Part shown: positions 1 to 64,000 of the stretch, in pieces
Layout of the letters: every line of letters starts with the position of its first letter
Position numbering within the stretch: position 1 is the first letter of the stretch
From: Klebsormidium nitens
Taxonomy: Eukaryota; Plantae; Klebsormidiophyceae
Direction of reading: 5' to 3'
Length of the DNA stretch: 64,000 bases
Assembly (NCBI GenBank): GCA_000708835.1
Contig: DF236955.1
Location: 372,001 to 436,000, forward strand
Translations under genes and position numbers: made by a program
The notes under the pieces: model-generated
What the model was told of the DNA's origin: nothing
The model's database searches: none
What the model saw: the letters and a program-made list of their open reading frames with translations, nothing else

Positions 1-2369
1 CATGCATCCCCGGCAAAAGTTGTGGCGGCAGCCCGGCCACAGGTGGACGAACTCGGTGCCGGGCTGCTCTGCGAAGCACACCTGGCACTCGTGCACCTGG
101 GGAAGTAGAGGGAAGATGAGTTGGTTCATATTCTGCTGTGAAGGATGAGTCAGGAAAAAGTCGTATCCGGGGGGTCGTAAGAGGAAAGACGTGCAGTTTG
201 GTAAGATGCTCGCGAGGACAACTCAGTACGAAAATAATGAGGAGGGCGTGTTGAGAGAGTCCATACATCTCAAGATATCACATAACCAAAATCGCGGGTG
301 GTGAGGGATCAAGGCGACGACACTGTCTGCCTCAACAAGACTTTCAAAGGGAAGCTGGAAAGTCGTTCAGAACGACAGAGTTAAACGAAGTCATGAGACG
401 AAGGGCATTGAACGGGCCCCAAAAACACCTTTTCCTACAAGAGCAGACCCAACATACTTCTGTAGAAGGCTGATCTCAAGGGGTGGGACAGGCGTGATCA
501 ACGTCAAGGCTGACGTCGAGCCAGTCCACTGCCAAAACCCGTGCACGTATAGAGGACATATTTTCTGGCACCAAGCAAGCTGAAGAAAAGTCGGAGGCAC
601 TAACCCCTTTTCTAAACTCCTCCATGGTCTTCTCCTCGTTGTACCGCAGCAGCCGCGACAGCACGTCCTGCACGCCCCACCCCTCCGCCTGCGCCCGCTC
701 GTCATGCTCCGCGCTCTCCTTCCCCTTCCCTTCCGCATTCAACGTGCCCCCAAGCTCGAAACTTTCCCCCAAATCCAGGGTTTCAAACGTCTCCCTGGTC
801 AACCAGTCCGCCCACGAGTACACCACAACCTGACCCTGGTTTTCTTGCCAAACCTCGTCTAAGCCCCGGCACAACCGGCCCAGCTGCGGTCGCGTGAGCC
901 ACACGCTGGACAATGCAAACCGCGGGGGGGAGTGTGACGGGTACGCCGCCGGAAGAGTGCAGGTCAGCCGCAGGGGGGGGAGGTGCTCCAGCGTTAGCGA
1001 CAGTAACCTGCCCCCCTGCCAGGACTTTGCAACCCAGATCTGCCCCCTGGGGGGCTCTTTTCCATTGGTTTCCTTCTCCTCTGCCGCTGCCTCGCTGACC
1101 TCACCAGCTTGTGCGGTGGCGCTTTCGCCCTCTTCTTCTCTGGCAAAGTCGGAGGTTTCGTCTGTGTTTGAAGCCTCTGGTTGACTAAGACTATCTAGCG
1201 TGCTGCTCGGACCGCTGTCCAAAAGGCGCCCCAAGACTTGGATATGGGCGGCAGGCAGGGCAACATGGACCAAAAGCTCAAACGTTGTCGGGTCTGAGCT
1301 TGTTTGCTGAAAATCAGTGGCAAAGATCGACTCGAGGACCATCACCTGTCAGAGGGAAAAGTTGAAGATGAGGGGACTTGAAACGTTACACTTGAGTCTG
1401 GGCTGCAAGTGGGGGCTTTGAAGTCCATGACATTTGGGAACAACTAGGCCATATAGGTCTGGGGTCACGCTCTTGGATTTTGTTCTTCTCAATGATCGTA
1501 GGCTCTGAACTGGAACAGAAAGATGTGACTGCCAGGAAGGTATCTTCAAGTAGTCTTAGATTGATGCTGAAAGGCCGCGTTCCGCCAGCTGTTAGAGCAG
1601 GCTACTTTAGAGCACAACAACGTTACATAGAAAGTAAGATCCATAAGCCTCTTGGCAGCTCCCTTTGCTCTCACGCCCTCACCTCATCTTGCTGCTCCTC
1701 TTCATTCGCCGCCCTTTCCTCTTCTCCCAACATCGGTTCAACCAATCCGCGAATCTCAAAAACAGAATCCCCAGAGTCCTTCTCATAACTTGTACTGGCA
1801 CCCTGGTTCTTCCCTAGGGCCCCTTCTTTTTCCCCAACATTGCTGGCTGCAAGTTCTTCCACCATCTTAACCACCTCCTCCTGCTGACGATCTACTTCAG
1901 CGGACCCCTCGGCTGTATCCTTATCTGTACTGACCGTCAGGCCCTCATCTCCTATACTCTTTTGGCTATCGACGTTTCTCGTCCTCCAACTCTTACTCGC
2001 GCCCCCTCGGTTGCCTCCGCGCCTGCGGGAGCTGTTGCTTCGTTGATAAGGGTTCCCCTGCTCCGCCAGGTGGCCGTTCGTCTGCTCAACTCCTGGCACA
2101 TGTTGCCCCATCAAAGAAGACACACCTGGCACGAACTCAGGGGCCGATGCCCGCAACCCCGCACTCGGAGGCCCGCTTTTATAATTGCCGAGAAGCCTGC
2201 TAGGAGCTGTGTCTCCAGCCCCACCCTCAGCTTTATTGTGGCTGGATTGCTGTGCTTCCAAATCTCCCGCAGCATAAGGGGGGCGTCTGCGGTTGCTTCG
2301 TGGCCTCTGGCCCCAAGTGTCTGACCGTTTGACAGCTGGCTCAGGGGTAGCTCTGTTCGGTTGTGGCAT
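1..2369 (-). CDS. RNF14: RWD-domain RBR (RING-IBR-RING) E3 ubiquitin ligase, RNF14/ARA54-like; 3' end outside the window
   Basis: Phase-consistent exons 2369-1683, 1345-605, 96-<1 with GT/AG borders. The join gives EEQQDE|VMVLESIF (RWD start), the RWD motif LPAAYPSHSPPRF, VVVYSWADWL, then RING1 HECQVCFAEQPGTEFVHLWPGCRHNFCRGCM. Confidence 0.9.
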
Positions 2370-3045
2370 CGGGTTACTGGCAGATGTGAAATTTGTGAGG
2401 GGTTTTGTAAGGGAGGGGCAGTGGAGTCCTTTGGTTCAGCAGGTGGGCTGCGGTCTTCTTCTGCGCTGAAACTCTTCAAGCAACACTTTACACAGGAGTC
2501 CCTTTGAGGTGGAAAAGCGGCATGCCGGAGCAGAGAGCCACTGCCAAGGAAAGTGCTTCTTAAACCAAAGAAGAGGCACAGAACTCACTCAGCCTCAGGA
2601 GGGAGCGCCCTCTCATGTGCCCTCTCGTCTTTTCAAATTGTGCCTGGACTGTCCACCATGAGGAGGTGGTCACCGGTGACGTACGTCTTCAACAACCCCG
2701 GTTACGCGACTGCCGTTCGGGCCACATGCACAGAGAAGCGGCAGGTTTCCAGTTCGGGCCGGCAGGCGGGTTGCGTAGCCGTTGATGCAACCGTGAGCTA
2801 GCGGGGGAAAATGGAACCCAATTTGGTTAACCTTATACCTATACCAACTGGTGTCATCAATTGGCTTGCAAGCTGACCAGATGCATTGCCATGACTCTGA
2901 GGGGGATAGTTCAAGACACATGCGAATGGCGATGGCCTAAACATTTCGCTGTTCCCTAAACGAGCTAGAGCGCCACTGCTCTGCCTTTGCCATTGGAAGT
3001 TGTCCATCCTGGAGCACGTTTTCCAACGTTTGGCATCGTAGCAAA

Positions 3046-6000
3046 ATGGAGTTCTATGGAGAAGAGGGATCTGCGGCAGAGCTGAAGGGTACAACTCTAG
3101 TGGTTGTAAGTGAGACTTCCATCTGCTGGCGCCGAGCAATGTTGCTTGCATCAATGCATAATCTCTGCTTACTTGTCTTACGAGATCTTTAGAATGGTGG
3201 TGGAGAAAAATTGTTGTTCCTTCAGAACGGTGCTGGTGGCGCAAACGTTGGTGGTGATGCAAAGACTTGCAGCATCGGTGTTTGGTTTCGCATGATCAGA
3301 ATTTTGTTGTCCCTGAAACATATGAGCACGTCCTTCTCTGAGAAGGACATTACAGTGCTTGGCAGCTGCAAACTTAACATCCGCAGTTGCCACTTGTGCA
3401 GCTTCTTTCTATATTCCAGTCCCTCTTGCGCCCTCAGCAGTGTTTTTGCTGTTTGTTGAACAGCCACAGATATCTTCTGATTAAATGTTTTGAAGCAGCC
3501 CCATCTTGGATTGCATCTACTTCCTTACTTATACAACCTGCAATTGCAACCCTGAGATGCATAGCAAGTTGGCTGTAATTGGGGATTGAAAGTTTCTTTA
3601 TGCCTCCTTACACGCAGTGATGTTGAAAGCTGGGGTAAGCTGCCATATCACCCTGATCTTGAGAAGACACCAGTCAAAGAAGAGGGCTTATAGTTTGCTC
3701 GCTTTCATGGGAAATGATATTAGGTTCATATAACCATCCTGCAGCCTGCCATCTCGATCGGCAACGTCGGCCAGCTCGCCATCGATCTCATCATCACAGG
3801 CCTTGATCTGAAGCGGATTGGCTTTCTGGAGGAGCCAAATGTCCTCCCCTGTGCTGGGAATGATGCGGTGGGCCTCACCAGCGAGGGGATCATGAGCACA
3901 AGCCTAGAGGGTAAGCTTTATTGATTGGAAAGTCATACTTTATTGTCTCGCAGGACCCAAGATGCAGCTTGAGCACTTCTTATCGCATTTCCGAGGCAAT
4001 TTTGAGGCTTGTTGTTGATTACCATGTGACAGAAAGCAGATGATGAACAGCCTGATCCAAAGCAACTATCGGCACCCTCCTTGCTTAGATCTTCTGCCAT
4101 CTTCTGCCATCTTCTGCCATCTTCTGCCATGAATGACCAATGGAGAAACCAGTTGGTCACTTGATTGCAAGAAGATTGGCCTTGTTTCAAAGTGTCCCTA
4201 GTCACTGCTGAATCTTTTTGCTTATTTTGTTTTGCTCAAGCGCCGAGGTTTGATTACTCTTCATAGCCTGTCAATCAAGCCTCCTCCGTCCAGTTCACTT
4301 TCGACCCTTTGTAAATGCCGCATGGATATCCTTTACGATTGCAGAGACTGAAAGTTGTTATCCCACTCGGTACAGTGTTCCAAAGCTCGTCCGGCTCCAT
4401 CACTATCGTCCAGCAGCGGGCCCCGTACGCCCCCGGCCGGCTCAAAGCGTACGCTCAGAACCTGTCGGAATGGGTGAAGCGCAGCGGCTTTCAGAAGGTC
4501 GTCGTCCTTTCAGGACTGGATGCAGGGAAGCAGCTCGCCGGCCACTCTCTGCCGCAACAGCGGGTGCGCTACACTGCCGCGACAGCTGCTGTAAGCCAAG
4601 ACGAGAGAGCCACATCAGCGGAAACGGGACCCGGATCTGTAGGTCTTGAGCGGAAGTGCGAGGAGTTAGGGTGGCCCATCCTAGAAGATCTGGCGCCATC
4701 AGAGGGGCCGAATGGACACGGGCAGGAGGAAACTTCATCAAGCAATGGGACTTCGTACGGGTCAATGTTTGGCATCGAAGGGTCGGGGGCTACGGGATTG
4801 GAACGGGGTCAATGGTGGGGCCCGGGAAAGGCGTACCAGAGGACTGCTTTTTGGAAAATGTCGGAAGCTCTCAAGGCAAGTGTTTTGATGGTTTCGTCCT
4901 TGAGCAGCTCGCTTGTTTGTTTGAAGACCCAGAAAGGCTAGAGAGTAAACAGTGCGGTGGCGTTCTGCTGCTTTATGCACCAAGTCCGCTCTGGTTCTGC
5001 AGCAATCGTCCACCTCGTTCCCCTTGGGGCTGCAAACCTCACTGAATCAGTTAAGTGGCGCAATATGCTTGAGACCTGCAATCCGATGATATGTGGCAGT
5101 GTTAAAATGCACGACACCGTTCACTGACTCCGACCTGCCAAATGGGTAACATACACAATGACTTGCGACTTCCCACACGATCCAGGCGAACACCTAGTCC
5201 TCCATGCACTTGGATTTATGTCTTTCAAATGTCCGGTAACTTGACACGATGCTTCAAAGAATGCTTGTAACAGACGCGAGCAAGAATTCGCCTCTTCTCT
5301 ACCTTTTCTCTGTCCGGGTAGAGACGCCTTAGAAAGACGTCAGGACAGGTCCGGCGACATCATTTCTGCCTGGAACCGTTCTGCTGACTCCAGGCGGGAG
5401 TTGGAGCAAGCAAGCCAGCTGAGGCTGCCAAGCACAGGTGGTCGCTGCTCGGATCCCGTTGGAGAGACGGGTGGCCCTTGTGCTGCCGGTTCGATCGCTA
5501 AACGTCCGTGAGGAAGAGAGCTTTCAACATGCATCCTTGCCGTCGCTCACCGCTCAAGTTGCTAACATTCCGAACAGACTGTTTTTTCGTGCAGGAGCAG
5601 GGCGTGAGCGTGCTGTCGCTGCTTCTGCTGTGCTCAGAGGGCGACAACGTCCCGGACGGGCTCGCCCTGGCGACCGCGCTTGACTCGCTTCTAGGACTCC
5701 GTGGCGATCAAAAACCAGGTGACTAGACCTGAAGACGTCAGACGGATTGTTCCTGACGTCTGGAAATCACTTTTAGCCGTTTCGTGCAAGCTTTCGCCTT
5801 CATCAATTAGTCCGAGATGAGCTACTCCAACGTTTACCCGGTGCCTAAAGCCATTTTCCAGATGGGCTGCTTGCTTTTTCCCAGTCTAGTGACTAGGACA
5901 TGAAGTCCGTCCGCGGATCCATTGCCACAGTAATGAGCTGGTGACGTAAACCGACTCACTCCCATTGCAGAGAGCATGGAAAGGAGAAGAGCGATGAAAG

Positions 6001-6156
6001 GTGGTCTTTCGGCGGTGCTTTGACAGCGTTTCTCGGACCATTTCTCCGGTGCTGACATTCGATGACCGTGCAGGCAATGGCCCCAGCGGTTGGGACATCC
6101 CCAGCTCTTGGGCTTCTATATATGGGCCACCACCGGACACGTCGCTCTTTGGCTGA
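3046..6156 (+). CDS. PSMG2: Proteasome assembly chaperone 2 (PAC2)
   Basis: Exons 3046-3105, 3745-3910, 4376-4875, 5595-5718, 6074-6156 total 933 nt in frame. Motifs PAISIGNVGQLAIDL, VVVLSGLDAG, LLCSEGDNVPDG and C-terminal WDIPSSWASIYGPPPDTSLFG. Intron 3 needs a GC donor. Confidence 0.93.
4091..4130 (+). repeat. Intronic tandem repeat (CTTCTGCCAT)x4
   Basis: Four exact 10-bp copies in PAC2 intron 2. Confidence 0.95.
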
Positions 6157-7282
6157 GCTTCCGCTTCGTGCTAGTGAGCAGGAAAAATTCCGTGGATTCA
6201 AATCTGCGATTCTGATGGCGAAGGTCGATGCAGGTGGGGTGAGCATAAGTGAAAAACACGTCGACAAATCTGGAGCTGCGCTCAACAGATTGCTGACACA
6301 GAACATATATCCGACGTGCGTGACACTGTTTGACAATTGCACACGTTCGTTGAGTGACCGAGCCTGGATGCATGTATCAGTACTAGTTCAATCACCACCT
6401 CAGGCGCACATCCTTAGCTTTCACATGACGGCATAGGTCATAGCGTTTATCTCCTGGCATGGCTTCAATACCGTGCAACCATGCCCTTATCGCTGCGCTC
6501 TTGAGTCTAGCGAGCCTGGTGGTCGGAAATTTCCTGGTCAGAGTCCGCGGTTGAACGCCGGCGCAGGCAGCCCAGCCGCCTCCAGATTTTACATGGTGTC
6601 CCTGTTGTATGCAATTGATCCTCGATCATTCAGCGTTACCGTCAGATATTTTAACAATATATGTGCGCGCATACATATGCAGCAGAATTCACTTGATGTC
6701 TATTGCCTTTGGCGAGCATGCTCAGGCCTGCGGCAACCATGCATGTAGCCCACCGTCGAGGCGGCAATTATGTATGTGAACGCATGGCACACATTGTAAC
6801 AGCGGCGCGCAAAGTGCCTAGAAGGGTAGCCACGAGCAGCTTCCTGCCATGGTCTGACCATTCATAGCGGAAAGCTCATGCAGTTGAGCAAGCAGCTAGA
6901 CGAAACGTACTGCTTCGAGTCGCGTTGCCAAAGACGAGGATTGAGATACAACTACGGATGAAGGGCTTCCAACGTGTCAGTAAAAAGTACACGGCCTAGT
7001 CCCAAATGCATTCTCGCTCAGGTGTGTTGAAGATATCCTTTCTCTACGACTACGAGCAGGCCGCTTGCCCTAGCCTACTTTCGCCAGATCATCCTATGTA
7101 CATCCCAAGTACAGCCGACCTCAGGGCCGCCTGAACGAAAAGCTTTGCAAGCACTGTTACACAATGAGTGTTCCCTGTAGATATCTGCAGATCTACATCA
7201 CGGGCCTGCTTGCCCTTCTTTTCTCACTCTCAAGCAACTAGTAGTAGTATCGCCTGACGACCTAAGACCATCACAATTGCCA

Positions 7283-10005
7283 TCAAGATCGATCCGCCTC
7301 AATCTCGCTATCACCATCCATGCCCGTGTCACTCGTGCTACCACCTTCCGCTCCGCTACCACTACCGGTTTCGCTCTCGCTCTCGCTCTCTCCATCCAGG
7401 TCGCCTTCGCTTTCACTGCTGCTTCCGCTTTCGCTCTCGCTGTCGCCGTCCAGGCCGCTTTCACTTTCGCTTCTGCTTCCGCTGTCGCTTTCAGTCTCGC
7501 TTTCCAAATCACTTCCTTCGTCACTCCCCACCTCACCATCCCGCATCGCCCTCTGTCGAGTTTCGGCTTTCTCCTTGGCTTCGAGTCGGAGCTGCGCTTT
7601 CACTTCCTCACTCGGTGCTTGCGCCAGCTTCTGTTCCAGCACCACCTCCTCCAGGCTGATGGCATCAGGATCCTGAGAAACGACAGATTCTTCCGGTCAG
7701 TGGAGGCTGTAAGCGAGTAACGCAACAATCCAGCGGGTCCCAGAAGACGACAGATTCTTCTCGTCAATCGAGGCTGCACGCAAGCAAGGAATCCATGCAG
7801 CAAGTCTCAGTTGACCTAATTTGGAAGTTTCTGCGGTCTTTTGGCGTGGAGGATCCTCAAGGCTTTTTGGCGGGCCTGACCGTGACAATTCAAGCCAACA
7901 ATGAATTTCCAGCTCTAAGACTGCAGAGGGTTTGAAGGACTGAGGCCAGCGTGGTTTAAAAAAGATCTCAGAAAGCCAAAGAAGCGAACGTCCACGGAAG
8001 CAATTGCAATCTAAGGACAGGAAAATCTTATCGGGCTATGCTCACCTTGACAAACTTTTCCACTGACTCCTGATGTGGATAGGCGCCAGGCACGAATCCC
8101 TCCTTCCGCAGGACACGATCGATTTTTCTGCTCCTCTTCCATGCATCGTCCCGCGCCCTAAACGCATCCAGAAGCATGGCCATGAACTCCGACAGACTCG
8201 GCTCCCCTTCCAGGATGTGCTTGTGCACCGACTGGTACAGACTGAACGGCAGGTCCGACTGCAGAACCTTGATGATGCTCCCCGGAACGTGCAGCGCCTT
8301 CTTTTGCCTCTCGTTTGGGTTCTTTCTGAACACCCGATAGCGAGTGGACCCGTCCCTGTGCGCCTCAGTCGGCCACCTCTCATGCAGCTTCGCCAGCCTG
8401 TCTCCGATACTAATCGAGTCACTCAGACCCAGGTCACGCACAAATTGTTGCCCCTCCAGAAAGCTGATCTTCCCTGTCAAGTGCCCCGTGAAATAGAGGG
8501 CGGCCTTGGAGCGTTCCAGCTTCAAGCCCTCCCCAGTGTGCGGCACCGCACTGCCCCCCACCATAGGGTACCCTGCCAGCCCCAGCACAATGTGACCGGC
8601 GAGACACATGAACCCGGTTGCCAGAAGTTGCTCAGCGTCGTCGTCCGAGTCCCAAAAAGGCCCCGCGCAGCAGGCCTCGAACAATTCGTCATAACTCCAG
8701 CTCGCGAGCAAGAAGTCACTCCCCTTCAGGGAGAAGACCACATTATGGCAGTAAGGACACTTTAGGGCCTTCTTTCCCAGTTTGGCGCCACCTCGATTCC
8801 GGCCCTGACAAATGTACGCAGCAGCCCCGCTCACTCTTGCCAACTCAGAGCCCTCAAAGTTTTTGACGATGCCCCTGCCCGCAATCAAGGGAGGGGCTGG
8901 TACAAAGGGGCTGGCGCAGGCAGTGGCCGCAAGCGCATGTGAGCACAGGCGCGCCAGCAACACCTCATCACTACCGAAAACGGCGCGCCAGGCCCACAGA
9001 ATCCTTTGCACCCTGCCCCTGTTTGAACCCCCCTGGTTCTGCTTCCACGTGCCCGAGGCCATCCCTCCAAGAGTAACCTCCACCCTGAAAGCCTTCACAC
9101 CACGAGGAACCTCCGCACAGACTCTCCGACTTTAGCACATCGTGAAAAGTTGGAAAGTGCAAGCCCGGGCAGAACACAGCCAACTTGTATAATCCGCCCC
9201 AGCCGCCAGGGGGTGTTTCTGTCTCGTAACCCAGCTCCTCAACCAGCCCCCCGGCATGCTTGAAGCACAGCTCCTTCCAGGTGACTTCCTTCATCACAGA
9301 GCGCCATTCCCTGTTGCAGATAAGGAGCGCACGTTTAGGGAAGAGCCGATTAGCAAAGGATGAATCGCAGATGGCAACCTACAAATGGAACAATCAAAGA
9401 AGCAGTCTGAACGTATGCTCGCCAGAATCGTCAGATAGCAAGATCATGTCCCACTTCTGCAATTGAAAGGGATTATGCACCAACATTTGGCAGATTAGAG
9501 GAAAGAAGCGAAGCATTTGATTTGAGAAGCATCTTCTTTGTTCCTGTTCAAAAAGACAAACTCTTGCAAATTTTGCATTGCCTTTGGAAAAGTAGTACAT
9601 GCTTTTCTAGATAGAGTAAGACCACGTAATCACTTGACTTGGCCCTCACCTGCACACTGCCTCCAAAGGCGCGAGGTCCTTTGGACTGGGCGCCAGTTTG
9701 ATGAAGATGTTGTGCAGGAGGTCGGGGCCCAATTCCGGCAGCACCGCATGGGGATTTGCAATGCTGCCCACACTCGCAGCGCCGTCCGCGTCAGCTGAGG
9801 CAGGGGTCTCCAATGAGCTCCCGGACTTCATGGAGTGCTGCTGTAAAAACTCAGTGAGAGTGTAGGTACTACCAGTGGGGAGCGGAGCCACTGTGAGGGG
9901 CGAGCGCACGGGATTGGAGCGCACCTTACTAGGAACCGTACTTGGCGTCCAAGGGTTTCCGCTACCCCGGCCGCACCTTCTGGGTGACTGAGCGCTCTGC
10001 GCCAT
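7283..10005 (-). CDS. EID1-like F-box protein with long C-terminal extension and acidic Ser/Glu/Asp tail
   Basis: Exons 10005-9650, 9310-8975, 8874-8046, 7672-7283 total 1911 nt in frame (636 aa). F-box LPELGPDLLHNIFIKL...AVCREWRSV, then PGGWGGLYKLAVFCPG, RRFRGIVKNFEGS, CPYCHNVVFSL and FMCLAGH, all resembling EID1/EDL family motifs. Confidence 0.8.
7345..7520 (-). repeat. Degenerate coding tandem repeat (SESES/DGD units) in the F-box tail
   Basis: Repeated TTCGCTCTCGCT...TCCAGG blocks encode GSRSESESGLDGDSESESGSSSESEGDLDGESESESE. This explains the several overlapping ORFs called here. Confidence 0.8.
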
Positions 10006-12242
10006 GAGTGGTAGAATCAAAGAATCTAAATACTTGAGGCGCTTCGAAAAGTAACGGTTCTGCTGACCTCAATCAGTGGGTGTATGGAAGAGGAGTCCAT
10101 GTTCTCCTTCCCTGCGTTCTGTCTGCACTCGCAAGCCGTCTCCTCAGCTGATCAGACGTTCTGGAGGTTAAGAGGTTAGACCCTCACCAACCCCAGTCGA
10201 GAAAGGTCAAACAGACATCTAACCCCGGCACCAGCTTGGAACCTCCGTCCGCCCCTGCTAGAGGAGAAGGCCGGTGAAGATGTTCTACGTACTGAGAAAT
10301 GGTACCCGGTACCCCCGGTCCTTGACGGTCTGCGTAACGCACCTCTAACTACTTTCTGATAACCTGGTCCAGACCCTGATCCGCGAACTTGAGGGAACCC
10401 CCTGGCCCTGGGGTTCGAGAGTCTCAGACTGGTGGACTGTACAGAATCCTGCAGGAGTTCGACGTTTCATCTCCAGAGCAGCTGGTTTGACGTTCGAATG
10501 CTCTATGAACCTTGAAACTGAGCATTATGAACACGACTGAGGGCGGCTTTGTTGGTAGATCAATTCGTCCAGCTACAGATCATAAGGTCCATCCGTTGAA
10601 ATTTAGCAATCTCAATAGAAGGCAGATCATTGCAGGGACAATCAGATCTGCGCTAATTTTGATGCCAAACGATTCAGCTGACGTCACGTACAAGCCTGGG
10701 CGCCGGCTTGTAAGTTGCACCAGAGTTGTTCCTGATCAGGCGCTGCGCCGCGGGCGGCCTGCACTACCGCATTGCAGCGCCCACGTGGCCGCCTGCATTA
10801 GTGTTGCAGCCTTCAGAATACCTAACCGATGCACGTAATATAACGAATTCACAGAAGATACCACACGATGTAAAACGATATCAGAAGCGGGAGCAGTTAC
10901 CCCGACTGCCCAAGAGCCGCAATTAGTCTCGCCTTTGATGCCTTTCAAATATGCACACTCTTCCTTACACTTCGCTGAAGGGAACCTCCAAACCTCAAAC
11001 GCCGCCCTCCGCTAATATTTGATCTAATAGGTTGCAGTGGCCCGGCTTGGCATTCAACAAGTTGAAAGAAACCAGGATAGGACCAGATGGACATCGCAGA
11101 AGTTACCTTTGTCATGACGGATGGTAAAGAAGGCGACTGATGAATGGGTTACTCACTGCTGATTTGCGCAATTTCCCGGCTCTTTGGAGGATGACGTCTC
11201 CGACGGCCTTTCAATGATGAGGATGTTCTCGTGAATGCTAATTCGTAATCCATCTCGTACAACGACTTTGAGAAAGACGACTTGAAAGTCTCTGAAGACG
11301 ATGATGATGATTTGGAGGGGGACAACCCATGGGCTCTTGAGCAATTAGTTTATGAGCGCATAATGTTACCTATGAGGGTGTGGATTAGTCTGAAGAATCA
11401 AGAGAGTGACATCCCAAGCTCGTGGGCTTCAAATTGAATACGACAGAGGTTTGTGTTTGAAACAGTGGTACATCCGGAGTTATGATGATCGAGGATGTTC
11501 GAAACGTGGTTCAAGGGCAAGGGACTCAAGGATACATGGCATCCACGATAAAGTCCATCGGATCCAGATAAGCGTCCTGGGAGCAGGGAACTTTGTGCTT
11601 TAGTAGCGAAGCTTATCAATAGCACGCTTGAGAGAAAGTTCTGATTCTGACCAGTAAGCGAGTTAATTTCGAAGACTGATCTCACGAAAATTCCCCTCTC
11701 TGCCCACACTGGCCCGGTGTTTATCTGATTGTCAGAGCTTGTCAGATTTTCACGCAACGTTAATTAGGGAGGCACAAGAACAGGCGTGTTTTAACTTCCA
11801 CAACGGCTCACGGAGTCTACTTTATGAGTTGAGCGTCTTTATTGCGTGATGACATTGCCTGTAGGCGCGAGAGGAAGCAATGAGAACACGTGATCAATAA
11901 TCACGCAGCGGCTGCAGCTCCACCTCTCATGATGCGCCGCAAAGCGGTTTCCCTCCCCAGACAACAATGTACCATACTCGAGTCACAACAATCAACTTCC
12001 AACATGCACAGGTGAGACATACAAATGAGGCCGCCGCCCAGATCGCTCTAAGTGGAAACGAACATGAAGACGAGATGTTCATCTCAAACCCGGCTGAGGC
12101 ATTCTCAACCGGCAGGTACGACCTTAAAAGCGTTTTGATTAAGGATGAAAGCGATTCTCGTATGGTCTCAAAGACCGTTTCAATGAGGGAATGAAAAACT
12201 CTTCGAGTGTGCGAGTTATGGATATGCCTGAACTTCTACTAG

Positions 12243-14039
12243 CTACGTTAATCCCAGTAGCTTGTACGCTGATTTGGCAGTATAGGTAATCGTTTCCGTT
12301 CCAATTGTAGCTTGCAGTACTTTGATAGTGATGGTGCTGGTCATTGTGAGGAGGGTGCGAAGGCCGAACCGCCCGTAGGCAATCAGGTTCAGGACGGGGA
12401 TGTTGACGAGGATGGGATCGAGGGTGTGGCAGTCTTGTTGAAAGGCAATGCGCTTTCGCCGAGTTCCGCCTGCAGCTGTGCCATTGCGCTACAAGGAAAA
12501 GGAATTAGCGGAGACACCTTAATCTCTGGGTTCTTGCGGGCAGAATAAACCTGACACGAGCTTTCAGTCGAAAAGCAGATATCACCAGAAATCGAATGAG
12601 AGTTGTGCTGTGGTCAAGGCACCTAATCCAATGCTCTGGCTTGCTTCGGTTTTCTAAGGAACACCTCTATCAAATTTGTAGTTTTAGCTACTGAGATTGT
12701 CGACTGACTTGTTCTCATATCGTAATTCGAAATCAACGCATGGAGCCTCCGCTTCAAGAACACCGTATAACGTAGGAAGTTCAGCTTCCTCCAACTCAGG
12801 AGACCTACTACCTTCACGAAATCAGAGGCTCAGAACGAGACTGACAGCTTTCAACGAGCCCACTTGTGTGCACTGCCAGCTGGCAGGCGTCCACATAAGG
12901 AGTCTTCGTCAGAAGCCTGCAATTTCGACCACAAACTTGCTACGGATGGCAAGGAAAGCCCGCAGACTAGACGAACTTACGTGCTCCCGCCCTGTGCTGC
13001 TGGGTGCATCCTCCAGCTTGAAGAAGACCATCATGGGCATTCCTTTCTCCTCAAAGGGGTTCCACCACTTGCGGACGTACTGTGTCATGCGCACCATTAT
13101 GTACTCCTCGTCCTCTTTGTACGCCACTTGGTGGATTGTGGCGCGGAGGCTGTGGTTGGACATTACCCAGATCTGAGGCGAAGACATGGTTCAATCTGAG
13201 TCGGTGCGTCAAGCTGGTGTGAGATTCATCTCGCAGGAAGAAAACCAGTTGTGGAAAAAGGATTGATAGCAGTCTGCATACGACGAACGATGGACAAGCA
13301 ACCAGCGCAGCACTTCATGTTAACTTTGGTGGTCTCCAGCGTTTTAGAGACCGTTGAGAATCTAACCTAGCACTGACGGCACTGAGAAAGCTGTCAATGG
13401 TGACCAGGAGAAGATGTGCACTCATGGGCAGCTTCTGTCACACCTTGGTCATCTATGGACCTCAGAAAATCCAGAAACGAAGTCAGAAAATTTGTTTCAG
13501 GTAAAGTGGCTTGAACGTTGAACAGTTTCTGGGATAACTGCCTACAAGCTGCGACCTGTGACAATCAAGGCAACAGTAACCTTGTTTGGACCACCCAAGG
13601 AAGCTTACGGAACATAGCATAACATTCTTTGGAAGCAGAGGCCTTCCAAAGAAAAAGAACAAGATAGTCTGTGGAAACCTTTCCAGAGTCTGACCTAAAA
13701 GGGATCTAAAGGTTGACTCGCAATCGCATAAGCTATCTTGACAGTATCTGCATTCATAAGCTCTTCAGAGCTTCAGCTGAGCAAAAGTTGTGCTACCGTT
13801 CAATGGAAAAAGAAGAGAAATGCTATGCATGCAGACTGTAAGAGGAATCACGCGTGACCTGGCAAACATACCTGGTATGCTGCTAGAATCTCTTCACGAT
13901 TTTTGCAAAAGACGACCATATGATCCAAGATAGCGGACTCTGAAAAGTATTTAGAAACTGTCTCTTCCTGCCGCTTCAGGTCCTCATTCTGCACAATGGC
14001 CTGGATGATGCCCGGTATCTCCTTGGCCGGGTCCTCCAT
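12243..14039 (-). CDS. NTF2/SnoaL-like fold protein resembling a fungal family (SigF-like NTF2), predicted hydrophobic C-terminus
   Basis: Exons 14039-13872, 13172-12981, 12488-12243 total 606 nt in frame (201 aa): MEDPAKEIPGIIQAIVQNEDLKRQEETVSKYFSESAILDH...REEILAAYQ|IWVMSNHSLRATIHQVAY...YIMVRMTQYVRKWWNPF...|...KRIAFQQDCHTLDPILVNIPVL. An acceptor at 14070-14071 suggests a further upstream exon. Confidence 0.75.
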
Positions 14040-14738
14040 GGTGGTATTTTCTTCTTCTGTAGCTTCCACCTAACAGCTGACAAATAACCCCTCAAATCAC
14101 GCGAGGAGCACCCGCTTTGCTTGACTCCCCGATGTCAGAGTGCTTTTAGGGTTTCTATCTGTTGCAAGATGTTGAATTGTGTCGCCCCTGCTTGCAAAGG
14201 ACAAACTTCAAAAGGTGCTTCCAGGTTCTTCTGACTTGAACATGGGCCGCTTGCAGTGTGCAGTCTTGCCTAACGGGTTTGAAGCTTTGAGCCTAGAGGG
14301 AGCCCCCAAGCGCACCCCCGAGGACTTCAGTGGTCAGCACGTGGCTGCTTCCTATTGATTGTTTTAGATCGTCAGATCTTATCGTGAGGAGATCTATCCG
14401 TCGATGATAACATTTGCAGATTCACCGACCGAACGCCACAGAGAGCCGTGCGCGGTCATGAAATGCGCTTCTCGAGATAATGGGGGGATGATGGTTAAAG
14501 CATGGTGGCTGCCTGCAACAGGAACGCGTATCCTGTTTGCGATTGCAGCCAGAGGCCGCGAGGATCTGCATGCATCGAGATCTGGCCCGGCTCTGCATGC
14601 AAACAGACCACCGAGGGAAACCATTCAGCTAGCATAGGCATTGCGGGGAAGAACACACAGCAACCAATCGTTTTGCTTCGACTCAGCTGTGAACAGCTCG
14701 GTTGTCTCGTTTGTCGTCTGCTCTAGCTGCACAATCTT

Positions 14739-16612
14739 ATGTTTGGAAGCCGCCTCTCGAAGTTGCTTGGGCCTGCAATTTGTTCCTCTAGTCAACCACC
14801 CCAGCTCCGGTCGGTGTTGCAACAATCAATCTTCAGGACAATGGCGTCTTCACCAGCTCTTGCCTACATCATTGTCTACGTGGAAGATGTTGAGAAGTCC
14901 ATTGCCTTCTACGAGAAGGCCTTTGGGCTGAAGACCAGGATGGCCACTGGGGAGAAGAGGACTGCCTGGGCTGAGATGGAGACTGGCTCCACAACACTGG
15001 CTTTCACCCCAAAAGCGCAGGTAAATAAGAGCAGGCCTCCTTGATGCCATGGACTGACAGCATTGCGGATGCTTTGTTGCACCAAGCAACTTTTTTGACT
15101 CCCTATTCTCAAGCAGTCGCCAGACTGTGCGTCAAAGGAAGTTTCAATTGTGTGAAAGTGGCTGGGTGGAGACTTGGGCATGTGGGCATGATCACGATGT
15201 TTGCATCTTTCTCATATGAATGTTCACTACGTTAAAAAGATACACAGATCTGTTCAGGCAATCCTTCGCCTAGAGTTTGAGCTACACAGGTCTGGTGGTG
15301 GAGCAAGCTCAGCTTCCAACACCTAGTACTGAGGTTTTTGGTTGTCAGACTCTGCTCAACATATTTCTGGCAATCTGAAGTATTGCCAGTACTCAGCTGC
15401 CTGGATGTTTGGTACCTGCTGGGCAACCCAGACGAACTTATCAGTGATGATGAGCAGCTACAGCTCAGTCAATTCTATGTAGTGGTTTGGTCATCCAAGA
15501 CAACACCTTGTTGCGAAAGGATGACAAAGACATTCCTAGCGGGCAACCACTTGTCCAAAAGAAGCATCTCGGAAGAGAGGGTTTGATTTAGGCCCACCAT
15601 TAGTAGCTCAACCTTTTCTAGGTGGTCGAAGCCATTCTCTGAAGGGGACAACCAAACAGCCTGAACATAGTGGCTTTTCTTTTCTTGCGAAGCTGAGAGT
15701 TGAAACGAAATTCCACTTTGCCTTGTTTGTGCGCTTGTGTCCAGAGTAGCTGTGAGCCAAGTTCTTCCAAATAGATCTTGATGGTAACAGCCCGTTGGGT
15801 AGTTACGCTGCCTGCGCAAGACCCTGGATTACGTGGATACAATGAAAGGGTTTGTGAGCCATACCTGTTGAGTGTGGCGTCTTGGTTGTACTGCTGATCT
15901 TACTGCTGCAACCATCTTCCTGCAGCGGGAGACTGCTCTTTCCGGCGGTGTCAAATCACACGACGACAGTGAGGCTGCCCCCAACGTGTTGGTCAGCTTC
16001 ACGTACGATGACGTGAACAGTGCGTACAAGCACGCCATCGACTCTGGCGCAAAGCCGTGCGCAGAGCCCGAGCCCAAACCGTGGGGCATGACTGCCGGGT
16101 GAGCCCATTGAAGAGACACGCCCTTCGTTCTGGGATTTACATCGTCCGTTCAATTGTCGCCATTTGCCCTTCGAATCAAGGCAACGCCATCTCGTTTGCA
16201 AAATTGAAAACCAACTTCAACGAAGCCAACTTCGTAGGAGCTCAGTCAGTGTTGGACGCGCTCCCCGTTTCTCAGAAGAGCTAAGGTTTGAGAGGACGCA
16301 GATGGGTAACAAGCAGACAAGCTCATCGAGCAGGTTCCATTGAAACTTAATTCACTGTCAACCCGTTGTGCTCGTCCGTCCTGTTCAGTCTCGATACTCG
16401 TACGGTTTCGATACTTCGTGTGAGACCGAGATCTCTGCGGATCCTGTCTCTGTATGCACATATCCGTGTGCTTCATCTTGGTATTGATTGATCATCAGCA
16501 CAGCCTTCTTTGCGACTTCCGCTGAAGTGTAACTTCGTATCATTGCAGGTACGTCAAGGACATTGACGGGATCCTCGTACAGATTGGTAGCCGCGTGAAG
16601 AAGCAGCAGTAA
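14739..16612 (+). CDS. VOC-family glyoxalase/bleomycin-resistance protein with probable organellar presequence
   Basis: Exons 14739-15020, 15926-16098, 16549-16612 total 519 nt in frame. Motifs LAYIIVYVEDVEKSIAFYEKAFG, WAEMETGSTTLAF, DVNSAYKHAIDSGA, PEPKPWGMTAGYVKDIDGILVQIGS. Confidence 0.92.
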
Positions 16613-17963
16613 GCAACCGACTGCGTTGTTGGCGCTTAGAGAGAGTTACGAAGTTCCGAGCGTTAGCGATTTGTAACATAAATGAGTAGTGTGTACCAAA
16701 TATTTGATCACGTCCTATTTTTGCCTTGGTTTGATAGCTCTGAGAGTCGATATTGAACCTCGGAACCCTCGTTATGTGGAGGACATATAGAGATCATGGA
16801 AGCTGGCCCACGAGTTTCGCACATACGGAATATCCTTTCGGGCAAACGTCAGTGACTCAAATGGATTAAACCTTCCATGTATACTTTGGGAAAAATTGCA
16901 CAGTATTTGCGACCCCGCTTCAGCATTCTGGTGCGCAACTGTAATGTCTTTGCTTAGTACGGTTCAAAGCTGTTATGTGTCAAAGTTCAAGCCGTTTGGA
17001 GCGATCCCTTTATGTACTGACTGCATGCTTAAATATGGCACGCGCTCGACGTCTGCATTGGCGTAACATCTCGGGCCCATATTAAAACGACGGAAGAACA
17101 TGTGAGAGCTCAAGTAGCCGGTGTGCTTGCTATGTGCTATACAGATTTGTCTCCTGTTATTCATTCCTTTCCATTAATGTTCTTGTGTGAAGTATGTCAC
17201 GAGATCCTCGCTGAATTTGAGCGATCTTCGAATCATCTTCGAGGCCATGAGTGACCAACGAAATAGGAAAAGGAGGTATGCCAATCAACGTGCACCAGCC
17301 GAGAATTTCCTTGATCTACAACCTTCCTGCCAAGGTTCGAAAGTCAGGGGCAATGAGAGCAAACAGATTAATTGCAAACATGGCCAGCTTATCTGGTGCC
17401 CGCCACTGCCGCCACACATGATTGGCGGTCGCCACATGCAGATCACATCGACTTGAAAGTGCCCCGGCGGCCCTGCCCGGAACACTGCTGATAAGCTGGC
17501 GCGTACTGACGTCACCTTGCATGCATGGTGCATGCTTGGTTTTCACACTCTAACCTTTCCTGAGCCGCGGTCCGGTTTGATTTTTCTGCATGCAGGTTCT
17601 CGGGATTACTACTGACAATCAGGGAAGAAGACGGAGGGGGCAGATTGCATGCACTCATGCAGGTCTGACTCTGGGCCCCTCATGCATGCATGATTGACTT
17701 GAATTCAGAGACAGTTCGCGAAGAAGCTGAAGCGAGGAAAGGCCGGCTCTTGCTTCGTAGGACAAACATCCCAGCTCGACTCCCTGGAAGCCAAGCACAG
17801 AGACTCTCTCCATACTTGGCGATCCTGTTTGTTCGATTGGGGCGGAGGAATTGTTGGATGCAATTAGGGCGAGCTTGGAGATTGCGCAATCTGAAAGTAG
17901 CTTTCAAGCTTTCCTCAGGAGAAGTTCCTTCTACTTGTAAAGGCTTCCTTAAGCAGGTTCAGA

Positions 17964-20771
17964 ATGGCGGCCGCTTCTGTACGGGCCAGCGCCCCAGCCT
18001 TCAGCGGCATGGCCCAAGTCCCGGTGGGCGCCCAACAGCCCAGCTTTTCAGAGCGCCCGGCATGCTACAGCTCTGAGCTCCCAGCCAGCTCACTTCGAGG
18101 TTTCGGGTCAGCCCATGGAGCGCCATGCCCTGAGCTTGGGTGCAGTTCGGGGCCTTCTGTGGCACGTGGGCGGTACAGCGCTGGACTTCCTGGCAGCTTA
18201 AATCAAAATGCCCTCCGCTCTAGTATTTCACTGCAGAGAAGAGCGGCTTCTAGTTTTAGAACTGGGTCTGGGCACTTTGGTAGGGCGCGGGCAGAGCAGG
18301 GCCAGAAGGAGCGGGAGGAGACAGAGCCGCGGCCGGTCAGGAATGTGCTGAAAGAGATGAGGGAAGCGAGAGACGTGCAGGACGCCGCAAAAAGGGGGGC
18401 GGCGGCAGCAACAAACGAGGCGAAGAGGGACCTGGACTGGTACAGGAGCCTCAAGAAACCGTGGTTCGCGCCGCCAGTGAGCTGCCCGGTGCATGCTTGC
18501 TCCAATTGTACGGAGGCCCGAAGGCTGGGTCGAAGAGTGATGAAGAAGCAGGAAGCTGTTCTGTGTATTGATGTCTGGTTTCTGAGCTGCAATCTGTCAC
18601 CCAGTAGAGATTTGGTGTCATGAAGCACATGACGAACCTGCTTGTGCTCTACCCTCTACCCTGATTCCAGCCCAGGTCTGCTTTTGTGGCGAACAATCGG
18701 TATTTCTGAGTCTGTCATCAAAGCACTCGGCTGTGATCGTTCTTTTGATGTTACACAGCTTGGTAAGCAAAATGCCTCATCTCTGGAATTCTAGCAAGCT
18801 TCTCCACGAAGTCAGAGGACCGGTTCTGCCCAATGGCTCGTGCTGCTTCTCGGCCTGACGTCCTCTTCTCGTTCGGAATTTTGACGGTGGGTGCCGAAGC
18901 TCCTGAGCAGGAATTTCGAAGGAGCAGAATCAGGTTCCTTTGCCGGTCGTTTCTTTTTCAGCGGCTGCATCCCTCCTGTTCCTTGCGTTTGCTCCATTTG
19001 TTTTTCGACAGCTTTTCATGTTGCGCAGGAACCGGTCTATGGGATCGCTTGGACGGGCCTCTATGCGCTGATGGCCGCGGCCACCTATATTGTCATCACA
19101 GAGGGAGGAGGTGAGGGGGAATGTTTGAAAGTTGTCACACTTTCGACGTACACGTGAAGCTAAAGCGCTGCAGGGGCAGCTTGCCTTCCAATTGGTTGGT
19201 ATTGTCTCTCTGTCGCGTCCCTTTCCGTCCGCCTCTGATCATCCTATTTATTCAAGGGAGATTGTCAGGATCGAAGTCAGTATCGAGTCGAAGTCAGTAT
19301 CGAAGTCAGCATCGCGCGCTTTGTCTTCCTTCGTTGCCACCCGCAACATGTACTCTTTGCGTCTGAGTTGGTGAGAATGTACGCTGAGTGCTGGCAGCCT
19401 TTCGCTCACCATTTAGGGTACGCATTTGCAGGGGTTCAGAAGCAGGCGCTCCCGCTGGCCGTCTTCGCGGCCCAGCTGTACTTCAACTTCAAGTGGCCGC
19501 AGCTCTTCTTCATCGAGAAGAAAATAGTGAGTCGTTTCGTCGAAATAGCGAAGTAGAGCTAAGCATTTGTTCCAAGCAAGTCGGATCAAGACATGGTAAA
19601 CTGGATCTTGGAAGACTGAACGACTTTTACGGTGGTGAAAGCTCAAGGACTGTTTTACGAGCGAGGAGTCTAGATAGCCACGGATGAAAGAGTGTCTGAC
19701 GCAATCTATTTATTAGGGCGCGGTACCGCAAATCGTTACTAATGATGACGACGATGATTGTGCCCACCAAATTTTGCACTGCACTCTTTTCGGAGATGTG
19801 TGCTGCAGCTTCGATGAACGACAGTCACAGTTTTGGCCGCACGGCTTTCCCAGGCCCAGAACATAGCAGTCTGTTTCTGTATGAACCTTCTTTTTGATGA
19901 AATTTCTGATAGCTTGACTTTCTGATAGCTTAGATCTCTGAAACCGGAGTTGCACTGCTCCAACTCGGACGGTTTACAGAAACGCGCCGGGACTGGCGCA
20001 AGAATGCAGCCGGGCAATATTCGCGAAAGGGTCCAGCAGGAGTTCTAGACACGGTCATAGACTTATTAGCTTACTCGCTCCCTTCCGTTGGTGCAGGGAA
20101 AGGCGCAGATCGACAACCTGTTTCTGTTGGCCTCGCTCGTCCTGACCTACCAGCTGTACCACTCCGTCAGTCCCACCGCCGGCAGTCTCATCCTTCCCTC
20201 CGTCATCTGGTACGTACCACCAAAGGATTCTGCTTGCATGTTTGAGGAAGCGCTTTTAAACGGCGGATTCTCGGCCGCCGGGCGCCCGGCGTCGAAGGAG
20301 GACGCTCGTCTCTGTACTTGTATCGTCGCTTGGTGGCCGGGCAATTTCGAAGATTGTCAAGAACGGTTCTTTTGTGCGAGTTACTGAGGCATGATGAGAG
20401 CCTTAGCTTCGTATGGCTCCCTAGGGATTGTCGGCTTTCACCATCAGGCTTGGTAGGCACGTCCTCGTCTATAGAACAGACGGTCGTGTTGGAAGCGTTG
20501 CGGCCGATCAGCTTCAAGTCCGTTCCAGTAGTAGACACGCTGCGTCTATGCTCGTTGGGCTGGTCGCCCGCACGTCGAAGCGTCGCCTGTTGTGCGCTTT
20601 CGAAAGCACGTTGTTGATCCCTAATCTCCCTCCTTTCGGTTTCCCGTTCTCCCGATTCTTCTCTACATTCAGAGTTCGTGACTATGTTGACTCCGCGTCA
20701 TATTATCGTACAGGGTGGCCTTTGCAAACGTCCTGAATTACGTCATCCTGATGCAAAACCAGGACGACTGA
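17964..20771 (+). CDS. TSPO: TspO/MBR translocator protein with long Ser/Ala-rich N-terminal extension
   Basis: Exons 17964-18476, 19029-19110, 19432-19526, 20097-20209, 20714-20771 total 861 nt in frame. WYRSLKKPWFAPPEPVYGIAWTGLYALMAAA, QLYFNFKWPQLFF, LILPSVIWVAFANVLNY are TspO/MBR signatures. Confidence 0.93.
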
Positions 20772-23763
20772 GCTTGGAACACTGAGATTGTAGATGAGGG
20801 TCATCGATAACCAAGTATCTGGCCGTTCAAACCCGCTCGTTCCCGCATTGTACATTGAAGGGCGATGCGGCAGTGCAAGCGAGCGAGTGTACAGGGTAAT
20901 CAGTTTTGGTAGGCTATAAGTCAAATGGTTGTCATGTTACAAGTATCTGAATAGCAGACAGCTAAGCTCTGGAAACAGGAGCAACACGGTCAGACAAGCA
21001 GGCTTACGAGCAGTCAGCGAGAATCTAAACGGTTCTTCTTTGATTGAGTGATTCGTTCACCAATGTCATCGTATCAGGTGTTTCTAAACGTCCGGTCACG
21101 TGTAGCTGCTTGAAGGACGAGTCCGGATTGGTCTTTGTCATTGCCTTGAAGTTTTATTGGACGACTTCAGTGCATTGGGTAGGCTACATTGGTTTTGGGG
21201 CAGTCACGAATGCAAGATTGCACGTTGAACTGTCCGAGATCTCACAACGGCGTTGTCGAGTGCATCGTTTGAGCAACTTCGTTCCCGGACGTTTCCAGTC
21301 CTTGACTGTTATGCCATATATACGCTGTCTGATAGAGGCGAAAAATTCCTAGATTCAGAACCAAGGAAGACTGGTTCTCATTGAGATGATTGGCTTGATG
21401 ACAACCATGTGGCCGACATCTTAACCACTTTCTTCCAACAGTGTGCAAGTCTCTAAGCCACTCCCGTCTTGGTCGTATCAGAACTCATGGGGCACTGGAT
21501 TCGGATCTTCGTTATGTTGCTACACTAGACGTCATCAATTCTCAAGAGTCGATGAAAATGTCCCGCATGGCCGTACAACTCGTCCTTCATATCATTGTGT
21601 TTTAACTGGGGAAACACATTTTCGTATCTAATCAGTCCACGTCGCGGGGTCGGATGATGCATGACGCGGGACAAGCTTTCATATCAATCGGCCGATTGAC
21701 ACTCGGAGTTCGAATCCTCTCAGTCTTACTACAAGGTACGCTAGCCCCTTCAGAGACCATCTGTGCTACGTTGGCACCGCCTACTCGAAGTCCATCATCT
21801 CCGCATCTTCTGCTGAATGTTTGCCTGCGCTGAGCACGTCCGGCCAACGTCTAATCTCTATCTGCTCATGTCTCTTGACGCGTGCTACTCTGTTTCAAGG
21901 CCGATCATGACAGCATTGTCATCGGTGTTCAGAGCTCACACTTAAAAGGTTCTCGGGATAGCAGGACAAGCTACTGACGGTAGGTCGAGAAATGGAAGTA
22001 CTGCATTCGATCGGGATGCCGTTAATTGTCCAACCGGTAGAGCACTGAGTAGCTGTGAACTTCTTAGAGTAAGCCCGGCGCGACCCCGCCGCATGACGGT
22101 GCCACTGCTTCACAAGGAAAAACCGTATCCTGAGTGGTAGTCCTATGTCGGCCGAGCTACCTCGGATTATCAGTCTCGTCTTGCAGCCAGTCGCATCCAA
22201 AGCAGACGTTCCCGCTCAGTCTTGTCATCCTACGATTTAATGAGTTTCGAAACAACCGCCTGAGATACTAGTCTGCTAGCTAATCTCCAAGACAACACAG
22301 GCACTCCCTCGGCGTCCAAGCTAGCATGGGTACACCAGTGGCCAAGCCTTCAAGTTCAAGCGTAGAGCACACCAGTGCTGAGGCGTAGGTGCACATCTCC
22401 TGTGCCATTGGGCTAGCTGAGATAGAGTGTCAAAGGTTGCCTTAGGTAGGATAGCTAGATAAATAGTATCTCAGTACCATTGTTCGAACTCGGTCGGATC
22501 GTGTGTTGACACTCTTCGGCCCCATGGCGCAAGCTACGGTCCTTATAATTGGCTTGCCCTTTCAAGGGGAACCCATAGGGTTCCATCACGAACGAAACAT
22601 CTGCTAGCAGGTGAACCATTTTTCAGACCGTAATTCCTAGACTGGCCGTTGGCTTAGCCAAAATTCGATTCGGAGGGTTTAGTGCCATCTGTCTTGGCCG
22701 GACATTGCTAATTGTCGTTCACGCATGGCGCGCCATGCATGACACTAATTTTCAATATCAGAAAGAAGCGCCTGACGCTCCGCACTTTGCGGGCCGAGGT
22801 CCGCAATTATCGGTACAGTCATGGCCCGTCGGTCTGTAACGACGTGCTTGGCTGGGATCGACCTGCTACGCCAGCTGGTATGTTTGGGTTACTTGTCGGG
22901 TTAAGCGTCGATATGTACGAGGTTAATCGGATGCGGGGTTAGGATTCGTAACCAGTTTATGAATGATGCCAGGGAATGTCACCGACAGTGTGTGCCGTCG
23001 CATGCATGCATGTGGCCTGCCGCCTGACCAACTGACGATGAAAATTGGATTGCGCGCTGCGCTTTCCTGCCCTTTCCCTTTGCCCCGCCGTGACGCTAAA
23101 TTCAAAGTCAACTCGTGCAAACGGCACCTGATCGACGGCAAGCCACAGTCCCCCGCAGGGGGACTGATCGGGTCACAGCTTGTTGAAGTATGAATGAATT
23201 GCAAACCCCGAAGCTTTTGCCAGTGCGCATCTGCGCAAGGACCAGCGCAGTCACCGTCTTTGCTGGCGTGCGGTTGATGGGACCTTCGGCCGAGAATCAC
23301 GCTCAGTCGTCGGATTGACTTCCAGAAAGTTCGCAAGGGCTATGGGTCACTTTTGCGACGTCCGATAAGATCACATGGTTCCACATGGTCATAGCCACAT
23401 GCCGGCCGGCAGGTGTGCATTGTGGATAAGCTCTAGCTAGCTCCACATTTGGAGTTTGGAATGCTGTCAATTCCAGCAGCAGGGTCGGAAACCCACTTCA
23501 ATGGTACCTACTCGTTCATAGAAGAAACATTGCAGGACGGTGTAGAGAGTCCGCTATGCTCTGCTTGTGACAAAACACAGCTCATGTTGACACCTGATGA
23601 ATGGTGGTAATTTCAGAAGATACAACAATCACTCTAGTGAGCTTTTTTAAACGCAGAATGCCGAATGTATTGGCTCTAGCATTGTGAAGTAGGTGCATAC
23701 TCCCGCACCCATGGGCGCACAGCCGGGCATTGAATACCCCCACCACCGGAACTGAAATGGACA

Positions 23764-26700
23764 ATGGCTGCCTCTAGTGGCAATCCCGACAAAATGGCGC
23801 AAGGGCCGCAGAGTGCCGCAATGCCAGCTGGCGAAGAGCCAAAAGCGGCCCCCCAGAAGCGGGACCTCATGCTCGAGATTTGGACGCTGGTTGCGATCGG
23901 CGTGCTGGTCCATGGGGACTGCGGTTCCTACCGGGGTGTGCACTTTGCGGTGCACTTGCAAGGCCTGCAGCACAAGAAGCGAATCTTAGCGTTGAACCCG
24001 ACTAAGGAGGGCTTTCCTGAGGAGAAGGTGAAAACGCTCATGAGCGAGCCTTTCAAGCTTTTCTATGAGGGGCCGGAGGGGGAAAGTGAAGGGAGCCGGA
24101 AACTGGTGATGACGTGTCCCAGCAGCCTGAAGCTGGCGGCAGATTGGAAGGCGCGTGGGTTTGTTGGAGTGCCGAAGACGGGCGCGAACGATGCCTTTGG
24201 AAGCCCCATCTTCTTCTTTCACACTCTGAATGTAAGCGGTTATCTTACTCTTCTTTTTGGCTTTCCTTGGGAAATGCTATGCCAGGGGTTGAAAAGCTTT
24301 TCTCCCGTCTGTGGCATCGCAAGACTGGCAACAATAATTGAGGTAAAGTTGTCTAAGGCGGCACAATTGTTGGCAATTGCAGCTCACAGGGCTTGATCAC
24401 GATTTGCATTGACTTTCACCAGAATACGATGGCAGGTGTACTTTTGTGCACCTCTTCCCAGGGCAGTCGTTGGCACTGATAAATTCAGTTGAATCATTTG
24501 CTCTGCATTGGGCAATTGTTGCTTAGTAGGTTGTCCCCATTACTCCTCATGTATGGGAAAGTTGCGGGGGTTTGCAGGTTGAGTTAAGAGCTTGGAAAGG
24601 TGCATGGTACCAAAAGTATCCCGCCAATTGAAGCAAGCTTACAGAGTACAGCACGCACATGCTCAGCATGACTATCTGTGGTGTGGGTAAAACTGCTTTA
24701 CCTGTGGGTAAACCCGCTTTACCACTACTTCCTCAATCTGATGACGTGTTATTTTCTTCAACTGGCTTGCATCACCAGTTCCTGGTCTGTACTATTTCCC
24801 CCCTTCCAATAAACATGTCTAGGTGACACTGTCCCTCTGCTCGTTTCGCAGGGCAAGCCAAACCGCAACGGGCCTTTAGTCTTGGGCTCGATACGCGACG
24901 CCGTGACCGAGAAGATCCGCTGGAACCCCGAGACTGGCTCCTCAATTCACGGGACACTCGAGCAGCTTAACCAGAAGTTTGAGGAAGCGGTGGTCCGGTT
25001 GCCTAGGGCATCCAAGAAAGAGGGTGCCAAGCCACAGGTGTGGGTGCAGAGGACCGGGCAGAAAAGGGGGGGGAGTGCGGTGAACAAGCTGAAGAGAAAG
25101 TGGGCAGGCGAATTGGGGGGCTTGAAGAAACGGGTCTGGGAGGGGGGGAGTGCGCTGAGGCGGGACCTGAAGAGAAAGAGGGGCCAAGGGGATGCATTGG
25201 AAGGAAGAAGCAAGGTTATGCAGGGGGCGAACGACAAAGTGTTAGGAAGCAGTCAGGGGAGGAAGATGGGGCAGACGCAACCGAACACTACAGGAGGAGG
25301 GGCGGGCCTGAGCAAGGGCCCAGTCGCGTCGAAAAAAGAAGGGACTGAGAGCACAACAAAATTGCAGCATGGATTGAAAGCCTCCAGTGCGAAAGCTGAG
25401 GGCTTGAAACACGAGAAGAAAGTGGTGGGCAGTGCGCCGGAAGTTGGAAGGGAGCCTCAGGAGCGCTGTGGTCTGGAGGGCAACGCAGGGGGTGGGCCTG
25501 TGGACGAAGAGAAAGAGCGTTCAGCGATTGGCAGCTTGAAGCAGGCTTCAGAGAAGCAGAAGCAGGAGGGAAAGGACTCCGAGAGTGAAGAGGACGATGG
25601 TGGAAATGATGGATCAGAGGTGCAAAAAAGCGGAGTACAGGGTGACAACGCTGGGGTCAAAGATACTCATGGTGGGGGCACCGGTGGGCCTAGCCAGGCT
25701 AACAGGGAGCGCGTAAACAATGGCCAGGCCATTCAGGCGGAGGTGGGCAGCGGAAAGCAAGCTGGCGATCGGGGAATTGGATTGACTGCGGTTGGGGGCG
25801 AGAGAGAGCGGGCAAAGCCTGCGATGCTGGTGAAAGGGCCAGGGCTGAGGCTTCGGATATCTCTGAAAGATCTGCCAGGGCCGGTGGCGAAGGTGCCGCG
25901 TCACTCAGGGTCGGTTGCACCGCAGGGGCAGAAGCCTGCGGGTTTGGAGGGGACAACGGAACAGTTTGGAAGCGGTGTTGTTGGGGCGAAATTGAAGTCG
26001 GAGGGGGAGAAAGATGAGGTGGTGGAATGCAGAGGAAGGTTGCCTGGCACAGCGGCAGAGCGAGGCAGCGGGGGGGTTGGGGAGAGCTCGGTCAGGGGGG
26101 ATGGAAGCCCAGTGGAACCTTCAGAGGCGATCAAGGGACAAGCCGAGGCAAAACGGAGGCCAGCAACCGAGAAAGGCCACAGGGCGGAAGGCGGGACGAA
26201 CGGGGAGAGATCAGTTCTCAGCAGCGAAGCCTTAGGAACGAGCAGATCCGACATTGTGTCGGCGCGGGAAGGGTCCGAGCCCGATGAGATCGGGCAGCCT
26301 CAAACTCCGGATAGTCACACAGCTGAAGCGAGGAAAGCAAGAGAAAAGGATCGCAGGGCTGCCTTCCCATTAGAGCCGCTCGAAGATGCGGAGGCTGTCC
26401 GAGAGCTGGTGCGCAAGTCCGCTCGGACAAAGCTGTTTGAGATGCAGCTGGTCACGGGAAGGTACCGCGACGTCGAGCGCGCTTTGCTGGAGTTGCTGAA
26501 AGCGCCGGACTGCCGCCCCGAGTTCAAAGTGGAGCTCAAGCTAGCGCTGCGGCAGATGCGCGAGGGGGACCTCCTGGCCCCTCCTCGCTGGGAGCGACTC
26601 GAAGAAGCGGCGGAGAAAGAGTGCCCAAAAGGCTTTGAGGAGATGCGGGCGGAGCGAAGTCGCAGCGGGGGGGCAGGTAGTCTGCAACTCGGTAGCATCT

Positions 26701-29700
26701 TTGCTGACGGGGCTCGTGACGTCATTGCTGGCGTTACCGTGCTGGGCCCAGCAGAGAAGATGCGGACGTGGCGGGAGGCGAGGGTTCGGAAGATGACGTC
26801 AGCACGCGTGGCGCCCGTTTTCGTGCCCAGCAGGGGGCGGGCTGACCTTGCGTACCTCAACTTTGAGGCGGAGTGCGCTTTGGGACCAAGGAGGGTAGGG
26901 GAGACGCCGGTGGTGGTGTTCGTGAGGGGCGACGAATTAGAAGCGTACCGTGCGCGGTGGCCGGAGCTGCTGTTTGCCATTCTGCCAAGGTGGGCTGACC
27001 AATCTAGTTTGTGATTGTTGGATGTCGATAGAAGCATGAACGGATGAAACTCAGCAGAGTGAAGTGTGGGGTGGAACGACTTGCTGAATATGTCGGCTGT
27101 CGGGTCCAGTCCCTTACACTGAGATCGGCTCTGATTGGTTTTGCGAGTTCCAACCCGTTGCTTTCCCGGACCTACATGCAAAAGTCCTTCATCGTGTCAA
27201 CTTTATGCTTCGCTTTCAAGACAGAATGAGTGACTTCAGATTAGCAGACTTTGCGCTTCAGTCCAACGATGAAGCGTTACTAGGTATCCACCATTGGATG
27301 ATAATCAGTTCCACCGACTCGCGATTAGACGCTGTTCGACGTCAAACGATTGCTGGGTTCTCTTTCGTACGAGCACTTTGCAGCATTGGCGCGCCTCTCG
27401 TCTGAGATCCAATCAAGCAGCCGCTGATTGGAGCAGCTGCATTTCTACAGCTCCGCAAAACCAACGACGCGTTTCCTTTGGCCCCAACTCTCACTTCCTT
27501 CGAAAGCAACTCTTTCCAACTAACTACCTCAAACACCACTTTCCTGCAGCGGGCAAGGTTGTAGCAGCATCGGCGGAGTCCGCAACACGATGAAGCGCTT
27601 TGCCGCAGCGGCGGGCCTCTCGCACTACTGGGAGATCGACGACAACGTGATGGGCTTCGTGGCCGGCCCGGAGAGGCGCCACGTGGCAATGTGGGAGGCG
27701 CTGTTATATGGGCAGCGGCAGATGCTGGAGTGTGCGGGGGAACGGGTCGGGGTGTTCGGCTTCGAGTGCTGGAAAGGACTGGACGACATTCCAGAGGACG
27801 GGGACCTGTTTCTGAAAGCGAACTCAGCGTCCATCTACAAGGTGAGGTGCAATGGAATAGTCGTTACCAGGAATAGTTTTGTGGGTGCGTTTCGAGATGT
27901 AGTACCTCGGTCGTGCCCCTACTGTGTGGATTCTAAACATTGCTCTCAGCGGATAGCGTCTGGCCATACGAAGCAGATTATGCTGTGATGAGCCAGCAAA
28001 ACTGTCCTCTTCGCTAGCTTGCAAACCGTCAAAGCGAAGGTGAAAAACTAGTTGCAACTTGACTTATTAGTCTCGATGCTGATAAGCTCTTCGAGAAGCA
28101 TTGGCATTGTCTATCACGGCTTTCTTGGTCGATAGTGGTAAAAATCGAATCTCATGTTGGAAGTCAGGTCTTCAGGATCAGTTGCTTCTATTTTTGTCAA
28201 TCAAGGTAGGCGATTTTGCTCGATTGGTTTATGCTCGTCTTCGTGCCTCGCTTTCCGGGCGGTCCCTGCTAAATTTGTCAGGTTCATGGCATTGTTGTTG
28301 ACGAGCAAAGCGTCAGAATCCATTGGTCGCAAAAGACTTGATCAGAAATACTTACTATCCTCAGGTGCGGTTGATTGATTGCCACGTCACCGCGGGCATG
28401 CGCTACCGCCCGTTCCTGCACAGCAAGGAGGACATCCTGTTCAACGCGGAGTTCACCTGCCGGGGCGGCCGCACCCTCAAGAGCCTCTGGTTCCGCTACG
28501 TGCGCTCGTTCTGGTCCCAGGGCGGCTGCCACGATGCCCGGAACCCTGTCCAAATTACCAGCGTATCTGGGGTAGGGGGAGCGGACAATCTGGCAAGATC
28601 GGCGGGGACAGGGGCGGGAGAAGAGGGCCTCTTGGGTGCCAACGCGTCTGGGCCTGTCGAAGGCTCAGAAAAGACGGTTTTGGAGGTGCGGTTAGACACG
28701 GCTCCGGAAAAGGCGGCAGCCGTTTCTGCACTGTTCCCGGCAGTCGGGCCGAGGCCACAGTTTCTGGGGGTCAACAGACCGGGACCGTTGAGCGGAGCGC
28801 AAGGTGGCTGGAGTATTCCCAAAGTGGACAGCGGCGTGGCGGGCTCTGATCGCCTCCACGCTTCTGCTGCGGGTTCGTTGGAGCCACGCAAACGTCTTGG
28901 ACCTCTAAACATTCCCGCATCGGTCCCAGAAACCGAGATTCCGGGTCCCCCGAGCGAGTATCAGCCAGCGGGAAGAGTTCAGAGGAAGGTCTCTGCTCGG
29001 GGCGGCGAACTTGGCTTCGGGGCGGCGTCTCCAGTAGCGACCCGGAGAACGAAATGCAGAAGCGCCTGCGATTCAGTCGAAGACGGCTCTGCAAATTTTG
29101 TGCAACCTGTCCCCGGCGCGCAAACAAGGCCGCTAGGTCCGGATCTACCTGTTCCGCCTGGCACCCCTCCACACCAAAGCTCCCCGGATACCCCCCCCCA
29201 AAGCAGTGCGCCGGAATACCCGCCTGGCTTGAGCTCGCCAGGCACCCCCCCGCGAGGTGGATCCTGCTCTAACAATCCGTCCTCCCCTCGTGAAACTGTT
29301 AGTATTCCCCCGAAATGGGGTGTGCCAAAGGCACTCGAAGAAGAAAGCGACGGAAGCGATGATTCAGCAGGAGAGTCAGAGTCAGAAGCCGAATCCGAGG
29401 CCCATTTTGGAAGCCCGCCTCGGTCTTTTCCTGCTCCTCTAAGGGAAGCGCCCGCGCCTTTGACCCCACCGCCTGTGACCCCGAGGAAACAGAAAAAGCG
29501 ACCGAGCGTAAAAGCCGAGCGATCGAGGCCGGCCTGGATGGAGCGGAGTAAAGACGATGAAGGTAAGCCGTTGATTGGAAAATTTTGTAGGCGTGAGACA
29601 GTAGAAGTAGTGGGAAACGCGATCTCATCTTGTTGACTTCGTTGAGAAGTCGGCCAGCCTGCCCGAAAGAAGTACTACGACGTCTTGGCAGGCTTTGTGC

Positions 29701-31019
29701 GCCCCTACTTTTACCATCCCTACTCCAGAGCTTTTTCTGGAATCACTCTCCTGTTGCGATTCTTGGTTTCAACTCCCGAAGCTTCTCTGCTTGTGCTGTT
29801 CCAACAGATTGTAATCGCATTTTTATTTTTCAAATTGCGTACCGATTCTGCTTGTTGTCACCGAACGTTGATTCATATGCTGCGCAATCCGGCGATTTGA
29901 TCCTTAGCCCTCGCCTTGCCCTTTTACCGTGATGTTCGATTACCGTGCTCCTTCTCAGGAGGCTCAAACCTTCACTCGTGGCAAACAAGTTGTGCTGCGA
30001 AGCGTAGCTGGTGCATCCGCTGAGTCGTTTATATCAAGTTCAGTTCTATGGGGTCGGCCAAAGGCAAATCCAAGCCGGGTCGCACTCCGTCATCGCCCTA
30101 CCAGCAGGCCTACCGCCCCACCGCTCAACGTTCCTCTGCTATGTTCGTCAGGTATCTGGTTGACGTCACTTGACTCATTGGTCTTTTGAAGTTTACTTTC
30201 CTCTTATGTTCTGTTCTGCTCAGTTTAATGTCAATGCGGCCTTATCTCTATTCCACCCGTGCAGATCTATTGGGGCCGGCCGTGGCAATGACGGGTGCAG
30301 AGCTGGCCGCGGCGCTGCAGAGTGACGTCACGCTGACGGAGGCCTACGTCAAGGAGCAGCGGGCCCTGCGGAAGCGCGGCCGGCTGGGCGGGCTGTCAGG
30401 GAAGCTGAAGGCCGCCGAGAAGCAGCGGCAACTGTTAGCGAAGCTAGATAAGCTCCTCGAGATGGGGACGTACAGCATCGTGAAACGGAAGAAAGTCAAG
30501 CGGAGAGCGGTGCAAGAGGATCACGATCTATGGGAGTGCCCGGGAGACATGTTCAGCGGACATGCGCAGGGGAAAACTAGAGCGAAGATTAAATTGGCCG
30601 AGGCGGCGGACATAACGGTTATGAAAGATGAGGAGCTGCGGGAAACGCACCGGGAGATCATGGCCGTCGCGGATAGGCTGGGGAAGAAGGGCCGCCTCCG
30701 AAAGAGCCCGTTCGGGGGGCAGGTGATCTTGCGCCTCGCGCGGCTGCTCGCGTCGCGTAATGCGCGTGTGCACCAGCAGGCCGCGCGCACGCTTTCGGAC
30801 TTGGCGGGGCGGTGTGACGTCACGGGGTGCGCGAGACGGGTTGAGGGGTTCAGGAAAGCGGCGCGAGACGCTTTGGGGTTTCTGGTCGACCACTGGGAGC
30901 TGTTTAGGGACGAGCGGTTTGGCATGCGCCTGATCGAGGTTAACAAACTGTTCCGCCTGGGCTTGATAATGTTTCGTAGGCGTGTACTGACGGGTGGATT
31001 CGATGCAAATGTAAGCTGA
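23764..31019 (+). CDS. Large multidomain protein: tentative 2OG-Fe(II) dioxygenase-like N-domain, low-complexity linker, GREB1/JGT-like (TAGT) glycosyltransferase, Pro/Ser linker, ARM-like helical tail
   Basis: Exons 23764-24231, 24852-26989, 27550-27841, 28365-29562, 30044-30151 (least certain) and 30265-31019 are all phase-consistent: 4959 nt, 1652 aa. GT-A motifs PVFVPSRGRA, ELEAYRARWPELLFAILP, IGGVRNTMKRFA, YWEIDDNV, KEDILFN, SQGG. Confidence 0.85.
24682..24723. repeat. Tandem 21-bp unit, each copy a GGTAAA-N5-TTTACC inverted repeat
   Basis: TGTGGGTAAAACTGCTTTACC followed by TGTGGGTAAACCCGCTTTACC, in intron 1 of the glycosyltransferase gene. Confidence 0.85.
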
Positions 31020-33066
31020 AAGGGCCTCATGCTTCAGTTTGTACTAGGCCAATCGTGGCACACCTGCGCATGTCTGGATCTGAGAGTCTAGCAGTGGATG
31101 CGCATTTGAAGCTCAGCATAGTATACAAGCCCGCTTTCAGACAAGGCTGATTGAAGTTCCTACGAACTGGTTGAACACAGCCGAGGATGGATGCAATCTA
31201 CAAGGGTCGGATGTGACCGTGCATGCAATGTAAATCGGATCTATTACATATCAACGTGACTGCATGCACTATAGTGATTAGTACTCAATGTTCAACATGT
31301 GCCGATTCAATGTCCTGAAACAATTACTCAGTGTACATGTGCACTCGATCAATCTTCAGGTGCAGCTAGCTCTGGTGTTCTAGTACGCCGTGCAGCTGCA
31401 TGTATAATATGTTGCACATGCACCCCTTCAGCGCTCTCGTGCACGATCCTCTCGACTGATGCCCAGATTGTCCACGTATGTTCAAGATGGTTGAGTGCAC
31501 CGTGCAAATCAGATTGTGCCCAGTGCGACAACAGCATGGCAGCAGAGCTGTTGAATTCGTCTTAAGCTGCTCACAAGCATGCCAGCCTGACTCACTCACG
31601 CATGTGATCGTGGTCACTTGGCAGTCGGAACACTCCGCAATTGGATGTATCTTTTGTTAAGCAACCTGAATTGTACTCTCAGAATCTGAAGAACTAGCTC
31701 TACGAACGCGTGAAGACAAGCTCCAGTTCATCTTTTTATAGGGCTTTTCGTATGTATATCAAATGACGGCCATTTGGGCATTCACGTTTGGAGAAGCGTC
31801 ACCCCTACCGACACCTGCCGAAAGACAACACAAACCCCTGGGCACAACTTGCAATTAAGCGCGACTCTATGGGCGGACTAAAGTCGATCCCTGTAGGAGA
31901 CTACGCTGTGCAGCTCACACGCGTATCATAGTCGAGGATGAGGCCGCTATTCTAGATGACTATGGGGTGTGACCGTAACTCGCCTCGACAACACCAAGCA
32001 AAGCATCGATGTCCCTTGGCCCTGTGTAATTGAGTATGGGCTTCGTCCCTTGGAAGAGGACGAGCGACGGGAAGCCTTTCAGGTTCAGATCCATCACCGG
32101 TTCCGAGTATACATCGGCGTTGAGCCGTGCCACCTGTCCACCAGCAGAAACGAATAGCTTGTCAACATAGAAAGCCGATAAAGATCACGGACCGTCGCAT
32201 CTGCACTCACTCCTCAATTGCACATGCCTTAAGATACTTTCGACACCAACCCTGCATATATCCTCCGTCCTGTTGTGTTATGAATTCTTTGAAAATCTGG
32301 CGACTAGGCCCCTTGCACACGGCTTTTAACCTGGATTGCTAAAATGGAAGTGGACTCAGGTATCGAAGCGGCATACCTGTACATTCAAGCCCTTCTCAGA
32401 TATGCGCTTCGCGAGCTCCTCCCAGGTTGGGGCCATGCGTTTGCAGTACGGGCACCAATCCGTGTAGAACTTGACGATTGTGGGCCTGCACGGAGAAAAC
32501 ATTTGTCGAGCACAAACTTTGCTCGAGGGGCGGAATACTAGATACCCCGGTTTGATCCCGAAACCTCGAACAGATAACTATGAAAGATTCCTCCCCAGAA
32601 TAGAGTCGGCCGGGGCTGAGATCCGCACCCGTTCTTTGATGAACGCGAAAGCGAGAGAACGTCACGTACAAAGTAGGAGTCTGATTTCGAGGAGGACTTT
32701 CTGCGACGAGCCACCAAGGCGAGAACCTCAGACGCGGAGCGGATTGACTTACCTGGTTGTCAACACGGGAACAAAGTTGTCGACGTTCAGGTCTACGACC
32801 GTGCCCTGCATTTCCCGTCTGCGTAGACACAAGGCGATCAATAACGAGCTGCAAAGTAGACACGTGATCAGGAGAACAAAGCCGAACATGATCTGTGAGG
32901 TTACTCATAGATGCTAAAACTGCCCGTTTTCACACCTGCTCGTCCGTTTCTGTGTTACCGTTCAGAAACGAAGATGCTGTAATCATAACGAGCCTTCATT
33001 CCTCGGTCGAGACAATTAAAAAAGCACAAGTGATTGCAGGAGAGGCCGTTGAAGGTGAGAAAGGAC

Positions 33067-35544
33067 TCACAACTGCTCTTCTGCCGCCAGCCGCATGGCC
33101 ACAATCCGCACCTCCTGCTGGTGCCGATATGCCCGGCGCACCAAGCCCCCCGCAGCGGCTACGGCCACCGCAAACACGACCGCTCCGACTACCAACTGCG
33201 CCTCGCGGGGGCCTTTCTGCATCATTGGAAGCGCCCTCCCCTGCAAGCTCCGGGCTGTCTCGGACAAGCTGCCCAATACCTCACCCCCGCCTCGCTGCAC
33301 CTTCCGGAGCGTTTCTAGGGCGTGCAGTCCGAGGGTTTTGAAGGGGTTTCGCGGCGCTCCTTGGGCATTTGCCACCTGGCTACGCAGCTCGGAGAGCCTC
33401 CGCGTGAGGCTCTCCTCGGCTGCGAGCAGTGGGGGCTGCTCAGTTGTCCGCAGCTGAGCATCGGATGAGGGGGAGTGTGGTTGGGGGGCCAGGAGCGGAA
33501 AGGCTGCGGGGGTGGCTTGAGGGACAGGCAGGAAACGGGCGGTATGGGGATTGTTTGGTACTTGAGGTTCTGTGTGGTTGAGCTGTTGGATGGACGTTGA
33601 GGCGGAGGACCAGGCAGACCCGGCCAGCATCTGTGAGGACGGCGGGAAGTATGAGAGGAATGAAAAGTATGAAGGCTCCTTCAGGAGGGGCTTCGAAGGA
33701 GGCAAGATGGGACGCTCTAAGTTGAAGGGAAAGACAGGATGAATGTTTTTTTGTGGTTCCTTTGTGGCAGTAACGGAACTTGTCGGCGTTAATGAGAACC
33801 AATTAATGGACAGTTCGCCCCGTATTTGTCAAAGCCAAGTTCACTTGATTAAAGACTTGGAAGTAGATCATATTGAAGCTTGGAGACCTCAACATAGAAC
33901 TTGCACAAGAGTTCGAGAGAACGGGGCATAGAAAAGCAGGCACCCTTCCTTTGCACAATCGCCATGTCAACCAACAGGGGCACCTTCATCCTCTCATTCA
34001 GGTGTTTGCTGAGGGGATCCAAACAAGCGAACACGAAGGTGCAAAACTCAGGATATGAAGCATTTGCCTACCCGGGCTGGCTGCCACCAAGCCCTTTCCT
34101 CCCCTTCTGCCTCCTCCCCTTGCCACGGCCCGGCTGTCTGGGTGGTCGTGAGCGCTTCTTGCTGGAGATCTCGCAGCAGGGCCTCTAGATTGGCCACCTC
34201 GCGGCTCATCTTTTCCAGTTTGGCCTGCTCGCAGACATGAGGCAAGTGAGAACGACTGACTGCCTGTTCACGGAGGTTCTGTGCAAAACTGCCGGACTGA
34301 GTCATCTGGTACAACCAGCCACGTACCTCAGCAACCTACAGGGGTGACGAAGCTTGTTGCTGAGACACTTTTCACGATGGAAGAGCTTTCACGATGTCTT
34401 CCCCCTCAGAGGGAAAGAAATTTCTCCCCATAAAATGAGAACTATCAAGGCTGCCTACTTTACCTAGATCGGGACTCAGTTTCAGCAGTTGTATGGGGCG
34501 CCAGCAAAATGAGAAAGAAGGGAACACCATGAAAAGATGGTCACCTCCATCTCCGCCTTCTCAAGTGCCCAGGAAGCATTATTTGCAGAACTCTCAGCTT
34601 GGATCTCCTGCAGATGCACCTGCAGGTACCGTAAAAAAGGTCGATGCAGCACCAAGGAACCAATCTATAAAGTCCAGGTCTGCCAGGAAGCTGCAGAGAG
34701 AAGCCTTTGCGTGGGACTTTCTTGCAGAGAGAAGGCTTTGAATTGGAGATCCTAATAGAGTGGAGCGTGCGACGACTAAACTAGAACCAGAATTAAACAC
34801 ATGCTATCAGTCTGCTCTCGGATACGATAACAGGCCGTCTGTACCAGATTGCAATGAGGAAACCAAAACAAGCTGGAAAGCTGCCGTACATAGGGTGATT
34901 ACCTCAAAAGACTTGCTGCCTTTTGTTGCATGACCAGCTGACCCTTGTGCCAGTCCCAGCAGTGCGGGCCACGTGCCATTGTGAAACACTTGTGCAGCAT
35001 CCGAGTGCCTAACCTCTGCCTTGACAGCCTTCTCGTGAGACTCAAGAACTTGCAGGACTGTTTCAAACTGCTTGAAGTGGGTGGCTGCCTCAACGGCAAC
35101 TGCGCCTTTCATAGATTGTTTGTTTGATAAGGGGCTGTCCCTTGATGTTTTTGGCCTGGTAAACTGGCCCTCGTTTGACTGTGATGCTGCCGTCAGGTTT
35201 TCAGAGGCTGTTGTGGCCCTTGCTTCAGCTGAGGTCCTTTCTGCGTGCACCTTCACATCATGTTGCCAGCTGTCTGTAAGAACATACGTCACAGGATGTC
35301 CATTGCGCAGGAACGCCCGATTTTCTGCCAATTGATCAACTCCTATATTAAGCTGCGTTTTACCAGCCCTGGGTCTGAGAAAGGGACCCCCATGATGGCC
35401 TTTCTGACCTCCCTGACTGCTGGCTTCATCGTTCAAGGCGTGGCACGAGAGGTCTGTTTTCTCCAGGTGACCTCTGTGGATCCCGTTCTGTTCGACAATT
35501 GAAGGGGAGGAAGTAGCACTTGCCCTGATTGCAATCTGGGCCAT
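33067..35544 (-). CDS. Hypothetical multi-exon protein with coiled-coil segments and a C-terminal transmembrane helix
   Basis: Exon 1 is 35544-34903 (donor GAG|GTAATC). Internal exon encodes EQAKLEKMSREVANLEALLRDLQQE. Late exon about 33630-33071 ends LVVGAVVFAVAVAAAGGLVRRAYRH. Middle exon structure is uncertain and no family was recognised. Confidence 0.6.
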
Positions 35545-36356
35545 GCCTTGGTTTTGAAGATCAAATGTGACAGCACCAAAACCAATGCGCCTTCACAAGG
35601 ACTGCAAGTATTACTTAGAACAACTGGCCTTGAAAACTAAAGAAGCTTTAGCCACCTGCGCTGACTTCGACAAAACGGAAGATCTATCACAACCCCGCAG
35701 CTCGCCTTCTTTCAGCATTGCGGGAAGGAACAGCGAAATTACCAGTTGCTCTCGATTTCTAAACTGCAGAAAGCGCAATTGAAGTACCTACCAGTAACAC
35801 ACACCAGTCCCCAGGTCTGCACTTTGCTGCCAGGAACGGCTTCTTGTAGGGCCTTCTCTGTCACTGTCAGTGTCAGACTGAAATTCTGATCAGGAAGAGC
35901 CAGGAAGAGCACTGCACTGTCATGTGTGCACAGTGACATGGCGTCTCTTCCAAGATGGATCAGCTTGCCGGTGTGATGTGAACAGGTGCTATCTCTTAGG
36001 TTAAAGCTCCTAACAATGGAGCGAACCCCCCCGGGGGCCTGAGGCGTTCATGCGGGTTAACGAGTAGGTCAACGTGCGTACAGTCACAAGGCTCAGAAGC
36101 AGAGGCAATGCGCATTTACACCAGTCACTAGGGTCCGGGATGAACTGCATCAGCGGCAAGCGAACGAATGAGGCAGAAACTTTAAAAGTCCAATTTTGAA
36201 ATTGAATGCATGATGTAACAAAATTTAAACTTGACATTGTAATAGGTAGTGGACTCTGGAGAGCCAGGAAGGCGCCTTTCAGGACTGGTTCCACAACGCT
36301 GCGTCGTTGTAGACGGGCTGGCCTCCTACCATTTGCGATGCTAAGTCAGCAGCTAT

Positions 36357-37827
36357 GTGAAGACCAGAGTCACACCTACGCAGACAAAGTGTGCTACTCA
36401 GACGGCGCTCTTGAGCCAGGACGCTGTAGAAGCGTTGAGTATGAGAATGAACGCCGTGTCTCTGACCGCTGTCGAAGAGCTGAGTGATGATGAAAGACGA
36501 GCTTTGCGGGCAAGTCGGTTCGGAGGGGCCTCTGGTCTGCAGCCCCTTACTAGAGAAGCGCCCAAAGCAAAGAGGTGGGCTCCAGCTTTGCGTTCCACTG
36601 AGAAGAACTTCATTGTTTGCCGGCTACTTGCCTTCCAGCGATGTTGGCAGCGCCTTCACAGATTAAGAGACTCTGTACAATCATGGCCCATCAATGCACT
36701 GGCCGTCTAGTTCTGGCACTTCACAAGTACTTCCTTTAAGATGTGATCAAGCCATGAAGTTCATCAGAAGACAATACGAGCAGAGGGGGCAATGTCAGGG
36801 ATGTCTCACTCTCTACGCTTGTGTAGAAAGAGCGCCCGCTCGAGGTCAGAGTGACTCGCTGCTAAACTTCTTTAGAAGGGCCTGCCATTGGTGGTAGGGA
36901 ATTTGAAAGTGGGTGTGGGGGCCTTTGATGTGTTCAGCTGTTGGGAGCTTGTACTCCAAACTGCAATGAAGCTGAGCGCTTCTCCCATCTTGCTTCACTG
37001 CAGACTTGCCCATCCAGGAGGCCCTGTCGTAACCAACAAAGCTGCGGCGCTTGCCCGCTTCCTGAAGAGGAAGTTGCAGGATCCAGAGGGTTTTGCTGCC
37101 CTTGACCCCGAGCTTGTGGAGAAGGCTGTCAAGGCTGCGAAAACAGGGAAAACGACTCAGGGTATGGTTCTTTCAGTGCTTTTGTGTGGGTATTCCAATA
37201 CTATATAGCGCACCCAAAGATTCTGCTTATCACCGTACTGCAAGAAATCTTCGTGCATCGCTTGAATGATGATTATGGTACTCTTAGGGGGAACAAACCG
37301 CTTGATTTGGGCAATCACTTGTTTGTCGAACCCTTGTTAAACGACGAATCCTTTCACAGTCTCCTTAAAGTGTGTCTCTGCTTGTACAGCGCCCGGGGTC
37401 GCTGGACCTGATCAACGAAACGATGAGGTAAACAGTCCACACCTTTCTCCTTTTGTTTTTTGGTCTCGTGTAATCGGCTGTAATCGGCCCAGCCTCATCA
37501 CCGTCGACTAGTGTGATACGGCCCAGGATTCTCTGCCTTCTCTAGATCCTTGCCCTGCTTTCGTATCTATGACAGCGGACCAAGGCGATGCATCTTTCAA
37601 CTGGAAGGATGTGATTCATTTGGAGTATATTGCATTCTCTGTAAATGCAGGATTCAAATGGGTCAGAGGACGACGAAAAATCAAGGAACCCAAAGACAAA
37701 GGCCAAAAGCATCAAGGACAAGAAACTGTCCAACAACGTCATTCTCAATAGTAGTCAGAACAAGAAGGATGATCGGGAACTGAAAGTAAAGAAGAAAAAG
37801 AAGAAGCGAAGAAAAGCAGCAATCTGA
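36357..37827 (+). CDS. Conserved plant hypothetical protein with Lys-rich C-terminus
   Basis: EELSDDERRALRASRFG...KAKR|LAHPGGPVVTNKAAALARFLKRKLQDPEG...LDPELVEKAVKAAK (exon 37004-37161) resembles an uncharacterised land-plant family I recall. Last exon 37651-37827 ends KVKKKKKKRRKAAI. Start codon and one internal exon are unresolved. Confidence 0.7.
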
Positions 37828-38270
37828 ATACCAAGTGAGGATAAATTTGTTAAAACGCAAGCCTGGCCTGAAGACTTGTTGACTTGAATGCGGCAATGCT
37901 GCATCAAAATTGGCCCTCCGCACAAGTGAGTGTCCTGGCTATAAGCAGGTTGGGTCGAGTGTATGTTAAACTTACAATTCAGAAATCTGCCATCTAGCTC
38001 AATCATGGCAATAGCGCGCAAAATATTCTGCGCGATCATGCAGCCACTTGCCCTTGTCTCAGATGTAATCATCATGATGTGTTTATAGTATACTGCATGC
38101 ACTTGCACTTGTGCGCAGATTGGTAAAATGATCATCTGCGCAGAGCAACTATCCTCGACTAAGTGCAGCCATCTAGCTAGCTGACATCACCCGCAGCGGC
38201 CCTTGCATGGATAATTAAGGGTCCTGGCAATGTATATGTCACGCTAGCATATGCAGTCCACCGTCATGTG

Positions 38271-38335
38271 AGGGTTCCAACCGAGGATTGAACTCGACCG
38301 CAGTTCACTGAGACCAGAATCTCATTCAACAAGAC
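38271..38335 (-). pseudogene. tRNA-like fragment (3' half, Gln-CTG-like) or SINE head remnant
   Basis: Minus strand reads TGAGA-TTCTGG-TCTCA (stem-loop containing CTG) ... TCGAG-TTCAATC-CTCGG (T-arm/B-box) then TTGGAACCCT. No matching 5' acceptor strand or D-arm. Confidence 0.35.
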
Positions 38336-38843
38336 GTACAATGCAAAAACCATGTAGTTTGAATGTACAAAACATTCACAACCATGCACACGGCATCCGC
38401 GCCAGGTTGGATGTGTTTGCGCATCTGACATTGACATGCAAGTGCCCTGGTTTTATCATTGACGGTGCGTACCTGTGTGCACATTGACGGCCTTGCCATG
38501 TGGTCTGTTCCGAAACAGATATAATGATGGAACGCCTACTACTATATACCGTTAATGCATCAGACCGTCTCACATCAACACACCCGAGAGGGCCCAGCTA
38601 GTGCACCTGACAGTCTGCAGCCATAGCAACCATAGACGCACATTGATGCTGCCTCTGCGCCTTCCTGCAAGCGAGCCACCTATCGGGACAGATTCGCAGG
38701 GCAGACGACTTCCGCACTTGACAAACTCGTCGACACACAAAAATAAATTTGTAGCGTCGTCTGCCCAGCCAACTTTATCCCGATGCTGAAGTTGATCAGA
38801 TCTGAAAGTGATTGCTATAAAGGAACCTTTTCAAAGCAAAACA

Positions 38844-40921
38844 TCATTCGGCTACTGACTCAATGCGCCGCCGCTCTGCTCCAAACGTAAGGCGTCGCTG
38901 CGGACGTCTGCCGTACCCCGGAACAGCAGGCGACCTCCGTTGTTTTTTCAGATCCCGGGACTGCGGCAGCGGCTTGGGTTGGAAAGCATATGCGGAAACT
39001 TTGCCAGGCTCGGGCGTTTTGAGTCTGGCCACTACTCCCGCCTGGTTATGAACGCGCATAGGTCTCCCCTCTTCCTGATCTTCTTCGATCCCCGTAATAT
39101 CCAAGATTCGCAACCGCGTAAGCTCCTGTGTGGGCCAATTAGAAATGATACGTTAATTATCCGTCAAAAACGAACGGTTGTCTTGAGCAACCGTCATAGC
39201 AGAAGACAGATCAATAAGCGGAATCAGAAAAGCATTTGTGGAAAACAAGTGGGCATCAATCCGGTGTATCTTAACAGCTTTCTGCATCACAGGGTTGATC
39301 TTTTCAGCAGTCCGGGCAGCAAGAACTTGTTGACGACAGACCCGTACCTGCCTATGCCCCTTGAGTCGTCTTGAGTTCTTCCTTCGTCTTTTTTTCAAGA
39401 TGAGCACTTTGCCATCTTTGACCTGCGGAATGGATGGCAATGAGAAACAGCTCAGGACAGATGCAAATCTGGAGAAGCAAGTAACGAAGTCCGGTGCTTC
39501 GCACTTAATCATGATCGGAACTGCTCAAAAACCAACAAGCAAGTCCATACTGAAGCGAATCGAAATGAACTTGAGTACACGATTAACTTTAAGACATCGA
39601 AAGGACTGCTTTTCACATTGTAAGCCCAGAAAAAATGTTTCCCAAGGAGGGACGGATTGTGGGTCACTCACCTGTCCTTCGACTGTTGCAGAAACAGTGG
39701 CATCTGGGATGAACGGCCGGCCCACAATCGTCTTCGATTTGGAACCAAGCAGGAGAACCTTCTTCAACAGAATCTGAAACCACAATTCCTGGTGTGAGAC
39801 ACACGGTCATCCAAGAGCCAAGCTGCTTAGGGGACGAGCACATCGATGAGTGGTCAAGAAGGCAATATGCCACATCAATGGTACATTCAATCAGTTAAAT
39901 TCAGATACAAAGGTAGTGTGCCAACAGGAACATGGGCGTTCAAGCCAATGCATGACCAGAGAGCACTGAGTATAAGCATATGCAATTGGCGATAGGACAA
40001 GGGGTAGGAGTCTCACCGTCGACTTGACATCCGGTCCATTCAGCTTCTCAACATACAAGACATCGTCCGGCGTAACTTTGAATTGATGAGGGCCTACCTG
40101 AACAAGAAAACACGCAAGTACAAAACCCTCAAATAAAGCCCGCCAGGAAAGCAACCTGATCAACCAGCTAAATCAAGTGGTCATCTGATTCCTCTCAAGT
40201 GAGCATCCTTTTCTGCTTGATGGGCAAGAACAGCAAATGCAAGCGATTAAACGAGTAGCGCAATCTAGAAGAAACCCACACTTCTCATCACAGGGTCATG
40301 CCAAATAACCTCGAGCAGGAGCAACTAGATAACCGCTCCTAATCTGATGCAACCTTTACCACCAATATCCCTCCTCACCTGGACCACTGCAAAAATCTGC
40401 TTTGGCTTGATGTCGATTGGCGTGCTCTCCTGTGCTAAGCTGCCTACCAGTTCCACACCACTTGCTTCAAGCCTCTTGACGCTAAGCGCGGGCAGCGGTT
40501 GCTCAGCTCCCTCTCTGCCTGCCTCTACCAGCGTTCCATAGCAACGGCGGCCCTCAAATTGAGAATAAGTCAGAATGGTTCCATTTGCGGCGCCTAACGC
40601 TGGTAGACCGGCGACCGTTGAACACTTCTCATACGCGCTCACACCACTGCATTTTGCGAGTTCAAATACCTTGTGCAGCAGATGAGGTGGTAGCCAAGCT
40701 CCTGCGGGCGTGCTCGCCTCGAAGACCCCAGATTTCCCCAACTCATGATCAGATTGCAGACCGACGGGCGGTCTGTCATTCACCGCCGCTGCCTTCCGCC
40801 CAGTGGATGCACACAGCCCTTCCAGAAGGTGTGGCTGTTCAAGGCGGCTCCTGCATGGCCCAAGTACACTCTCGCAGCGACGCAAGGAGCGGGCGAGCAA
40901 CCAGGCCGCCATGACGGACAT
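38844..40921 (-). CDS. MRPL21: Mitochondrial-type 50S ribosomal protein L21 (bL21m, NFD1-like)
   Basis: Exons 40921-40379, 40097-40017, 39773-39672, 39422-39348, 39125-38844 in frame. FAVVQVGPHQFKVT, KVLLLGSKSKTIVGRPF, KKRRRKNSRRLKGHRQELTRLRI; long presequence. Confidence 0.95.
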
Positions 40922-41024
40922 GCCACAAGAAATCAACTCCGAAACTCCTTGGCTTTTGTCAACTCAATTTCAAGAACTTAAATTGCTGGCAGTGAAACTT
41001 TTTCTCACGTTTCTCGAATTTCAC

Positions 41025-41360
41025 TTTTAGGGTTTTAGGTGTTTAGGGTGCACCTCAGCATTGCGCCACCATGCTCAGCAGGCAGCTGGGCGCAGAACTT
41101 CAATAAGCAAGTGAAGGGGCGCCCAAAGGGCAACTCTGTTGCAGGTTTATTGCTCCTTTCCATAGCATTGTCAGCAGCATTTGAGGGGCCGGCCCGAGCT
41201 GGCCCAAGTTAGCAGCAAGCGGACTGACGTCAGCCCAAGCGCCAATTGAATACATCTTTGTGGATAGTGCCATCAACTGAGAACAGTTTCTTCTTAGCTG
41301 CAATCTGCGCGCTTAAGTGGAGAGGTTCGAGAAGAGCTACCGGGCAGCAAAGTGGGCCGC
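41025..41360. promoter_or_regulatory. Bidirectional promoter of bL21m/NAA20 with telo-boxes, site II motifs and a TGACGTCA palindrome
   Basis: TTTTAGGG-TTTTAGGT-GTTTAGGG at about 41025-41048; GGCCCA at 41201, AGCCCA at about 41231, TGGGCC at 41353; CTGACGTCAG at about 41224. Confidence 0.6.
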
Positions 41361-41366
41361 TTGAAA

Positions 41367-43198
41367 ATGACGACAATCAGAAAGTTTACATGTGATGACC
41401 TTTTCAAATTCAACAATGTCAACTTGGACAAGCTAACCGAGACCGTGAGTCAGCTGCTTTAACGCTTGAGAAAGATGGATTCTGCTTCAAGGTCCAGTCT
41501 GGCTAGAACTATGCGGAATTAGCCACCTGGTGTCATAGATACGAGAGTCTTGTTGCTACAGGCAAAATGTTTGTGCCATTTACGAGCTGCCCTGACTTCT
41601 GCGTCTGTGCTGTCCCCATAAGACGTCTGGTGCATCTTATCTCGATCTATTACCCCTCAACCTTGATATTTGAAGACTACTGGTGGTGGTGTGCGGGTCT
41701 AAGCAGCCCCTCCCCTTGTTCGCTGGTTTGTGCAGTACAACTTGCAGTTTTACCTCTCTTATCTTGCGCGGTGGCCAGAGTACTTCTTGGTGGCAGAAGG
41801 GCCGGGTGCCCAAATGATGGGCTACAGTAAGGGCATTCTTTGTGTCTCTTTGACTCGATTGACTGCTTTTTGAAACAACCTCGACTTCCTTGTATATCTA
41901 TATGTCCAGGTGTTGCTCCTCGAACAATGAAGTACGAGACTGATCAAGGTTCTTTTTAAATGTCAAGATCCACTGCCTGGTTGCTTTTGTGACGAGAGGC
42001 TTCTACTGGACATCAGTGTGATCAACCTGTCCAAGTAGAGTATGTCAGAATCTCAGTGGCATGGATCAGACTTTTTTCTGTTGTCTTGGTGGCTGTAGTC
42101 ATGGGCAAGGTCGAGGGAGAGGGTGACCTGTGGCACGGACACGTGACTGCGGTGACGGTGGCACCCAATTACCGGCGGCAACAGCTGGCGAAGAAGCTCA
42201 TGTTCCTGCTGGAGGAGATCACAGAGAAGATGTGAGTAGGGCAGTGAATTGTCCTTGCGCAATATCGAACTGAAAGGAAAGCCAATCTCATCCTTGATAT
42301 CATCGTGTATTGGGCTGCTTGGATAGTTTTGTCAATCGTCGCATCCTCTATCTCTGAAAGTTGAACCTTCGGGTCTGTTCAGAGGACGATTGGCAAATGC
42401 CCACAAGTATCTGGACGGAGCAAGGGAAAACGTGGTGTAAGAATTTTCACTATTAAGGCCGCCTCTGGTGTTCCTTGCATGCCACTGTCTCGATCTGCCC
42501 AAATGGCTTTCTGAAACATAACCAGTGCATACTTTGGGAGATGTTTAAAACGAATTTCCTCGTACTTCGCACCCCACTGCAGGGCCGCTCCCGAAGGGTC
42601 TCGAAAGTAGTTTTGAAATCAATGGTGCTTCTTTATGTGCTTATATCATGTGCCAGTGAGTTTTGAGACTGCCAAAAACCCGTCAGCTCCTTTGTGGACA
42701 GAGAACGGGTGTCAAACGATCAGTCAAAGGTTTGTTCTCCTGCAGGCACAACGGCTACTTTGTTGACCTTTTCGTGCGAGAATCAAACACGGTGGCAATC
42801 GACATGTATAAAAAGCTGGGGTACGTCTGTTATCGGAGAGTCATAAAGTACTACTCTGGGGAGGAGGATGCTTGGGGTAAGTCGTGCTGCATAATTCTTG
42901 AACAGCTTCGTTGCTAGTCGTGTGGGCCTTTCTTATGTCATCTGGGCCATCTACTCCTGTGACGGGCTCTTCGTCTGATGTGATCAAGCAATCTCAGTAT
43001 TCGGATGTTCACAACTCTGTGGAGAGTGTCAAAGTATGAACGTTACATCCTTTCTGTTGGTTTTTGGCTCTCTAATACGATGATACCTTTGTTGCTGGTT
43101 TTGCAGATATGCGGAAGGCTATGCGACGAGATAAAGAAAAGAGATCCATGATACCTTTGGACAGGGCGATTCACCCAGAAGAGCTTGAGCACGATTAG
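41367..43198 (+). CDS. NAA20: N-alpha-acetyltransferase 20 (NatB catalytic subunit)
   Basis: Exons 41367-41444, 41736-41826, 42099-42231, 42746-42876, 43107-43198 total 525 nt (174 aa). MTTIRKFTCDDLFKFNNVNLDKLTETYN, WHGHVTAVTVAPNYRRQQLA, YFVDLFVRESN, YYSGEEDAWDMRK. Confidence 0.97.
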
Positions 43199-44394
43199 CG
43201 TCCGATTGTCCAGTCGAAGTATCGCCACCAATCGTAGAGCATTCGGAGGTGCCCTCTTTATCGATTCATGAAGTTATGGACTCGGTAATGTCCGTTCGGC
43301 CGGTGCGCAGTCAGCATAAATCCCTTCGAGATGGACCACGATGTCGGACTGAGACTACATTCGAAGTTCCTGTTGAACACAATCTGAGTTTGAGCTGCTT
43401 ATTGACATATGGACCTGGACGCAGCAGGCTACGCACAGGATGGTTAACCTGCATTGCAGCTCGTCGCCGATATTGTGTCTAGATTTTGACGCGTGCAGCT
43501 TGGACTCATCCTTCATTTGTATTGTGTACTGTCACCGTCCGTCGAGTCAATCTTATATAGATACTAGCTTCCTCGATTTCCTAAAAACCGCTATAATTTC
43601 AAACTACAAGACCGTTGTAGCTGGCAACACTACCGCCTGAGTGCAAGCATGCGTTATGTCGATCCTCCAATTTCAGACTTTTTATATACTTGCCGCGACT
43701 CAGCTTGAATGACAGGCTGGGGTTATAGATCTGTATACCTATACTCACACAGCGTATGCTGACGGTATTTCTTTTGCACTATAAATAGGCCGCGCCCGCG
43801 CGCCCGCTCATGATCACGTCATGCCGGATCCATCCCTCGATTAAGAGAACAACTTGAGCTGTATTGGATGGTCTGTCGTGCATGAGCTGCATGTGCATGA
43901 CGCTCTCGCGCACGTGCAGGTCACCTTGCAGCCAGCTATAGCTGACCGTTTTTAATTTGCGCCTGCGAATGTATGTGAATCAGCAAACATGGGATATACT
44001 CCTTCAGTGTGCCGCATGACAAATGTATGCATCATCAAGCCCAGCTCAAGCGCGGCTGCATACTATGACTGCTGTATGCAACGAGGACGCAGGCGGCGTT
44101 GCAGATTTTTGTACAAGCGAACATCAAACACGTGTGGGAGTGACCAGCTTTTCACATGCCACAGGGCAAGCGTTCGTTCAGTGATTGCAAAGGCATTCCA
44201 GATTGCAAGCTCAGGCGTTTGCAATCGACACCCATACACGTGTTCATAGCTTCTTAGTAGCGCGCATGATATGGTCCCCCGTTTGCGAATTGCTCGTTGG
44301 TCGCAATCAATGGCAAGGGGTGCTAGGCCATCTAGCCGCCTGCGCAAGCTGGGATATCGCTCGTTCCCTGATCGAGATTCTCGTACACCCCTCC

Positions 44395-46642
44395 TCAAGG
44401 CCGCTTTTGCTCGTCAGGACTATCACTTGGCTCCGTTTGCTCTGCTCCCTCTCGAGACCCCGAAGACGACGTCGACTCCACATGAGCACTATCCGATCTC
44501 GAAACTTCGCTCCCTGCACTATCTTTTCGTTCTGCTTCCGACTCTCCGTGCAAGTTGGGTATCGTGGCTTGTAAGACTTTATCCAAGTCCTCCCGCGACT
44601 GAGCCTTTGCTTCCCTCTCCGGTCGCATCACTCTCTCGACCTGCCTCTCGAACGTTGTTAGACCGAGTGCGGCATCCACTAAGTCCGGATTTCTCGCTGC
44701 ATGTCTTTGAAAAGCGTTCGAACTTTCCTCGCCAGGCCGCCTGTCTGCCTCGGGCCCCTCTTCTCGTCTACCGCTCGACCTCGGAGCTTCTGCAGGCGGG
44801 TCGTCACTTTCTCCCACCGTTTCTCGTCCGGGTTTTGATGGTTCGATCGCTTCTCCAGAATCGTTAAACACAGCGGTGGCAGGGGTTTTGCTCTCATTGG
44901 CTTGCGGACGTTCAGAAAGGGGCTCCGTGCTCGGGCGCCAGGCAGAAGCGGGTGCGTCACTGTGTGACGGGGTTGCTCCTGAACTTTCGTTAGTTGTCCC
45001 CAGCCTGCCTGGAAGGAGGCGCGCCAGCCCAGTCTGCTTGCCACTCTTCTGCTTCTTGGCTGCTCGGAGCAAGTCGGGTGGGATGCGTCGGATCACGAAG
45101 CGCCGACCACCTCGAAAACCAAGTGCATACCTGCGAGAGGAAGGCACCTCTTTGGTGGAATTGGATTTGAAGCCAATGCCCCTCACGCTTTTGTAAATAA
45201 GAGGTTTGAAAAGCTTGAAAGCTAAGAGACTTCTGCCGGGAACTGCAATATTGTGTTCAGTACCATCTGACACAACTGAGAGCTGAGACAAAAATAAGTG
45301 GTCGAGAGGCCACTCTCACGTCTGGGGGGTAAAGAGAAGCTTCTGTTGATACCCATAGGACAGACCGCTACTTAAGATGCTGCTAAGCTTGAACGGGGCT
45401 TTAACACCACTTCTCAATTGAGACGCAGTCTGGGCTGTGCGCTGTGATGAAGGTCAGCCAGAAGTCAGTGAAGGAAGCTGTTCGTTTGATCAGCTTCGCA
45501 AGCTTTCTGTTGTGGTCTGTTTCAAAGCTTTCTCACGAGAGCGTTCACCCAAAAAGAGAGGTTTGTGTTCTTGAAGCTTGTGTGGTCCAGCATCGGACAA
45601 AAGAAACCGATCAAAAGTAGCGAAATTTATAAAACGAGGAAGATTTTCGGAGGCCCCTTACCCGACTATCAGAGCAGTGGACGATGTTGCCAAGAAAGTC
45701 TTGTAGGACACTCCTGTTCTGGTGGCTGCTGTTGTAAGCGCTTTAACCTGCTGCTCTTCCAAGGAGTAGACGTTGGTCATCTGCAATTGCACGAACCCAG
45801 AAAAGCATCAGAGCAGATGAGACACATCTGTCAATCTTGAATTGGAGGTACCTAACTCAAAGAAGGCTGAATAGGGGGCGAAGACTGCAAGCATGTGCAG
45901 CAATAGAGGTGCATGGTTTCTGCTGACAAGACAAACATAGGGCGGCAAGAGGCGCACATCTTCTCCTGCTACAAAGAAGACCACCTTTGATTGGCAACAG
46001 AAAGCGACTCAGGTGCGGTGAGAAGATCAGAATTGTGGACCACTGAAAACTCTTACATGCTCCTCAATCTTCTGCAGCTTCTCTTCCAACTTCTTTTGAT
46101 GTACCTGTCTGGCAGTGTAGCCTGCAAGCAGATCGTCGACTGTCAGCTTGAACAATGAACAGCTGAAGCCTCTGTGCCACTTATTCTATTCATGCGCTCC
46201 AGCAGGTGCCAATCAGAAAGAAGGCTGTCATGTCTGTTTGAGAAGGCTACCACTACAAGCAGTAATCACTGTTCAGACAGACGGCGCTATCCACCGATCA
46301 GGCTGTTTTTGTTGAGCTTCAGGAGCAGCCTCACCAGCCCAGGCTGCCCCTGCGGACAGCAGACCACCGGCAACAGTGAAGACCACATTGTGTTTCTCAA
46401 ACAGATTCTGCATCGACAAAGTGGCAAGCTGATTAACACTCAATTCTTGGAGCATGTAAGGACTGGAAGAGTGATATGTCTCAGGAGCTTTGAAAGTGTC
46501 AACGAAACGGTGCCACCAGAGTGACTTCGTCTTTTGGTGTCTGTCACTGTAAGCAAGCAACTTTGGGACTGATTCTCCTTACTGCTCAATGACAGTAGAA
46601 GAGACTCAGAAAATCTCACCTTTGTGGCTTGAAAGCTGTCAT
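44395..46642 (-). CDS. Conserved plant hypothetical membrane protein with long disordered C-terminus
   Basis: Joined exons (ending 46335; 46121-46057; 45780-45662; 45130-44395) give NLFEKHNVVFTVAGGLLSAGAAWAGYTARQVHQKKLEEKLQKIEEHMTNVYSLE...ALIVGYALGFRGGRRF, resembling an uncharacterised plant family (AWAGY...GYGLGWRGG). The start at 46642 is a guess. Confidence 0.7.
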
Positions 46643-46948
46643 CAACTGCCCTTACAGCATTTTGGTACTTCCTACGTAAAGCTCTCAATGCAGAGATTGG
46701 CGCTTGCATGCTTTTCCCTCAGCGTCACACTAATTCTAGATAAGTTGAAAGATCCTGAGGTCCTCCTCAACCAGCAAAGAAGCTGGCTGCAGTTAGCCAG
46801 CCGCTGTGGAAAAGAGCAGACCTCAAGCAGCCAGAATTGGGCGCGAACTAGGATCCTTAGCTCGTCTGCTGTTCACCTAGCCTAAGGCGGATCATGGCAT
46901 GAGAAATGAACTTGTGTCCAGCAAGCTTTGCTGCATTGAAACTTAGTT

Positions 46949-46998
46949 AGGCTGGCTTGTTGACCAGTGATAAAGGCTGGCTTGTTGACCAGTGATAA
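46949..46998. repeat. Exact 25-bp tandem duplication
   Basis: AGGCTGGCTTGTTGACCAGTGATAA occurs twice in tandem. Confidence 0.95.
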
Positions 46999-47838
46999 TG
47001 TAGGTGCGGGTTTGCCAAACCGGGCTGTTTGGCGACACCTCAGGGAAACGATCATGGAACCGGCATGTTTTTGAGCTACGGTTTTGATTGAAAGTGAACA
47101 GCATGCAGCATGAGACGGCATACATGAACACCGGCTGTTTTGTCGGACCGTGAATTGCCGCCACGACTGACTGGGTTAAACAAAGCAAACCAGGTTGCGA
47201 CCCAGATCCAATCTGTAGGGAATTCATAAATTCTAGACGCAGCGGCAGGGCTTGGAAAGTGGAAGAGCTTAGGTAGTAGAGGCGGCTTGCGCTTGAAGTT
47301 GTACGTAGATCGACAGCATGATGCCGCTGTTTGCAGGGTCCATGCAGTCTCTCCTTTGAGTCGCATGTATCACCATGTCTCACAGGATCAATCAATATTC
47401 TTGCCCTTTGCTTCAGGGACTTTGTGTAGAGCCGCAAGTGACACTTGGAAAGTCACTTCCACTAGTACGCAATTCTGTCGCTTTTACTGAATGTTGGTTG
47501 CGCCCTCTTAGCTGTCCTGACGTCCCTAAGCTGGCGGCATGTGGCTCATGCATACTCATTAGCAGCACCAGCAGCGTCCTCGCTTGGTTCGTTGGCAGAT
47601 GTATCTTCAAAACTTGCAAGCGTTAGATCAGTATTAGTTCATTGAAGAAGCTCATGCTTCAATATAGCGGGCCCCTGGGGTTCTGATGAGAGGTAGTATT
47701 CCAGGTCTGAGAGCAACCGTGCTTGACTCATAGGACCAGACTCCGTAAGAAGAACTCCTAGAGTAACGTACTTATAGAGCATTTTTATTCTGTATTTTTA
47801 GGGTTTGGACCATTCTAGGGTTTCAGCATTCTGAGCTC

Positions 47839-49264
47839 ATGGACTCCCTTATTCCTGGTCTCCCTGACGATGTGGCGAAGCTGTGTCTGGCTAGGATACC
47901 TCTGCATCTGTACACAACTGTCCGCTCCGTGTGTCGCTCATGGGGGCAGTGGCTTATCGATGAAACAGGGGAGTTGGCAAAGATGCGGCGAGATGCTGGG
48001 CTGAAGGGCGATCAACTCTTCCTTCTCGTATGCAAGAGCATGTACTCTGAAACACAGGATGGTCAGGAAAATTTGGGGAACTACTCGCACCTCCCATGGC
48101 TCTGGAATGGAAGGCGCTATGCAAAGTTTTCATACCGTCTGGCGAGGGTGGAGTTTGATGCAGCGGGCCAGATTGTCATGGAGTATGTGGGGGACGAGTT
48201 GACCTGCAAGGTGAGCTGAAAGGAGCTGGGCAAGAATCTTCGGATGCTTGATGCCAAGCAGAGAAGCACTGATCGAAAGCATGGTGCTATTTTCCAGTCT
48301 TGTAGGTGGAAATATTTGGGACTATAGTGAGTCTGCTTTACAGTCTGATCGCAGGCTTTCCATTCCACTTGACAACTTTCACCAGCATTTGATATTCCCA
48401 CACTACAAACAATGAGGTGATGTTTTCTCAAAGGTTCTGTGCCCGTCCGCGACAGAGTACGGTGTCACACCGTATTCACATACTCGAACCTTTGTGCAGC
48501 TGCCGTTTCCGTATGCAAAAGCCTTCGAGACGATGATCTCCATTGGCCGCAACCTATTCCTGTTCCGCATTGGACGAGATGTTTGGCGGTGTGACACGGC
48601 CACCGGTCGATGGCAGCAGGTTGCCACCCGGAACTGGTATGAAAAGAGATTTGCATGGGGGGTGATCAAGGGTCAGCTGTACATCGCGGGGGGCCAAAGC
48701 CACACCGCAGGAGGCACGTCGATCTCTGCGGAGGTGTATGATCTCGAGAAGGATAAGTGGTCGCCCTTGCCAACCATGCCTCAAGTTCGCGGAAGAAGCC
48801 AGGGTTACATCACGGAAGAAGGCAAGTTTTTGGTTTTCGGGACGGATTCTCGAAGCAACATCGAGCCGGCGGCCCTAATTTATGATCCGGATGCGATCGC
48901 CAGCGGGTGGTCGATACTAGAGAATTTCTGGCCGTTTGGGGGAAGGTTGGTTGGATCAGCTGTTGCGGGGAAACAGTTGTATGTAGCTTCCGAGCACGGA
49001 CCCGCAGAGTTCGAGCTCAGGCAGTTCAACGGGAAGGCTTGGAGGTCTTTGGCTTGTCGAGGGGGGGAGGGAGTTTTGAATCATTGTGATGCGTTGATTG
49101 CGCTTGATGGGGGACTCTTGAGCGCAGGATGGTCAGGCGATAGCAGTTGGTTGAGAGCCCCACTAGCAGGTTCGGTCATGCGGAGCGGACTTGCCAAGCT
49201 GCGACATCTTGAAAGATGGACGCCCGCTGGTGAGGAGATCATTGTAGCAGCTGTGGGTGCTTGA
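47839..49264 (+). CDS. F-box/kelch-repeat protein
   Basis: Exons 47839-48210 and 48500-49264 in frame. MDSLIPGLPDDVAKLCLARIP F-box; kelch motifs GQLYIAGG...SAEVYDLEKDKWSPLPTMP. TTTTAGGG telo-box about 40 nt upstream. Confidence 0.93.
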
Positions 49265-50372
49265 GAGCAAGCAGTGTGCAAGCATAGATGATGTGTACAT
49301 TCGACTCGGAAGGGCAGCTTATAATGACAAATCTGGGAATCGAGCCTTCTGTCGTTGGGATCTCAGTTTGCATCACACGAATCTTGGCACTCTCTAACGC
49401 TAACATATGCTTTCATGACATATTTGATCGCACACTTGTTTTTGATCATTACTGCAAAGAAAAGGTTATCATGGTCGCGATCCATCTGCAAAGACGTTAG
49501 CCCCGGCTCGCCGGTCTATAGATAGATCTCGCTACATGATCGATAATCGTTTCCGCCCGCTGCCGCATGTTTGTGTAGAATTGTATGCAAGCTGCCATAT
49601 GCACTTAAGTCCACTCCCCTCGTTCACTACCGGCTCGCGAACCGCCTCGATTCAAGTTGTCCGGGCACGGCGGCCAACTTCTTGGCAAGACCGCCCTATG
49701 GCTCGATTGCGTCGGCTGGTGCAGAAAGCTTAACATTTCCGAATGAGCTCGGACATAACTACTGCGCACGAAGTATGCAACACCGAGGGCCGGAGAAATG
49801 CTGCGACGAGTATGCATCTTGATCGTACCACATATAACGTACGTACGTTTCAAATCATTTGCAGAGCAACATGGCATCGTAGACTTAAATTCATGAAGAT
49901 CTTCCCGAGCTCGTATACTCTCACTCCAGTTGAAGGATCACAGCTAAAATCGAGTTCTGCCGTCATGACAAGCTTCACAATCTCGTCTATCGACTTGCAC
50001 GTTATCCGTGCCAAGCCAATGAGCGCTCTAGTTCTCGGGTCTTCATGTTACACTGATCTTGCACCTAAGCCTGTTCCCGCAATGCAGTTCCTCTTCGACC
50101 AAAAAGAAGCGCTACCTAATGCCGCATGGACAATGGTACACATTTGACTGCAGGTGAACTCTCGAACCCGTCGCTAAAGTACAAGCATCAAATCGCGGTC
50201 AACCCGCCTACGCCCTCCGCTCCGGAAGGTTGACCGATTCCAATCTGCCTATGAGCGCAGCGCTGGCATCAAGGATCCGAAGCCTAAAAACTCAAAACAA
50301 GTGCCCAAAGTGCCCGCTCTAAACGACAGCCTCTCTCCAGGGGGGTTGCTTTTGCCGCGTTCCGAATGTGGC

Positions 50373-53300
50373 TCATTGGGGGGTGTACAACGCGACTGCT
50401 GCCGCGGCCGCGTTCAGCCAGGCGGCGGCCGCCTTGGCCCCCGGGTCGGGAACCTGGCTCAGCACTTCGGGGGGCACGTAGCTCGAGCGGCCGGCCTGGA
50501 TGGAGAAGAACAAAAGTGAAACACCTGACTGGGTACCGTGGAAATATGCGTAAGATTCTGACGGTGCTCACATTTGAGCACCATGAAGGGCGGCACGGAT
50601 GATACAGAAGGATTTCAGCCGATCTGCTGACAGATGCAAAGCAGCCGAGGAACCGAGAAGCACTCCGGAGCAGAAAGTCGTTGACCTAGGGTCTATGCTC
50701 TTATATTGCATGCGGTCAAATAAAGTCACCCCGTGTTGTTTGTTGCCCCTCTTAAAGATGTCACGGCGATCACTTGGGGCCCCCGTCTCTGTGTTGGCCC
50801 AATGACGAGAAGCGCAGGAGCGTGCGCATTGCTGACCCCTTTCTTTTCAAAAGGGGTTTTAGTGTTTCCAAATTTTAGGGGTTTTTGGGGTTTTTAGTTT
50901 AGAACAGTGGAGCTCACCAGCGCAACCATTTTAAGGGTCTCCTCGGCGCCAGCAGCCGCGGCGTGGGCGGCGGCCACGAAGGCGTCCCCAGGACTCTCCC
51001 GTGACTGCAACCGCTGCGAGCAGAGCAAAAATACGGTTCGTCTGACGCCCAAACAAGCAATCCGTTTTACGCTCGAGCGAGAGGGAGGCAATGAACGCGA
51101 CCGAATTCCAAGTGAGAAAGGGAGCGCTTCAAGAGTCCTCAGCAACGCTTTGCCGGTTCTATGTCCAAAACCAGCGTTCCAATGGCTCTTTCACTCGCGA
51201 AACAGATGCGAACAACATTGACTGAACTTCTTTACAAAACTCGCAACATGATGTGGATAACGCGGCAACAGTTTGTCACGCAGACTTCCGCTCCGCGGCG
51301 ACGTTCCCTCCTTCCACGTGGCACGCTTACCTTGGTGAGGGTTTTGGATGCGGGCAGCAGGGCGTCGAGCATCGTCCGGTAGCCGGCCGCCGCGCCGCCG
51401 TACTTGGAGACGGAGCTCACGGCGGCCTCGAACGCAGCAGCCCCTGAAGCAGAGGAAGCAGATCAAGTTTTGGCTTGAGATACAGCCAGGTTGAGATGGG
51501 TCAGTCTCTTGGGGACGGATGGGGTTATTTCGGGTGTTTTGGTTGGGTACAGCGAGGAACGCGTGAGTTTTAGCTTTAGGATTTTATATCAGTGCGTTTT
51601 CTCGTTTAATTTGTGTTTCAACATGGCTTGAGTCGACCGAAAATCGAGACTTGGCTGAAGCAGCAGGCCAATCCTCACGGATTGCACCACTCCCAGAGTC
51701 TGCGTTAGACCTGTTCTTGCAGGGACGGCTTCTTTGGGTAGCTTGCGGTAGAAAAGTCAGATGGGCAGCTCTTTCAACAGGGAAGCTTCAAAGAAAGTGC
51801 AGGAAGTCAATGAGTCCGGGCTCACAGTCTAGCGGCGACGGCGAGCTTGTGCCGCGGAGAGAGGCGTAGGCGGCGCGGCAGAAGACGTCGTACCTGCGGG
51901 GGAGCTTTCGGGGTCAGCTTCGGTAAGAAGAAGCATAGGAAGTGCGCGAGACAACGCTGCGAAGCTGTTGGTTTTCAAATTCTAATCACAGAGACGCCGA
52001 CACTACCAAGTTGCGGACCGTCAATGGGTTGGAAGGGTGGCGAAGGGAGATAGTCCGGACACTTGCAGTTGAAAGCACGGGCAAAATCTTTGTGGATCTA
52101 GGGGGCCGGGCTTACAAGACTCCAATAGTGCCCCCCATTGCATGCCGCACTGACGCGCCAACCTCCTTCACCGTCTCAGCCGCATCGTTCAGTGGATACC
52201 TGCAGCACAAGACAATCGGTTTTCCGTCGCACTTGGAACACCAAACGCTTGCCCGAGCTATTTCGAGCATCAAGCTCGAGAGAGCTGTAGTCTTCGCTTG
52301 TGACTTCTCGGAAGACAGCGTGGCAGCCCAATCTCTCGTGTAAGGGTCAACCGAAGCAGTTCGTAGCTTTTCTGTAGAGCTCAAACTGGACAGACCGATT
52401 CTGGGCTGGCCCGTTCTATATCCTTTTATTCAAGAAGTCGGTGCTCTGCCAGATGCACTTAGATGCTCAATCGCTGCCATGTCGATCGCATGTATGTACG
52501 CGGGTGCGGCTCACAAATTCCTTTCCAGAGTAAACGATAATAGCAGCCAAGCAGTCGTTTTCAACAAGGAAACTGTCAGAAGAATTAAGAGTGACTGTGC
52601 CTATGATGATTTAAAAGTCGCAGGAACGAAAGGCCGGTTGATTACGGGAGCGCATACCTGTGCCAAATGTCGTCCAGTACTGCTGCCGCCCCCTTCCGCA
52701 TCTGCACTTGGGACATCCGGCGGTCAACCTCCGCTATGCGACCAGCCACTTCAACATACTCGGAAGATTGAGCCAGCTCGGAAACAACCGACCGTGACAA
52801 CACGGCCCCAGTACGTGATGGAAATCCGAGAATATGTGTTGAAGCAATAGCCGGCCACATTCAAGCACGTGAGGCCCTAGAGGGGTCAGATGTTCAGCTA
52901 TGCCCTGAGATATTCAATAAGCCGGGATAGCGTCGAACCTCTCAGACGTCAGACGAACAGACCACATTTTAATCCTCGCACCTCAGCAACAGGACCTCAG
53001 CCCAAAGCCTCAGTTTACGAGTCCTAAGCCTTCTCATTCAATCCTCGATCTCGAGTCTGTTGAGTCAGTGAGCAGTAAGCCCAGTAAAGGTTGCATGGAC
53101 GCGCAGGTACTTGGAAGCGGGCGCGGTTACCAGGCACGAGATGTTCAACAACGCGCTTATTCGTGACTAGGAAAACAATCTTGTCTTACCAAGAAAAAGA
53201 ATCTTTGACCCTTCCCGCCCTTACCGAGGTGCCGCAGTCGCCGTCCCCCGTGCGCGCGTCCCACTCGTTGAGCTGCTGCTCCATGTCCACCAGCGCCTCC

Positions 53301-56300
53301 GCGCCCGCCCGGATCGCCGCTTCTAGCAGGCGCCCCGACTCGCTCAGCTCCGCGGGGCGCGAGGGAGCCTGCACAATATGAGAAAAGACATCGCTGGAGA
53401 GAGCATTTCGAGTTCAACCAGGCGCCCCTATAAGACATGACAGAAGCTCATTTTCCTGACTGGCTCAGTCAGCAGGGCACAAAGGGCTTGCTGACGGAGA
53501 GGAAAGGCGGTATCCCCCCGCTCGACAGGCTGAATGTTACTGTGGGAAAAAAGGTGATGACTTGTATCAACATGCACTCTTGGGTGCTGTATGTGAAAAA
53601 GAGCAACTAGATTGAAGAGATGGTTTGATGGGGCCAGGCCCGCCGCCTTGCCAGTCTTTCATAATGGCATAGGATGCTGCTCATCCGTTCAGACGAAAAG
53701 GGTTCGTTTGATGACTACGTCTCATAGATTGGGAGTTGTGGCTCACGGTTTCGTTGGTGGGGTTGGAGGGCATGGGGACGGGCACGCTGATCATGGGGCG
53801 CGGCCCCCCTGCGCATGAGGGCCAGGCCGGGGCGCGGGTGGGAGCGTCCAGGCGCTGCAGGATGCGGTCGGTAACGCGCAGGACCGACAGCGACATGCCT
53901 GCAACAGAACGAAATGGAGGGTTTAAGCAATGGCGAAGCTGAGTCCATCGTGTAGTCGCTGTGCGAGACTTTAGGCTGTGAGAGGACGAGAGAACTACGG
54001 GGTTGCATTGGACCAGAGTATATAACCCCGGTTCCGTCTAAGACGAGTCCTTCATATCAGCAGACTTGCAAGCAACAGACTGCCTCACGTTTCAAGATCC
54101 GGACAGTCCCATTCGGCTTAAGCGGCCAGCTTCGTCCGAACGAATGCTCATACGGTTGCTTCAGGGCTTGTGTGAAAGGAGCAGCTTGTGTCAGAAGTCC
54201 GCATGAGTTTACTGCAGCGACCAGGGCGCATTCCCATCTCACCCGCCATGTCCAGGGAGGTCATGAAGGAGCCGGTGTAAACGCGCTCCACTGCGAGCCC
54301 GTACTCCACCTGTAGCGTCGCCACCGCCTTGCCCGCCGCAATCAGCAGCTCCATCTGAGGCGTGGCGCCCAGCCTGCGACACGGGGGTGGGGGACGTTAC
54401 CAATCACGAGCGCTCGACGGGTTGCGTCTCCGTCTCGGCTTTAATCAGTCACTTCGTTCTGGCGACCCCAATGCAGTGTTCAGAACTCAGGCACCAAAGT
54501 AACTACGATGATAGGGTTTGCCACCGCTGTCTCAGCAACAACATGTATAGCAGACGTCTCCTTCCAACGATTGAACGAGTAACAAATGTGGAAAACGGCC
54601 GACCTGCTTTGCTAAAGGAATGTAGAAAGCCACTGCAGAAACCTCTAAACTGGCCCCGAACCACGGTGGATAATAGAAGGACTCTATATCCACTCTCGAT
54701 TGTAATAAAATTATGAGGAAGCCCACGATGTGAAAATGGGCATTGAATGAAAAGTTTGCTGTCAGATAGGGCGAGCCGTCCAGCCTGGCAAGCAGTGGGG
54801 CTCGAAACCCTCGTCAAATCGACAAGAGCAGCCACTCCTCACCCGTTGACCATAAGCACAACACGTTCCCCTCGGTCGATCTTGAGATACTGCGTCTCCT
54901 GCAGCGGATGAGCAACGGGAATGAGTGACGAGAGAACTTTCCGCTAGAGCAGGTCCGTTGCCTTTACAGTGTGACAGGCTGGACACTCGCGTCAATACTT
55001 GCGGATTCCCTGTCCATTATTCCGGTCGGCTGAAGAGATGTGCCAGGAAAGAGCCCCTGCAAAGATCGACCCATAACTGGCGAAAAGAATGTGTCAGGAA
55101 TATCGAATTCACTGCATATACTGCCTTGAACCTTTGATGGCCTCTGGTTTCCACTGCGTCCAATCGTGCAATGAGCAGTCGGCCCTAACGGCGTTCAGCA
55201 AATTTTTTGAAACGTACGCTCGGAGAAATAATTGTAAAGGGGCTTTCCCATTGAAGAGAACCTAAGACTTCAGTCTGCCCTTCTTAAGGCTAGAAAGGCC
55301 AGCCTGACGGGTTCACAATCGTTCGTTCCACCGTTCGAGAAAACACAGTAAATCAGTCATTTAGGCTTATAGGTCAAACGCAAGTGTGGAGCAGCGCTCA
55401 CAGCATGGTCAAGATGAGAATGCACATCGACGAGAAACGACATGGCGCCTCACCGGGTCAAGGATCTTTTGCAGGACGTGGCTGACGATCGCATCCACGG
55501 GCTGCACGTCAGCGACAGCGGCGCCGGGCTCCCCGTGCTGCAGCCACCCAAACGGGGGTCCGTTACATCCGGTCAAACTTTCACGTTTGCAGATCCTAAG
55601 AACTTCCGTCCTCGTCTCATATCGTCCGAAGTGTACGTTCTCGAGCGTTGTAGAATATAGCGCCTGGTCCCAGGTTAAGCGGCCGAAGAAGAAAGGACAA
55701 GCATGCTCCTCAACTGGCGGACTACTAGGATGCCCGCCCAGGGTTAGTCCCAAACAATCAACGTAAAGGTCAAACGCGTTGCGCGAAGTTGATCTGCAAT
55801 GCGTCGTCTCACCTGGCATACGCTGATCTGCCGTGCACTCGTACTATCCTACCGTTAGGAAGAGTGGGCTAAAAAGGAAGAAGAGACTTCAGAGATCAGA
55901 CTAATTCGGTAACCGCAAACAGCTGCCTTTGGCATTGCCAGCAAGCCACGTGTCTCAATCTTGAACTAGAGCGGCGGCTCACGATGCCTAGGCCCAATTC
56001 CATCTTGCCCGCCCCCAGCCGGTCCGAGGGAGTCGCTCCAGGCAGCGTGCAGACCATGAGCGCCACCCCCATGGTGCCGACAGCCCCCGCCACGCTCTGC
56101 GCTTCCGCCAAAACGTCCCCCAGGCTCTTGCCCTCCGCGGCAGCTGCTCCGGCGACCTAGCGAGGGGAAAAGCAAAACCTGGACGTCAGACTCTCGCGAA
56201 GCCTGGCGTTTAAGCCTTTGCCGATAGGCTGACAACTTCTGGCCACCTGGCGAGGGGAAGAGGAAAACCTGGACGTCACATACGAAGTCTTCCGGAAGCC

Positions 56301-59300
56301 TGGCGTTTTGGCCTTTGCCGACGGGCTGAAAGCTCCTGGTCAACTGGGATAAGAACAACGGCATCCACGGATTTATAACGAGTTCAAAGAGACTTTGCAC
56401 GGTTATCAGTTGCTCCTACATCAAGTCAACCTGGCTTTGTCACGGGCGGATTTGTTGTGTGCTCCAAGCCGCAGGCCTTCATTGAAAGACGTGGACAGCT
56501 GTCAAGGAGTGCTGCCCGAAGCAGCCTCTGTCCTGGGACACCGCAGAAGTATCAAAAAGACTGCAACGCTTCTGAAGCCGAACCGGGCTGCTATTACCTT
56601 GTGCACGAAGAGCGTGCCGGCGAGACCTCTCCGGCCGGCCAAGCCGCGGGGCGGGGGCAGCGCGCAGTCGTCGCCCACAATCACCATCTGCGAAACAGCA
56701 GAGACAAATGAGTTTGCGGAGATAGGCACATCCCCGACCGTGCTTCCACTCCCTCAACCACATCACTGACTCGTTGAACAGCTCACAGAAACAGGGCGGT
56801 GAAGAGCCGGCAGGCATCTCCTTCAGAGCGACGAAGTCCCTGTCTGGACACTACACGTTGCCATAGTAAAGCATTGTGATTTTGCAGATTTGCGCGGGGT
56901 CAGTCACCTCGACTTTGTAGCCCTCCGCCTTGGCCTGCTCCGCTGCCAGCCCGAAGTTGAGCCGATCGCCCGTGTAGTTCTGCGAGCAGACGCTAAGGGA
57001 CATGAACGGCCGTGCAGGAAAATCGGACAGTTGCAAATTCTTCAGTTGGAGGACAACTGTCTACGTCGAACTCGGGATTAGTAACCATAGTTCCTAGCAC
57101 CTTTCTCTGTGAGAGGACTGAAAGTTTCACCTTCCTCGCTGTGGACGGTTCGATCGTCGGAAGGGGACATTGGACGGTTGAGCAGTCGTGCAGCGAATGC
57201 TTGATCAGAGAGTTGGGTGCTTGATCTGACACATGTAGCTTTTAACAAGGACTGACACGTTCCTTTCGACAGAACAACCTGCCAATACCATTGGCCATGT
57301 CAGTCGAAGAGCTGCCATACGTCTCACAGCCGAAAACGCTCATGACATCCATAAGGCCTTTCTGACAGAGTGGTCGTGTGAGCTTCTAATATCCTGAGCT
57401 GACGATTGCAACGAGGCGGGATCAGGTAACTTCGGTGATTCTTCCAGATGAGATGCTGCTTGTACACCTGCCGCATTGTGCCAAATGGCTTCGCAAGTCG
57501 ACAAGCTCGATTCCCGATCGGGTCTCACCTTGACAATCAAGAGGCACCCTGGTGCTCCCGTCACAGCACGAATGGCCTGCAAAAGGAGACAAGGATGCCG
57601 CTATCTTGACGGTTCCAGTTGCTCCGCGTTTTGTCGAAGTCGGAACAGAACAGGTTTTCACATCTGCTGACCAAATCGGCGGACTGCAAAGTTCGACAGG
57701 ACCCACATCGAATCACTTTAGCGGTGTTCTGATCGGAAGGTGGGGAGCGGGTCAATCATCGTGAACTTACTCACGTGACCCTTGATCAGTCAATTACGGC
57801 TCGTAACGTATATTACTGTTTGAGGATTCCAAAGTGGCATCTTTACTGTAGTAGGTTACACTATGTCTCCTGTGTATATTCGATGTGGCAATCTGGGGCT
57901 TCGGCTTAGGAGCACTCACCGCCAGCACTGCGGCCACAGTGGGCGATGCAAAGATGTCGCCGCATACTGCTGCCGTGAGCATCCCTTGCCCCACGTAACC
58001 TGCGTGCGCCGGCTCGTGACCACTGCCTCCCCCTACAGCCACAAGCAATTCCAATCAAAATACGGATCAACAAAGGGACTGAAAACTAACAAGGCTAGCA
58101 ACAGCTAGTCCATCCTTCGTGCTCTTTCCCAGCCGTGAATTTGGGCGAAAGCCTTGTAAGGGCTCTTGTACGTCATTTTCGGCGGAGCTGCCACTGCCTG
58201 TTTGTCCAATCGCGTCCAGCTCTGTGATAGAAGATTCTTCAAGGAAATTGCTTCTGTCATGCCCTGAAACCGTCAAAAAGCAAGCTCCAGCTCGCGCAAG
58301 TGTCCTATAGACTGCCACCAAATTTGCCTGTTACAAAATGAAATCTATATCAAAATTGGAATCTATAACCGTCAACGAACAAGCACCGAAGCTACCAACT
58401 CATAAGGGAACTGGTCAATCTGATCTCAAAAGTGTACAGATGGTAGACTTTCCACCAGCTGTAGCCGCGCCAGAACCATGACACTGGGCAAAGTTCACCC
58501 GCTAAGATCAATGCCCCTTAAACCCACCGTGGTCGGTTGGCTTGTGTCCGAAACGAATTGCTTGGAACATCCCAGTAGAGAGACCCTCGCTTATCTATCC
58601 TGAGATGATCTCTTTGAGAACCTGTTCTGACCTGATATGACGGCCACTCTGTTGTACGTGCCCCTGGACACATCAGTACGAAGCACAACTTTGACCTGCG
58701 AGTGCAGTGGCTCTCAGAAATTCAGTGCCTGTCACATTGATTACTAATGCTGGCCTCTAAATCAGATAGGTGATGAGGCGTATACATCAGCATCGCTGTG
58801 TGGGGGCACGTTTTTAAACATATGCAGGATTGACACAGGCAACGTTGCAATTCGTCACAATGCTAGACAGAGCCTCTCGTTCCAGAAAGAGTCCTACGAC
58901 CACTAAATATTTTTGGCCTGCTTCAATCTGGACTCAAGTTGGTCATTCGATCGAAAGCTCCAGCTATCATCCAAGTATTACCATTCCGCACCTCTCTGTA
59001 CCCTCTCTTGGCCTTCCCGCCCGACATCAAGCAAACAGCTAAGTGATCACACGGGAAAAAGAGATTCCCAATGTCTACACTCACCTCTGGAAAGCCGTCA
59101 AGGCGTTGCAAGCCCTGAAACGTCTCCACCATGCCGTCAATCATCTCTGTGACACAGTCTGCGAATACAAAGCCACCGTAAGGTCGTCATACATCTTCAT
59201 CTACCAAGAACCACCAGACACTGATGTGACAGCGCCCAAGGCAACTGCGCTGGCGGACAAGTGGGCCAAAAAGAGTGCCCACAAGGCTACTTATGAGCAC

Positions 59301-59771
59301 TCAGCTTTCATGGCTTCCAAACCGTTGGAAGTACTTCGCTACATTTGGGTGCATGGGTGAGGCCACATCCATGGCATATCTCCAACTGTTGTGGAGCACA
59401 GCGCCAAGCACAACCATGCATCTTGGATTGATTTGGCATGTACGTTCTTGATCAACGACACAAACGTGTGCACATTCCACGCGCGACGAACAACTTAGAA
59501 TTAACCGGCACAATCCAAAGGCAGGGGCCAAAGTAGCCAACTAGGAGCAGGCGGTGGGCTCACCGCTGACGTCGTTGATGAATTTCTTCGACGCTCCCGA
59601 CAGCGACAGCGGCGCCATGGGCGACCGAGGGCTGAGTGAAATCTTGGCGGGCGACTGGGGCACATGATTGCCGGGCATGCCCAGGGCAGCCAACCGGGGG
59701 GACTCAAAGGGGCTGCGCCCGCCTTGGGGAGTCCTCCCAACCTGGCCCTGGGGACTGTTTGGAGGGAACAT
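50373..59771 (-). CDS. DAK: Dihydroxyacetone (triose) kinase, DhaK-DhaL fusion, about 18 exons
   Basis: Spliced: KKFINDVS|[25 protein letters not shown]|VKVVLRTD...VAVIS|[19 protein letters not shown]...|[10 protein letters not shown]...|GRRGLAGT...|ELGLGI|HGEPG...|GDGDCGTS...|[11 protein letters not shown]...|[20 protein letters not shown]; stop at 50375-50373. Start is either 59771 or 59618. Confidence 0.97.
50850..50900. repeat. Degenerate telomere-like tract in the last DAK intron
   Basis: AAAGGGGTTTTAGTGTTTCCAAATTTTAGGGGTTTTTGGGGTTTTTTAGTTTAG. Confidence 0.5.
56151..56337 (-). repeat. Tandem ~90-bp duplication covering a DAK splice acceptor
   Basis: Copy A 56151-56240 and copy B 56241-56337 share ACCT(A/G)GCGAGGGGAA..AAAACCTGGACGTCA..GAAGCCTGGCGTTT..GCCTTTGCCGA..GGCTGA. 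Confidence 0.9.
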
Positions 59772-60676
59772 GCTGGCTAAACTTCAACCTTGGCCGCTAC
59801 TCTTGCAAGAGTTTCTTGGCTGCGTCACTGTTGTGTCCACATACTGACCCTATGTGACCTGTTGCTCAGTCTCGCGGTGGTGGGCAGTTGTCCGCTTCAA
59901 GCTGTGCGCTTTTTGCTCTGACTGACTGCAGGGTAGGCTCAACAGCAGGTGGTGTCAGCGTCCAAGCGCTGCTACTTTCGTGCACGCTTTTTCAGAGCTA
60001 GGCCTGCATTGCGGGATGGGAGGACACAATGCATCGAGGATGAAGCCAACCTGACCCTAAGAGATGTGAAGGCCTCAAGATGTCGATACCAACGTGGCAC
60101 CTCTGTTAGAAGCAGAAGCCGTGTAGCCGATGCACGACGCCCTACAGCAGATTCCCTAGCTCAGGTGCATTTGATTACCCCACCTTTCTGACCACCTTCG
60201 AAGCATCTGTATGCGGCTCAGCACTTCATTAATGCAAGCTGCGAAATGTGGGCAGCCTGAGGACGCCGCCCTTTCCAGCTGCGTAGCGTCACGTATCGTC
60301 TTGGGACTGGTGGTACGTACGTCTAGGCGCTCAGAAATCCAGGCAGAAGCATTGACTAAGACATTTTGAATGAGACAAGAAGACGTCTGCTCAGACTCAG
60401 AGTTATGTGCCACCTGTGCTGGCATCTGTTGAGCGGATAATTGAGACGTGCTTGAGACCTGCTGATGTCAGAGGAGCCATCTGCTGACTGGGCGGAATCC
60501 GTTTGCGATCTTCGGAATCTTGCATCACATGAACGAGCGGAATCTAGTATTCAAACACGTGTCGCTACAGGTCAATAGTAAGCGCGCGCGCGTCGAAACC
60601 ACCACTCGCGCGTAAACTTAGGACTAACCTAAATTTCCTAGACCTCAAGTTGCACAGCCATGTGCAGACTCAATTG

Positions 60677-63600
60677 ATGAACAATGAACATGGTGCATGT
60701 CCAATGCGAGCAAGTTGTTGGAACGCGTCAACAATCAAGATGCTCTCTGCTTGCGCCCTTCACGAGACGCCCTGCTTGTCTTCCCTCTTGTCGAAGCTGG
60801 TGAATCGGAATCGCCTCCCCAAAGCTCTGCGATCGGTGCCTCCCCTCGCTGCCCGGCGTCACCTTGCATCCATCCCCCTGAACTCCCAAGCAATCCAGGC
60901 CCCCCTTTCAGAACAAGTTTCGAGGCCCAGCTCAATCTGTAAACGTCCTTATTTCCAGCCGCCTTCCCTGTCTGGAAGGCTTGATTTCTGTGGCAGTAAC
61001 TTGGGTCTGCGCAGTCAGAAAACAATTCACTGCTTAGGAAGAGACCGGCAAATTGTTGGACTTCGGAGTATGGCGACAACCAGTGCAGGATTGGCAGGGG
61101 CTGCGAATGCAGAAAGCTCGCAGCACAAGCACACAAACCGGCTTGCAAAGGAAGAGAGCCCATACCTGCTCCAGCATGCGCATAACCCAGGTGGGTTAGC
61201 CCACCACCATTCGATCAGCGCACCTCTGCCTCTGAAACGAATTCTCTTACCCATCTTTTGACGAAGAAATGCTACAAAAGAGCCATTGTGATGGTGCAGT
61301 TCCCTGAAGGTTGTCTGCTCGCATCAAGGTGCGGGCACAAATGCTTGCTTGAAGAATTGGGATCTATTAATTAGAGAACATCCATGTGCAGTGGACTGGT
61401 ACCCATGGGGCGAGGAGGCATTCGCCAAGGCAAAGGCGGAGAAGAAGCCCATCTTTCTGTCTGTGGGCTACAGCACATGCCACTGGTGAGCACTGGGCCC
61501 ACATCTGATGAATGTTTGTCATGCCAATAGATTTTCATCATGCTAACACCATGCGTAGAATTTTTGGAAAAACGTCAGATGATTGCATGCTATTGTGTCA
61601 TGGCCGTTCCGCAAGTATATTTCAACATTGTATCAAACTTCTTTGTGACTTGCATGATCCTTATCAGTATTACTGTGGTCGGAGAGGCTTGGAGGGGGGC
61701 GATGGGGTGGTGGTGCAGCTACATTTGATCGGTAGTATCTGTCCTTTGAGATTCAAATCTACATAAAGGCAAGGGTTAGTGATAAGGCACCCTTTTGAAG
61801 ATGTTTGAAGGCTTGTAGTTCTTAGGTGCATGTGAAACTTTCTCCACATGCACTTACCAGATGGATACAGAACATGGTTGCTTGCATGTCAATGGAGGGG
61901 GCGCATGCGCTTCTGAATTATCCTTTTCTGAAGAAGGTTTTGATTCAAGCTGAGAACTTGACAGGCACCGACAAACGGGCATCAACACCAGAACCTCTCA
62001 GATGGTCTAGGCCCCTTCCAATCAGAACACTGAAAAGCGCCCCCTGATGTTTCAATGACAGGTGTCATGTGATGGAGCATGAGTCGTTTGAGAGCGAGGA
62101 AGTGGCGGCAATCATGAACGCCGACTTTGTCAACATCAAGGTCGACCGCGAGGAGCGTCCTGACGTCGACAAAGTGTACATGACATACGTGCAAGCCACG
62201 GGCACTGGAGGGGGGTGGCCCATGAGTGTGTTTCTGACCCCCGATCTGGTGCCGTTCTTTGGCGGTACATACTTTCCTCCTAGCGACTCGTTTGGGCGGC
62301 CAGGCTTTAAGTCCATGCTGAGGTGAGGAGGGGCCCATTGTGTGGGTACTGCTGAGTTGAGAAGAGAAGGCTCTCCGCGCAAAGTCAACCCACACGTTTT
62401 TGTCACTTTTGGGTTTGAACAAAATTGTCCCTGTGGCAACTCATTGGAGTTGCGGTTTCGTGTTTACTGTTCAAAGAAGACTGATATTCACGCACAGATT
62501 GCTGCGGCATCTCCAATCTGCAAAGCCCATACATCCCTTTTGGCAGGTATGTATACCGCTGCCACAATGATTGGAAGACCTTGGTCTGAAAGGCAAGAGA
62601 AGCCTCTTCACCCCACCTCATGCGAACCTACATGATCGTCTCTACATTGCGTTAATTCTCAAGGGATCTCACTAACCCACGGCGCCCTTTTGCAGACGCA
62701 TCAAGGAGGTGTGGGACACCCGGCAGAGCGACCTGGTGGAGAGCGGTGCGAGCGCGATGGCGCAGCTTGCCGAGGCGACTGAGAACGTGGCCAGCTCGCA
62801 GGAGTTCCAGGTTGCCACGGCGCAGCAGATTGTCGCCAAGGGTGCAGAAGATGTGGGTGTCGATGCGCAGAAGACCCTTTGTTCTTGAGAGGATGTGATT
62901 GGCTGGTTGAACGACCGAAAGTGTTTGTGCCTTCTGAATGGGATCGTATGCCCACAGCAATGACGAGTAACTGACAGTGTTTGTGATCTCCTGAACGGGA
63001 TGTTTCAGGCCCACAACAATGATGGGCTCGCTCATCCTTATTTGCTGTGCCACAATCTTCGTTTCTCTGCGGTTACACCTCCGATCTGCGAGAGTTGACA
63101 GCAGCCGGGCTTCAAGAGAGCATTTGAGTATGTCAAGGTTCCTATCCGTCTGCTCTTTGATAGGGTCACGTCAACATTGTAAAAAGACGACCTGCGATTC
63201 GGCTTCGTGGAATTGCCCCATTGGCAAATCATGGATTGTGATATTCCCGATAGGATTAAGGCCCCAATCTACATCACGCTCGGGTGTTCAAACTGCCGAA
63301 CTTAACATGGCGTCAACTTCCGTGCAACTTGGTGGATTTTTTTTTTAAAGGCTAGAGTCAGCCGGACGTTGAGTGTGCGAACCTGGCCTTGGGCAGCTTT
63401 TGGACGGCAGAAATCTTGTTCATTATTTCTACGAAGCCACAGGTTGCCCGCTACCTTCGTCACCAGACGATTGCCTCGATCGACCACACCCTTCTTTGGT
63501 CTTCAAACTTATGTTGCTTTCTTCAACTCCAAACCCTTCTTTCCAACCCGTCCGTGAGCTCAAAGCCCCCACGTTCTCCATGCCCAAAGTCTTGCAGTTT

Positions 63601-64000
63601 TAAAGATTACCCTCCTCTCGGTCCGATTGCAGCTGGCCGCGCGTTATGACAAGAAGCGCGGCGGCTTCGGGAGCGCGCCCAAGTTTCCCCGCCCCGTGGA
63701 GATCAACCTGCTCTTCCGGCGCCTGCTACGGCTGACGGAGAAGGGCGACAAGACGAGCGACGCAGTTCGCGAGATGGTGCTGCACTCGCTGACGGCCATG
63801 GCGCGGGGGGGCATCCACGACCATGTGGGAGGGGGGTTCCACCGCTACTCCGTCGACGAGTACTGGCACGGTGAGGGCGAGAGAGGCCCGGTTCCGCATA
63901 TGTGGAAAGTTTTGATTTTGGGGGGTCATTATCCGTGGGGTGGAAAAGGATCCTTTTGTGAGCATTGTCTTTCACTGAAGGAGGTCTTCTTCAGACGCAA
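60677..64000 (+). CDS. SPATA20: SPATA20/YyaL-like thioredoxin-domain (DUF255) protein with organellar presequence; truncated by the window end
   Basis: Exons to 61190, 61392-61485, 62062-62322, 62696-62852, 63633-63870. [100 protein letters not shown]. Confidence 0.96.

Follow-up and report, generated by a model that had tools for sequence, protein, structure and literature searches.

The known targets of TAGT-family glycosyltransferases are DNA, in phages and kinetoplastids, and in animals a protein. The kinetoplastid member, JGT (the base-J glucosyltransferase, PF20691), works with JBP1/2, the makers of hmU; land plants are, to our knowledge, without TET/JBP proteins. The phage TET-associated glycosyltransferases are small, single-domain enzymes encoded beside C5-methyltransferase and TET genes (PMC8256090). 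GREB1, an animal TAGT protein, carries an N-terminal Zn-binding domain, a circularly permuted SF2 helicase-like domain and a C-terminal TAGT, and its mutated sites are R1553, H1609, D1645, D1646, R1737 and D1742 (PMC7968844). Among the TET/JBP dioxygenases, CMD1 of Chlamydomonas retains HxD and is a recognisable TET homolog (PMC11065753).

We have analysed a stretch of 64,000 nucleotides (hereafter the window) from contig DF236955.1 of the streptophyte alga Klebsormidium nitens (GCA_000708835.1, positions 372,001 to 436,000 of the forward strand), in which a preliminary description had placed a candidate one-gene machine for DNA base hypermodification, with a dioxygenase-like domain fused to a base-J-type glycosyltransferase. 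The glycosyltransferase half of that interpretation holds, but the oxygenase half is without support. With moderate confidence, we read the locus as an expressed five-exon gene for a basic, probably nuclear protein of 1616 aa that has a TAGT GT-A domain as its sole recognisable catalytic module and works as a one-step enzyme. The novelty lies in the architecture, within an enzyme family already known; the system itself is of no new kind.

Results

The gene is real and expressed, and it consists of five exons (Table 1) with a product of 1616 aa, not the 1652 aa proposed initially. Our own reading of the sequence gives exactly the same six exons in consistent phase, all introns being GT..AG, but exon 5 of this model is skipped in RNA. 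In RNA contigs from runs X1, X2, X9 and X13, which represent four studies, the joints 24231>24852, 26989>27550 (listed as 26987>27548, cut +2) and 27841>28365 are each present in all four runs. A loose end at 29562 reads ATCTATTGGGGCCGG..., identically in 4/4 runs, and is the same as the sequence from 30265 onward; exon 4 therefore joins 30265 directly, and 30044-30151 is intronic. The proposed exon 5 (30044..30151, + strand) was accordingly rejected as part of intron 4: it has no joint, its depth in X1 is about 6 versus 343 for the exons (introns, 0-24), and it is the sole proposed exon without a conserved block in the orthologous locus of the sister species (L001). Exons 1-4 and the last exon had been drawn rightly, and the contigs bear out that the N-terminal domain and the glycosyltransferase lie in one transcript. 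An in-frame stop (23731-23733) stands 5' of the start codon of exon 1, and coding-type conservation with L001 ends straight after FFFHTLN. Exon 2 is 75% identical to the ortholog ORF P0001 over the part searched. Two exon-junction patterns found no spliced transcripts of the gene in JGI metagenomes.

Table 1. Exons, protein segments and intron element of the gene, in positions of the window.
Feature	Position	Strand	Product and content
Exon 1	23764..24231	+	aa 1-156; start codon, most of the N-terminal domain; joint 24231>24852
N-terminal domain	23857-24231 and 24852-24998 (intron 1 between)	+	aa 32-205; conserved in related algal sequences only
Conserved element in intron 1	24340..24433	+	starts at donor-like GAG/GTAAAG; blastn block to 24433
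Exon 2	24852..26989	+	aa 157-868 plus 2 bases; N-domain end, basic segment, disordered linker 1, helical segment, first TAGT quarter; joints on both sides, 4 runs
Basic segment after N-domain	24999..25193	+	aa 206-270; KLKRKW, KKRVW, RRDLKRKRG; NLS-like
Helical segment ahead of GT	26349..26810	+	aa 656-809; 45% identical in L002
TAGT domain	26811-26989, 27550-27841, 28365-28532 (26811..28532)	+	aa about 810-1022; three exon pieces
Exon 3	27550..27841	+	aa 869-966; TAGT core with IGGVRN, HYWEIDDN; joints in 4 runs
Exon 4	28365..29562	+	aa 967-1365 plus 1 base; last TAGT part (VRLIDCHVT...SKEDILFNAEF), then Pro/Ser-rich linker 2; joint 27841>28365, donor 29562 to 30265
Last exon	30265..31019	+	aa 1366-1616 and stop; basic all-helical C-terminal domain

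Sequence comparison places the central domain in the TAGT family, and all three exon pieces, scored one by one, lead to this family independently. The end of exon 2 matches PF20691 over model positions 2-55 of 205, the sole Pfam family matched, in four genes: that of the window (22.1 bits, E 1.6e-4), the L001 ortholog (E 5.8e-4) and two genes of the more distant L002, L002- (E 9e-4) and L002+ (E 1.6e-6; its 28.6 bits lie above the cut-off of 27.5). The best named Atlas matches of exon 3 are TAGT (0.94, 187 shared features), and the first 72 aa of exon 4 match TAGT clusters at 0.97 with 218 shared features; for both exons the best matches are clusters of the phage enzymes. In two orthologs, the exon 3 region gives weak matches to phrog_842, 'beta-glucosyl-HMC-alpha-glucosyltransferase' (E 0.06 and 0.14). 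Searches of PDB sequences with the glycosyltransferase pieces returned no match, and tblastn and pattern scans with exons 3 and 4 found no phage or viral relatives.

The four genes share a GT-A-type order of motifs, in which the fourth strand is followed by an acidic, DxD-like motif (D899-D900-N901, encoded in exon 3 at 27638-27646). VPSRGRAD, TPVVVFVR, AILP, IGxVR..RFA, HYWEIDD(N/S) and SKEDILFNAEF are invariant among them; the roles of such motifs are assigned here from general knowledge of GT-A enzymes. Exon 3 is 95% identical to L001 at the amino acid level, and dN/dS against this ortholog is 0.10 for the domain. Taken together with Pfam and Atlas, the invariant acidic motif and this purifying selection bear out a central GT-A domain of the JGT/GREB1-C type. 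The catalytic competence of the domain is predicted from sequence. A pseudoenzyme or scaffold, whose TAGT fold would be kept for binding (e.g. of a modified base or of a sugar nucleotide) and would perform no catalysis, would agree with a review that cites metazoan homologs of JGT as predicted to be inactive (PMC11065753). We consider this very unlikely, since all the expected GT-A motif positions are invariant across the four genes, with dN/dS of 0.06-0.10 there.

A conserved N-terminal domain is present as described, as judged from the alignment of its homologs and a dN/dS of 0.14. With exon 1 as the query, an exhaustive HMMER search recovered six true homologs, each the size of an exon; P0006, P0007 and P0010 were rejected as repetitive false matches. 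The profile search with the domain found 5 short exon products, a search with exon 3 two exon products, and one with exon 2 P0001 alone. The homologs used here number eight (P0002-P0005, P0008, P0009, P0011 and P0012), and none of them matches a Pfam family at E<=10, Tet_JBP and the 2OG oxygenases included. The Pfam-A that was searched does contain Tet_JBP (PF12851), which turns up elsewhere in this analysis, and 2OG-FeII_Oxy models are part of Pfam-A. The profile search of the PDB gave a single match, a methyltransferase-like protein at E 1.1, which is not meaningful.

An oxygenase of the kind proposed carries an H-x-D/E...H iron triad, and this triad is not invariant in the N-domain: each of H50, D52 and H153 is replaced in at least one homolog (H50 by Q in P0005, D52 by S in P0003 and P0008, H153 by N in P0012/L002-). 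L002- may be a pseudogene, and the replacement of H153 therefore counts for less; the P0004/P0005 lineage, which holds the paralog with Q for H50, is under purifying selection (dN/dS 0.19). The residues that are invariant, T117, W128 and K129 among others, differ from the proposed triad. The likeness to TET/JBP dioxygenases, CMD1 included, consists only of the H-x-D tripeptide (H50-G-D52) and a later His, present in most homologs. Unlike those enzymes, the N-domain has no profile match and no invariant triad, and at ~175 aa with ~5-6 predicted strands (in a low-confidence model) it is small for a TET/JBP core; in contrast to CMD1, it cannot be recognised as homologous to TET. For exon 1, an AF2 model built from 8 sequences reached a pLDDT of 44 and a pTM of 0.25, values too low to assign a fold, and the domain continues into exon 2.

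Several observations would nevertheless suit an N-domain that is a diverged oxygenase dependent on Fe(II)/2OG (or using ascorbate), in a protein that both oxidises and glycosylates a DNA base. The two domains are joined in one transcript, and their fusion is conserved in relatives; H50-x-D52, H153 and R171 exist, with R171 kept in every homolog covering that stretch, and their spacing is not absurd for the superfamily. As a lead only, a viral Atlas cluster of 698 aa, 93% Tet_JBP and in part with a TAGT-like fragment fold, hints at phage fusions. Set against the lack of an oxygenase match in Pfam or of a meaningful one in PDB sequences, the replaced triad residues, one of them in a lineage under purifying selection, the invariance of other residues and the small size of the domain, these points leave the two-step reading so improbable that we give it hardly any weight. 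The oxygenase idea is unsupported rather than disproved, a very divergent catalytic fold being possible.

Around these domains, the three basic clusters of the preliminary description are present (aa 259-266, 1340-1345 and 1439-1446), and so is its helical tail. The first cluster and that of the tail are nearly kept in L001, and the tail cluster is not retained in the more distant L002. The basic segment of aa 206-270 is well conserved in L001, unlike the remainder of linker 1. Net charge reaches +20 in the C-domain and +16 in linker 1, and from the basic clusters we consider the protein probably nuclear. The helical segment (dN/dS 0.29 over aa 656-790) has no Pfam family besides TAGT at its end. 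The last exon, encoding the C-domain, is 84% identical to L001 in amino acids, with dN/dS 0.24; its AF2 model is all helices (pLDDT 52), and Foldseek of this model against the PDB gave nothing below E 0.77, with generic helical repeats only.

Four modules (N-domain, helical segment, TAGT and C-domain) are thus under strong purifying selection, with fast-evolving disordered linkers between them (dN/dS 0.6-0.75). The same architecture is found in the sister species, and all four modules occur in the same order in L002+, where only the modules were traced. The N-domain is found in few relatives only, with the architecture unchanged there, and represents a new, selectively constrained domain that accompanies TAGT in the relatives found. 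In the window, synteny with L001 extends from 14.7 kb to 35.8 kb, on which ground recent transposon cargo was rejected as an origin. Six neighbouring ORFs were scanned, and only a glyoxalase-like gene and no TET/JBP was found among them.

Discussion

Given that the N-domain yields no oxygenase signal, we read the protein as a glycosyltransferase that performs a single step and has accessory domains particular to its lineage. Its TAGT core would bind a UDP-hexose and a divalent metal via the acidic motif, and would pass the sugar on to a hydroxyl of a polymer in the nucleus. The N-domain and the very basic helical C-domain may recognise or tether the target and take no part in catalysis, and a hydroxymethyl base, if any, would be made by a separate protein. 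As the acceptor we slightly favour a 5-hydroxymethylpyrimidine in DNA, as for JGT, over Ser/Thr of protein, a tentative choice that stays somewhat short of an even chance. We know of no source of hydroxymethyl bases in Klebsormidium nitens, which counts against one-step action on DNA, and of no TET/JBP partner for the algal TAGT protein. We also counted against a DNA acceptor that GREB1, the one animal relative tested, glycosylates a protein (PMC7968844).

A TAGT domain that adds O-linked sugars to Ser/Thr of one or a few nuclear or cytoplasmic proteins, with the N- and C-domains recruiting the substrate, would be the algal counterpart of GREB1, a large multidomain protein that O-GlcNAcylates ER-alpha (PMC7968844). 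The algal protein resembles GREB1 and GREB1L in being a large multidomain eukaryotic protein that combines a TAGT domain with long regions outside catalysis, and no oxygenase partner was seen either by Pfam in the N-domain or in the six neighbouring ORFs, as would be expected for a protein acceptor. The algal protein is however not a GREB1 ortholog. Its TAGT domain is central, whereas that of GREB1 is C-terminal, and Pfam gives TAGT alone, with no GREB1-type domain beyond it in any exon product. The best matches of the separate pieces are TAGT clusters from phages and a PHROG for a phage HMC glucosyltransferase, which may reflect fragment length only, and strongly basic domains would suit binding to nucleic acids no less well. 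We therefore hold GREB1-like action, with Ser/Thr of protein as the acceptor, to be doubtful, although it deserves attention.

JGT belongs to the same GT family, as told from the piecewise Pfam and Atlas evidence only, and resembles the algal protein in being a eukaryotic nuclear-type protein whose oxygenase step, if there is any in the alga, resides on a separate protein. The algal protein is about three times the length of JGT, to which it adds the N-domain, the helical segment and the basic C-domain, all without a Pfam match. Compared with the phage enzymes, it is the product of an intron-split host gene with conserved synteny, and no C5-methyltransferase or TET neighbours were found among the six ORFs scanned.

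A conserved, well-expressed streptophyte TAGT gene with intact motifs raises the question of whether the plant lineage has glycosylated DNA bases or, as in animals, uses the family on proteins. That the protein glycosylates hydroxymethylated pyrimidines in streptophyte nuclear DNA, so that a base-J-like or glucosyl-hmC-like base would exist in the plant lineage, seems unlikely to us on present evidence. If it were true, the N-domain would serve as a novel reader for the modified base; a novel type of oxidising domain would be the less likely option.

Conservation in the locus also extends to a part of intron 1 (Table 1). An Rfam search of the locus, this element included, gave no family. Over the 202 bases that follow the donor, identity to L001 is 60%, versus 44-51% in the other intron stretches; as judged by eye, most of it lies within ~90 bases past the donor-like site (24343). 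One low-depth RNA contig spans 24270-24469 in this intron.

Gene structure and expression

Our data show that the product of this gene is encoded by five exons and is 1616 aa long. The preliminary description had proposed six exons and an ORF of 1652 aa, and rebuilding its six segments from the sequence reproduces exactly that phase-consistent frame of 4959 bases, with one terminal stop and five introns, all GT..AG. However, RNA contigs from four runs belonging to four studies, aligned to window 24160-30159, support only part of it: the first three joints are present in all four runs, but past donor 29562 all four read ATCTATTGGGGCCGGCCGTGGCAATGAC, the genome sequence at 30265, so that the proposed exon 5 is skipped. 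Its depth in run X1 is about 6, versus 343 for exons, and, of the proposed exons, it alone lacks a conserved block at the orthologous locus of the sister species (contig L001). The RNA contigs extend 490-700 bases upstream of 24160; provided that this stretch is colinear with the genome, the whole of exon 1 and a 5' UTR lie within them. The ATG is preceded by an in-frame stop. Codons 1-31 evolve neutrally when compared to L001 (dN/dS about 1.0, 50% identity), so the true start may be a later methionine (M11 or M20), or this stretch a free tail.

Coordinates of the gene, its neighbors and its relatives
Feature	Sequence	Position	Strand	Joint or match
Glyoxalase/bleomycin-resistance-type exon	window	14739-15041	+	PF00903, E 6.6e-07
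In-frame stop	window	23731-23733	+	
Exon 1	window	23764-24231	+	24231>24852
Codons 1-31	window	23764-23856	+	
Low-depth RNA contig	window	24270-24469		
Intron 1 element	window	24340-24433		
Exon 2	window	24852-26989	+	26989>27550
Exon 3	window	27550-27841	+	27841>28365
Exon 4	window	28365-29562	+	29562>30265
Proposed exon 5 (skipped)	window	30044-30151	+	
Last exon	window	30265-31019	+	
Downstream ORFs	window	32396-35541	-	
Exon 4 frame change	L001	14120-14219		
Gene copy	L002	1410-8432	-	
Gene copy	L002	10031-17908	+	

Over the first 202 bases past the exon 1 donor, identity to L001 is 60%, versus 44-51% in other intron stretches. By eye, this identity lies mostly in some 90 bases past a donor-like GAG|GTAAAG. 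Splicing from this site in the window would lengthen exon 1 by 37 in-frame codons, but L001 carries a stop at this place. A single low-depth RNA contig covers the region, and the element matched no Rfam family.

Relatives and architecture

A search with the exon 2 product yielded one close relative, P0001, on the 21.6-kb Logan contig L001. This contig shares synteny with about 14.7-35.8 kb of the window, and its conserved blocks match the positions of the five real exons. The syntenic upstream gene has a glyoxalase-type exon, and the conserved downstream ORFs matched no Pfam family. In exon 4 of L001 the frame changes within the Pro-rich linker, at the overlap of one tblastn piece in frame 3 and another in frame 2; an additional small intron, a true indel or an error of assembly could each account for it. 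A more distant JGI metagenome contig, L002, bears two head-to-head copies. In the plus-strand copy the N-domain, exon 2 end, TAGT exons and C-domain are matched in the same order as in the window; the minus-strand copy is probably a pseudogene, because in-frame stops interrupt its exon 2 and H153 is replaced by N. Paralogs are present in the sister species (L004) and the JGI sample (L005). The N-domain and TAGT are found together in all loci long enough (L001 and both L002 copies), the other paralog contigs ending too early to judge.

The central TAGT domain

It is well supported that the central domain (about aa 810-1022, interrupted by two introns) belongs to the TAGT family and is likely active, in agreement with the GT-A glycosyltransferase initially proposed. 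Family tests were run on its three exon pieces separately. For the exon 2 end, PF20691 (TAGT) is the sole Pfam match in all four genes, and the plus-strand L002 copy exceeds the curated cut-off, covering a quarter of the model. In the Atlas comparison, the top named matches of exon 3 are TAGT clusters (score 0.94, 187 shared features), with 35 of 100 matches belonging to the TAGT set; a weak but recurring match is to the PHROG of beta-glucosyl-HMC-alpha-glucosyltransferase. The first 72 aa of exon 4 match TAGT clusters at 0.97, with 218 shared features. VPSRGRAD, TPVVVFVR, IGxVR, HYWEIDD(N/S) and SKEDILFNAEF are invariant when the spliced domains are aligned locally, in an order that is presumably typical of GT-A enzymes, with one acidic motif for metal and nucleotide sugar. 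Compared to L001, dN/dS is 0.10 for the domain and 0.06-0.09 for exon 3 and the start of exon 4.

The N-terminal domain and the oxygenase question

The N-domain (aa 32-205) is 89% identical to L001, with a dN/dS of 0.14. It had been described as dioxygenase-like, a reading that we find unsupported and very improbable. Pfam returned no family at E<=10 for eight N-domain homologs, the sole match of a PDB sequence search had an E of 1.1, and Atlas gave no informative neighbors (top score 0.77). Moreover, the residues of the proposed triad H50-x-D52...H153 are replaced among homologs: H50 by Q in P0005, D52 by S in P0003 and P0008, and H153 by N in P0012, from the minus-strand L002 copy. P0005 and P0004 form one paralog lineage with a dN/dS of 0.19, which means that a still-constrained gene can lose the histidine. 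Invariant positions, T117, W128 and K129 among them, fall outside the triad. For exon 1, AF2 gave an unusable model (pLDDT 44).

When exon 1 was used as query in an exhaustive HMMER search, this recovered six genuine homologs, all exon-sized and ending at a common FHTL|GT junction; outside these relatives, the domain was not found among 1.8 billion representative proteins. N-terminal to the domain, a short motif, GIVS(E/R)(S/R)FIE(E/N), occurs twice in P0005 (L004; residues about 13-60) and once in P0004 (L003; about 5-18); the protein encoded in the window lacks it.

Linkers and helical regions

Directly C-terminal to the N-domain lies a conserved basic segment (aa 206-270). Linker 1, rich in Gly/Glu/Lys, and linker 2, rich in Pro/Ser, are nearly neutral (dN/dS 0.6-0.75); the helical segment N-terminal to the glycosyltransferase has a dN/dS of 0.29. 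The helical tail of the preliminary description is borne out by a modest model, in which the last exon product is an all-helical domain (net charge +20, dN/dS 0.24); compared to the PDB, this model matched nothing specific.

Mechanism, acceptor and novelty

The best-supported reading is that the protein would be a one-step TAGT glycosyltransferase, whose N- and C-terminal modules would direct it to a nuclear substrate. We lean slightly toward an association with nucleic acid, because of the basic domains, the NLS-like clusters and the phage-type nearest pieces; this phage bias may stem from fragment length. DNA would be a tentative candidate for the acceptor, and we know of no source of hydroxymethyl bases in the alga. 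Members of the TAGT family modify hydroxymethylpyrimidines in the DNA of phages and kinetoplastids (PMC8256090, PMC11065753). A protein acceptor, in the manner of animal GREB1, which acts on ER-alpha (PMC7968844), seems slightly less likely than DNA. Pfam detects no GREB1-type domains in the exon products of the window gene, which is not a GREB1 ortholog. Nor do we call it a JGT ortholog.

The novelty lies not in the enzyme family, which is already known, but in the architecture, in an N-domain restricted to the lineage, and in the presence in a streptophyte alga of a TAGT gene with intact motifs, of which our literature search found no description. As a lead only, a viral Atlas cluster of 698-aa proteins (93% Pfam Tet_JBP), obtained with the query 28365-28580, includes a region whose fold corresponds to that of a TAGT-like fragment, so that natural oxygenase-glycosyltransferase fusions may exist in phages.

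Follow-up and report, generated by a model that had tools for sequence, protein, structure and literature searches.

Whether an alga closely related to land plants encodes a glycosyltransferase of the TAGT family, in which protein such an enzyme would be embedded and which acceptor it might use, are the questions raised by a locus of Klebsormidium nitens on contig DF236955.1, analysed in a stretch of 64,000 nucleotides hereafter called the window. In phages and trypanosomes TAGT enzymes hypermodify DNA, and in GREB1 the enzyme acts as an O-GlcNAc transferase on protein; the family was reportedly defined by Iyer et al. in 2013 in NAR, and other eukaryotic TAGT roles are, to our knowledge, essentially unexplored. 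A preliminary description of the locus had proposed a GREB1/JGT-like TAGT domain split over three exons and hidden from the open reading frames by introns.

Structure and expression of the gene

The gene and the parts of it that bear on the domain are as follows:

23764-31019, forward strand: gene of five exons with a product of 1,616 aa
23764-24231, forward strand: exon 1 (aa 1-156), with the start codon and the larger part of the conserved N-terminal region; open reading frame and GTAAGC donor
24852-26989, forward strand: exon 2 (aa 157-869), end of the N-terminal region, linker, helical region and first third of the TAGT domain
26811-28529, forward strand: predicted TAGT domain (PF20691-type, GT-A), aa ~810-1021, in the coding pieces 26811-26989, 27550-27841 and 28365-28529
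26990-27549, forward strand: intron 2, within the TAGT domain, 560 nt, GT..AG, phase 2, skipped in contigs of 4 runs
27550-27841, forward strand: exon 3 (aa 869-966), core of the TAGT domain with R880 (27581-27583) and D899-D900-N901 (27638-27646)
27842-28364, forward strand: intron 3, within the TAGT domain, 523 nt, GT..AG, phase 0, skipped in contigs of 4 runs
28365-29562, forward strand: exon 4 (aa 967-1366), last third of the TAGT domain, followed by a P/S/G-rich low-complexity region
28428 to ~28529, forward strand: exon 4 motifs E988-D989 (28428-28433), F992 and G1019-G1020-C1021 (to ~28529)
30265-31019, forward strand: exon 5 (aa 1366-1616, ending in the stop codon), coding for a conserved C-terminal domain that is all-alpha and carries the cluster KRKKVKRR (30483-30506)

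Evidence for splicing was drawn from assembled contigs of public runs. Four such runs, stemming from four studies, have contigs with the joints 26989>27550 and 27841>28365; intron 2 splits a codon (phase 2, AG/C, Ser869) and intron 3 follows the complete codon of Lys966 (phase 0). Equally, the joint 24231>24852 occurs in contigs of four runs, and after the donor following 29562 contigs of four runs end loosely with a continuation that maps to 30265, which locates exon 5. No type is recorded for the runs, and their mRNA nature is inferred from the GT..AG joints, which lack the introns; in run X1, contigs lying in introns have a depth of 3-6 versus ~340 on exons. The locus is a real and expressed five-exon host gene, single-copy in the window. 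A transposon or viral insertion is rejected in view of the single copy in the window, the spliceosomal introns and the conserved synteny of the gene and its flanking genes at L001.

The spliced peptide of the preliminary description, running from PVFVPSRGRADLAYLNF to SQGG, is the exact in-phase translation of 26814-26989, 27550-27841 and 28365-28526. Its split over three exons holds as far as the domain indeed spans three exons and two introns, but within the five-exon gene these pieces correspond to the last part of exon 2, the complete exon 3 and the first part of exon 4.

Positions and phases of introns 2 and 3 are kept at L001, at L002 (with its duplicate L003) and at L004. L001 is the syntenic orthologue, where the exons align and the introns no longer do; exon 3 is 92% identical to it in DNA and 95% in protein, exon 1 is 81% identical to the orthologue protein P0033, and exon 5 has an identity of 84% with L001 and of 33% over 234 aa with L004.

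Assignment and conservation of the central domain

The central ~215 residues are, as judged by profile comparison, a TAGT-family domain (Pfam PF20691, GT-A fold type) interrupted by two introns. A local profile built from 14 IMG/VR phage TAGTs, five of which were put through Pfam and all exceed its TAGT cut-off, at 65-87 bits, aligns through its positions 5-184 with residues 811-1006 of the spliced protein at 48.8 bits (E 4.9e-14 among 1,895 six-frame targets; range of scores on the domain 48.8-54.8 bits), while the best of 5,000 shuffled sequences reaches 6.0 bits. Taken singly, the three exon pieces match collinearly with 10.8, 23.7 (exon 3) and 13.4 bits, the last being the first part of exon 4, which covers profile positions 147-187. 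In the reverse direction, an HMM of the algal family finds gp27 of phage P12024L at 50.8 bits (HMM 62-238; best of 2,000 shuffles 8.9), a protein that itself matches Pfam TAGT at 76 bits and whose gene adjoins a Tet_JBP gene. In BLASTP, the spliced core and phage TAGTs share 22-24% identity along ~200 aa (E 4e-16). These comparisons establish that the domain is homologous over its full length to the TET-associated DNA glycosyltransferases of phages, from which a GT-A fold can be inferred.

Scans of contiguous exon pieces with Pfam, with a TAGT gathering cut-off of 27.5 bits, are consistent with this assignment at the front of the domain. The tail of exon 2 alone matches at 19 bits (E 1.4e-3, profile 2-49), which is under the cut-off, and the equivalent tail reaches 30.6 bits in L002, above the cut-off, and 26.9 bits in L004; neither exon 3 nor the first part of exon 4 gives a Pfam match. 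Taken by itself, exon 3 is similar to ESM Atlas clusters of TAGT proteins (0.94, with 187 features in common) and, in a whole-library search, matches the Pfam-positive TAGT protein P0006; its sole PHROGs match is phrog_842 (E 0.059). When exon 3 was compared by tblastn with 50,697 phage genomes, no match was significant; the one meaningful weak match (E=2) was the TAGT gene of P12024L, which forms the bridge to the phage TAGTs, and sequence searches of the PDB with exon 3 and gp27 found no TAGT structure. The TAGT domain claimed in the preliminary description is thus borne out by the phage profile, which matches the spliced protein with the three exons collinear, and by the TAGT look-alikes of exon 3 in the Atlas.

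A whole-library phmmer search with exon 3 returned five matches only, namely two close exon fragments, two repeat artefacts (P0004 and P0005) and P0006, and it links exon 3 to P0002, P0003 and P0006; the same search found no full-length annotated protein of the gene, and neither of the two protein libraries searched contains a protein carrying the spliced domain. A word search with exon 2 matched only the open reading frame of the orthologue, a search that covers proteins of 392-1,246 aa and for which the 1,616-aa model is out of range. A metagenome scan with the exon-3 alignment of the family found no further relatives.

Codon comparisons demonstrate strong purifying selection on the TAGT domain, with a dN/dS of ~0.09 (0.08-0.10), the lowest of the whole protein. 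Exon 1 has a value of 0.24, and within exon 2 the first 110 codons have 0.19, the linker 0.65 and the part preceding the TAGT domain 0.28.

Surrounding protein regions and known TAGT systems

The TAGT domain is preceded in exon 2 by regions of different character:

aa 237-268, exon 2: basic NLS-like clusters at the end of the N-terminal region
aa ~271-655, exon 2: G/K/E/S-rich linker
aa 656-805, exon 2: conserved helical region
from aa ~806, exon 2: start of the predicted TAGT domain, which with aa 806-1025 of 1,616 lies centrally

Outside the TAGT domain, the protein consists of the conserved N-terminal region, long disordered linkers, both basic and acidic, with the NLS-like clusters, and the helical C-terminal domain. 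This part would locate the enzyme to a nucleo-cytoplasmic complex, probably in the nucleus, and would select the acceptor. The domain encoded by exon 5 shows weak hints of Arm/HEAT repeats (Pfam E 0.04, plus the Atlas), and its AF2 model is all-helical at a pLDDT of 49.9. The N-terminal region has the orthologue as its sole relative and an unnamed best Atlas match at 0.77, and its AF2 model, with a pLDDT of 35.6, is unusable. Its interpretation as a 2OG-Fe(II) dioxygenase is unsupported though not disproved, Pfam and the phage Tet_JBP profile being without a match; the candidate HxD lies only ~18 structured residues from where the conserved region begins and would thus come too soon for a double-stranded beta-helix.

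The N-terminal region also bears on a different cellular location, in which the protein would be a type II membrane-anchored enzyme of the secretory pathway with residues 35-53 as signal anchor and the TAGT domain, as a Fringe-like GT-A domain, acting in the lumen of the ER or Golgi on glycans or secretory proteins. Residues 35-53 form the most hydrophobic 19-residue segment of the protein (Kyte-Doolittle 1.60, at the usual threshold) with K32-R33 in front, AF2 places a helix at 30-48, four family-invariant cysteines could make disulfides, and Fringe-type GT-A enzymes are typically Golgi type II proteins. However, the segment includes a conserved Glu and is clearly hydrophobic over 15 residues only, and it differs between the orthologues merely by the conservative exchanges I45L and V47I, whereas plain anchors usually drift. 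More than 700 K/R/E-rich low-complexity residues with several NLS-like clusters are equally atypical of lumenal proteins, and the known TAGT members, phage glycosyltransferases, JGT and GREB1, are all soluble and nucleo-cytoplasmic (PMC7968844). A membrane-anchored enzyme is considered very unlikely.

Among the known systems, phage glycosyltransferases of the type of gp27 of P12024L, a Nonlabens (Persicivirga) phage (PF20691), show collinear homology over a core of ~190 residues at 22-24% identity, with the motifs vvV..E...Y...P, ilP, R-N, YW..DD, RYR...KED..F and GG in common. While these phage enzymes are stand-alone proteins of ~252 aa whose genes directly follow that of a Tet_JBP dioxygenase and often that of a methyltransferase, the algal domain is located inside an intron-containing host protein of 1,616 aa with no dioxygenase nearby, has DDN in place of DDD and possesses four family-specific invariant cysteines. 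The beta-glucosyl-HMC-alpha-glucosyltransferases of the T2/T6 type and their homologues in Aeromonas, Vibrio and Tenacibaculum phages (Pfam TAGT core) belong to the common family with R, W..DDN and NED motifs, the metal motif DDN being identical to the algal form, but they are far more distant (family HMM ~0-2.5 bits) and have their own N-terminal extension of ~110 aa and an insert ahead of the Arg motif. These enzymes put a second glucose onto glucosyl-5hmC. A GT-A fold and a position as sister group to GT2 are described for them in PMC13216743.

In eukaryotes, GREB1/GREB1L of the animal and protist GREB1 clade are, like the algal protein, large multidomain proteins with a TAGT-family glycosyltransferase domain, and GREB1 shows that the substrate of such a domain can be a protein, ER-alpha, which it O-GlcNAcylates, instead of DNA (PMC7968844). 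GREB1 consists of an N-terminal Zn-binding domain, a circularly permuted inactive SF-II helicase and a C-terminal glycosyltransferase (PMC7968844), while the algal glycosyltransferase domain is central, and Pfam scans of all five exons detected no GREB1, helicase or Zn-finger modules. Because the N-terminal and helicase modules of GREB1 were not found, the algal protein is not a GREB1 orthologue and only the domain is shared, GREB1 having been compared by its described modules. GREB1-like proteins have been listed in many eukaryotic lineages, with Viridiplantae not among them (PMC7968844). The kinetoplastid JGT, compared by description, is likewise a eukaryotic nuclear-type TAGT relative with an R...DDD...ED set (bioRxiv 10.1101/2023.12.21.572611), but acts downstream of the thymidine hydroxylases JBP1/JBP2, with no such partner in the algal window. 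A cnidarian family of dynamin-like GTPases with a C-terminal TAGT-like domain (P0006-P0032) aligns by hhalign with a probability of 96% (E 3.6e-9) and has the block LPq.grGIG..R.i.K....l..YW.IDDD....F and ALL.GQR in common; its partner domain, however, is a dynamin-type GTPase, over its C-terminal third, where the ED region lies, the alignment with the algal domain is poor, and most members are under the Pfam TAGT cut-off.

Activity, acceptor and meaning

The DD pair and the ED motif, described previously as intact, are indeed found without change in each of the four family members, which are 48-95% identical. In fact, the motif set R880, D899-D900-N901 and E988-D989 is unchanged among the four except for N901S in L002, and the R/DD[D/N]/ED motifs align with those of Pfam-positive phage TAGTs, an R...DDD...ED set having been described for phage GT-A DNA glycosyltransferases and for T. 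cruzi JGT (bioRxiv 10.1101/2023.12.21.572611). The four cysteines invariant in the algal family are missing from the phage homologues. By analogy with GT-A enzymes, the DD(N) motif would bind the UDP-sugar together with a divalent metal, Arg880 would contact the nucleotide and the ED acidic pair would activate the acceptor hydroxyl. Motifs and purifying selection together suggest that the protein is very probably an active TAGT-type glycosyltransferase. That a dead TAGT fold has been retained as a binding or scaffold module could be read from the third acidic residue of DDD, which is Asn here and Ser in L002, and from the displaced aromatic residue after ED (KEDILF versus the published EDY/F). 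The DDN form is, however, normal among strong phage TAGTs (MDDN in five phage proteins with Pfam scores of 131-210 bits), R, DD and ED are unchanged across the whole family and the domain, with its dN/dS of 0.08, is the most constrained part of the protein, so that a pseudoenzyme is highly improbable.

As for the acceptor of this presumably active enzyme, a protein hydroxyl in the style of GREB1 is tentatively preferred over an oxidised DNA base, a leaning held with less than even confidence, because no TET/JBP hydroxylase is fused or adjoining in the 64 kb of genome examined. With the phage Tet_JBP profile, no TET/JBP dioxygenase was detected either in the protein itself or in six-frame translations of the 64-kb window and L001 (best E 3.3), and Pfam gives no dioxygenase match on the N-terminal exon and the other exons. 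On the other hand, the nearest detectable relatives, the ~252-aa phage glycosyltransferases encoded immediately downstream of Tet_JBP genes and acting on DNA, favour a DNA acceptor over protein; five of five scanned phage neighbours match Tet_JBP at 78-91 bits, as do the five accompanying glycosyltransferases Pfam TAGT at 65-87 bits. The enzyme might then transfer a sugar onto 5-hydroxymethylcytosine or 5-hydroxymethyluracil in nuclear DNA with the hydroxylase encoded elsewhere, which would suit the NLS-like basic clusters and the precedent of JGT, which also works with separately encoded hydroxylases (PMC7968844). Apart from the missing TET/JBP-like domain, Pfam detects no DNA-binding domain in the exons and a literature search gave no paper tying Klebsormidium to TET/JBP or 5hmC, and a DNA-base glycosyltransferase is rated as rather unlikely. 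Quite unlikely is the extended scenario of a streptophyte alga that glycosylates its own nuclear 5hmC/5hmU by a glycosyltransferase acquired from a TET-associated phage or virus and run by a large nuclear scaffold protein, again with the hydroxylase elsewhere. The protein acceptor remains the tentatively preferred reading, and the locus as a whole is probably best explained as an expressed five-exon gene with a TAGT-type glycosyltransferase domain in a large, presumably nucleo-cytoplasmic protein that is not a GREB1 orthologue.

In this alga, a near relative of land plants, the gene provides a TAGT domain that is clean, expressed and under strong constraint, in an architecture that differs from GREB1. 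Short-exon enzyme domains of such a kind can be missing from the protein collections searched. The finding opens the question whether a second intracellular glycosylation system exists in the green lineage beside the SPY/SEC-type enzymes and, equally, whether the green lineage has sugar-modified DNA bases; if the DNA reading were true, base-J-like or phage-like DNA hypermodification would occur in the green lineage.

A five-exon gene carries the TAGT domain

The window has an intron-rich eukaryotic look, with about 52% GC and GT-AG introns of about 500-600 nt, and the gene in question comprises five exons which upon joining encode 1,616 aa.

Exons of the gene, with the evidence for each
23764-24231, + strand, exon 1 (open reading frame, contig joints)
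24852-26989, + strand, exon 2 (open reading frame, contig joints)
27550-27841, + strand, exon 3 (contig joints)
28365-29562, + strand, exon 4 (joint at the start, loose end after 29562)
30265-31019, + strand, exon 5 with TGA stop (loose-end sequence maps here)

The spliced peptide quoted in the preliminary description is reproduced exactly by + strand translation upon joining 26989 to 27550 (phase 2, Ser codon cut AG/C) and 27841 to 28365 (phase 0, between Lys966 and Val967). Distribution of the domain over three coding pieces thus stands, but the pieces are part of a larger five-exon gene. Splicing was tested by comparison of 5,951 nt with contigs of four sequencing runs from four studies. 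The joints 24231>24852, 26989>27550 and 27841>28365, each with GT..AG, occur in all four runs and, equally, a loose end after 29562 recurs in every run, its sequence mapping uniquely to 30265. As the run type is unrecorded, we infer from the intron-less joins that the joined contigs represent mRNA. In one of the runs (X1), contigs located in introns have a depth of 3-6 versus about 340 on exons; these low-depth contigs (24270-24469, 27024-27466 and 28080-28287, one in each of the first three introns) probably derive from precursor still to be spliced or from carried-over DNA. A short upstream open reading frame (23757-23777), consisting of ATG, five further codons and a stop, extends across the main ATG in a different frame.

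Neighbouring open reading frames with Pfam matches correspond to ordinary genes of the host; nothing among the open reading frames around the gene points to a mobile element or to a cluster for DNA modification.

Neighbouring open reading frames
479-1345, - strand, RWD match
4315-4938, + strand, PAC2 match
48494-49261, + strand, Kelch repeats

Family membership and active site

Considered as a contiguous piece only, the exon-2 tail scores 19 bits against Pfam TAGT (PF20691; profile 2-49, cut-off 27.5), while the tails from two more distant loci of the same algal family, L002 and L004, score 30.6 bits, above the cut-off, and 26.9 bits, respectively. For exon 3 alone, the Atlas returns TAGT clusters as look-alikes (0.94, with 187 features shared), PHROGs gives phrog_842, 'beta-glucosyl-HMC-alpha-glucosyltransferase', as the sole match, and whole-library phmmer reaches the sea-anemone protein P0006 (Pfam TAGT 35.8 bits). 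P0006 leads on (E 2e-5) to gp27 of Nonlabens phage P12024L, with a Pfam TAGT score of 76 bits; its gene lies directly 3' of a Tet_JBP gene and 5' of a methyltransferase. An IMG/VR scan retrieved 14 further gp27-type genes of about 252 aa. Of these, five were run against Pfam and all exceed the TAGT threshold (65-87 bits); the open reading frames upstream, likewise five, all match Pfam Tet_JBP (78-91 bits).

An algal family HMM, assembled by script from four spliced domains, matches gp27 with 50.8 bits (HMM 62-238) across all three exons, versus a maximum of 8.9 in 2,000 shuffles. In the reverse direction, a 14-phage TAGT profile matches aa 811-1006 of the 1,616-aa protein (profile 5-184, 48.8 bits), with E 4.9e-14 for the spliced protein among 1,895 six-frame targets, and the 272-aa spliced construct (26700-28600, aa ~773-1044) with 54.8 bits; singly, the exon-2 piece scores 10.8 bits (profile 5-55), the exon-3 piece 23.7 bits (63-97) and the exon-4 piece 13.4 bits (147-187), against a maximum of 6.0 bits in 5,000 shuffles. 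By BLASTP, the spliced core is 22-24% identical to gp27-type phage proteins along about 200 residues. By these profile and motif comparisons the algal domain is assigned to the TAGT family, and the initially proposed TAGT-type domain over the three exons is borne out by the 48.8-bit match and the family motifs.

Phage DNA glycosyltransferases have a GT-A set R...DDD...EDY/F in common with T. cruzi JGT (bioRxiv 10.1101/2023.12.21.572611). The corresponding algal motifs are R880, D899-D900-N901 and E988-D989 followed by I-L-F992, with R880, DDN and E988-D989 invariant in all four algal members except N901S in L002. Asparagine for the third aspartate is no defect, because five phage TAGT proteins with Pfam scores of 131-210 bits carry MDDN at the DDD place; the aromatic residue after ED is displaced in the algal protein and likewise in gp27 (KEDRDF). 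Since the DD and ED residues are invariant in the four algal members and MDDN is normal in phage TAGTs, the two motifs, aligned with those of the phages, were correctly described as intact. By homology, the domain would be a GT-A glycosyltransferase using a nucleotide sugar, with DD(N) predicted to hold the metal-diphosphate and the ED pair to activate the acceptor hydroxyl. Motifs and selection together suggest that the domain is active; a dead domain is very improbable.

C830, C941, C972 and C1021 are invariant in all four algal members and absent at the aligned phage positions, and could serve as disulfide partners or metal ligands. Histidine follows cysteine at C972-H973 in four of four members, and at C1021 (H1022) only in the window and the syntenic locus L001.

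Relatives, constraint and flanking regions

Word search identified one relative open reading frame (P0001, 80% identical) on the 21.6-kb contig L001, a syntenic orthologue whose exons and flanking genes align with the window at 68-94% DNA identity, while introns do not align. Whole-library search led to L002 (duplicated as L003) and to L004, which keep both intra-domain intron positions and phases. A protein with the complete spliced domain was absent from both protein libraries searched (word search; whole-library phmmer).

dN/dS, window versus L001
TAGT domain, 0.08-0.10
N-terminal region, 0.19-0.24
Pre-domain helical part, 0.28
Low-complexity linker, 0.65

Constraint in this expressed gene is strongest on the TAGT domain. 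At L001 14120-14524 the P/S-rich exon-4 tail changes reading frame relative to the window, possibly through an indel within low-complexity sequence or through one more small intron.

The product of exon 5 (coding part 30265-31016, aa 1366-1616) is an all-alpha domain of 250 aa. Its conservation accompanies that of the TAGT domain as far as the distant L004, where identity is 33% over 234 aa; Arm/HEAT hints are weak and the helical model is of low confidence (pLDDT 49.9). The N-terminal aa 1-~270 (23764-25660) are conserved between orthologues at the dN/dS listed; Pfam is empty, the best Atlas match (0.77) is unnamed and word search yields the orthologue only. A 2OG-Fe(II) dioxygenase in this region finds no support from Pfam, the AF2 model (pLDDT 35.6) or the Tet_JBP profile. 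Hydrophobicity in the protein peaks at aa 35-53 (23866-23922, LMLEIWTLVAIGVLVHGDC), which follows K32-R33; in the 15-residue core of this segment, orthologues differ by the conservative I45L and V47I only. As the Kyte-Doolittle value of the segment, 1.60 over 19 residues, equals the threshold, a signal anchor is possible from the sequence. A role in the secretory pathway is quite unlikely; NLS-like basic clusters occur at aa 237-268, 1343-1349 and 1439-1446.

The candidate acceptor

Among relatives, phage enzymes that are coupled to TET/JBP stand closest, which speaks for DNA as acceptor. We consider DNA unlikely and tentatively prefer a nucleo-cytoplasmic protein, also over a secretory role or a dead domain. 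No hydroxylase is fused or adjacent in the protein and the 64-kb window, and no DNA-binding domain was detected; a Tet_JBP profile of ten phage proteins gave no match to the protein or to the six-frame translations of the window and L001, and no paper connecting Klebsormidium with TET/JBP came to light in a literature search.

GREB1 possesses a Zn-binding domain and a permuted helicase. The algal gene is not a GREB1 orthologue, because neither is detected and its glycosyltransferase domain is central; GREB1-like proteins are listed for many protist lineages, with Viridiplantae not among them (PMC7968844). Another architecture is seen in P0006-P0032, mostly metagenomic proteins of about 1,150-1,270 aa with two named cnidarian members, which combine an N-terminal dynamin-like GTPase with a C-terminal TAGT-like domain; P0006 (Actinostola, L005) seems to consist of two such units run together in a single gene model. 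Protein O-GlcNAcylation by the same fold in GREB1 (PMC7968844) provides a precedent and, together with the long scaffold-like build ending in a helical interaction domain, argues for a protein or other non-DNA acceptor, so that the algal enzyme may, tentatively, glycosylate a nucleo-cytoplasmic protein.
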